From Auanema rhodensis (lineage: Eukaryota > Animalia > Nematoda), in contig OZ059897.1 in NCBI GenBank assembly GCA_964057225.1, positions 6,758,001 through 6,822,000 on the forward strand: a DNA stretch of 64,000 nt, in the 5' to 3' direction. Positions 1-64,000 of the stretch are shown here, in pieces. The notes under the pieces are model-generated. The model saw only the letters and a program-made list of their open reading frames with translations. It made no database searches and was not told the DNA's origin. Positions within the stretch are counted from its first letter, which is position 1, and every line of letters begins with the position of its first letter. Both the position numbers and the translations under genes were made by a program.

Positions 1-456
1 AATAACTTCAATTCAAAGCACTGAAATAGAATGTAAAATGTACACAAAAAGAAAAAAAGATGAATAACACATTTTTACTTTGCTAGATTTGAGTGGGAAT
101 CAGAAAGTACAGTACAAGAATAGATTGATAGAGAGAGAGGGAGAGAGTTAAAAGAGAGAGAGAAAGACAGAAAGCAAAGTATTGAAAGAGTGGGTGGTTG
201 AGAGGGCGAGGGGGTGGAGAAAAACTAAAATAAGGTATTAACTATTTAATATTACAATTCTTAATATTATTAGTATTTATGTTTACAAGTGTTCAAGAGA
301 TAAAACTATAATTTATGGTTTTGTAGTCTACTTCCTCTCGCTCTCATCAAAACAAATAAACACAAATACATAAATATTAGAATTAGTTTTTATAAGAAAT
401 TAAAAATTGAAAGGAAAAAATAGAAAAGAAAAGAGTGGACTTGTGTGTATGAGGAT

Positions 457-502
<46 letters not shown>

Positions 503-3155
503 TGCCATATATAATATATATCTATATATACATATGCATGTTGTACATGTATGTATGTGTGTTGCCACAGAAAAAGAGGAAAAAAAGTTAAGTCATCAAA
601 GTAATGAACAACATATGAAGTTGCTCAGACGAAAACACAAAGACAAATTTTGCTCTCAAAGTTTTATTTCATCGTATTATTCAAGAATACGTAGATATAA
701 TAATTTGAATAAATATTATTTTCACTTTAAACTTGAATAACGATGATGAAGACGACATTGGTGATGAGATGATGAAGGTAGGGCAGAAAGACGACGATGA
801 CGACGACGACAGCGACATCGCCGGCAACGAAGATGAAAAGAATTTGTCCTGAAGTTAGGCCACAACGAATGGTAATATTATTCTCTCGTACACACATATA
901 CATATGTATTAATAAGTTTCTACATCTCATCTCCTTTTTTTCTATTTTTACTTCATAATTTCTATTTTCTAATAAAATCCTTATTAAAAAAAAACATCTA
1001 CACAACATAGTATATGTGAACAGTGAAGAATATAATATATAATATTCGTTATAGGCATACATACATGGATATACATATATGTGTATACATATTGCAGCTG
1101 AAGCTGGATCATAGAAGGTTAAGTTGACGATATATCCGCCGTTTTCGATTATAAATATATTTTTTTTCAAAACCAAAGTAAGTGGATGCCCCTAAAGACC
1201 TCTATTCAGGTGTTATTTTGAAAGCTCGCTTCCATATACATTTTGTTTGCGAGAGTTTAACTATCCCAACTAATTTCTCCAATTGTGACGGCTAAAATAC
1301 AAAGTTCGAAAATACAAAGTTGGAAAAAAGTTGATATATTCCATATGTTGATGATTACTACTTACAGAGCTGAAATGTGCTCTAGAGCTCCCCAAAAGGC
1401 TGAAAATCATAGGAAATTAAATTGGAAAATCAATAGTTGATCGGCTCGTTAATTTAATTAATTAGTTTCAGTTCTTTAGTATTGGGACTATAGTGTCTAT
1501 AATACTATAATAGAGATAGATAAGACAATTAGGATGATGTCACTGAGGTTGACAGATCGAGAGAGAGAGAGAGAGAGAGACAGAGAGGGGAATATCTTTA
1601 AAAGTGAATTGAATGAATTGTCCTTTAAATGCTATTTCTTAGAAACATTAAATGAACTTAAAAAAGGTTAAATAATAAAAATCATTGTATAAATATATGA
1701 ATGTATTGAGAAAAATCTATCAGAAAACTTTAAAATAACATTTTCGTTCATTCCTTTGAGTTCGTGGGATCAAACTTCAACCTGAATTCAATGTTGACTA
1801 TGAATGATCAGAAAACATTATGTATTTATTTGATTTTCTTCAAGTTTTTCAAGAACTAAATAAAAAAAACAATTGCTTTTGCCTATAAGAGAAAAGCTAA
1901 TGCTGCTTCACGCTAAGGGCTTAATGATTTATGAGTTCTCTGTACTTTTCCGGCGAAAATCATGTATCCATGCATCACATATTGCCAGTTTATTTGTATT
2001 TTCCAAACTATTATAAGTATATTTCTTGTTGAAATTAATTTATTATAGTTTTATGGAAAAAATACAACCTAATTATATGTAATTTACATATAGTTAGGCT
2101 TATATATATCCTTCTCTTTGAGCATATTTTTGAAGAAATTACTACAGATAAGATATTTATTATTCTATTAGAATGATAAATGTTTATCCAAACATTATTA
2201 AAAATGCTGTATTCTAAGCTGTATAAATGAGATATGAAGGAAGAAAAAAAGAAAAGAAAAACTTTGCTTATATGTATGTATGTATGTGTTCATTCCACGT
2301 GTATATGAAGTTAGTTATGCATTTTGAACTAAGTATTTGATACAAATGAGCTTATGTAGAAATCTATCCAAACTTATTTTTGAAAAAAAAAAAAGAAAAA
2401 AAGGAAGAAAAAAGGAAAATTAATTCAAGGAACGATGATAAAAATTGGACATGAGAACAATAATATACGAAGATGAGATGAGAATGTATTCATGTACATA
2501 TGTGTAGGGAGCATATAAGCTCAGGAGTATAGGCCATAAAGCTTGTGACGATTACTTCCTATAGCCGTACAAAATTTGAAGTAGTAGTCATTATTGGTAG
2601 ATAGTATAACAATAAAAGAAGAAAAAGCAACAATCAGTTGCATAACTCATTGAATGACTGAATCGAAGAAAAAAAAGAAAACAAAAAAAATGAAATAAAG
2701 GAAGAAAATAAGAAAAAAAAAAGAAGACGATTATGGTCAACTATGGAGATGCACGTATTCGATAGTATAGCTCAAATACCTTGAAAAGGATTATCGGATA
2801 ATTATGTTTAAAACATCAGAGCATTGCTTACTTATTGGGAAAATAAGAGAAGTTTCCAAAAAAAATGTTCTGACAAAGATTCTTTTGCTTTACATTTTTC
2901 TTTTTTTTGATAGTTGCTTATTATGAAAAGATTTTTCGTTTTGTTACAATCTAGAGAAACATTGCTAAACGCACGAGTTTGTTTCTAAAAGTCCGGAAGT
3001 TATTCTTTCGGAGGTCTGGTAGAATACTTTGTTTCTTCATAAATATATTTTTTTTATTCTGGAGCAAGCAATAGGCTATAACACAGAGAATGATAAGAAG
3101 AGAAGGAGGTGAAGTAGTAAAGGATGGAAGAAGAGGTAAAGAGAAAGTAAACACT

Positions 3156-3207
<52 letters not shown>

Positions 3208-3241
3208 AAGGCAAAATAGACTGAGGAGTAAAGAGAGAGGT

Positions 3242-3315
3242 AAAAATAGACAGAGGGGTAACGAGAGACCTAAAATAGACAGAGGGGTAACGAGAGACCT
3301 AAAATAGACGGAGGG
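3242..3315. repeat. Tandem repeat, about 29-bp unit x about 2.5
   Basis: (T)AAAATAGACAGAGGGGTAACGAGAGACC occurs twice, followed by a partial copy. Confidence 0.85.
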
Positions 3316-4254
3316 AAAAAGAGAGAGAGGAAGAGAGACGTACAAAGAAAGGTAAAAAGTGAAGTGAAGAAAGAGGTAAAGGGAAAGGTGAAGAAATAGA
3401 GTGATAAAGCAAGAGAGGGAGATGAAGAGGGAGAGAGAGAGAAAGAGAGAGAGAAACGCTCGGAGAAATATTAGTTAACTAATAAATAGAAACTAAAGCA
3501 AGAGAAAACTATATTGAATCTCGGGCCAAAAGATTATATAAAATCTTAAAAGTTTTAACGTATAAAGAAACATGTAAAAGAAAGAAAAACTATAATTTGT
3601 ATGATGAAAAGCATAGCTAAAAGTGCTTTTAATTTGTAAAGCGCTTGAGTTTCCCTTTTCTAATTTCTTCTCTCTGAGCAGAAAGTTCAAGTAAAATGTT
3701 GAAACATAAAAGAAAAGGAGCATAACATGACGAGACACATGTATATATTTGGGGAAACAAGAGTGAGATACAGCTACTCATCATTTGGTACATTACCAAA
3801 TCAATTGTTAAGTAAATTCGTGAGATTTCAGTGAGAAAGCTTTCTTCAATTATCAAATTAAATGAAGCAAAGGCGAGTCTTGTATTGATCAGAAAATTAA
3901 ATAATGAAATTTGGAAGAGATAAAAGTAGTTGAACCGTATATATTTCAAATCAATCTTCAAGAAAGAATGACTAAGAAATATGTATAATGTAATTTTTTC
4001 AGACTCTGTTTCATTGAAATGGAGAATAATAGAAAATAATGATCATTTTAATAATTGGAGTATTGAGATATGCTATTAATGACACAGATTTTGCAAAAGC
4101 TTTAGATAGAACATGTGTGCCCTTCGTTTGATATGTTGTGATTGAACGGAAGTTCATGATTTTGCAACCTTAATCAACATACTTTGCACAACTGTGTATG
4201 TAAAGAGATAAGAATGGAGAGAAAGGTAAAAGGAAATACAGAGATTGAAAGAAG

Positions 4255-4316
<62 letters not shown>

Positions 4317-6778
4317 AGGAGGGGTATGAGGAAGCAAACTGCTACGGAAGTACGATAGAGGAAAAATCTGAAAGCTATGAATTTAGGAAGTGAAGAAGTG
4401 TTTTAAGAATACAAAATAGACACATGACATGGTGACGACGAAAAATGAAGACGAAGAGCAGCAGTTTGAAGAAGGAAATTGAGTTAGTAAATGGTTTGGA
4501 GTCAAAGAATTTAATGTTCCTCATCCTTGCTTTGAACATTGAAGGATATGAAAGTAGAAAATAAATAAAAAAACCATAAGAAAAGCTGAAGATATAAAAA
4601 CAGGCAAAACTAGTTAGTTAGAAAGAGAATATACGAAAAGAATAAGTTCAGGAAGAGAGAGATTGAGAGAGAGGAAGAGAGAGAGGAAGAGAGAGAGAGA
4701 GAGCAAGAAACATGAGAAACCAAAATTAGAAATTGTCATAAAGCTTCATTGAAAATGTATTAAATCGAGAAAAAACCATGTGGCAATTGAAACGAAAATA
4801 TTCTCAGGGTTGCGAATTTTCTTGAAATGGACAAATGACCTCAAGTAGCTCCAAAAGAAGCGAAATGAAATGAATTAAAGCCACGCGACGTACCAATAAG
4901 AAGGCATCCTAATCACCTAATTAATCAAACTACAAAGACAATGAACAGTTGAAAATAGAACGAAATTGAAGACTTAGTGAGAGAAGGAAGAGAGTATTTG
5001 TTTGTTTTTTCATAATATATGTATAGTATTACTTATTAATATTATTCGAAATATTTATAATTCTGGGGTCTTATTGTCTTTGCCAATCCCGATTGCTGAA
5101 ATATCCTCTTAGACATGGTTTCAAGCTCAAAGATAATCACATCAGACAACATGCAATTTTTACATTCCGAGCTTTTGAAGCGGAGCGGGAGAGACCATAC
5201 TCGCATGCAAAGTGCATTGTGATCAAAGCTTGAGTAAAATGTGGCAATAAAGTAATAACACGTCAAAAAGAGATTAGGGAAAGGAATATGAAAGCAGATT
5301 GAGAGTAGGTAAACGAGAAGCAACAACGCAACCGTTCTCATTGTATTCACAAAAATCAATAAAGTTAACGTGAAACTATTCACGTGAATGACGCTTTAGA
5401 TACTACTGAAAGCGTTTATTCGAAATTAGCATAGAGAATACAACTAAATGGGAGAGACAAAAAGAGTGAAAGAAGCAAAAAAGAATTGTTTTACTATATA
5501 AGGTGGTGGTGTCTAATCGCAGGATGTGAATTATTAGGGAAACAATTTGCAACAACTAAGCAGCATATGAAAGCAAAAGGAAACAGAACAAGCAATAGTA
5601 GGAAAAAGAAGAGCAGAGTTACGTGCATACGAAGCCTATTGGAGCTGAGCTTCAAAGAATGTTTGTGAGAGAAAGAGTAAGAGAGTAAAGAGGGGGAGAG
5701 AGAGAGAGAAGAAAAGAAGGAGGGAAATAGTGAGAAATGAACGGGAGAGAAAAGAAAAAAGAAAGAACGATACTGGTAAAATTGTAAATAAAACAACAAA
5801 CATTCGTCATGATTTGTGATAATTTAGCAAAAAACTATTAAATAGGTTCGGCTATATGAGACGACCATTAGAAAATCATATATTAAATCGAATATTACAT
5901 CATCTAACTATGTTCATAACAAGAGAATATTTTTCGTTTTCGTTCCTTTGTCGTGCAATTCGAGCATTTACGCAAGTAAAAGCAATATACATACCTACAA
6001 ATCTGCTCCGAAGACTCTTAGAGATTGCTGTTATGAGTGCTCGAAAAGCTTAATGTGTAAGGTTTTCAATCAAAGGAACTATTTTAGGAAAAATAGATAG
6101 TGAAATGCTGTACGAAAGCTTTGCTGCGAAAAGAATGTCGAAAGATGATGCATCTGGATAGGTATATGAGTGAGATAGAGTGAGAGAAAGACAAGTTGAA
6201 AGAACACAAGAACGAAATGGATCGGAAACTTTGAAACCTAAAGCTTGAGGTAATCCATCATCCATCTACCAATGATGAGAAGCTAGTTGACATTCCACTC
6301 TTCAAAGTTTACATAAACAGAAAAAAATTAGAAAAAGACAGTCATCATGAAAACCAAAAAAGGGGGAAATGTTGGAAAAAACGAAAATGGGAAAGCAGAA
6401 GTATGAACGGCCAGATGATGATGATGATGATGAGTCCAAGGGTCAATGAATTCAGCTCATAACATTCATGATTTTTAGCCGGAAATAAGGTAAATAGATC
6501 CTATGATAGGAAGCTGCAATGAAGCAGAAATGATATAATTCATAAGACGTCTGAAGAAATCTGCAAAAAAAGCGATGTAAAGAGATTAGCGTATGGAAAA
6601 AAATTGGAACACAGCAGAGAAGTACTCTCTGCTTTTTCCGAAAGTATTATGTCCAACTTGTTTTGTAGCCATTACTCATATCTTGTTAAATGAAGCTTAA
6701 AAGGAGAAGAGCGGAAATGAAGCTGATCTGTCTGTCGAATAGCTGAATGAACTTCAACATAAAAAAGAAGTGAATGAT

Positions 6779-6830
<52 letters not shown>

Positions 6831-8111
6831 TAAAAAGGTATAGAAGTAACATCCTCAAAGCACTCTGAATTCGCTATTCTTCGCCTTCTTCATCTGCACT
6901 CCCGTGTATCAGTTTATCTCAAAAACAGCGAAAACATATCTTTTTTTTTGCATTTCAACCCATAAAGATGCTGAAAATTGAAAAGAAAACGAATGATCGT
7001 TTGTTTGAAATTCCTTAGGTTTCGTGATAATTTCCTTTTTCGTTTTGAGTCGTAGTTTTCCATGCTAACAGGAACAACTCACGGAATATTTTCATACAAA
7101 GGCAAACGTTCCGAAGGAAACAAATGTTTTTGCAATCAATATTTAAATAAACTTCAGAGTAAGCATTAAGATATATGCACATCAACTACATTTTACAATA
7201 TTTCAAATGATAATCTCTAAGCAATCTTTTGAAATGAACTATTTCTATGTACAAGTTCAATTATAGGACAAGCTCAAAAGTGAAAACGGGATCAAAAAAG
7301 AGAAAATCTAACCTTTTTAGTGAACGAGAAGCTGAGCGAATACTTAATTATTAGAAAATACATTTTTCATACTCAAAACAACATGAAAGTTCTATAGCTT
7401 CGGTTGTATTAAGCTTATCCACGTATGATTTAAGCACATTCATATAGCATATATAGTTGATTGAGATACATGCATATGTTCTTAAAAGAAAAAAAAAGAT
7501 GAAAATACAAAGAATAAACTCTATACTTTTCAAGAAGTTAAGCCATTCGTGAAAAATAGTTGGAAAAAAAGGTTTTTTTTATGGCAAACGTGATACAAGA
7601 TCGTATTATTTTTTTTCTCTAATATGAATACTTTTTAATTAATTTTTTTCCCATGAAAAGCAAATTTTAAAAAAATTATATATAACTTGTTGTTACATCT
7701 ACAAGTTATAGCAAATGTAATACTCACGATTTTCCTTATTTTCATCAATTCCGTAAAACAAAATTTGGCTAAAAAGATTGTAACCAGAAGAATTTCAAAT
7801 TATTCTTTAATTTCAAAAAAATGAGACTTAAAAAATTAAAATGTTCGAAAACAAATAAATAATCGTGTCAAGCAAGATGAGCATTCGAAGAAAAACGGAA
7901 AAAGTACGTTTTATGCTCATAATTTGCAGAAAATAAAAGAAATAAATGGCTTTGAATTGAATTAAAAACTGTTTTATTCAATTTTTCAGTATTTATCATA
8001 CATTACATGAAAAATAAAGAAAAAATAGAAATATCATCATTTATGTTCACTAACATATATGAATTTAATAAATTAAAAGCATTTAATATCATACCCCTCC
8101 CCTTCCTCTAT

Positions 8112-8168
<57 letters not shown>

Positions 8169-11100
8169 GGCTTTACTTAATCCAATTAGAATTAGAAACT
8201 GAAGATAACATATAAATAAAAAAGAAAAGTTCAATATAAAGACTTATAAATAGACATACAAGTAATAGGATAGCTATACTATATAGTTAAGTAATTGATA
8301 AAATAAGTTCAATATTTGAAAAAGCTGTTCAATAGTTATAAAATAACAATTTTTAGAAAAATTAATTGAAAAATAGAGAAATGTAATCACTTAGATTTGG
8401 TTGGAAAAAAATTACCCAAAAATGCTAAACAGAGCAATAGAATAGTTTGTATCGTACTATTTTGTTCCAAAGGTTCGTAAAAAGAAAAGTTTTGATCATT
8501 AAACTATCTATTAGATGATGATGATATAACTATACAAATCATCATTTTCAAATAATTAAATACAGAAAATTCAAATAATTCCTCGTTTTTTGGCTAAAAA
8601 AAATGGAACTTTTACGTACCAGAAATTACTTAATTAAGAAAAATGAATGAAAAAAAAGAAGGAAGAGTTTGAGGCCTTAATAACAAAGAAAAATATCAGA
8701 AAAGTGATTATGGAAATTGTGGCTGAGACATAAAACATGATCAGAAGATATAGATAATTCATGTTCATACTTAACTTTATAACTACTTTAGTAATAATAT
8801 TCAGGAAGAAAAAACTATTTTTGTTCATAAATATTTCAATTGTAATAAATTAAAATGTGTAAAACAGTTGAACAGAGTAAGGCTATTATGCTTTAAAATA
8901 AGATTCTGTAAAGCAGTACTATTTGCGGTATTGTGAAGAAAAAAAGAAAAGAACGGCGACTACGAGGGAATTCAATAACCTAAGTTTCAAAAAGGGGACA
9001 TGCTAATCAGCTTAAAAACTACAAGGAACTAATCTAGTTTGAGGAACAGAAATAGAACTGAACTTCAGTTTCCTATTACAGCTTACAGCATGTTATTGGG
9101 ATGCGTGGTGTTTATGAACGAACTTAGTAATACCGTGCATTAATGTAATTTGTGTGAAAACCATTTTAATTTTATTATTTTAAAATAAATTGTTTCAAAA
9201 ACTTCAAATTTAAAGTTGAAAAATCAACATAAATGACAAAAAGAGGGAAAAGGGAAACAGTGAAAAAATGAGAAAGGAAGAGCGAGAAATAGGAGAAGAA
9301 GAAGATGAAAGAGGGGGTGGTGGCTGAGAAAAGACGAACAAAAAAGATTTGACGGAAGGAGGGGTCAGTGACTAGCAACCGTTCAACACGAATGTATAGA
9401 GGACAATGGCAATGGCGAAGAATAATGTCACGTGTGCACGTGTGCACGTGAAAAACATGTGAAATATGCGGTGTGATTTAGATATCTTAGAACTAATGAT
9501 TTAGAAAAATCATTTATAAGCTCTATATCTACATATTCTTCGTTTTATAGCATGATATACGAAGTATAGTAGTAGTTTCTCACTAAATGGACATGGTTCA
9601 TTCAGCTCAGAAAGTGAGTCGCCCATTTCAGTCTCAATTTCATCTTAATTTGGCCAAAATGGTTATGTTAGATTAGGCCATGAAAAGAGAGAGAGAAAAA
9701 AAACAATGAAGTACCAGGAATAGAAACGCTTTCATGGAATAATCTAGTGGGAATATCAAAAGTTAAATGTAGAACATTGAATATACTAGTTGATGTAGTT
9801 CTTTTTCACCCTTTTTTTTGAATATTTCAACAATTCATGCTGGATGTATGCAATGAATTTTGAGAAGAAAAAAGCTCGGAAAGTAATGAATGAGAAGTTC
9901 GAAAATAGGAAAACATATGATACACAGAAATTGGCTGAAATTCTTTTAATCAACTTTAAAGAAATAAATATTTTTTGGCCAAAACAATGAGGATTTATAA
10001 GGCAATATAACAATGACCGCGTTTACGAACATCCTTTTCAAATTTCAATTATACATAAGCTTCATTGTACTTTTTGTGATACATTCACTTATTTAGCTTA
10101 AACAAAGTAAAAATATACGGAAATAGAAGTATTTAATCTTTGAAATGATGGATGAAAGAGGGTAATTCTTCGTTGCATCGAAATCTCATGGAATTAAACA
10201 TTTTATTTGATAGAATATTTCCATGAATTGACTCAGATTCAAGAAGATAAAAATCTTGAAAACTGAGAGAAAAAGTGTATTAAGGTTTAAGGTTCGTTTC
10301 AAAAGATAATAGATCATCAGGGTATTATATGTTACAGCATTGGTGGTCGTTAAAATAGCACAAAAAAGTAGCGAGTGAGATAGAGGTAGAGAGGGAAATA
10401 GGAAGAGAGAAAGAGAGATAAAATCGACATATCGCGAATAAAGCACATTGCACACAAGGGGAAAAGTGAGGTCATATTCTTCACCTTCTGATGTTCTGTC
10501 AATTTGTTCATTTAATAATTCGAAAAGCAAAAATTAGAGTGAAATGATTGACGCTTTAACAACTGCCAATGATGACTGAAAATTCATCAAAAGCATTTAG
10601 AGCAAATTAGAACTTTAAACTTGAAAAAGTTGATAAAAAGCATATAACAACTCGAGTTGAAATGAATTTTTTGATGGAAAGTCGTCATTATTTGAAATTA
10701 TAATTAAGTTCACCAGCTCAACTCAACGACCAGTGACAACTGACAAAAATCTCAAGGTGTTCCTCAATATCAAATAAGCTAACAAGCTTCGGATAACGAC
10801 AGCTAAGCTCAACTACCTACAGATTGTATTACCTAAAAAAAATCTTTTTATTGTGATCAGGTAGAGAAGTAAAGTGAGAGAGCGATAAACACAATTAGAA
10901 TTACCATAACCTTATTTAAAAATAAATAGAAAAAAAAAAGAAAAATACATGAGAATATCTACAATTACATTCTTCAATTAATAATTATTTCTTTTATTTT
11001 AAAAATATCTATAAAAATAGTATAAAAACATATTTATTTTACATATATTATTCTTTTTTTATAATTATGATGTGAAATATCTTACCTATATTATCTTACA

Positions 11101-11934
11101 AACTATAATAATTTATATAATTCTTTTGGTATTAGAAAAAAAATATTTCAACTTCTTTCTTGTTGTTAGTAGCTGGTTTATACTAATCCAGGACTTGGTT
11201 TATTTATTTTTCTTTCTTTCAGTTGTTTAAGAACTAAACACAAAAAGTACAAAAGAGGAACAAAAAATTAAAAATGGATTAAGATGTATATGAATGTTTG
11301 AATATTCAAAATAATATTTAAACTTCAAAAGATTATAAATTGAATATACATTGTCATGCTTTCCAATTATTGTACTCTCTCTCTCTTTCTCTCTCTCTTT
11401 CTTTCTCTCTCAATCAACAACTAAAAGGGAACATACAATGCATGAACTTCCTTTCGGGGAACATCTATAATTTATTGTTAAAAAAAAAGAAGAAAAAAAC
11501 TTTAAAACTTACTCTAATTCAATAAACTTTAACAAATGTTATAATAAATGCTTGTTAAACTTTGTTTTTTCTTCTAAAGTACACAACTTAACTTGTAAAT
11601 ATTCAATATATTTCTTCTATTTTAAGATAGTAAATGAAAGACATCATTGATAATAACAATTCTCTAAGCAGTGTTTCGTATTTCACGATTAAAGACATAA
11701 CTACAATATAGTTTGAACTTTATTGATTAAATGATTATCACTTCACAACTTATAGAGAAAAGTCTGAAGTTTGGAACAAATCATACATATGATAGTCATG
11801 TTTTACAATTTAAATTATTTCAGTTTGCCTCATTCAAAATCATCTCATTTCTCTCTTTATACTATAATTTATGAACTTTCTATTTACACATTTATATTTT
11901 GTATGTTTCAATAATTATTTTAAGAAAATCAGAT

Positions 11935-13789
11935 ATGAAGTACGAATATCAATTTTTGAAAGTGGAATCGCTTAACAACTATGTTGTTAATGTGGCACTG
12001 AATCGTCCAAAACAACTAAATGCTTTGAACGATAAAATCTGGCTGTAAGTGATTTTTCTATTTATTTTCGTTTTTTTTTGATAAAATAGAGAGCTTTTTA
12101 ATAAAAAAGTTTTGAAATAGTAGAGTTAATGGTGATAATAATGATGTAATGTCTTAAGTAACGCTAGGAAATATTAAATTAATTTGTTGATTTTTATATA
12201 ATTTTTTATATTTTTTTGAAGATTTTACTAAGAGAAAAGAATTTGTAAAAATTTTTCAAAGATGTTGTTTGAACAAGAAAATTGTTAATTCAACATAAAG
12301 GTTATTTGTTTTTATGCATGAAGAAGCAATTTTGGAAAAAATGTAAAAAGAATCTTCGACTCATAACATTTATTTTTAAAATTTCAAGAGTATCCTTTTA
12401 TGAACTCTCAACTTTCGTCATAAAACTCTTAAACATGTTCGAATACAAAGGATTTTTTAATTTCATTTTTAGAAAAAAAAATAGTTAATAGATAGCATAA
12501 TCTTATAGTGAAATTGGCGATGTTTTCAAAAAATTGGATGATGATGTTGATTGTCGAGCTGTTATCTTAAGTGGAGAAGGACGTGCTTTTTCCTCTGGAT
12601 TAGATTTAAAAGGTTATTAAGTAATATTAGTGAAAATAAGAAACAACACATGCATACAGGGGATTTGGGCTTTTTGACTCAATATGAGGAAGGCCAGGAT
12701 GTTGCTCGTAAAGGACGAGAGCTTCGCAAAAAAATACTGGAAATGCAGTCAGCTTTTACGAATATTGAAAAAGTCTGTTTAGATATATTTATATCGTTTT
12801 ATCTTGATGTGATGGAATAAAAAAAATATTTTTGTTGCAGTGCTCCAAGCCGGTCATAGCAGCTATTCATGGAGTTTGTTATGGTGCTGGTATTGATATG
12901 ACATCAGCTTGTGATATTAGATACTGTAGCAATGATGCAGTTTTTGCCGTAAAAGTGAGCAAATGTTTTGAAGTAGACGTTACTTTTAAAATAAAATAGT
13001 TGAAGGAGTTTATGATAAAATGGAAGAAAATAAATAGTAGATATACATAATATAAGCTGAGTAACAAGTTTTCAGGAAGTTGATATTGGTATGGCTGCTG
13101 ATGTAGGCACTTTGAATCGTTTGCCAAAAATTTGCGGCAATGGCAGCTGGATCAAGGAGGTACTACGAGCTTAGAAATTGAACAAGAAATGTGGTGATTG
13201 TTTTCAGATTTGCATTACTGGACGTTTGTTCAATGCAGAAGAAGCAGCTCAACAAGGTGATGCAAAAATTTGAAAAAGAAATGAATTCAATCTGGCTGCT
13301 TAGGTTATGTGTCCAGAGTCTTGCCTACAAAAGAGATTTTATATGCGGAGGCGCTAAAAACAGCTGAGCTGATATGCACAAAGAGCCCAGTAGCTACGCA
13401 GGGAACAAAGGTTTAAACATTAATTTCAAGATTATTCGCAGTAATTGTCTGATAATTTGCTTTTTTTGCATGATTGCACTTTACTTATGTGATCAGTTCA
13501 CGTGAATTGTTCACGTGACCATCATTTAGCGAATGAGTAGACGCGTGAAACGGTTGAGTTATAACATCCATTGTTTCAGATTGTTCTAAATTACGCCCGA
13601 GATCACAGCATTGATGAAAGTTTGAATTTTGTGGTAAATTATTTGAAAACTTTTCGATTTGACTATACATGAAAGTGATTTTCCTTCTAGGCCACATGGA
13701 ATTCATCTCAACTACTTACTGATGATATTCTGAAGAGTGCAATGGCATCAATGAGTAAAAGCCCTTTACCACCTTTCTCTAAGCTATAG
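11935..13789 (+). CDS. ECH1: Delta(3,5)-Delta(2,4)-dienoyl-CoA isomerase (ECH1-like, crotonase family), spliced, C-terminal PTS1 (SKL)
   Basis: Manual splicing gives MKYEYQFLKV..LNRPKQLNAL..CRAVILSGEGRAFSSGLDL..CSKPVIAAIHGVCYGAGIDMTSACDIRYC..KEVDIGMAADVGTLNRLPKICGN..KSPVATQGTK..LNYARDHSIDESL..PPFSKL*. All introns are GT-AG, and the EVDIGxAADVGTL signature of the ECH1 subfamily is present. Confidence 0.93.
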
Positions 13790-14529
13790 ATGAACGGAAA
13801 AAAAAAGTATTTTTCCCTCCAAATAAAAATAAAGAAACAAGCAAATAGTTATTTCTTATTCACTACATAGAATTTATACTATTTTTGTATAAAATTGAAT
13901 ATTTTATTGAATTTATTGAATGCAATAGTTAAGAGAAAATGATGTGAGTTGTCTGTCTGTCTGTCTTTTCGTTCAGCATTCTATATCTTTGTATTCAATA
14001 TTTTTTCTTTTTTTTCTTGTTCATATAAAAAGTATTAAATATCAAAATTCTTTTATTTATTATATTTATAATACAAAACAAATATGAATTAAAGTTCAAA
14101 ATTATTTTTTTTCTTCTTCTTTTTTTTTTTTACAAAAAAAATCACTTGTGGTCAACATTGACTGACTAACGTGAGCAGGATGTCATTACATGATCCAACA
14201 TTACAGAATGAGTTTTTTTTACTAAAAAACATCAAAATACTTATTGTTTGCTTATTTTTCTTCGTAATTTAGAGATATATTGGAGTACATAGTACATACT
14301 AATACAAGCCTAACAGCTTATTCAATGGAAATCAAAATCCAATGCAAATGATAACGATAAATGATAATTATGATGATGATGATGATGATGTTGAAAATGA
14401 TAATGATGTAGATTGTTGGATAAAAAATTGCGTATTCATATCATATAAACACTTTTTTCAGTGCTGATCTATAGAACTATTTAAACTTTTTTCTGTTTTT
14501 TATGTATTTTAATTTGAAAATTATTTTCT

Positions 14530-17500
14530 TTAAAAGGCTTGGGTGAGCATGTGTCGTTGGGCTAGAAGACGTGTACAACCGGCTTTTTGCCTGAAATGAA
14601 GCAGGTTTATTAGAAACAAGTAAGATAAAAGAAAATATTTTAAAGCTAATCATGAATGAAATTAGTTTGCTTTTTTTCAATTAAAGTGGCAAGATATTAC
14701 CTGTAGTGTGGGAGAACTCTGAAAGGTTGTCCATGGCCAGGAACAACCCAATCAGACATACAGATAATGAGATTGGCATTCTGTCGCTTAATAGCTGCAT
14801 CCCAAACTCCATCTTCAGCCATAATGTCCTTCTGAAAGGAATACAGAAATGAGACGAAAGATCAACATTTTAAATACAAACCTTGTCGCTAATCATTGAC
14901 TCGCTTGGAATCAAATCTCCGGCTACAGCCATGGTACCATATCCAGCTACATTATGAATGAGAACAGTGAGATCATGTTGGCTGTGTCCAGGAGTCTTCC
15001 AAACTTCAATGTTTTGTGATAGCTTGCGGTATGGTCTCTAGAACATTAATTCAATTATTAAAAAGTTTTTGAAAGATAACATACTTCTCTGAGCTCAGTT
15101 GGTGTAACATGACGTCCTATGTATTCCAAAGAATGGAATAAGATTGGCTTTTGAGCAAAGAAGTTCATGTTACCCATGAAACCTGGGTGACCGTGAGTGA
15201 TGACAACAGAATTGATTTGATCCAAAGTTACAGATTCTTTAGATAAACCTAAAACAGAAATACTTAATAAAATTGTTGAAATGAGTTGGAATTAATCTAT
15301 TTTCTAATTTATTTTTACTTTGATTTCTAAGAATTAAGCTGGTAGCATGAAGATATTTTGGTAGACATCACATGAACGTTGTATAGACGTTTTGAGTTTT
15401 GTCATCTTTGAAAGCAGCATTAAGCATTTGTCTGATTTCGTTGTTACGAACATCATTGAAGCAATACCAAAGTAGTATGAGAAGCCATATCTGAGCAATA
15501 GATAGAGCTGCTGCGATAGCAGCTAGTACTAAAGCTCCCATGTTAATTGTAGCTTTATGATCATAAAAGTCAATGTTAAATCCTTTAGCTATCACATTTC
15601 CAATGTTTTCTGATGCTGTTATGATGAAATAAACCAAGAACACCGTTATGGCTATACATAGAACAACAGTGGTGACTTTGAGAACAATCTTTGGCACGAT
15701 GAATACAGATTTTTCGCGTGCAAAGCCATACAAGGAAGCTACAATACAAAACATATGAAGTACATAGAGTGCTCCAACACAGCTAACAGATGAGGTGGCA
15801 AACAAATTGAATCTGTCAATGAAAGTATATGTTTTATGATGTATAGTATAGTTAGGATATACCCATATTCATGTAGTAATTGAATTGTTTTCAGAAAAGC
15901 AATTGTGAGAAATGCTGTATCGAATAAGCCAATAACGGAACCGATTGTTCGATATCGTTTACCTACACAGTATACTGTAGGGTTTAGGTCGAGATCTGCT
16001 ACATCCATTCTCATTCTCATGAACTCACAAAATATTTATGGAGATGGCCTTATAGAAAGCCTTGAATTCAAGCTCAAGTTTCAAGCTGGTTAAGTTTTGA
16101 ATAGGGATTATATTGATAAGGAAAATGATTATGAAGTGAATGGATGGGTCGTCAAGAACAGAATACACTAGACTGCTGGATGAAGTAAAGTTTGACTACA
16201 GATGATGATGAGATGAAGGCGACAACTTCTCTTACTCTTCTTCATGCACACATAAAGTTGTGAAGAACAGCTATTGCTTTGAAGAGTTTAGAGAGTCTGA
16301 GACCACAACTAGAAAAGAGAAGAAGATGATGAAAGAAAAAGAAACGAAGAGAGAAGTAGGTTGGAGCAGACGACAACGACGAGAACAAGATATAGTGAAT
16401 TGGCGAAGAAGAAAAAGAAGTAGAAGAAGATGTTGTATATGGAAGATGAAGTATTACAAGATGTTTGAAGATTATGAACGTTGTTGAATATTTCAAAGTT
16501 TTTCCTACTCGTCAACTACATATTCGGCACGTCAACCGGATGTGCATGGCGGACTTTCAAATCTTATTTAGTTACCTAACTAAGTAGATTGAATATGGCA
16601 GCTTAGGAAAGATGCGAAAAGAATATTGAAATGTTCCTTCAAAGACATCATCGAGAAAGTCGAGTACCTCACTCGTAATCATCCGACATTCGTTTTGGTT
16701 TTTCCTTTTCAAAGTGCACAGAAAACTTTTTTTTTGCCTTCAGATCAAAGATGAAGCACAAGTAGTAGCGTGAGTTTCTGATTTGCCAAACTATCTGTTG
16801 AGTCCGTGTCCAATGCTTATGAGGCTGTTGGAGATTTTGCTATGTTGAAGCTTCTTCCTTGTCTTGTTTCAGAGCTACTTTCATTTCTACTTTTTTGAAT
16901 TTGTTTTACATTAAAATTGAATATTGTTGAACAACATCAGATGCTTAAAATTCTAATGTTAAACTAACAAACATCAAAAAAAAAGAAGATGTTTTTTCGA
17001 TCCAAAATTAAGTTAAAATATTAGAAAATGCCACTGATGGAAGAGGAAGCTATTGCGCCTAATTATGAATGCTTACCAAAAACAACTTAAAGCCTAATTA
17101 GGCAACAGCTTATGGGCATTTTAAAAATTGTTCTTTTCGGCTTTTTAAGCGGAAAAAACTTTGGAACCGAAAAATAAACTATCAGCACGGAGAGTTGAAT
17201 AGACCAAATCTAAATCGACATCCGCATAGCAGAGGTGATGCTTCAAAAATCATTCGAAATACGTTTTTTTTTGTTGCAAAAAACAAAATGCCAAAAGAAA
17301 ATAATTTTCTTTGACAAGGGCACAGGAAATTAATGATTTTTTGAGAATTGAATTGAAGAAACAAGAAAATTTCTTTAAAACGTACTATGAAGAAGACGTT
17401 CAGTGTCACTTGATGATCCAGTATCTACCAAAACGATGTATCCATTGTCATTAATAAGGGTGATAGCTCCAACAGCTTCCAATTGAGCATCCTGTAAAAT

Positions 17501-18612
17501 CAAATTATGAATCAATCTAATCAAATGTTTGTTGAGTTACTTACCTTAAGTTGTCTAATGCTACCAGCTTGGAGAATGCTAACATTAACAGAATTCTTAG
17601 GAGCACTGGTTGATGTCCAGAGACGAGCCCAAGCATTTGGTTTGGTGGTACTTGGCTCAGGAGTGGTGCGTGGGGTTGTTGTTCTGAAAAAAATAAAACA
17701 ATCAGTTTTATTAAAATTAAAATTAAATTTAAAACATACGTGGTAGTGGTTGTTGTAGTTGTTGTAGCACGGGTCGTGGTAGTAGGGGCTTCAGTGGTTG
17801 TTGTGGTCGTTGGCTCGGTGGTGGTCGTGACAGCGATTTCTCGATTAGCGATAGTTTGCCATGTTGTGCTGAAGAATGAGAGATAATTAAAAAGTTAAAC
17901 TGTTTAAAATGATTACCGGTCCTTGATGTACCATGGAGCTTTTTTGGTGCTGCCGGAAAGAGAATTCCATTTTACTGGGGCTTGAGTAGGAGTGACAGTA
18001 TTCCAGTTAAATGGTGGTCTGGCAGATGAAGCACGAACTGAAACTTCTTTCATTATTCACGTTTGAATGTCAGATATTCATACTTTGAGGACGATTTGGC
18101 ATTCCACGGTTCATGTTGTCACGGCAACAGATGGATCGTCCCAATACAAACGATTGGTCACAGAGATATCCTACTGGACAATCTCCAATGCTTGATGGTC
18201 TACAGTAAGCATAGTCCGAAGACAGAAGAAGAGGTTCAGCTCCAAATGGACATACTGAAATGAAGAATATGAGAAATCAAATTTTTGTTCTCATTTGTAT
18301 AGAAAAAAATCTTTAAGACTGAAATAGTCTCACGGACATGAAGGTTAGTTTCAGCGTTGAAGCATAGTCTCACAGCAATCTTTTAATTTCTTTCAAAAAT
18401 CTTTTTTTTTTCTATTTATATTTATCTAAAATTCTTTATATATATATGTATCGTATATAGAAAGAATTATATATATAGATCGTGATCATGGATATGTATA
18501 CATAGGACATGTACTTTCACGTACCCTCTTAAGACCATGTTCAATGATTTAAGCTTATCATATTTCAGATTTGTTTGAATAGATTTCATACCGTTTGTAA
18601 CCTTCTCTCTCA

Positions 18613-18662
<50 letters not shown>

Positions 18663-19698
18663 ATCGTTCATCCATAAGATATATCTTCATTTTTTTCTGT
18701 TTTATTGTCAAACTCTCCTGTATCTCTCTTGTACATTCAATTTGAACTTTTTTCATTTTCACAGAGATTTATCGTCCTTTTATTTTTACAATACAACTAC
18801 AAATGGCTAGCTATAGTACTGTGTTTAAAGAGATCGAGAAGCGTGAGATCGATATATACATACCGCTAAGCCTTTTTTCTATATAATTTTCAAATATTAG
18901 TGAACGTTTATCCTTTCGGAATATGACCTTTCGTTTGTTTTTTCGTCTTTTTTTTTGTCATTCACATGTCTTAAATCATATGATGAAGATGTTGCTGTCG
19001 AGAAAGAAAAAGCTTTACCTTTTCAAACTCAATAGGTGAATGTAGCTTTCAACTATCTTGACCACTTGACTGTGTGCAATTCATAGAATTGAAACTACTA
19101 TACATTCACAAAGCCTAGATAGATTCATCAAGATTCCGTTTCAAACACACACACACACACACAAAAGTAGATGGATAGATACCCACGATTCGAGTAAGCA
19201 TAGGACGACAAAAAACAGAAACAATCAACATGCTATCTAAGCTGTTACAGCCTATTATAGCAAGCTTATATAAGATATTCTTGAATTTTTGCTTACAGAC
19301 TCAATGCATTCACAACGAGTTGACCAATATTTTCTTTTTATTTCAAATAACTTAAAAAGGATCATATGTATATTGACTGAAGGAATTGAGACGTGATTGT
19401 GTTGCGTGAACACTTGTATCTCATATTTCTTTTCTCACTTTTTCTCTTTTTCTTTCTCAGAAAAACCTACAATTATTGAACTGGGTGGATGTGTTCAATT
19501 GATTTTTTCTTGGAGAAGAGAGGAACGTTTTCTAGCGATTGACAATCAAAAAACAATTTTGTGAAAGAAAATAGATAAATCCATTGACCTTTTGCGTATA
19601 AGTTTCTTCTATAGATTGAGCAAAATACATGTCGCATTGTGCAATTACTATGAAGAAAATAAAACGGTGAGCATATATAGGTGAGAGATGAGGTTTCA

Positions 19699-19782
<84 letters not shown>

Positions 19783-22268
19783 CATATCGCCTAAAGAGAG
19801 TAGTGAAAGAGAAAAATAGGAACTGTTGAGAGTAAAGATCGACGATGGGTGTGGTTGTGAACACAGACAACGACGATTGTCTAATGTTCTGAGAGCTGTG
19901 AAGGAAGGTGCGAAGTTTTCTAGCATGTAGGTGACAGTTACTTTGCGTTATCAATCAGAATGAACACTTCTTACTCAAGTAGATGAAGAGGAAAAAGAAG
20001 ATGAGCAGAAGATATGAGTTGACGATAAGCAAATTTGCATAGCGGTCACCTGAGAGATAATTCTGATGTAAGATGATGACGTGTGAAGAAGATGAGAAAA
20101 AGCTAACATCTTCAGACTGTCACTCTTGAAGCCATTAAAGGTTCAATAATAAGAATTTCATAGAAATATTTTTCTAATGAACGTCTTACTGTAAAGCGTT
20201 AGTGTACAAACTTATGAACAGCTTATTTGAGCGTATTGTACCGTTTAAGTCATCTTCTTCCTTATTCTCTTTAAACCTAAGTTGTCGTTTAAGCTTAAAG
20301 TCAATGATCAATAGCTTTTCCTTACCAACAAATGACGTCATATAGGAAGTGTATATACATATATACATATGTATGTTTGTATTTAGATGACAAACACCTC
20401 TCCCACCCAATTTTGTCCCTAAACATCAACATCGTCTTGCCAAGTTGTAATACTTAAACCTTTTTTCAACCCTACAGCAAGATGCTTAGGTAATAGCGAA
20501 TAGCTGAAGTATTGACGTAATACGATACATATAGAAGAATCAAATAGAATCATTGAGATATCTGCATAAACGTGGGCATACAATAACTTAAAGCCATGTA
20601 GATATGAGAGTGAAATGTAGACAGAGGATGAGCTAAAGAGAGAGAGAGACTAGAGAGGTGAGAACAAAAGAGTTTCAGATAGAATCTCCATTTGCACGTG
20701 CTCTGCCTCGAGTTTGTGAAAGCTTAAGCTTTGATTAATCTAAAGAGTTCATAAGATTTTCATCAGAAAAGTCAATTGTCTTGACCATCATCGCACCCCA
20801 TTTCTTCTCTTGCTATATCATTTCATTTTCTTTGAAAATCTACGAGTACAAAACCAAAAATAACAGAAAAAGCTGTAAATATACAGTGATTGACCAGTGT
20901 CAAAGTTTGCTGATAGGCAAGAGACAGATGAAAGAAAAAAAAATAAGAAGAAGGAAAGATTAATGAGCGTGGACAACAAACTATTTGCCTCCAATTCATA
21001 GCAATATCTTTCGCAGTAGACAAGCTTCCTTCCGACAGCTTTTTCTCATTTTTTATCGAAATCTTTCTTCTTTAGAACAAACAAATTGAAATGTCTTCAT
21101 CACATTTATTCTTTCGCATCATCATCATGATCTTCTCATCATCTTCCTTCCCGAATCCTCACGCAAGCTGTTAGCAAGGGAACGACGTTGGTATGACGTT
21201 AAGGCCGTTTCGACAATATTCTCTCACTCGTATCTCACATAAGCTGACCTTTAACATTGAAAAAGCTAATGTAAATAGTCCGTGAAGCTTCTATCGCCCT
21301 ACTGACTATCGCTCGAGGCGTGTTTCCGATTTTGCTGGCCGTTCTGTCGACTTTCTTTATCGCTTTCCGAGAGATTTTAATGGGATTAAACGTTTCTTCG
21401 TCGTCTTCCTCGCAATCATTAGACAAATGAGAGAAAAAACAGATGAAAACGGTAAAAACCCATATAAGACGAAGAAGAAGCTGAGAGAACGAATACGGTA
21501 CAAATGAGAATTTTGGGTTTTTTCTTGTTTTCACAACGAATTAGCGCTTACCGCGTGAGATTGTGGATATAACGAAGGTACGTGCCCACATTTCAGATGT
21601 CACTTTCACGATATGATCGTGATATAAGTAAAATGGGCGAAAAGCTAAGCTCATATTAACAACTTTTCTTAACCTTCTCGCGCATACAGCATTTTTTAGC
21701 AAAAAATGTTGAACTGACCGTCTTGGCGACGAGTTGTAGTCGTTGGAGCATGGGTGGTCGTTGTTGTAGTCGAGCTCGTTGTTGTCGTTGGTCTGGCTTT
21801 TATTCCAGCTGGAGCAAGAGTTGCCGCTGGCTTTTCATTTCCGAAACCGAATAATCTGAGAAAAACGTTCAAATATCCACAAGATCGTCATATATCAAAA
21901 GGATATTACCTTAAAATAGTTCCAGCTATATCACCTTCTCCAATAGAGTTGTCGTCGGGTAAGCTCTTTCTACTAGCCAAAATCCATTGTCGTAATTGTT
22001 CTGTTGTTGCTGGGGTAGAAAAAACTGAAAATTTATAAGTTTATGAAAGGAAATAGCTGTTAAAGCATTTAATTCTCAAATAGATGCAACAGTTTGAGAA
22101 ACATAGTGTGCTTTTCTGCTTTTCGTATAGTAAATGAAGTATTTGAGACAATACATACTGTTTATATACAGAAAATATATGATAAATGATAAAAGTTTGA
22201 AGAGAAGTAATTAACTAACCTGGAAGAACAAGTAGAAATCCAAGTAAGAAATTGCTCGTCAATCGCAT
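14530..22268 (-). CDS. Secreted multidomain protein: signal peptide, Thr-rich mucin tracts, lustrin/WR1-type Cys module, C-terminal MBLAC1-like metallo-beta-lactamase fold with a degenerate metal motif
   Basis: Phase-compatible exons: MRLTSNFLLGFLLVLPVFS (ATG 22268) / ..PTTTTSSTTTTTTHAPTTTTRRQD / VCPFGAEPLLLSSDYAYCRPSSIGDCPVGYLCDQSFVLGRSICC / TTTTEPTTTTTTEAP.. / IVLVDTGS / VVITHGHPGFMGN / KTPGHSQHD..AVAGDLI / WVVPGHG..LTQAF* (stop 14530). Confidence 0.85.
15368..16020 (-). CDS. Two-exon 4-TM membrane protein (LAPTM/tetraspanin-like topology) nested in the host intron 15249-17385
   Basis: ORFs 15739-16020 and 15368-15805 join in frame through a short intron (HEYG^FNLFATS). Four hydrophobic segments; the C-terminus NVYTTFM* contains a YxxPhi motif; AATAAA at 15308-15313 on the minus strand. 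Confidence 0.8.
19704..19780. repeat. Long (GA)n microsatellite, representative of many (e.g. about 460-500, 3156-3210, 4257-4318, 6783-6828, 8124-8165, 18617-18660, 45596-45672, 60884-60957)
   Basis: Directly visible dinucleotide runs. Confidence 0.95.
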
Positions 22269-22558
22269 TTTCACAATCCTTTAGTTTATATAATATATAT
22301 TGTGTATATGTTGTGCGTGGGTGAGATAAATTGAGAGAATGAGAGTTCAATATATGGAAGATCTGATGAAGAGGTTTGAAACTAATTCAATTCTTTGAAA
22401 TTGAATAAATATTTCCAACAAATATTATCAGCTTTAGGCTTAGAATTAATCAGACGGTGTGAATCGGATGGGGGACTGTGAAGGTAATGAGGGAGGGAAA
22501 AGGGGGAGTAACAGGAGGGTGTCAATTGGTCTCGTCGGTAGACGATAACGATTCGTCT

Positions 22559-22568
22559 CCTTATATAG
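22559..22568 (-). promoter_or_regulatory. Putative TATA box (CTATATAAGG) about 300 nt upstream of the ATG of the secreted MBL-fold gene
   Basis: Reverse complement of ccttatatag, beside a GC/purine-rich block at 22455-22560 and upstream of ATG 22268. Confidence 0.35.
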
Positions 22569-25500
22569 TCTCCACCTTCTCATCGTCCAGCCCACCATAG
22601 TTGACGCAAAAACCTCAAGACCTTCTATCTCTTTCTCTCTTTGCTCGGGGTTGAGCAATATGGAAGGAGTAAGTAAAGATCATGTAAAAGATGAGAGACA
22701 CAGATTGTAGTGTAGAAAAAGAAAATACGAGAGATATGACAGGAAGGTGAGAAGAAAGAGAGAGTGAGAAAAAGAGCAAAAGAGAAAGAGAGAGAGAGAG
22801 GCAAGAATGAAAGAAACATCTTCCAACGTGAGCATTGCCACCAATGGTCAGTTTTGTCTTTTTCTTTGTTTGGAAGTACCAGAAACTGAATACATAACAA
22901 GTACACAAATCATTTCCATCATCTAAAACGAAACTTTGTCATAACTTATATATATAAATAGTTAGATATATAACTATATAACTATATAATTAATAATAGT
23001 TTAGAGCAATTCTCACTTTCGTATATGTGAAGAATACGGTAGCATGAGGGTTTTTTTTTCTTTCCTTTCTTTTTCCCCAAATAAGGTGCTTAAAACCTCA
23101 AACGGATTTTAACAAAATTCACAAAAAAGAAAACAATACCTGGATTATATGTGATCGTTTAAGATGATTCTATTCTTTTTATTTTTCTTCTAAAATTTGT
23201 TTTACAAAACAGCGGAAACGACCGGTACAACAACATCAAAATGAATTAAATGAGGTTCACGTAGAAAGGCGCCAAAATAACGTGAACGACGATTTCAAAA
23301 AAAAAAAAAACAATTATTATTATTATATTTTATATAATAAAATATATAAAATACAAATATTATAAATACAAAAAAAATATAAAATGAACTATAAACTTCA
23401 AAAAATATTTTATTTGAGAATACAAAACAGATTTGACGTTCTTCACAGATATTTACAGATCATTTTCTCAATTAATTTGCACAACACGAGGTGTTTCTTT
23501 TAAGTCAAAAAGCAATAAAAATACAAAAAAAAAGTAATGTCAATAGCTCATTTTTAATCTTTTTACTTGTTTAGGTATTATTCATAGATAATTCATCCCG
23601 ATTCACCATCAATCTTCATTTTTACCTCTTCTTCCACCCATGTCCAATTCTACATCCTTTTCAGTCTCTTTCAATCTCTCCCTCTCTCTCTCTCTATCTT
23701 TCTCTCTCTTTCTCTCTCTCATTACTTTAACATATGGTCCCTCTAAGTGAACTCCATCCCCAAAGAACAATTCCTCTCTTACTATTGAAAATATAATAAT
23801 CGTACATTCCCATAATGCATCTGAAGATGTCTTCATTGAGAGCTTTTTGGCATAAAAACTAAAGTTTCACTCCCTTTTCTCTCTTTCTTTCCCTCTTTAT
23901 GTACACAAAAATCACAATAAAAAAATTATTATTATTATTATTATATCTCTTTATTCTATAAATATCCATTTGAATTCATTTTAACCCGCGAAATGTTCGT
24001 CCGCCAAATGGCTGTTCAGTTCCGGTGCAAGAAAAATTGCGTTCAAACTTTGTGAATGCCTTATATGGTTCAGTCAGTTCAGTCGGTAAAACTATCTCTG
24101 TATGTATGACTACTCTTAGATTTCTATAATATTTTCGATATCTTGTTATATTTTCTTTGCTTACCTGTCTGTCTGCAGACATAACATTCCCTGTTCTCTC
24201 AGTTACATTGGTTCATCGTGCGTGTACGCTTATTGTGAACAAACTTTCGGAACCAAAGTAAACAAATTCAACGAAAGTTGCAAAGTTGAGTGCATAAAAA
24301 TATTTGGACAGAGAGCATAAAGTATAAAGGTTAAAAGTAGATTATCACATATTTTGTATAATATTCTTGAAAATGTATTTCTTATATAGCAGTAGCTTCA
24401 TCATATAGAGATTCTGAAGAATATGCTTCAAATTGAGATTATTTACTCTCGATGAACAGATTTGACTTCGCTCGTCCGTCGGCCTGGTATTCTGTCTCTT
24501 TCAAAAATCATTCCGTAAATTTTGGGAAAATGATATTGAAATGACAAACGAAATCTAACAACGAAATGGTAAGGAGTGAGGGAAGGGAGAGTTTGAGGTC
24601 AACTAGCACCCTATTATTGTGCAAAAAGAAGTAGTTTTGATCTTTGTATCTGTCTGGTTTGAACTATAAACTTAGTAAATGCAGCATTTTCTGTTGTATG
24701 TTGTTGCTTTGAATCTCAAATTTTGTTGGCGAATAGTTTAGACATGTGATTCTTCACTATTCAGACATTCTGAATACAAATGAATCGCTCAGCTGTTTTT
24801 TCTCTTTACAATTAGATTTCTTTACTTTCGCACTCACAGTGCAGTGAGAAAGACTATTGTGTTATAACTGAAAATTAATAAAAAAAAATGAGATCGATTC
24901 AAATTTGCACAATCTGCTGAAGTCAGATGCTACAGCAAATGCTTTAGCTTAATTTTTTTCCAAGTTGGCGAGTGAAAAGTAAGCAAAAGGTGAGGAGAAT
25001 CGCTGTTTTCGAACGTCGGCTGTTGGATAAAAACGAACAACGACGATAAACCGGGTGGCAAAAAGTTGAGAAGATCACGTTGACCCCAATTGACACGTGA
25101 AAGCTTTGGGAATAATCGTATAAGGAAGTTTTTTTGCGAACCATAAAACAATGGATTGTTTTAGTCAAATGGGTGTGAAATTGAGCACCAATATTTGCAG
25201 TGAAAAACGATTACACTCAAATAAATAGATGTTTTTGTTGTTTATTTCTTTGAAATACTAACTATTCTTTCATAAAATTATAATTAATTTGGTTATTTAA
25301 TAATAGAATTGTAGTATATTTATCTAATTGAATACTATTTCGCTGCTAACTAGGTGCAAAGTTTAGTGAAAGATGTGTCAATAAACAGTTTGAAAGTCAA
25401 CAATCAGCTCTTCTTCTGACTTTGATAATTGCCGTTTGCGGAAACTGTCAACGTCTTCTAACATCATCTCTGCTCGCCAGACACATCATCCTCTTCTTCG

Positions 25501-25767
25501 TCGTCATCATTATCGCCTTCTTCACCTGATTGCCTTTCCCTAACTACCTCAGAAGCTCAGAAGAGATGATAGCTCTTGAAGATTGATGAAGATACTCTGT
25601 TGTACGTTTCGACTCTCTCCTTTATGCCAACATAGACTTATAAGAAGGTGAGTAAATCGTATGGTAATCGTATGACCATAACAAGCTTTCATTCAACATT
25701 AAGCTTCAAGTCATCTTTGGTTTCTTTCTTTCTCTCTTTCTCTCTCTCTCCTTCTGTCTCTTTACAC

Positions 25768-25816
<49 letters not shown>

Positions 25817-26822
25817 GCTTGCTTTATATTTCCAGAGTTTTGTCTCAAATATGGTCAACTATCAGAGAAATTATAATGTATAAGCAGTGTCGTAAGGCTT
25901 TATAAAGTTTGTCACTTCGTATACTTTGTACTCATATATTTCTCACCTAGAAATGTTATAATTCTGTGTGAAAACTTCATCCTCTTCTCGTTGTTTTTTT
26001 AAAAACACGAATAGTCAGTTTCTATTTAAGCTTTGCACTTTTGATAAACGAAAAAGGACATCGAGACACACGTAGTAGCAGCACATCTATTTGCTCATCA
26101 TGTTACGAAAAAATTGTCGCTATGCTTCAAAGAGATTATATACGTGTTCGAATATTCTTTGCAAGTTGGTTTTTTGTTGGGAAAAAAGCATTTCTTCAAA
26201 GATGAGCTGAAACAAAGTTTTAAAGTTTTTCAGCAACATCTTTCAACTATATTTCAACATTTCCATATAGCATGATGTTCGGACATATGGGAGCTATGTA
26301 CTTCAGGATCATCAAAAGCGGAGGTTACCGTTCGGTGTTCGTCGGCTACTGCCACTTCAAACAAATGTCTCTCACTTCCTCTCAAAATCAAAATTTTAAT
26401 AAAAAGAAGTCAATGAGGGGGAAAATGTCGAACTTTTTTTCTGAGCTATTGAATCATCTTTTTCGAGCCTCTGACTATACGAACAGTCAACTTTTCTAAG
26501 CTATTGTATAACATCTACGTTAACACATCCTTCGAAATTAGGTAAACTGTTCAAATAAACAAAAAAAAGTTGTTAGAATTTTTTTTTGTTGGAAAAAAAA
26601 TTGAAAATAAAAATATAAAATAATAAATAAACTAATAAATATAATAAATTATTACTTAAAAATACATAAAAAGATTAGAAAAATAATAATTAGATGAATA
26701 TGAAGGATGATATATATCTATTCATATTTCTAATTGTTTTTGTTTATTTTTTTTATTAAATTTCGGTAACTTATTCTACCCGTAAGACGATCATATTTTG
26801 GCATTTTTTCCTTATTTCTTAA

Positions 26823-28785
26823 TCAGATAAGCTTATGCTTTCTTTTCTTTTGAAATGGTGATGAGGTAGATGCTGGACATTGTTGATTAGCATTATTCAA
26901 GATTGAATTCTTGTATCTGTTATAGAGTGGTAAGATGAATTCAGATTTAGCTGTTTCCCAAGCTCTGAAAAAATAAGTTTTACAGGTTTATGAAAAAAGG
27001 TTGAAAAGTTTAAAAATAAGTTCTAACCTGTCACGGATACCAAGAACATCTTTATTACTTTCCACTTCTTCTTCAATTGAATTGTATCGTGAATCAGAAA
27101 TAAGTTTCAATGAGATACTCATTGCTTCTGAAAATTAAGAAAAAAAGAGATTTTTGATCTTCTCGGTGATCGAAAAAAAAGTTTCAAATACCTTCAACGA
27201 CAGCTCGGACATGAGTGGCAATGTTGTTAGTATCTTGACCACATCTAGCGATTGCTTGCTGCATAATATTGACCCAAACCTATAGTGAAAAAAGTTTTTT
27301 TTCAATCAAAATTTGAAATTCAATACCTGGTCCTTCTCATCTACTGGTTCAGATATGTCAAAGTCTTTCTTAGCGGGCTGAACACTGTTAGGAATACCGG
27401 CAGCTCTGAATGGCTGTGGCTCAGATGTAATTGGTCCAAATCTGAAACGAATTATCACATAAATAAGGAAAAACAGATGAATGAGCTAATACCCAGATTC
27501 AGGGGCTGGTTGGAATGTTTCATGGGAAGGGATTTGAACAATATGAGCACTAGTATAAGCAGCAACAATGACTTCAATCATACCTTCTAATCCAAGAGCA
27601 TAACGACCCGTTTTGAAATGAACTAAAAGAAATAAAAAAATGTTAATTATATGTAATAAAGAGAAATAGAAGTAGAAGAAGAAAAAGAAGAAGAAGATAT
27701 TACCGATATTTCTTTCAAAAGCGTTTTTCAAAGTTTCTTTAGCAATTCGAGCATCTCGTCCAGCAACTGTGAAAACCTTTAAATAAATTCTTTAATTTCT
27801 CTGTAATCTAAGATCGAAGGTTAATTGGTTATGAAATGACGAAAGGTGAATCTATTTCTTACACGTCTCGATATTTCTTTCAAGTGTTTGATCTTTTTTT
27901 TTATTTAAAAACATAAGATGAAAGGAAGGCTAACCTGGCGATCCTGTCTGGAGTTGACAATCAAGATGGTAGTATCACATACGGAGACATCCTACAATTA
28001 ATGAAAATCATTCGAGTATTTTTGACGATTACAAATTTTTTTCAATTTAATTATAATAAAAATATTTAAAATATATTTCATTTTCTGGTATGTTATACTC
28101 CCTCAGGGCAGTAGTAACAAAAAAAATTGACTATTGATATGCAAGTTGGAAGAACCTGTTTTGAGTGAAGTGCTAGTTTTCGAGTGAAAGTTTGAAATAG
28201 GTCAATCTTGTGTCACTTTCTATCACTACACTACATTTGGAAAAATCATTAAATGATTCGAATGTTAAGAAAAGCAATTTGATTTTCTTAAAATTAACCT
28301 GGAAATTCTGGTAACGACGTTTGAGGTTGTTTGCAAACTTTTCAATATCAACTGGAGCTCCAGGAATATTACCAATCTTGTCCACAATGGCTATGATTAT
28401 CTGTAATTGTGTGGATGAATGTGTTGTCAATCTGTCATATTCTGAATAATCCAGTCTATATATTCACATCATACTCACTTCCATATTCTTTTCTGGTTGT
28501 AGAACACAGGCTGGAGAAGTGTTACGAATACCACGAGTTACAGCTTGAAGCTGGAAGCAAAAATCTATGAAACCACAAGGTTTTGGACAATGCCAGTACC
28601 TGATTAACCTTATTAACAAGGTTTCCTCTTTCTTCATCAGTTATAACAGCTGATGGATCACATACTGGTGATGGAAGAGCAAGTCGACAGGATAATGGGT
28701 CCAGACGTGGATCAGGATAGGTTTGTGAAGTGAATTGTGAATATACAGAAGGAATGAGAAGACAAATAAAAGTAATTATAATCAT
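26823..28785 (-). CDS. MOLO-1-like (TPM-domain) secreted protein with no predicted transmembrane segment
   Basis: Signal peptide MIIITFICLLIPSVYS, then the MOLO1-family N-terminal pattern QFTSQTYPDPRLDPLSCRL..VCDPSAVITDEER. Ten phase-compatible exons lead through CDTTILIVNSRQDRQVFTVAG..FKTGRYALGLEGMIE to KKRKHKLI*. Confidence 0.8.
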
Positions 28786-29528
28786 AATAATCTGAAAAAT
28801 AATAAAATTTCTTTGAAAAAACATAATTAAAATGAGAATGAAAAGATTATTCAAGCTTTATGAAGTTTGATGACAGCTGTTGTAGCCATTTCAAGTAGGC
28901 TAATCTTTGGCATAAAACAGGTCAAACTGGATTTATTTTTTGAAAAAATAATTAATTTATAGTTGAACTATTAAAATAATTAGAAATAATCATTGAAAAT
29001 TAAATAAACATATATTAAAAGGTTGAAGAACTCTAATTTCATCTATTCAAAATGATTTTTGATATGGGTTGGCAGTGGATGAAAGGAGAATAGAAGGAGG
29101 AGGACAAGCTAAAAGCTTACATAATACTGAACATAAGCTTATAAGATAAATAGGAAAAAAACGAATATTTAGATAAGAAAGAAAAATTTGAAAAAGGAGA
29201 TCGAAGATGATCAATATGAATTTCTTTTGATGAATAAAACGATTTTCTATACATCGTCGTTCAACCTTCTCGTTGGATATAGTTGGTTGAAGAGAGGAGG
29301 GACATACAAGATAATGAGATGAACAGAGAGAGAGAAATAGAGAAAAAAGATAAAGAGAGAGAGAGCGAGAAAGAAAATTGTAAAGAGAGAGAGTGAAAAA
29401 GCGAAGAGACTGTATGAACATTTAGAGAGAATAAGAGAATGATATCAATAAAGATTTGATTTTATAGTTAATGATCTCTTCTTCTAAAACTGTAGGATAC
29501 CACCGAGGTGGAGTGAAAAGAACATGGG

Positions 29529-30259
29529 ATGAAAGGTGATAATGATAGATGTGGATTAGGTGTAGCTCAAATAGGTTTTGTTGGAACATCTTTTGGAATA
29601 TCAGATGCTGTATGCTCACTAGTATTCGGACCATTAATCAAACTTTTTGGACGAATGCCATTATTTGTTTTTGGAGCAGTTGTTAATCTATTGATGCTTC
29701 TAACGTTAATGGTAATAGATAGATATAGGTCGCTTAAGAAACTTCTTAATGCAACTGAATCTTAGATTTGGCCTGTAAATCCAGCTGATACTGCGATCTT
29801 CTACGTTGTAGCATGTGTGTGGGGAATGGCCGACGGAGTTTGGAATACACAAATCAGTGGTATATCTTTGAAGAACAATGAAAAACAGTTTCAACCCAAT
29901 TATCTAGGATATTGGGTAGCTCTTGTTGGTCGACAATCATTAGATTTTGCATTCACTAAGTATCGCCTGTGGGAGTCATTTGGAATGGCTCTAGGTTTCG
30001 TGATGATGAGATTAGTATCTGTTCAAGTGTACCTGTACATCTCAACAGGATTTCTATTATTTGGAATGGCTGGCTATACAATTATAGAGAATTATGATAA
30101 ACTCATGGTAAACTCATGACATATATGCTGCAATAAGTTTAAAAACAATACAAATTTCAGTCATACATCACACAAATGTTTGGTGTTTGCATTCCAAGTC
30201 CAAGAAAACAAGCTGTTATATCGATGGATCAATCACTTTTGAGTCATACTACAGAGTAA
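29529..30259 (+). pseudogene. 5'-truncated unc-93 duplicate with an in-frame novel ATG (potential 191-aa product)
   Basis: Exons 29529-29711, 29766-29859, 29908-30107 and 30161-30259 total 576 nt, open from MKGDNDRCGLGVAQIG to ..LLSHTTE*. Expression is unknown. Confidence 0.6.
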
Positions 30260-30510
30260 TATCTGTTTCAAAACTTTTGTTGCAAATGTTTTTTTTTAAA
30301 ATTAAAATTATACGGGTTTAACTTATATATAATTACATATATAGTTATAATATTATTAATATTATTATATATTTTATAATAAAATTTTTGTATTTTTATT
30401 TTGAAACATTGTATAATGCTTCTATAATATTGTCTTAACTAACGATCTCTGTTGAACTAATTTTGACAAAAAAAAATTTCGAGAACGACACATAGATGAA
30501 CTCAAACTAA
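29548..30510 (+). repeat. Left arm of a 963-bp inverted duplication of the unc-93 3' end (exons, introns and 3' flank)
   Basis: Reverse complement of 31906-32868. Paired coordinates sum to 62416 at both ends and at the internal ORFs (29817/32599), so there is no net indel. The mirrored ORFs in the track translate identically. Confidence 0.97.
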
Positions 30511-30688
30511 TGGGATGAAACAGAGCGTGTCAATCAATTGACGTGACGATATTCAGATATTCAGCACGATTCGGTCTACAGATCTTGCTGATCCACGAGA
30601 AAATCTAGCAAGTTTGAGTAAAATTCTGATGACAAAAGGAGATTTGGGTTTTCAAATAACATCATCAATAATAGGTAAAATGCCGTTC

Positions 30689-30863
30689 TAACGCACCTTT
30701 TCGCCATCCTCAATTTCTGTATTTTCAAGCCATTTTAAGGCTTATTTTCATTTATTTTGTGTCTCAACTGTTCGAAAATGTCTCATTTTTAACAATTTTC
30801 AAAAATGACCAAAAGGTCGAAATGAGAGAAAAACTATGGTCGAAATGGTCGAAAAGTGCGCTA
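30689..30863. mobile_element. Possible decayed MITE (imperfect terminal inverted repeats, TA ends)
   Basis: TAACGCACCTTTTCGCCAT (30689-30707) versus ATGGTCGAAAAGTGCGCTA (30845-30863); GGTCGAAA is repeated internally. Confidence 0.3.
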
Positions 30864-31565
30864 ACAATTTTGGATAAAAATACACTATTAAAAGACAAAA
30901 TTTGTGAAATATCTGAAGCCATTAACCAACTATGAAATCGAAAAGCTTGTTAATGTGTTAGAAATCAAAAATTTTCATGTAATCTTTATGAGAGACACAG
31001 AAATACCCTCCACTCATACCCTCCACTCATAAGCAACTTGGGGGCCGAAAGGTCTAATGGAAAATTTCGCGATTCATATACATAAAATAAAGACAATATA
31101 CACATCATTAAATCAGATATGGCGAACGTTGATGACATGGGCTTGCTGGATGAGAACTCGATTCTTGCGGAGAATGTGAGCGGGGATGAAGTGTTAGAGG
31201 AAAGGGGTGATGGTGATGGGGATCGTGGTGAGATTGGATTATTCAACAATTATTCAAAGAAAAGAAATCATAAATTACTTATTTGACTGATCTTTTCTCA
31301 AACAAGAGTGATATATTCTTTAAGGATTTCGATTCCCTCAGCGAATAGTATACCTTTTTGATCCAATTTTGAATTAAGTTCCCATTGAACGATGCACTCT
31401 TTTCCAATTTTCAGCTTTTTTTTGAACGTAATTTCCTAATAAAACACTCATTATATTCATATTACAAAAAATAACACATATCTTAACCAAGCCCGAAAAT
31501 CGTCCTAAATTCATCTTCAGCTCAGCAACCAAACTCATCGCAGTCTTTGGACGATTGATTCCTTT

Positions 31566-31668
31566 TAAGGCAACCGAGTTATCAATGAATTCAGACCGGA
31601 AGTTCACGACAAATAAAGAAGTTGTCGTGAACTTCCGGTCAGAATTCATTGATAACTCGGTTGCCTTA
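31566..31668. repeat. Near-perfect hairpin: 47-bp stem (one A-A mismatch), 9-nt loop
   Basis: TAAGGCAACCGAGTTATCAATGAATTCAGACCGGAAGTTCACGACAA (31566-31612), loop ATAAAGAAG, then the reverse-complement arm at 31622-31668. The mismatch is at 31593/31641. Confidence 0.95.
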
Positions 31669-31905
31669 GAAGGGCTCAATCTCCCTCTCGTTGAAGCCAA
31701 TATTTTCAGCATTCAGATCACCCAATCCGAGAATTTGAGCCAACAGAGATAACTAGATGATAATGATTCACAGCAATGAACTTACTAGAAATACTACAAA
31801 TACAAGTATTTGTATTGCGAATCAGTACTTTTATTTTGAAATTTAAGTTTCCTATGAACATGATCGAATTATATATTTACAAATTTTTGGAGATTTTGGG
31901 AGTTG

Positions 31906-32868
31906 TTAGTTTGAGTTCATCTATGTGTCGTTCTCGAAATTTTTTTTTGTCAAAATTAGTTCAACAGAGATCGTTAGTTAAGACAATATTATAGAAGCAT
32001 TATACAATGTTTCAAAATAAAAATACAAAAATTTTATTATAAAATATATAATAATATTAATAATATTATAACTATATATGTAATTATATATAAGTTAAAC
32101 CCGTATAATTTTAATTTAAAAAAAAAACATTTGCAACAAAAGTTTTGAAACAGATATTACTCTGTAGTATGACTCAAAAGTGATTGATCCATCGATATAA
32201 CAGCTTGTTTTCTTGGACTTGGAATGCAAACACCAAACATTTGTGTGATGTATGACTGAAATTTGTATTGTTTTTAAACTTATTGCAGCATATATGTCAT
32301 GAGTTTACCATGAGTTTATCATAATTCTCTATAATTGTATAGCCAGCCATTCCAAATAATAGAAATCCTGTTGAGATGTACAGGTACACTTGAACAGATA
32401 CTAATCTCATCATCACGAAACCTAGAGCCATTCCAAATGACTCCCACAGGCGATACTTAGTGAATGCAAAATCTAATGATTGTCGACCAACAAGAGCTAC
32501 CCAATATCCTAGATAATTGGGTTGAAACTGTTTTTCATTGTTCTTCAAAGATATACCACTGATTTGTGTATTCCAAACTCCGTCGGCCATTCCCCACACA
32601 CATGCTACAACGTAGAAGATCGCAGTATCAGCTGGATTTACAGGCCAAATCTAAGATTCAGTTGCATTAAGAAGTTTCTTAAGCGACCTATATCTATCTA
32701 TTACCATTAACGTTAGAAGCATCAATAGATTAACAACTGCTCCAAAAACAAATAATGGCATTCGTCCAAAAAGTTTGATTAATGGTCCGAATACTAGTGA
32801 GCATACAGCATCTGATATTCCAAAAGATGTTCCAACAAAACCTATTTGAGCTACACCTAATCCACATC
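31906..32868 (-). repeat. Right (source) arm of the inverted duplication: native unc-93 3' exons and 3' flank
   Basis: Continues seamlessly into the upstream unc-93 exons, whereas the left arm breaks mid-exon at 29548. Confidence 0.95.
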
Positions 32869-33227
32869 CAACAAATGCCTTAAATTATATTGAATTAATT
32901 TGATAAAAATCTCACTGTAATAGCATACTTTAGTGAATAATCCAACGAAAAATGCTTTTCCAATCCCATTAAACATAGTTAACGGTACTAAGAGCATTAC
33001 CCGTATACTTTTAAAGTTTTTCCAAGTTAATTGTAGAATTAAAGGATTAAATTGAGGAGCTTTGTTTCTAAATTTAATTCAAATTCACTGAATTACTAGT
33101 TAAGCTTACCTGTTCATTACATCTTTTGTTAAAGCATTTAAGAACATAGATAAGATCATAACAGCTACTACAGCACAGGCAAGATATGCCAAACAAACTA
33201 AAATGCAAATCATAATAAGTTCTTTCA

Positions 33228-33258
<31 letters not shown>

Positions 33259-35568
33259 GCTCTCTCTCTCTCTCTTTCACTCTTTTTTCTCTCTTTATCT
33301 ATATCTGTGGTAATCTTACCAGCTACTAAAACTCTTTCAGGTGGTCGTTTCAAGTTTTCTGTAGCTCTGGTCGATAAATCTGTCGCATTCATTGGAAACA
33401 TATGACCACATCTGGAAGAAAAATAACATTTTAAATTATTTTAAGAAGCAAAAAATGCTTTTCGTACGTTTTATCAACGGCATCTTCAATATCATATTGA
33501 CGAATTGCAGCTGTAAGTATACTTGATGATAAAAAGTTTCCAATTACTTGTCCTAAGTGAACAATCATTGAGAAATATCCGAAAAACCTGTAAAATCACT
33601 AATTATTCAGAAATTTGCTATAATAATTTTTTTTTAATTTCAATATCGATGAATTGAATGCATATAGAATATGATGTTACCGGAAAATTACAGCGTTTGG
33701 CGATTCATAGTTGATTTTCGCATATTTAAGGCCCATTTCAATGATATAAGCACACTCAGCTCCCCACAGACAAGAACCAGCTGCTCCCAAAAGAACTGAC
33801 ACAGGAATCATTGAAAAATAACTGAAACAAACGTGATTTGAGAAAGAAATAAGAAAAAAACTGAGCATGACCCATGTATAATAGGAACATTTTGATTGGA
33901 AAAAAGTATTTGCATACAACCGCTCTGCTCGTCAATATTTTCAAAAGCAAACATGGTTCACGTAAGGTTCACGTGGTTTTTAATTTGAAATGTTCACGTG
34001 TAAAATTTACAAAAAATCAACTTTTTTAAGTAAAAATGTGAAAAGAAATAAGAAACTTACGTGGGACGTATATTAACACTCATATAAATAACATAAACAC
34101 ACATAGCACTAATTAGTGTAAGTTTACATCCCAAACGATTAATCATGAATGTTGGAATGAACAGTGAAGATATGGCTAATGTTACATACATCACTCTATA
34201 ATATATAATATTGAAAATATATAATATAGTTAAGAGATATACACTAAACTATCAGCTCCAAGTTCAGCATTGATTGTTGTTTGTAAATTTTGTAATCCAT
34301 TAAAAGCGGTGAATAAAAATAGGAATGATAATGAAATAATCCATAAGTTAGCCTAAATATAGATGATATAGTTAAAGTTTTATATATTGAGAGTAATAAT
34401 TGTGATTCAATGGTACCTTTATCTTTTGCATTGTCTTCATATTTCTACGACGTTCAGCTGGAGTTTCTTGGGCTATTCGTCTTTTTCGAATAATTTTCTT
34501 TACAAATTCTTGACTATAACATGATAAGCTTTAGTTAGAAAAGCATTTAAAGATCAACCTGTAGACATTAGCATCAAGAGTAGTATCATGATCAACACTA
34601 CTCATGAGAGATTGCATTGTGACAAGACGATCACGACGATTAACGCGACGACGACTCCCATGCACAGGGCAGTAAGGATCATATTCAGGTAGTCGCTCTT
34701 TCTAAATTTTTAATTTTACATGATCAGGGAAAATTTGGAAGAATGATAAAGAGAACAAGAGAGAGAGAGAGGGAGAAAGAGAGAGTTAAATAGAGAGGAA
34801 GATATATGAAGAAAGGGATATAGAGAAATAATGTGTGTATTTACTTCAGTTGGACATTCCATTTTCAAATCGTCCTCTATTGATGGTCCACGGAATAAAT
34901 AACTACTAAAAACATATAAATATTATAATTTATCATTAAAGTATCAAGATATATACCATTTTTCTGGTTTTACATCACTTGGATGTTTCTTGATTCGTCC
35001 AATTTCTCGAAATGAGAATGGTTTTTGTGTTTGAAAATACTCTTTAGGTCTAAAAATATATAATTTTTTTCAACTGTATCTATTATAATCAATATAACTC
35101 TACATTATACAATATTCTGTTAATGGAAGTTCCTGTATGTCTAGTGTTCGGATCAGCAGAGTCGGAGTGTCTTTTCTCTTTGAAATTGCTCCAATTTTTT
35201 GCAGAACATTCATGGATACTTTACGTAATGAATCAAGTGCAGGTGATCTGAATAATAATATATTATCAGTAATTTGGTATGCTATATGCTATGTGATTGC
35301 TATGCTTACTAACTTGCTTCGTCGTTTTCTTTCACGCTCTTGGTGGTGTCGTTCAACTTCTTCCGCTAATTCGACTTTGCCTAGACCTAAGGCTTGCAAA
35401 TCAGCTTCATCGAGTCCCAAGACAATCTGAGATAAAAAGAAGATTCATATTTTGTTCTCGTTGTTGATTGGAAACCTCAGAATCAACTCTACTTGTACGT
35501 GATGGAGACTTTGAGCGACGAGTCGTTCGCTCATTCTCCATCATGTCCCAGGCATTCGAATCGGCCAT
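32157..35568 (-). CDS. unc-93: UNC-93, MFS-like regulatory subunit of the SUP-9 two-pore K+ channel
   Basis: Long charged N-terminus MADSNAWDMMENERTTRRSKSPSR..YDPYCPVHGSRRRVNRRDRLVTMQSLMSS, then the UNC-93 core NLWIISLSFLFLFTAFNGLQNLQTTINAELG..FFGYFSMIVHLGQVIGN..FNGIGKAFFVGLFTK..VWGMADGVWNTQI..YRLWESFG. Stop at 32157. Confidence 0.92.
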
Positions 35569-37753
35569 GTTTTCCTTCTGATTCTACTCGTTGTCGCCGT
35601 CGTCGTTGTCGTAAAAGTGTACGTAGTTGTTTTTCAAATGATCGACGCAAGACTGAGTTCAAAGAATCGGTGTACAGTGTGGAATTTCAAACATATTCAG
35701 TAATGGAGTGAATCTAAAATTAAATAGGAACAACAGGTTACAATGAAAACAATAACATATAATTAGATATATACATATATTATAATTATATAAGTATATG
35801 TATATAAAAGAAAAAGAAAAAAAGCAACTAATTGGATCATTTAAACTTTTTTTTTCATATAAACAACATAACGAATAAAATTCAAACAATAGATTCTATT
35901 CTTACCGTTTTACTATTAGTTAGAATTACTAAGAGAATTAACTATATGTATATGTAATGATAATATATAATATTATATAGTATATAACAATTATTTTCAA
36001 AAGATATATATCCATTGAGCTATACTATCAAACTGCTGAAGTGCACAATGACATGGCTGAACAGATATACGAACACGATATACGAGATATGTTAGCAAAA
36101 ACGTTTAGAAATTAGAAGATTGAAAAAAGAAAATGAGCAAGAAATAAGGGTGGGAGGTGAACGAGGCGTAACCTACGAAATTCGAAAATCAGTGCTAGCT
36201 AAGAGACGAGCAGGCCGGCGATAGAGATGAAGAAGCTTTAAGGTTGTACAACACACAAATCCAAGACATTGGCAGATTGTGATGCGAAGCTCAGAGAGAA
36301 ACAGCTGGTTGATGATTCTACCTCTCTATATCCATCTTTCTATCTCATTCAGTCTTTATGTCCTATATCCTCCTGCTTCGACCTGATCTATCCCTTTACG
36401 TAATGATATGTGTAAATTCAAAGTTTCTCGATATTCTGTAATATAAGTCTTTATAAAGATAAATGACATATAAAGCTTATTATTAAATATTTATAATCAA
36501 TTTCTATAGAAAATAATAATTTTTATAAAAATAATAATATTAGTTTTAGAAACAAATGATCTTTGATAATATTTTTAAATTTCCATTACACATAAAAGAA
36601 AAAATAAAAATTTATGTTTTTTCAGATAATCATTTGGAACGGCGATTAAGCTTTTCTTCATCATCATCATCTTCTTCTTCTTTCAAATTTTTATATTTGA
36701 ACTAATTTATATTGGAGTTCGTAAGCAATTACCCTGTATGAATAGCCTGAATAGTTTAAGTTTTTACTCTCATTTCTAAGTTGTTCTTTTAAGTTTTGAA
36801 AAAAATAACCTCCCAATATGTTCTTTAATATTATAATGAAATAATTGTTAATATATTATGTATTATTACGAATGAAATGTAAATTGTCTCTCGATTACCT
36901 ACCTAATACTAGCGTAACTGTAATCAGTCAATTCTCGTGTCTCTATCTAGTTTCTATATTCATCTAGAACCAGATTTAGCTATAAGAAAATGGCATCAGC
37001 ACACATTAACTATATGTTATATGTGTATTGTCTTCTCACACAAATTATCAGACTGATCAGCTTGTTAAAATCTTGATCATTATACTGTTAGACTTACTTA
37101 CTCTTATTATTTCATCAGTCATAAAAATGTTTGTAAAAGAATGTGAAGAATGAACAACTTGGAATGGAGAAAGGTAGAGAGATAGAGATAGAGAGAGAAA
37201 GAAAGAGAGAGAGAGAATGAAAGAAAAAGAGAGAGAGAAAAAAAAGAGAAAGAGATGTCTACATACTGACTAATCCATCAAAAAATGGAATTATGTATGA
37301 GCCAAGGAGCTGGTCATGTGAGAATTGAAGAAAAAAACAAATAAATCAGATTAATTGTTGTCTTTTTGTCGTTTTTTTCACTAACTTCGACCAAATTAAT
37401 TCGATCGGATGAAAAAAATGGAATTGAGGAATCGACTAATTGGCTACAGTATCAGTTTGAAAAACTGCTGGAACATCATCATTACCATCATCATCATCAA
37501 GCATGTCTTAGTGACGATCAGCATCATATTCTCTTTTTTACATGATTGTCTAATAAACAATGAAAGGAAGAACGTGTTCCCATTAATCATCTGAAGTCAA
37601 AACAGCAGCAGCCAGCCTCTTCATGACGCCCAACGGCACTACTTGCTCGACTTGCCGGTTCAGCCCCCTTTTTCCTCCAGTGCCCATCCATACTTCACTC
37701 CTAATCAGTCTACCTATTCCAGCTGGTCAGCAACTACTACTCCTATTTCAATT

Positions 37754-38651
37754 ATGAGTCAAACACTCAAATATGTCCTCATTTCCTCATTACTGTTCAT
37801 GTTTTTCCATTTTACCTATCCAGCTCAAATGCAATGTCATTGTGATGAGTATACACTGTGTTTGAATGTGACCCATTGGCATGCTAAGCATCAGTTTGCT
37901 CGATGTCAACGTCGTTGTGAGGTAGGCTTATATCGCATCTTTTCCGATTTTTATGTCAAAAATTATAATTTTGCAGAAGAAAATGGTTGATTCTATTCGT
38001 AAAGTACCAAAAGAATATATGAAATGTTTGAAAGAATTTGATAATGTCTTCACCAGAGTCATGAAATGTACTACAAAGCATCTTGGATTTGGGTATTCTA
38101 TTCTATATAATTAACCTCAAATATACAAATATTTTCTTAAAGTTGCACAAATAGCAAACATAATACTGTTGGAAACAAAGATTTATCTGCATATTATGAT
38201 ATGATTAACGATCGTTGGTCAGGTTATATGAAGAATAAGAGTATGTATATCATTTCTCTTAACTATATACATATAATTATTAAGGTATTGCTCTTATATA
38301 TAAAACAACTGAAGCAAAAGACTTTAATACATGTCTATTTGATTGTTTCCATCCTTCTGTTAATACCTGTACTGAGCGATTAGGGTAAGTTACAAGTCGA
38401 CATTTCATCTGAAATTTCATATCTTGTTGCAGATGTGGATTGTTAGCTCCAAAAGATAAACTTTTATTAGATGTTTTAACTGAATGTGGATCAAAAGCTG
38501 ATGTTACCGAAGAAATATTTGTTAAAGTTTTAAAATGTCTAAGTAAGTTTCAACTTTCTTCCAACCTTATCTAAACTCTAAATAATATTTAGATATTGTT
38601 ATGGAAGATGATCCAAATGCAAAAGATAATGAATATGAATACGAGTACTAA
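37754..38651 (+). CDS. Secreted Cys-rich protein, divergent PERM-2/PERM-4 (vitelline-layer) family-like
   Basis: Signal peptide, then QMQCHCDEYTLC..CQRRC..KCL..MKCT..GCT..FNTCLFDC..CTERLGCGLLAPKDKLLLDVLTECG. The Cys spacing matches my recollection of the QCxC...C..LGCGLxxPxD family pattern. Six exons, ending DNEYEYEY*. Confidence 0.7.
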
Positions 38652-38794
38652 TTTATTAGTTTCTAATACAAAAAACACACAAACAAAAAAACAAAATATG
38701 TATGTATGTATAAACTATTTTATATTATAATAACTATAATAAATTAATTACAATTATTAAATATATATATATTATTTTTTTAAATTATTAATAA

Positions 38795-40202
38795 TTATAT
38801 AATTAAATGATCTTTTATCATAGAAATTTGATCATCATGAGTTTTATGGAAGGTTTGATCATGGTTATATTCTGTGAAAACCTTTTCGCCTGTTTGTCCC
38901 GGAATTTGAGTTGTAATCTGAAAACAAAAACAGAATAACATGATAGTTCTTAATGTGTTTATGCTTCAACTATAAAGCAAATAAGTACTAAGCGTTAGAT
39001 GCTCAAGCATAAGTTCGAAATAAATTCAAGCTGTAAACGTACTTTGTCACAAACTTTGTATCCAACAATTTGATCTTTTGTCGAGTAAACAGAAAAGACA
39101 TAACGTCCTTCATAATTAGTTACACTGTTAATATCCTGAAATAAATTTTATATTAATTTTTAAATTTTTTATTAAAATCAATTAAACCTGAAGATATTCG
39201 CTTTCTTGTGGACATACTCCAGAATACAGTCCAGTGACTTGATTACAGATTGGAATAATACTCAATACACATCCTGGAATAGCTACTCCTCCAACCTAAA
39301 ACAAAAACTTGGTTTAACAAAACTTTTCATATAGTATTTTTGACCTGAAGGCTGATACCGTGGTTTGGTCCGGCAGTTCCAACAAAGGTGTCGACAAACT
39401 TAGTCAAAGGTCCTCCAAGATACTCTCCAGTATCAACACATCTTCCTGCATTTATTAATTGAATAATCAAATAAAATGTAAAAGAAAGTCCAAAAAATTA
39501 AAGTTTTTAAAGATAATATGTTTAAAACTTGAAAAAAAACTCTAAAAAGAAAACTAGTAAAATTCATTACCTCCTAAGATTGCTTTACGGGAAACTGGAA
39601 CTCCAAGAGAAAATGAGACAACATCAACAGCTCTTCCGGTGTACAAACGGACGGCAACAATCAAAGCACGAACCTTTAAGTATGTTTCGTTAAAAAAACA
39701 AGAAAAATCCTTTTATTTCACTTGTTTAACGTATTCGCATCTCATGCTGTATTCAACCCACTTTACAGGATTTCCTTGAGCGCCATTGAAATATGTGGTC
39801 GAGTACAATTCACTATCTCGATAACCTTTTGTCCTGAACATAACAATCATATTAACGTGTTTTGGAGAGAAAATATTTGAAAAGGATGAATATACTTGAA
39901 GTAATTAGCGGCTTCTCTCATCTTTTCTCCTGCTGTATCTGATACTCCATGAACGAACACGACAGGTTGATTGATAATACGGTCAGAACTATGCTTCTTT
40001 CCTCCAAAAGATCCTCCTCTACCGAGGTCTTTTCTTAAATAAAATGAAATTATTAAGCTTCACGAAGTTGAGAAAGTTACCGTTCCATCTGATCTCGAAC
40101 CTCAGGTCCATAGTAGCTTTCTAACCACTTAGAGAAATCTTCGGAATAGCTAGCTGATACGACAGCTAGTAATGTTGTCAGACAGAATAATCGAACAAAC
40201 AT
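38795..40202 (-). CDS. Secreted class-2 lipase (nematode lips / Lipase_2 family)
   Basis: MFVRLFCLTTLLAVVSA signal; DLGRGGSFGG..PVVFVHG..GYRDSELYSTTY..VDVVSFSLGVPVSRKAILGGRCVDTGEYLGGPLT..AGPNHG..KDQIVG..NHD, giving Ser/Asp/His triad candidates. Confidence 0.93.
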
Positions 40203-41229
40203 TTCATAAATTATAAAACCTCAAGTAGTATATTGGAAATCAGTTAGTGATGTTGAAATTGTTTGCTAGAGCAGAAAATATGAAAATGAAACAAGAGCTG
40301 TGAATTGTGAAGCCTACAGTTAGGTGGATAGATACAAGTGAAAGCGATTGGATAATAGATTAGGAACAAGCATATCTCCAAGAAATGTGAGCCAAAATCA
40401 TGAATCAACTGTTTGACAAGAAAATCGAAAATCTATTCAATTTTATTAGTTATTATGGAAGAAAAAAGAGAAAAGTGTGTGAAACATAGCGAGAATGCTT
40501 GATAGTTTGACCACAAGTTTCTATATGTTCATAGATGCAACGTAAGTTCAGCATGAAGACGATAAAAGCGTTGAAAATGAAAAAGAAGAATAAGATGAAG
40601 AAGGATAGCTATACGACTGGTTCTTTGTAGATGTCTGTCAAAATTTCAGATGAGCCGTAGAAGTAACAATAGCCATATAAGAACCTGAGAATAGGATAAG
40701 AATGAGATATGTATGTATGAAAGTAGAAAGATAGGATATATTCAAAAGAGAGAAAAGAGAAAGTTAGAAAGAAAAAGATAGATGAAGAGAAAATGAATGA
40801 AAGCGAATCATCATGATTCTTCTCCTCCTCTACCACCATCTCCCCCCCCCCCCACCTTAGGATCACGACGGAAACCGGATAAGTTGATAGGGGTCAAAAT
40901 CATTGAAATACATCTATCAGCATATTAACTAATTGATGTAGAAACCTCTTATGCATACCTTGAAATCGTTTTCCCTTTTCCTCTTGATCTCTTTCGTACT
41001 CTCGTCATTTCTATAGTCTTACTTTCTATTTTTCTCTGTATTCTTAATATGTTCTCTCCGTTTTCATTCGATTTTTTTCTATTTGAATACATTACCCCTT
41101 CCCTTCTCTCTCTCTCTCTCCCCCTCTCTTTCTTTCTTTATTTCAAGAATTTTCTATAAATATTTTCAAATTTAAATTATTTTTCATAAAATTTATTTAG
41201 CGAACATTATTAAATAAAATTCATTTTTT

Positions 41230-41960
41230 TCAAATTAAGTTTTCCAAATCAGCTTCAAATATATCAGCCATGGGTGCAATCTTAGCGAATACAGGGAAAT
41301 AGTTTGGAATGCCTTCAGCTGTTGTTCGAGCTAATGGTGATTTCCTCTCAGGTAATGCTGTTCTGTAATAAAATAAACTTTAAATTAGCAAAAACTTAAA
41401 TAGTATACATATTGACTGAACAAGCATCACATAATCTAAGATGAGTACAGAGTGATGGATGTGGTTCAAATCTTTTGAGTTGTTTGTATATTTCCAGAAG
41501 TACATCTCGAGTTACATCTGAGCATAACGCTTGAAGATTTTTGTTTGAAACCATTTTTAGACAGAATTTCTCAGCCGTCTAGAATACAAAATTATGTTTT
41601 TTGGTTGAAAAAAAAATGAAAAGAAGGAAAGAATGAAAACGATCACCTTAAGCAATTCTTGACTATCTATGGCTTGATCAACTTTTACAATAATATCAGT
41701 ACATCTTGTACAAAGGAAACTCATAAATTCCTAAAGGAAAGCCATTAGAAAACGTCTTTTACCCATAAATTTACTTCAATTTTCTTAATAATTCCACTGA
41801 AAAATCCACCAGGAAATTTATTTAGGTCTTCAACCATTTGTAGTGGAATATGCTCCAGTTCTTCAGTAGGAGCCAATGTCGTGTACTCTGGCTCATGTGG
41901 CTTCTTCCATCCAAACACAGATACTGAGCTTATAAGAAGAAGTAGAAGAATAAATTTCAT
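41230..41960 (-). CDS. Saposin-B-type domain protein (spp-like) with N- and C-terminal extensions
   Basis: Signal peptide MKFILLLLLISSVSVFG; six-Cys saposin spacing LCTRC..EKFC..ALC..SLCTHLRLC; four exons; ends EADLENLI*. Confidence 0.8.
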
Positions 41961-42583
41961 TATCTTAAAAGATTTTTAAAGAATTTTTGAAAAAAATGAA
42001 AAAAGAAAAACATTTATAACCGAAGAAAGGGAGAATTATAAAAGCCAAAATTTAAATTTAAAAAGGAATAGCATGTCTTAGTGGTTACAAATAAAACTAT
42101 ATATGAAGTCTTTCAATTGAAATTCAATTTGTTTGCATCATCGCAATCAATGATAATATTGACTTTTTGTATTTAGACAGTTTTAAAAAACAAAAAGGTT
42201 CTCAAGCTCTTTATAGCTATGTATGTGACAAATTTCAACCTACATTTCAACCTACGTTTCATAACAATATCAAACTTTAATACAAACTTGTTCTTCATAT
42301 ATATGAATCATATAAATGCATAATTATTCAAATATTTGTTATAATAATTAGAATATTCAGTTGACGTACGTGGGTGGATGTTCACAAATACAGTTCACGT
42401 AATCATTTTGTTTTTCATTTTTCAGACATGTTGAACGGTTGTTATGATTGTAAAAGTTTTTGAATTTCATATTATTAAATTTCTTGTTAAAACTTTATAA
42501 AATCAACAAAATTAACAAAAATAATAATAAATAAGTGATTCAAAATCAATTTTATAATTGTAATACTAATAAATCAGATCAAT

Positions 42584-43632
42584 TTAAAGTTCTTGATGTC
42601 CTTGAACTGGCTCATACTTGATTTCGGCTCCATCAGATTCTGGGGTCTGAAAATTTATTAATTTTAGCTTTAACTCTATCAAACATATATACTTCAATAG
42701 AGGTCCAGCCAGTTTTTGGTCCAATTCTGATTCCAGCAACAATCTTCTTACCGTCCAAAACGTTGGCTGAAAGCTTCCAGTCTCCCTATAAGAGAAAAAT
42801 CAATTAGTAGCCAAAACATTTAAGCTGTTATGTGATTAGAAAGATTATATCAACTTAATTTCACTCGAGTATTATCAGTTTTAAAAGAGTATTTGGCTAC
42901 TTTTCAACTGATAATAACAGTCACTGTTATGCAATTTACGTACTTCAAGCTGAGGAATAGGCATTGGTCCGATGTCGATCAACTCTTGAGTGGCAATCAG
43001 GGAAAGATCAATGAGTCCTGGAGTCTTGTTGGCCAAGAGAGCGCACTTATCCTCTCCGGCAACCTTACAGAAGTCGAATTTGCTGTAAAAGAATAGTTGT
43101 ACGTTTCGAATATTGAAGACTTAGAAATAGGCTTGAATTTCAAGTTGGAAACATACCAAAGCTCGTTGGGTACAAACTGGTTCTTGCTAACTCCGTTCTC
43201 ACAGACGACTCCAATCAACCAGGATTGCTTTTCGACGTTGAGAACAAGTTGGAGTGGCTTGCTGGGGTTTTCCTTAACTCCTTCTTTGATATGAACCTTT
43301 CCTATACAACATCATTCCTAGTTTGTTACAATCAACCAAATCGAAACCTTTTCCAAGTTTGAAGTGTCCTGGAAGAAGGAAGCTAGCTCTCTTCTTGGCT
43401 CCAGATCCGGTACAAGCAGGGTTCTTTTGCTTATCATAGGTCCAAAGTTCTACATCTTCGAAAGCAATCTTTCCCTTTCCTTTAACAAATTTTAATTCAG
43501 AAAACATAAGTGAAGTACGAAATGCAAACCATTGGTAGTATCGGTAATCTTGATGACGTTGTCAACTCCATCTTCACAAGCCCAAGTGGAAACAACAAAG
43601 CAGAGAGCTATAACACCAAGAGCGCGAATCAT
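42584..43632 (-). CDS. Secretory-pathway Cys-containing beta-rich protein, tentatively ML/GM2-activator-like lipid-binding fold, C-terminal HQEL
   Basis: ATG directly after a TTCAG acceptor. MIRALGVIALCFVVSTWACEDG..NPAC..FLLPGHFKLGKGKVHI..IGVVCENGVS..ELCKFDFCKVAGEDKCALL..GDWKLSANV..IVAGIRI..GHQEL*. The gene structure is clear; the fold assignment is tentative. Confidence 0.7.
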
Positions 43633-44937
43633 CCTGAATACGATTTGAATTGTGAGAAATTCATGGTAATAATGGTCAAGAGAATTAAAAATAGGCGTGG
43701 GTAGCGCATAAGATGAATGAATTCTTATTTTTTTGCTTGAATGAGAAGCTAGAAACACAGATGTTGGTGAGAGAAGTCAGGAAGAAGAAGAAGAAGATGA
43801 TGAAGAAGAAGAAGGGAAATGGTGATTGAATACTATATTTGTCACGATGTTAAGTAAGAGTGATCTAGCATAATGAATGAAGATGTTCAAGCAGAATAGT
43901 ATTGAAGCAGAAGCTCAAAAGGCGGAGTATAATTGTAAGTACACGTATCACAAAGCAATTAGTCAAGTTTTCTTATCAAGCACTTTATATAATATGAAAA
44001 ATGAAGAGAGAAGCTAAAGATATGCAGAGTAATAGTAGCAATAAAATGTGGCAATGTGTTTCCATTATCATTTATGAAACTTTATAATAGATTATATAGT
44101 TTAGAGAGAATCATAGATAATTCCAAAGCAAAAAGATCAATAGACAACTGGATGGATGGAGATGTACTGTGTTGTATCTGTTATGTGCAAATACAGGTCA
44201 AACAGTCATGAAGATTACTGCTAATGGTATACAATAGTATCGAAACTTGATATTTCGATTGTCATTACGGGAAAATCAAAAGAAAAAACAAATTTTGAAG
44301 TTTTATTTGAAACTTGATGAGACACATTGATGGGATTTTTGAATAAACATATACATGTACATGTGTATATATGGAAATGAAGTGCTTTTATGAAATTGAT
44401 AATAAGTTCAAACCTAAATATCTTTGTACCCAATGAATAAACTTTGATTTCATTATGAATTGGAGTTTCTTTTTAGCTTTTTATTCTCTCTCCCTCTCTT
44501 TCCCTCTCCCTCTCCCTTCCTCACTCTCTCGCTCTCAACCTCAAAGCATTTTCTTTATTCAATGGTTATTTTTAGAAACTTTAATGCTGATGAATAGAAC
44601 TTTAGACATATTATGTATGTCGATGATGTTATGATCAATCTTATCTATAATCCTCTTAACTAATACAAACATCAATTTTTTAATTAAAAAACGTTTTATC
44701 TTTCAAATAGTTAGTTAAAGCTTTGAAATATCATGAAAAAGCCAACATTGTAACAGTTTATTCTGTGGAATTGTTATGTAAGTAAGGACATGACTATAAG
44801 TAAAAGAAAAATAATAAGAATTCTCAAACAATTGCTTATCATTATCATTTTTTTCAACTTATGAACGTAGAGATTGCTGTGTGTCTTCAATTGTTTCACA
44901 TTTTTTTGTCTTTTTGGTTCAATTCTTCAGTTGCATT

Positions 44938-45607
44938 TCAACGTTTTCCAAGTCCAATACCTCCAAGTGTGTCAAATGCTGATAAAGCTCGTTTATCATC
45001 AGCTGTATGTCTAGCTGATCCTGAAAATTCTTTTCTATCAAATGTTCTTGACAAGATTCTTTTGTTTTCGGAATTTTAAACACATTTCATGTACCACTTG
45101 GTGATAATACAGAGAAAATAAGTTGCAGCTTTCAAGTTTCATATCTTGAAAGCTTCAAGTTTTTGATTCAAAGTTTGAAAGTTGAATATTTAAAAATAAA
45201 AGAAGAAGGATAGAACGAGAAGTTGGTTTCAAAACAGCTTCTACCTCCTTTCACAGTACCGTATGAAAGTCCTGATCGTTTAACGAACGGATCTTCATCT
45301 AGCAATATATACTCGGCTCGTTTATAATCCGTATCCACCAGTGGATCAAATGCTCGCTTGCCCAATCCTTAAATAATTTATTTTTTGCAGATTTTATGTT
45401 GAAAATATTTTTAATTTTCAGTCAATTTGAATTGAAATTCTCAAGTTTTTAAGCTCAAAGTAGTTATATAGATTCATATCTAAATGATTTTAAAGAAGAC
45501 TTATAAGAATGATGATATGAAAATAAAGAAAAGCTTATTTCTAACTATAAATATATAAATAACTAACTATATATAGATTTAGAGAGAATAAAAGAGAGAG
45601 AGAGAAT

Positions 45608-45658
<51 letters not shown>

Positions 45659-46239
45659 AAAGAGAGAGAGAGAGTTTTTATATAAACAATCAATAACTAT
45701 ATGTAAGTTTGAAATCTTATATAATCAGCAGTGAATAATCTTTTATTCAACTTTCTACAGTTTATGAGAACATTAAAACTTCATTATATATGAATAAACA
45801 AACCTATTCCACCCAAAGTATCGAAGTGTGAGATGGATGCTGTTCGTTTTCCCAATCCTATAACACATCACAGAAGATGATATGGTTCTGTTTTTCAAGA
45901 TAATACTAAAGACGTTTGACTTACCAATTCCACCAAGTGTGTCAAAAGCGCTCAGCTGAGATCGTTTTCCGAGTCCTGAAAAGCAAAAGAAATAGATCAT
46001 TTTCTGTTTTCGATCATAATAAGTTTCTTTCATATCAATAGCTCATACCAATTCCTGCGAGAGTATCGAAAGAGCTGACGGCTCTCTTAGTGGCTAAGGC
46101 TGAGTTATCAAAGCTCATTGGTGCAGCCATAGTCTGTAAAAATAAAAAAAGGATTATCTCTTCAAGTTTTAAAGTGTCAACTTACCAATCTCAAGGCTGA
46201 ATCCACAAATATGAGAATGGCCAACAATTCTTTTGACAT
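44938..46239 (-). CDS. nlp-5: Neuropeptide precursor, NLP-5-like (FDTL(G/A)GIGL-amide; allatostatin-A/buccalin-like)
   Basis: Signal peptide, then KR-flanked peptides AVSSFDTLAGIGLG, SQLSAFDTLGGIGLG, TASISHFDTLGGIGLG and ALSAFDTLGGIGLG with GKR amidation sites; resembles C. elegans NLP-5 FDxLGGMGL-amides. Confidence 0.88.
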
Positions 46240-46717
46240 TTTATACCTTTAAAAGTAAAAAATACATAAATCTCATCTGTTTATATTGAAAAATTAAGAG
46301 AAAAGGTATAAGATTTCAATAATACCAAGAAATTATATAAGAAAATTAAAAATTTGCAATAAATGATGTTACAATGTTAACTTTGAGATTAAGAAGACAC
46401 AAAACAAATAATAATCTGCTAGAATATGAATACTTCTTCAATAATATTTTGAAGAAAACTGTAGCTAACAAAGATGTTCGTCAGCTACTTTTGTCATATA
46501 TGGAATACCTTTGTGACAATAGGAGTAGAATAGAAGAAAGTTAAAGCTTAAGCTTCTGAGCTTCTTCAACAACGCTTATGATGAATTTAAAGATAGAGAG
46601 AGGAACAGTAAACGAAGTGAGAGAGTTATATTGAGAGTTAGAAGAGAAAAGAGAAGAAGAAGAGAGAGAGAAACATATTGAGAGCAAGAAAGAGAGAGAG
46701 AGAGCAAGAAATAGAGA

Positions 46718-46753
<36 letters not shown>

Positions 46754-49700
46754 AATACAATTATATGATAGACTGGAAGAATATGCTGTATCTGGAAAAA
46801 ATATCAAATCATCAGAATCAGGCACGAAAAAAAAATAAAGGAGGATAAGCTGGTAATGGCGATATTGTAGAGTCATTGGTATGATAACACACATATACAC
46901 ACATACTATATTGAATTGCCTATACGAGCTTCAGAATTCTGATCATAAATTCATGAAAAATCTATTCTACGACCTCTTCAGAGTCGAACAATCCTTGAAT
47001 AATATGAGAAAGAAAAGATAATTTTTAGTGTAATCCTTCCATATAATGTTTGAAACTAAAAATATATATAAATTGAAGCTGCTATGACGATATGATATAG
47101 TAGGGTGAGATGTAAAATAACTTCTGAATGTCTGAAGAATTTTGAAAAAAAAAAGAAAAGAAATAAAAAGCTTCTAATACAACGGCTACAAAGATTGCAA
47201 ACATATATACAGATACATCTATACATCTATGTATAGATATGAATATAAGATATGTATATGTACAGAACATTATGTAGGCGTTCAAAATTCTGAATATTGA
47301 AGAATCTTCGAGATGATACATACAATCATTATATACTATGCTTTAATACTATCTTATATGATATATGAAGAAAATGTTATTTATGAGATGTTTTAGGTAC
47401 ATTCTTTAAATATCTTTTGTGTGTTAAAGAAGAAGAAGCATTGCAAGATTCATCAAGTAATTCCATTGTGCTTGTCCTGTCATTCAAGGGAATGTAGGCT
47501 ATACAGTAATTGCAAGATAATCAGGGGGTTATAATCGTAAATCTTCAATATTTCAAGGATATTTTAAACGTTCATTTTTTGAACATGGACTGAAAAAAAT
47601 TGGAAAAATGTTCATTTTTCATCAAAGAAATACAGAATTTCAACACTTTATGGGCGGAATTTGGAAACTTTCGTATCAATTATCAATGAAAACATCAGAT
47701 TTACATTTGTTTATATAATATTCGTCATTGAAAATTTGAATGATTTTGTAAATGACAGGAAACGAAATTTAATTTTTATACAAAAATTGGAGGAAAATAG
47801 AATAAAAGAATGATGGCTTGATGACGTCTTAAGAAGTTTCTTAATTCAAACGTAACTGAGCATCATGGCGGAGTTTCAATGAATGTTGCAACTTTATTCC
47901 AAACGTTTGGAGGAGGTTCACGATTGTGGGAATCCTTTATCAGAATAGCTGGATTCTTTTGAGTTGGTAAATTGTATGAATGAATGGAAGTCTGGGAATA
48001 GATGGCTTCAGAATAGAATTGAAAACTGAATATATAGGTTTGGAAAAGTTTTCAATCTTGGCATCACTTCTTTTCTTTTCCTCTTTCTCTTTTCCATCTT
48101 TTTTCCTGCGCTTTGACGGATTTAGTAAATCCAAATCTGAGGTGGAAGCCAGATGACGTAAATTGTGGGATGATATTGGGACTTCACCTTCATTCAACCT
48201 TCCACGAGCTAAAAATGTTTTGCTTTCGACCAACTGAGTAGTACTGAAGCTGGCAAGGGAAAGCCAGAAAAGATATGAGCAGAAAACGGGCAAAATGATG
48301 AGACAATCACATTGAGCAACAGAATCCCTTTTTGAATTGGACTGACCGACGCAGCCATGTTCGACAGTAGCTTGAAGCCGTACTAAAGGATTTGAATCAG
48401 ATTAGTATCATCATCACTTCGGGCTATTTTTCATGATGAACTTTCAAGTTTGGCTTGCTTCAAGAAATATATTTTAATTTATATTTTATAAAACTCTAAG
48501 TGAAAACATCCTTAAAGCTTACAGAAGAATGTGAAAAAGTTGATTAACCATAACAAACGTTATTTCCCTCACTACTCTGAAAGAAGTGAGCCGACTCTTA
48601 AACTCTGACTGCCCTAAACCAACCGCTCACTGCATCTTGATAAAGTAAAATGAATCACTGGCAAAACTACATTAGTTCATTAGCATAGCAACGAAGCATT
48701 CCGCCTTCATCTCACGTCCAGCATCAGCATTCAATTGGCAGATTCACTGCTCAGCTGTTGTAATCAAAATATTTCGTTTGCTTTTGACACGCACGAAGTA
48801 ACAACATCATTATCATCATCATTACGCTCTAAGCGTATGTTATAACATATGCATCTTTATCAGAAGACGAGTAGCTTCTCTACACTTTGTTTGTTTTTCT
48901 TGAAATTCTTTTCAGGAATAACCACTCACTTGCCTAATTCAGTCATTGGCCTTCTTTCCTTAGAAAATTCTATTCATACATGAATAGCAAAATGAAAAGC
49001 TTTCCTCTTTTAATTTCTAATTGTTGACTCCATTTTTTAAATTTTTCTTTTTGTATTTCATTTTTTTGAAAAATATTTTACTTTACTTTATAATTAGTAT
49101 TGAATTCATTATTAGAGTCAAGCAACCATACTTCCTTCTTTCTCTCTCTTTCTCTATAAATATATATGTATTCATCAACAGTTTGCCTTTCATGCAAATA
49201 GTATTAAAATCAAAACTTTCAAGTTTTCAAAGAAAACTTATTTGAAACTTTTTTTTTCTTTTCTTAATATTCGCCTTTTTTCATTTTCATTCTCTTTTTT
49301 TCCTTTTTTTCTTGCTTTCAAAAATTTCAAAGTATTTTCAAAATATTCTTATTGCTCAGTGAATTTCTCTAAAAAAGCCATTTTGTATCCAACTTTCAGC
49401 ACATTCCTCTTAGTTGCTCGTTTTTAGTTTTCATCGAGGCAAACTCGTCTCTGAAGTTTTTCAAATAACCAATACTTGCGATAGAAAAATTTCCAAATTT
49501 GTCATCATCAGGAAATCCTGACCAGCACTGAAATTGTCTGAGTAGAATAGATAAACTGAATGCTGTTATACTGTATTAGGGATGAGATAGCCACATACAT
49601 CATACATCTGCGAATTGCTCTAGCTTCATATGACAGCTTTTCAGATGAAGGAGAATGAAGCGTCAAAGTTCAACTTTGCCGAGACTAGATTCCGAAGACA

Positions 49701-50525
49701 AGGAAGATGTCGATGAGGACGATGTCTTCCGCCACCAACTGATTCTCTTCATCTTTCATCGTGCCTACCATTTTTCATCTTCCTTCTTCCTCCTTCCTTC
49801 TTCCTCCTTCATCTTCTTCTGACTCCAATCCAACCAACTAAGTCCACTTTTCCGTCTCTTCCATTTGACATAAGTTTCTCCGCTTCTCTGTCCTTTGACC
49901 ACTATTTCGTTGTTCTCGCTTTCCTTTTGCAGTCTTCTTGCCCTCTTTTAACTCCAGTTCGCTTTTCCTTCTTTTTAGCCCTCAGGGTCGCATTGATTCT
50001 CTCTCTGAGCCAATTCCAGTCAAAATATGACCCGATATGGCTTTGCTCTCGTGTTACAACACTCACAAAACAAGCTTCATTCACGCCTCTAAAAATGTCT
50101 CTTGTTTACTCCAAGACCCATGTATAGTCTTGTTCATTTTGTCCATTTTATTCAGCTCCGTTCAAGCTAAGTCTTAAGATTCATTCACATTTTATTCCTA
50201 TTTTTCTGTTCTAAATCATTTTCTTTAATCCCCTCGTTCTTCCAATTCCTTTTTTACCTTTTTTTCTCAATTCTCTTCTCCGATTTCAAATACACTATTC
50301 TATTATGAACACCGGAAGTCTCCATTATCTCAAAATTACTTTTCTAATTTTTAGCATAGCTAAGCACTATTTCGTATATTCTTCTCCCTTTTTCTTTTTC
50401 TCATCGTGAAATTATTCTATTAAAACTATTAGTTATCAATATAATATACAAAATATTTATAAAATCTCAGAATAGCAGTTGCAACTTACAGCTTAAGCAG
50501 TATTATTCCCTATTTTAGAATATAT

Positions 50526-50556
<31 letters not shown>

Positions 50557-53500
50557 CAACACATATACACATGTACAGAGAGGGAGATATGCACATACCC
50601 ATGCATCTACTCACTTGCTCGGTCTCCTACCCTCCACCCTTCTCCACACCCTACCCTTCAATACTCTTATGCACATGTTTTCAGATCGTCGTAGTAACAC
50701 AAATTAAGTTTTTTCCTTCATTTTTTCCTTTTTACCACCACCACCACCCCTTCTTTGCCCCCCCCCCCTTTTGCTTTGAAAGTTTAGAGCAAAATGCAAG
50801 AATATGTGGAATGTTCACACTCAATTCTCAAAGAAATTTTATAGCAGTTCAGTGTCATTTTTGCGAATTTTATAGTCTGCAATCTCAATTCAAATGGTTT
50901 TGTGAGAGCGTACGTTTGAAAAATTGAAAAACCATGTAAATTTATTTTCATGTCTAAAGCCATAATGGCTCAATGTCTTTAATTAAACACTTTCAGTTCA
51001 TCTCTACTACTTCATCTCCTCTGTTTCTCTCTATTCGTTGGGGGCAGTTCTTCTCTCTCTCTCTCTCTCTCTCTCCCTCTCTCCCTGCTTCTCTTTCTCT
51101 CTTAATCATTTTCTCTTTCTTTCTCTCTCCTCTACTCTTTTTTTTCTTTTAAAGTCCTTTAGTAGTTCATAAAAATAAGGAAAAAAGATATACGAATTCC
51201 AACGATAATCTTTTGTTTTTCCATTGAAATTTTAAAATAGGCAAAGCTAAATTATTTTAAATACATATCCATATATCTAACTATTTATCTATAGCCTATG
51301 TGTATAGTTTTACATGTACATATATCAATAAATTTTATTTAAAATGCTTCCAAGTCCCAAGAGTTAATTGCTCTTACTTGGCTTTAGTTGCATTTCATAG
51401 TTATGTTTCTTCAGCATCTCTTATAGCCATGCTTGTCCCTTGAGATTATCTTTAACTATGAATCTCTTCATCTTGTATCTTTCCCACATTTCCTTCTAAT
51501 TTTGAATCAAAGAGAAGATACACGATGAATTGAGTAGATTTGCAAAAGCTTTTCTATCAATTTTGAACGCATTAAACTTTTTTTTCTAAAAAACTTGACG
51601 AATAAGCTTGAGATTAGATCAAGATAGATGTGCTTATTGAAGCTTCATCTATTTAAACATTCTTATCTCTTCAACAGCTTGTCAGACGAGTAATCATTTG
51701 ATTTTTTGTGTGTTTTTCAGCCAAATAAGTCAGATCTCTTTGTCTATTTCTACTTTGTAACAAGGAAAAATACTTTTCATCGTCTTTTACTTATTCTTTC
51801 CAACCAAAAAAAAAAGAAAATATTGTTGTTAGCTATGCTTCTTCTCTTTTTCTTTTTTTTAACTGTTTTTGTTAGTCTTTTAATGTCTCACAGACATTCA
51901 TCCTTCATTTTGTCTAAACTTGACTCTTCTCTTGTTGTTGATCTGTCAGCTCATCAGCCAATGCAATTATCTAAAGACTTACAAGGCTCTGATTTGGTCT
52001 TTGCCTCTTTTTCCGACTTGTCCTTCGTCCATGCTTCATGGCTTAGTCCAATCTTCCAATCAATTAGGTCATGGCATTGTACCCAATCTTGATTATGTTG
52101 TCATCAGCTTCATCATCTCTAACATCATCATAAACGAATATCGTTTTTCTCTATTTTCGCTTCATCAAATCACAAAAATTCCCTCAAGCTTATATACATC
52201 ATTATAAGCCAAATTTTCTATCATACAAACTGTAATTAAGCCTATTTAACTAGCTGTTTTTCTTTAATCCAATGAATTTTTCCCAATTTTTCATATCTTA
52301 TATATATTTTTTTTGTGAGAGCTAAAATAAAATTTTCTCTTCATTCTATCTGCTGCCTCTCTATCTCTCTCTCTCTCTCTCTCTCGTTCACTTTCTATTC
52401 CCTTTCTATTCTCTTTTCTTCCTCCCTTTATTAGTATTTTTCTTACTCTCTTTCAGTTTATTCTCTTTTAGTCTTTCTTTTTAACTAAATATCAAAAACA
52501 TAGTTATTTACTTGTATATAAACAAGAAAACTGTATCTTTGTCATAAGATTTTTCATCATATTCCATATTCTACAGCTTATTCTGCTAACTTATATATGA
52601 AATTTGAACATAGACACTTGGACAGAGAAAAAAAAAGATCTTTCTTCTACAAAGAACAATTGTTGTAGTTTCAAGCTGAATGCACTCCATAAGATGTCCT
52701 CACATATTAGTCGGATATCAGTATTCTCGGAACATATTTTTCGGATTTTTCATTGTCATCACAATTATGAAGGCAATTTCCAATTCAATTACTTGTCATC
52801 ATCAATTTGGTTTGTCGTCCTTTTACTTCTGCCAGTACTGCTAGCAGCTTCTTCATTTCTCCCCTTCCACCCCCTCCTCCAACCTCTTCTCGTCAATGTC
52901 TTCTACTATTTCATTTTCCGTTCTTCTTTTATGGACAAGAAAGCTTTCAGATTGTTTGGTAGCGATTTCTGATTCGTAATCTGGCTACCACTGGCACTAC
53001 TAACTACAACTAATATTCAACTTGTAGTGGGTCGGAAGTAGTGGCACATCTATTGTCTGTCCGACTGCTTCGATTATCCTCCACAACATGCGAGCATACT
53101 TCTGTTCCTTTTCTCCCCTTTCCCTCGTAGTCTCCCTCTTTCTCTTATCTTACTTCCCTCTCTATTGTGCTATCTCAAATACTTGCATATTCATCTCTCG
53201 CAGATTCCTACACAAGTTGACCCCGTGGGTCCAATTGTATTTATAGATAGAGCTTTCTAAAAGGTTTTATTTTGTTATTTCAAAGTACTATAATGTCACT
53301 CACAGGATCACTTAAAAAACATTGACAAGGAACAAGAAGGGAAAAGAGCACGAACGAGATAGATTGAGAGAGAATGAGTAATCGAAAGAAAGAGAGTTCA
53401 AAAGATCTTCCATTCATTTCATGAATGTAGTTCGTTTTCGAAAAGCATAATCGTAAACTAAATGTTCTTCTAATCACTTTTCTATAAAAGTTTCATGTTT

Positions 53501-54077
53501 CCTTTCTCGTTTCCTTCTTCTCCTCCCCTTTCCAGCCAAGTTCAGTTCTCTCGTCAGATTCTGCACATCAGCATAAATCTTTCTCTCTCTAGATTCATAC
53601 CATATGTATGATCTAACCTCTTTTCATACGGGATCTTCTTCTCCTTTTCCAAATGTTTATTCCCTCTGTTCTCTCTCTTTCTCTCGTTTTCTCTCTTTCT
53701 TCCTCTCTTTTTCTCTCGCTTTGTGGTCTTGTGTCCATTCTGTTCCCAATTGATGTTTATCTTGCTCAAGCTTTTTCTCCCTCTCCCACTCTTTATGAAA
53801 AATTACAAATTATTCATTTCAATCTGTATTTTCTGCTATTTCTTTTATTAAACTTCATACATTTTTATTAGAATTTCGAATTATTATTGTCGTTGTTTTC
53901 TAATTTTTGCTCTTCTCTCCTTTATTCAATTTTTTCAGTTTTTTTGACATATTTTTATTTTCTTCAGTGCTAAATTCTTTCATGAAACTTTGCGTGACAT
54001 TCACCTTTTTATTTTTTAATATTTTCTTTGTTTTTTTCATTTTCATATGTTTTTTTCTAGATTCAGCCAGAGGATGA

Positions 54078-57155
<3,078 letters not shown>

Positions 57156-60100
57156 AAAAATTTGAAAATTATGAACTTTATGCCTTTCAATGTTTATTTT
57201 TGTCAATTTCTGCAAAAAAAAAAGAACTTGTAACTGCATGCGAAAGCGTATGTGGTGCTTGTACAATCCAGGGTATGAATGTTCATTCAAGTTCATTCGT
57301 TTTTTGTCGTTTTTCTTTAACAGAATAAATTTTTTTTTATTTTTGCCTTCTGTAAATAATTTTTTTATTTTCATGATTGCTAGAGCAAAAACAGAAGTAA
57401 ACTGAAACTTGAACACAAGCTTATTCAACATATTGAAGAATTTATTTACTATCATAACTTGCTTTATGCCTGCTTGTTATTGTTATTGTTGTTGTTGTTG
57501 TTGTTGTTTTTATGGCTTTGTCTAGACATCAAACACAATTTTCAAGCAAATTTAGGTTAATTTATGTTATACACTGAATATATTCATATTTAATTGAGTT
57601 TAAGTGTTTATATAAGGGATTAGGAGCATAATTTCAAATCTATATATAGAATTCTTTTCTTTCAATCGCTATGAGGAGTAACATATGTATATACTCTCAG
57701 ATACATACATATGTATATAGGCACATCCATATGAAATGATATGCCATGAGCTCAACACAAATCAGCATAAGATTATACAATTCATCAGGTCATCGGTAAA
57801 TATGTATAGTTAGAAATATAGACAATATTTGTATATAATTAATATAATAATTTTACTGTTTTTACTTAAATTGAATGAACAATTTCGTTGCCTACTTCTA
57901 TGTATGTGCTATCAGTCAAATGATAATTTGAGGTCATATTATATGTATCGATATAGAAGATTTCTTATCATTCTTTCCATAATCATCCATTGATACAAAA
58001 TATTTAAATATTATAAATATAGAGTAAAAGTAATTTATATTTTATCTTTTTTTGGATATTAATTCATGTCAGGAAGGAAACGTTTGAACGAAAATATGCA
58101 GATTCCAATCAGACGTCAAACGTGAAATACGATAATACAGGTTTAAATTATCACGTCACGTCATGTGCATTTAGATCACTGTAGAAGCATGGAACGGTTG
58201 TGCGCTTTCTCCATATCCACCTCTGACACATTTATTTCTCTCAGGACCTTTACCTGGTTTTCTCTATATCATTCTCTCTACTTCTCTCTCAGTTTCTCTG
58301 TCTCCTTTTCTATCTCATAGTTTTTCTTGTTTCTCAAGAAGATATATGAATCAAGAGGATTATCCCAGCTACTCGCACCCTGGTACATCTGCTCTATGAA
58401 TCACAGAGTGAACATGAACAAGTCGGTTATGGTGAACATGGTAACTTCAAATTTTTGTTTATTACCTTTAACTCGCTTGCATCATATGCTGTAAAGAGAT
58501 AAAGATCTTATTCTGATGCCAGAAGGAACAAGTAGCAAACCCATATCTGATCATTGATGATTAGGAAAAAATAACTTTTCCTTATTTCTAATGGTTAATA
58601 ATCTTTATTAAAAATAACTCGTCTATGTATTATCTTTTTATGCAAAATACGTGAGACTTTTGATATTTCCTTCTAAAAGTATCGTACATTTTGCACCTGC
58701 TCCCTCTCTCTCTCACTCACTCGTTCTAGCTCTGTTTCTCTCTCTCTCTCTTACTCGTTTTCTCTCTGTATCTCATTCACCTCCAGTTTTGCCTCTTCTC
58801 TTTTAATTCTGATATCTTCTTCCTTTGCTCAGAGATCAAACAGCACCAATAGGTTGGGTTATCCCAGAGATAACACCAAAAACATTGGTCACTCTTAAGT
58901 TCGCCTCAACACTTCTCCTGCATCATCATCATCATCATCGTTTTCTAGATTTACTCCTTCTGTTACATTCTATCTATCACAGATTCTCTCTCTTCTTATC
59001 CATTTTTCTTTCTCTATATCTCCACCGCTCTGTTTCTTACCTTCTGTCTCTCTACCCCCTCTCACCTATTCATATTATCCATCTTGCTCTGTTTACGGTG
59101 CTGATGACTTGTCCAGGAAATCAACAGATTCGCCATCGCCAGGCTCCGCCTCATCTTGCGGACCTTCAGGTGGACATCAGGGCGACCCCCACAAAGAAGA
59201 GAAAGGAAACCCCTTCCACACACTCCGCTCAACTCTCTCTACTTCTTCTCTTTTTTTTTGTTGTGTCAAAGAGCAATGATAAAAAGAGATACTGTCACTC
59301 TTGTATCTATATATTCCTTTTCATCCTCTTCCCATTTCCCTTGTTCATTATCTTTTTTCTTTTTTCCTCTCTTTCTCTCATACCCTCTTCAACCCAAAAC
59401 AGGCGGCATTGTTGATCAATATCCTGTATATATTACTATGTATATTCCTAAAACATTTTGAACTTCTCATCTGTTGTTCACATAACTAATCGGCTTAACG
59501 CTCTCCTCAAAAGGCTGACCTAGTGCTCGGAAGAAAACCTTTTCCGCTTGCGTTCTCTAATGTTCTCATTTCCATAAAACGCTGCTACAGCCTTACCCAT
59601 ATCGTGAATTACCATTCACTTTATCATATTTATCTTCCAATTTGTATTTATTTGATGAAAAAAACAATAACTTCCTACTCTTTTAGTATGCTGTTATGCC
59701 TTAGCTACCTCCAAACTAGCATTTCGTTGTCCTTTGGGTACAATCAAACTTACTACCTATTGACGCTGCGCATGCTTAACCTTCAACTTACTATCTTGTC
59801 ACCTGAATTCTGCATAGTGAAGCTTTTACAAGTATTTTCTAATTCAAATTAAGTTCTCTTCGCTTCGTACTTCCTGCTACAATATTTCATCAAACATCAT
59901 CACTCATTCTGAACGTGTATGTCATATCAGATTCTTTATGAGGGGAAACGAGAAAACTCTTTGAATTTTATCAAAAATTTAAGAAAAAACTGCTGAAAAA
60001 ACCCAGCTCTTTCAGTTCTGGAATTTCTAATCTGGCCATTTAAACTGATATGTATTGACTTTTTTCTTCTGTTATCATTCAAAATGACCAAAATTATCGT

Positions 60101-60677
60101 TCAAAAATGTCAAAACATATACTTTTTCTTGTAGTTTGACACCTCTCATGTTCACTTCTTAGCCTAATTCCTGTAAATCATTTGCTCATTCAATGAGAAA
60201 AATCAATTTGTTCTTATTTTTTTGCTATTACTATTACTTTTCTTACTAGTTATAGCCATTTGCTCAATTATCATTTCTATATTTTTTTCTCTTTCTCTCC
60301 CTCCCTCTCAGTTTTCTCTTATTATTTTCCTCATTCTCATTAACTTGTCTTCTTCTTCTTCTTCTTCTTCTTCTTCTTCTTTTCTATCTCTTTCAGATAA
60401 TTATATGAATTTTTTATCTTTTACCATTCATATCTTTCTTTAAATTGTTTGATCGACTGTCTGTTATATGTACAGTTTTTCTTTGAAATTTTGACCTGCA
60501 TTCGGTAGGAACGCATATTTTTTTTTGGATATTTGCTTTACTAATATTATAAAAAATATATTTTTTGATCTTTTATTTTATTTTACATTTTGAGGTTTGT
60601 TGTGTTTCTATACTAGCTGATAGATTGTTTCCGCAGCATGTCTCTCAGCTATTTTTCTAACATCACTCTGCATTTAC

Positions 60678-60760
60678 CTCTCTCTTTCCCTCTCTCTCTT
60701 TCCCTCTCTCTCTTTCCCTCTCTCTCTTTCCCTCTCTCTCTTTCCCTCTCTCTCTTTCTT
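60678..60760. repeat. Polypyrimidine minisatellite, 14-bp unit (CTCTCTCTCTTTCC)
   Basis: About five to six visible tandem copies. Confidence 0.85.
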
Positions 60761-60880
60761 TATAGTTGATAACATGAAAAAACCTAAAAAAAACTTTAAT
60801 AGATTCCTGATAGTCTTTGTACTTATTTGGTTAATTATATAATTCAAGCTTTATCATCAAATGTCTTCTGTCTTCCCCTT

Positions 60881-60939
<59 letters not shown>

Positions 60940-61569
60940 ATCTATCTCTCTCTCTCTTTGTTAATATGTTTAGTATTCGAGTACTAGCAAATATTTCTGA
61001 ATGTTCGGAATAATATAAGACGAAGTATAAAATTATTTTCCTGATTAATCTATGCAATTTGTTTCTTATATTCTTATCCATATTTTCATCTTTTTCTTCT
61101 TCTCCTTCTTCATGATCATTATTCCATTGTTCTCATTACTTATTTGGCCATTGCAAAATTGCTTTGTCAGTAGCTATTCTTATCTATTTATATAATGTAT
61201 AGAGCTTTAAATGGCCAAAACAAGCCTTTCTACATTTCGATGACAGGCTCATTGATATCAGCCTCATATGTCGTTCCAACTATGCAAACGATGATCATCA
61301 GAATTTGGTCGATCAACTGTTGTTTGAGTTGTTCTCACCTTCTGGCAACTCGGCCCTCCCTACACCATTAGCGTCATATCAGTGCTGATTATCTGATTTA
61401 TTTTTTTCTTCTTTTCGCTGAAATGTCAGATTCTTGGTAGATTTGAAACTCTTTTTATGTGTCTTGTAAATCTTTTTGTTGATTTTGCTTTTCCTTTCTC
61501 TAGCAATTTTAATAACAATTCTGAAGACAAGCTATACGTGAATGAAAGACCTACTGTATATACTTATAG

Positions 61570-61610
61570 TTGACGTCTAAACTTGACGTCGAAACTTGAC
61601 GACGTCGAAA
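61570..61610. promoter_or_regulatory. Tandem TGACGTC (CRE/ATF-like) motif cluster upstream of the Rab gene
   Basis: gttgacgtctaaacttgacgtcgaaacttgacgacgtcgaaa, about 400 nt upstream of ATG 61999. Confidence 0.4.
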
Positions 61611-61998
61611 TAATTAATTCTTACTTCCTCTCAACAGTATAGTACGGTTGTGCTCTCTCTGCTCTTTCTTTTTATAGATGCAAAATCCTAATATTATTTA
61701 CGTTTCATCAAGCTTGTTGATATTTGATGCTCACAGCCCAACCTGTTTTGCTTCATTCTCATTTTTCTAACATAACACGTGAATCATCGATCTGTGTGCT
61801 TTGATCCATTTTTCGTGATTATGTACTGAACCTTTTCTACTTTCTTATCATCCATATGTTCACATATGTTTCTGCATCTTTCTGTTGATATCAAAGTCTA
61901 TGCTGCTGAGATTTCGCTCCGCCTACTGTTATTTCTAAATTTTTATTCTTCAATTTTACAGTTTCTAATTTCAACAGGTTGGGTCCCCGTGTCTCGAA

Positions 61999-63289
61999 AT
62001 GGAGAAGTGCGGTAAAACGATCTACGCTAACGCTAAAGTTCTCGAGGCTATTCGTGATCAAGATGTTGAAATAACAGTTTCAGTGCCTAAAGCAAAAGCA
62101 AAAGTCGTCGTTCTCGGCAACTCAGGTAATCTTGTTGCATTCTTTTTCTCTCATTTTAACCCGTATTCTCTCTATCTATTGCCAATGTTAGGGGGGGGGC
62201 TATAAACGAGAGGGTAGAGACGACACTATTCCTGGAAATAAGACAATTGTGATAGAATATTTCAAGATGACCTAGCACATTGACCAAACATAAGATATAT
62301 CTATAATAAGGATCGGCTCATCAATCATTTTTCTGGTTGACCAACAATTTTATGAAATTTTGATTTATTCCTAGCAATCTATGACCAAAAATGACTCTCA
62401 CTCTTGTAAAATATTTTTTTTAAATATTCATTATTACAGGAGTTGGAAAGACTTCAATCATATATCGACATCGTTTTGGAGAACGTTCAACTCCATTCAA
62501 TGCTACCATCGGTGCTTCTTTCGTGACAACTGATATGTAAGCTGAATGCCAAATATCTGTGAATCCTTCTCATCAGAAATATTTATTACAGAGAAACACC
62601 AGGTGAAGAAATGCGTCTTCAAATCTGGGATACTGCTGGGCAGGAGCGGTTCCGTTGCATGGTATGATATCAAGCTCTTTCATGCACAAACTTCATTTTT
62701 GTATTTACTTTCAGGTTCCGATGTACATGAGAAATGCAGCTGCAGCAATAATTGTGTTTGACGTCACTAACAGACAATCATTTCTTGATATCGACAAATG
62801 GGCTAACGGTAAGAGAAGAGAAATGGGAATAATGCAACTTCAACAACATGTTTTTCAGAATTACAGCGTTGTTGCGGAGATTCTGATCCCGTACTCGTAT
62901 TAGTTGGCAATAAGGTAGTTGAAATGCTTGAGTTAAATGATAATCGAGCATGTTTTCAGACTGATTTAGTCGAAAAAAGACAAATTGCTAAAGGAGAAGG
63001 TGTCAACAAAGCTTTGCGTCTTAACGCTAGATATTATGAGATTTCATCTAATAATCATGCTGGTATGTTTTTACCGAATACGCTCAATTCTCAATTGCTG
63101 TTTCTAGTAATTTACATTATTTTTTAAGTTTTCAACGATGTTCTTGAGGATTTGGCGCAGGACGTCCAATCCAGAGGACTAACAAGTGAGCAGCAGCGAG
63201 ACAAGATGATATCACCAAGAATCTCTCCGGAATTGGAAATTATCGGAGATAAACGGGTCAACAAGAGGAGGTGTTGTTCTCTCCTGTAA
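61999..63289 (+). CDS. Rab-family small GTPase (Rab5/21/22-like clade, divergent), ending in polybasic-CCSLL
   Basis: G1 GNSGVGKT, effector region ATIGASF, G3 WDTAGQERF, PMYMRNAAAAIIVFDVT, G4 GNKTD, degenerate G5 EISS, C-terminus KRVNKRRCCSLL*; seven exons. Confidence 0.92.
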
Positions 63290-64000
63290 TAGATAATCTA
63301 TCAGATATTATATAATTTTGATTATTTTTCAGTCTTTTCCCTCTTACTTTAACTATTCAATCTGCCCCATCCATGTTATTCCGCTTTCTCTATCTTTCTT
63401 TACACACTCAAACACTTCTCTCTCTCTTTCTCTCTCTCTCTCTGAATTTCTCCCTAAATACCTACCTGCTTAGCTATATTTATATATTTTCTTCTTCTCA
63501 CACCTTTTGAACTATCCATATTCATGTCTTTCGTCTAATACTTTATTAATAACTTTTTTATATTATTTTTTACAAAGATCTCTACCCAAATCAAACTCAC
63601 CTATTCTTCATACACTGTAGCTTTTAATCTGATTTTGTTCATGTTCTTGTATAATTCAACAACTTTCCAAAATTTTCCATCAAGTAAGTTCAGGTATCCC
63701 CCTCAATATGTGATTTTCAAATTATTTTTCTGGTCGAATTCGCCCATTTCTGTCCATAGAACTGCTGAAATGTTGCCAAAATCTATAACTCAGTCTTTCT
63801 TTTCCACAAATACCAAAACCTAAGCGGGGTTATAACTTTTGTTATCTATATATAGTTTTAAGTTTGTTAGATTGTTTTTGTTAACTGATTTGCTCACTAA
63901 CTATACGTATAGCTTGTGAAATATTCGAAGAAACTATTGGAAATATCCTTCTCCAGCTTGTACGTTCGTGTTTAAGCATATCAGCTGTGTCAGAACTCTA

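What the first reader, a model, noticed from the sequence alone, without database searches (positions are those of the whole stretch)
29548..32868. Apparently perfect 963-bp inverted duplication of the unc-93 3' end: a candidate natural hairpin-RNAi locus
Seen: 29548-30510 mirrors 31906-32868 with no net indel, includes introns (so the copy was DNA-mediated, not a retrocopy), and faces the parent gene tail-to-tail across a 1395-bp spacer. Established: long fold-back RNA is a Dicer/ADAR substrate in nematodes, and UNC-93 regulates the SUP-9 K+ channel in muscle. Inference: read-through of unc-93 transcription across the spacer would form a stem of up to about 1 kb, giving endogenous siRNA or edited RNA that auto-regulates unc-93. 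The identity of the arms implies a very recent event, ongoing conversion, or an artefact.
Basis: partly seen in the sequence, partly recalled or inferred. Interest (0 to 1): 0.85.

Follow-up and report, generated by a model that had tools for sequence, protein, structure and literature searches.

The report
Young inverted copy of worm gene
The last quarter of a worm muscle gene (unc-93) was recently copied backwards into a DNA break 1.4 kb downstream; this is a known kind of young gene duplicate, and the limited RNA evidence shows no hairpin RNA that would silence the gene.

Summary
The repeat is in the sequence: 29548-30510 mirrors 31906-32868 over 963 bp, with one mismatch. The minus-strand copy is the end of an intact 18-exon, 711-aa unc-93 gene, 85% identical to Auanema sp. 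JU1783. The plus-strand copy is a 5'-truncated daughter with three introns.

An 11-bp direct repeat and a 13-nt filler bracket the daughter. This marks a DNA-templated insertion at a break, and the syntenic outgroup locus lacks it. Adjacent inverted partial duplicates of about 1 kb are the commonest newborn duplicates in C. elegans. Another note of this scan saw the same scar here; none was found on other DNA.

The hairpin-RNAi reading is weak. The antisense arm starts 1.5 kb past the predicted poly(A) site, beyond usual worm Pol II run-on. Four probable RNA runs hold 0.23-0.24 of the words; the mature mRNA alone predicts 0.24 and read-through 0.64-0.78. unc-93 nulls look wild-type in C. elegans.

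The junction also creates an in-frame ATG for a 191-aa C-terminal fragment; its expression is untested.

The parts
32157..35568 (-). Intact parent unc-93 gene, 18 coding exons, 711 aa
   Evidence: Spliced alignment to P0225: no internal stop, 85% identity to Auanema sp. JU1783, 58% to C. elegans UNC-93
31906..32868 (-). Donor arm: starts 10 nt into exon 15, then exons 16-18, three introns, stop, 3' UTR and about 110 nt beyond the predicted cleavage site
29548..30510 (+). Daughter arm: inverted 963-bp copy, one mismatch at 30298
29524..29534 (+). Left copy of the 11-bp direct repeat ATGGGATGAAA (target-site-like duplication)
   Evidence: only two copies in the window; chance 0.0004-0.0009 for random 963-nt segments
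30510..30520 (+). Right copy of the 11-bp repeat; its first base is shared with the arm end (1-nt microhomology)
29535..29547 (+). 13-nt filler between the left repeat and the daughter; no exact template in the window
   Evidence: best nearby match 12/13 at 31755, judged chance level
30511..31905 (.). 1395-bp spacer, single-copy in the window; inferred to have been contiguous with the left flank before the insertion
31553..31681 (.). Small palindrome in the spacer: 60-bp arms, 93% complementary, 9-nt loop; unrelated to unc-93
   Evidence: z -17.9; no Rfam family at its gathering score
32033..32038 (-). Predicted poly(A) signal AATAAA of the parent, inside the donor arm (mirror at 30378-30383 on +)
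   Evidence: predicted from sequence, 3' end not mapped
29529..30259 (+). Potential daughter ORF: ATG inside the left repeat, 7 new residues, then parent residues 528-711 (191 aa if spliced like the parent)
   Evidence: expression untested, exon-1 product not in the protein collection
26840..28785 (-). Downstream MOLO1-family gene; its 3' splice acceptor (28792) lies about 740 bp from the insertion; low end approximate
   Evidence: Pfam MOLO1 E 3e-11; syntenic with L009

Best explanation
A real, very young partial inverted gene duplicate made by break repair or replication template switching, with little or no regulatory effect. Steps: (1) a staggered break or stalled fork at the 11-bp site about 2.5 kb downstream of the unc-93 poly(A) signal in today's coordinates [inferred from the repeat]; (2) the left end gained 13 filler bases and primed on the opposite strand of the nearby unc-93 3' end [filler shown, priming inferred]; (3) 963 bases of genomic DNA, introns included, were copied [shown]; (4) synthesis returned to the original site through 1 nt of microhomology, duplicating 10-11 bp [repeat shown; polymerase theta or microhomology-mediated break-induced replication inferred]. 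The parent stays intact and is cleaved at its own poly(A) site, so at most a small tail of polymerases reaches the antisense arm. The copy is tolerated as near-neutral.
For: Junction anatomy, chance 0.0004-0.0009. Parent intact. The syntenic Auanema sp. JU1783 locus (lipase, unc-93, MOLO1) has 600 bp from stop to MOLO1 ATG and no inverted copy; three more distant rhabditids also lack it. One difference in 963 bp, divergence at most 0.6%. Newborn C. elegans duplicates are mostly adjacent and inverted, median span 1.4 kb, 21-38% partial (PMC4546093, PMC2728529, PMC3449122). Templated inserts and microhomology are polymerase theta hallmarks in worms (PMC7368036); 200-4000 bp templated insertions were seen in a C. 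elegans repair mutant (PMC8078821). RNA word share 0.23-0.24 against 0.24 expected for mRNA alone. unc-93 nulls have no visible phenotype in C. elegans (PMC2762039).
Against: No read was laid on the junctions. The best DNA runs hold 0.97-0.98 of the words, as an allele without the insertion would (0.973-0.978), so presence in those samples is not shown. RNA evidence is from assembled contigs of runs only guessed to be RNA, which drop rare RNAs. The fit at 0.24 assumes distinct words were counted; by position the expectation is 0.31. The repair enzyme is inferred.
Confidence: 0.72

Rival explanations
1. A functional cis hairpin-RNA locus. Polymerases that escape the unc-93 poly(A) site, or an antisense transcript started in the spacer such as a long MOLO1 outron, give RNA that pairs with unc-93 exons 15-18 and the 3' UTR. 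This RNA is diced or edited and lowers unc-93.
For: The geometry allows duplex blocks of 164, 94, 200 and about 241 bp. Low Pol II levels reach 2 kb past poly(A) sites, and heat shock raises downstream transcription and dsRNA (PMC6453478). C. elegans makes low-level Dicer siRNAs from hairpin loci (bioRxiv 10.1101/2024.02.15.580610). Some fly hpRNAs are born next to their parent gene (PMC10317233).
Against: The arm starts 1.5 kb past the predicted cleavage site, with two more AATAAA in the spacer on the transcribed strand (31830, 30751). The RNA share excludes abundant read-through (0.24 against 0.64-0.78) and an abundant unspliced antisense arm (0.34-0.47). unc-93 and MOLO1 are not neighbours outside Auanema, so no conserved operon forces read-through. 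There are no compensatory changes, and the target has a wild-type null phenotype in C. elegans.
Confidence: 0.08
2. An expressed partial duplicate with a recruited start. Divergent transcription from the MOLO1-family promoter runs into the daughter on the plus strand, uses the junction-made ATG at 29529 and the copied poly(A) signal, and makes a 191-aa C-terminal membrane fragment of UNC-93.
For: In-frame ATG, open frame, intact introns and AATAAA in the copy. The daughter lies head-to-head about 740 bp from the MOLO1 acceptor. Partial duplicates with recruitment are common in C. elegans.
Against: An in-frame ATG can arise by chance, and an intact frame is expected in so young a copy. There is no TTTCAG/TTTTAG trans-splice acceptor on the plus strand upstream. 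The exon-1 product is not in the protein collection, but neither is any other protein of this locus. Its RNA would be almost identical to the parent's, so word shares cannot show it.
Confidence: 0.1
3. Assembly or library artefact: the insertion is absent from the animals.
For: Near-identical arms. Best DNA word shares (0.97-0.98) fall in the range of an empty-site allele (0.956-0.987) and at or below that of a filled allele with no other loss (0.982-1.0). No direct read test.
Against: A target-site-like repeat plus filler is not what fold-back chimeras or missing-adapter reads leave (own knowledge). If the window is from the published A. rhodense assembly, that was unamplified HiFi at about 236x in gene-rich DNA (bioRxiv 10.64898/2026.08.27.747507); this source is not confirmed. 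Shares vary 0.96-0.98 between runs of one study and the stretch holds two (AG)n tracts, so background loss is as large as the signal.
Confidence: 0.08
4. Transposon gene capture (Pack-MULE, Helitron, non-LTR copy of pre-mRNA) or an inversion of the spacer with staggered breaks.
For: A 9-11 bp target duplication is typical of Mutator elements, and staggered inversions leave inverted duplicates (own knowledge).
Against: The insert has no terminal inverted repeats, poly(A) tail or element sequence: it is filler plus unc-93 DNA. The direct repeat joins left flank and spacer in the same orientation, so the spacer was not flipped.
Confidence: 0.02

Closest known systems
Newborn (Ks about 0) adjacent inverted partial gene duplicates of C. 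elegans (Katju and Lynch class; cited in PMC4546093, PMC2728529, PMC3449122)
   Same: DNA-mediated, partial, adjacent, inverted, about 1 kb, essentially no divergence, possible recruited start.
   Different: Found in Auanema; the junction scar is still fully readable.
Templated insertions by polymerase theta end joining or template switching in C. elegans (PMC7368036, PMC8078821)
   Same: Local donor, short filler at one junction, 1-nt microhomology at the other.
   Different: The insert is long (963 bp), its donor is 1.4-2.3 kb from the site, and the site is duplicated by 10-11 bp rather than deleted. The enzyme is not shown.
Drosophila de novo hpRNAs such as Dsim-hp58 (PMC10317233) and C. 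elegans 23H-RNA hairpin loci (bioRxiv 10.1101/2024.02.15.580610)
   Same: An inverted repeat made of a gene fragment near its parent gene.
   Different: There both arms lie in one defined transcript with Dicer-dependent siRNAs. Here one arm is the parent gene itself, its poly(A) signal lies between the coding stem halves, the loop is 1.4 kb, and no transcript or siRNA is shown.

Membership tests
Young adjacent inverted partial gene duplicate | Copy of part of one gene, parent intact | tested here: met
   parent 711 aa intact; copy covers residues 528-711
Young adjacent inverted partial gene duplicate | DNA-mediated (introns and flank kept) | tested here: met
   three introns and about 110 nt past the predicted cleavage site
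Young adjacent inverted partial gene duplicate | Adjacent, inverted, near-zero divergence | tested here: met
Young adjacent inverted partial gene duplicate | Derived copy absent from an outgroup | tested here: met
   L009-L012 have no such copy
Young adjacent inverted partial gene duplicate | Present in the animals (junction reads) | tested here: inconclusive
Templated insertion at a break (polymerase theta / template switch) | Filler, microhomology and flanking duplication at the junctions | tested here: met
Templated insertion at a break (polymerase theta / template switch) | Dependence on polymerase theta | not testable with these tools
   needs genetics
Hairpin RNA (hpRNA / 23H) locus | Long inverted repeat | tested here: met
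Hairpin RNA (hpRNA / 23H) locus | One transcript spans both arms | tested here: inconclusive
   Not seen at contig level: share 0.23-0.24 against 0.64-0.78 expected; rare or nascent RNA would be missed
Hairpin RNA (hpRNA / 23H) locus | Dicer-dependent siRNAs or A-to-I editing over the stem | not testable with these tools
   no small-RNA or raw RNA reads offered
Hairpin RNA (hpRNA / 23H) locus | Target rises when the hairpin or Dicer is lost | not testable with these tools
   needs an experiment
Pack-MULE or other transposon capture | Terminal inverted repeats or element ends inside the target duplication | tested here: not met
   insert is filler plus unc-93 DNA only
Retrocopy | Introns lost, poly(A) tail | tested here: not met

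The most novel reading that the evidence does not exclude
A nematode hairpin-RNA locus caught at birth. A single break-repair event, with its scar intact, placed an antisense copy where read-through (perhaps under stress) yields siRNA or edited RNA that measurably lowers the parent unc-93, with an empty allele available in other strains as a natural control.
Probability: 0.08. Interest if true: 0.6.

Novelty: new member of a known kind. Interest (0 to 1): 0.2.

Why it matters
As it stands it is a tidy example of how the common inverted newborn duplicates of nematodes can arise, because the donor, the filler and the duplicated target site are all readable. It would matter more if siRNAs or a truncated UNC-93 product were shown. 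Then a filled and an empty allele would allow a direct test of whether a new inverted duplicate silences its parent from the first day.

Tried and rejected
They were masked in local DNA comparisons from then on; local scripts that read the whole window file covered them without printing them, as did the ORF list (no translations).

Exact protein look-ups of 18 ORFs of the locus, two of them spanning the left junction: none in the collection. No protein of this species appeared in three homologue searches. Empty-site and filled-junction patterns in metagenome contigs: none. Non-coding alignment of the outgroup intergenic DNA to the spacer: not significant; only a weak match to the proximal MOLO1 upstream region (p about 0.02).

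A spacer ORF (30892-31029) resembled a Maverick protease start from memory; Pfam and the Atlas gave nothing and it was too short for the locus search, so this is unsupported. A conserved unc-93/MOLO1 operon was rejected beyond Auanema. Retrocopy, Pack-MULE and spacer inversion were rejected on anatomy. The spliced models were built only inside scripts; searches were run exon by exon by reference and the joined search was left out. Katju and Lynch 2003 itself is not held and is cited through later papers.

Full report
Observation. The arms are as described: 29548-30510 on the plus strand equals the reverse complement of 31906-32868, 963 bp, no indel, 1395 bp apart. There is one mismatch, at 30298/32118, where a T run meets an A run. 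Nothing else of this length repeats in the window apart from microsatellites and a 129-bp palindrome inside the spacer.

Parent and daughter. A spliced alignment with the UNC-93 of Auanema sp. JU1783 (P0225) gives an intact minus-strand gene at 35568-32157: 18 exons, 711 aa, no internal stop, 85% identical to P0225 and 58% to C. elegans UNC-93. The copied stretch begins 10 nt into exon 15. It holds exons 16-18, introns of 54, 48 and 53 nt, the stop, the 3' UTR with AATAAA at 32033-32038, and about 110 nt beyond the predicted cleavage site. The plus-strand arm has no upstream exons, so it is the daughter. Introns and flank make it a DNA-level copy.

Organism and outgroups. The Auanema sp. JU1783 locus has the same order (lipase, unc-93, MOLO1-family gene, one strand), is collinear over 18 kb, has 600 bp from the unc-93 stop to the MOLO1 start, and has no inverted copy. 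In the window that distance is about 3.4 kb, or 2.4 kb without the insertion. The genus is therefore well supported. The species A. rhodense comes from unchecked scan notes; run sizes and years fit its 2019 and 2023 data sets, but I did not prove it. In Caenorhabditis auriculariae, Diploscapter and Necator the downstream neighbour is not MOLO1 and there is no such copy.

The scar. An 11-bp word lies at 29524-29534 and again at 30510-30520, and nowhere else in the window. Between the left copy and the arm are 13 bases with no exact template in the window, and the arm's last base is shared with the right copy. Random 963-nt segments have such a flanking repeat in 0.04-0.09% of cases. Removing filler, arm and one repeat leaves a clean empty site, so the spacer was contiguous with the left flank and was not flipped. 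I found this; the scan's note s1-418673 on the same stretch says the same. The simplest history is a staggered break or stalled fork, a switch to the opposite strand of the unc-93 end 1.4-2.3 kb away, 963 nt of synthesis, and a return to the original site. Fillers, templated inserts and microhomology are polymerase theta hallmarks in C. elegans, and templated insertions of 200-4000 bp occur in a repair mutant. The enzyme here is inferred. One difference in 963 bp puts divergence below 0.6%; gene conversion could also keep the arms alike.

Is it in the animals? Nine DNA runs in three studies hold 84-98% of the sampled words, which shows the sequence exists but not the junctions. An empty-site allele would still hold 97.3-97.8%, and the ranges for empty and filled alleles overlap the observed 0.97-0.98 once ordinary losses are allowed. 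Protein look-ups and metagenome patterns for the junctions were blank. Against an artefact stand the scar itself and, if the source is the published assembly, unamplified HiFi at about 236x. I give the artefact 0.08. A strain-private or lab-arisen event is part of the main reading.

The hairpin idea. A transcript must pass the parent's poly(A) signal and run 1.5 kb to reach the antisense arm, 1.76 kb to reach antisense coding sequence and 2.47 kb to finish it. It must also pass two more AATAAA on that strand in the spacer. In C. elegans most Pol II stops about 1 kb past the poly(A) site, with low levels to 2 kb. Cleavage at that site separates the mRNA from the downstream RNA (established knowledge). 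Four probable RNA runs hold 0.23-0.24 of the words of 28900-33600. The mature mRNA ending just after the AATAAA predicts 0.24 by distinct words (0.31 by position). Read-through over the spacer predicts 0.64-0.66, full read-through 0.72-0.78, and mRNA plus an unspliced antisense arm 0.34-0.47. So there is no abundant read-through or antisense RNA in these data, and unc-93 mRNA appears present. Contigs drop rare RNA and the runs are only guessed to be RNA, so a low-level duplex remains possible, especially under heat stress. Known hairpin-RNA loci have both arms in one defined transcript and give Dicer-dependent siRNAs; neither is shown here. unc-93 nulls have no visible phenotype in C. elegans, so silencing would be cheap to tolerate and of little evident use.

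A further possibility. The junction puts an ATG (29529) in frame with exon 15, giving a 191-aa ORF: seven new residues, then parent residues 528-711, with introns and poly(A) signal intact. The daughter is head-to-head with the MOLO1-family gene, about 740 bp from its acceptor. Divergent promoter activity could express it, but there is no plus-strand trans-splice acceptor and no evidence of expression.

Comparison and verdict. Newborn C. elegans duplicates are mostly adjacent and inverted, median span 1.4 kb, and 21-38% are partial. This locus meets every feature of that class that could be tested, apart from read confirmation. It is a new member of a known kind, with a well-preserved scar. 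Confidence: near-neutral young duplicate 0.72, expressed truncated ORF 0.10, functional hairpin 0.08, artefact 0.08, transposon or inversion 0.02. Interest 0.2. The joined spliced models were used only inside scripts; database searches went exon by exon by reference.

Noticed in passing
window 31553-31681: Palindrome with 60-bp arms and a 9-nt loop (z -17.9), only 340-470 nt past the predicted unc-93 poly(A) site, so within normal Pol II run-on. It is a likelier dsRNA source than the long stem but has no unc-93 complement; it might also have stalled a fork. Only sub-threshold miRNA-like Rfam hits.
   Followed up: partly
window 30892-31029 (+): 46-residue open stretch in the spacer that from memory resembles the start of a Maverick/Polinton protease; Pfam and the Atlas gave no support.
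   Followed up: partly
window 31119-31286 (+): 55-aa acidic ORF in the spacer, no Pfam hit, not in the protein collection; the spacer is 35% GC against 29% in the left flank and may be an older decayed insertion.
   Followed up: partly
window 31003-31028: Exact 13-bp tandem duplication in the spacer.
   Followed up: no
window 38800-40220 (-) and L009 2210-10897: Order lipase (Lipase_2), unc-93, MOLO1-family is shared with Auanema sp. JU1783; the unc-93/MOLO1 adjacency is absent in three other rhabditids.
   Followed up: yes
window 37750-38550 (-) and L009 3577-4380: Conserved coding-like stretch between the lipase gene and unc-93 that is not among the called genes of the outgroup record.
   Followed up: no
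protein P0018 (Ostertagia ostertagi, KAK6030976.1): A partial UNC-93 model that matches exon 15 twice; possibly a tandem duplication or an assembly error in that genome.
   Followed up: no
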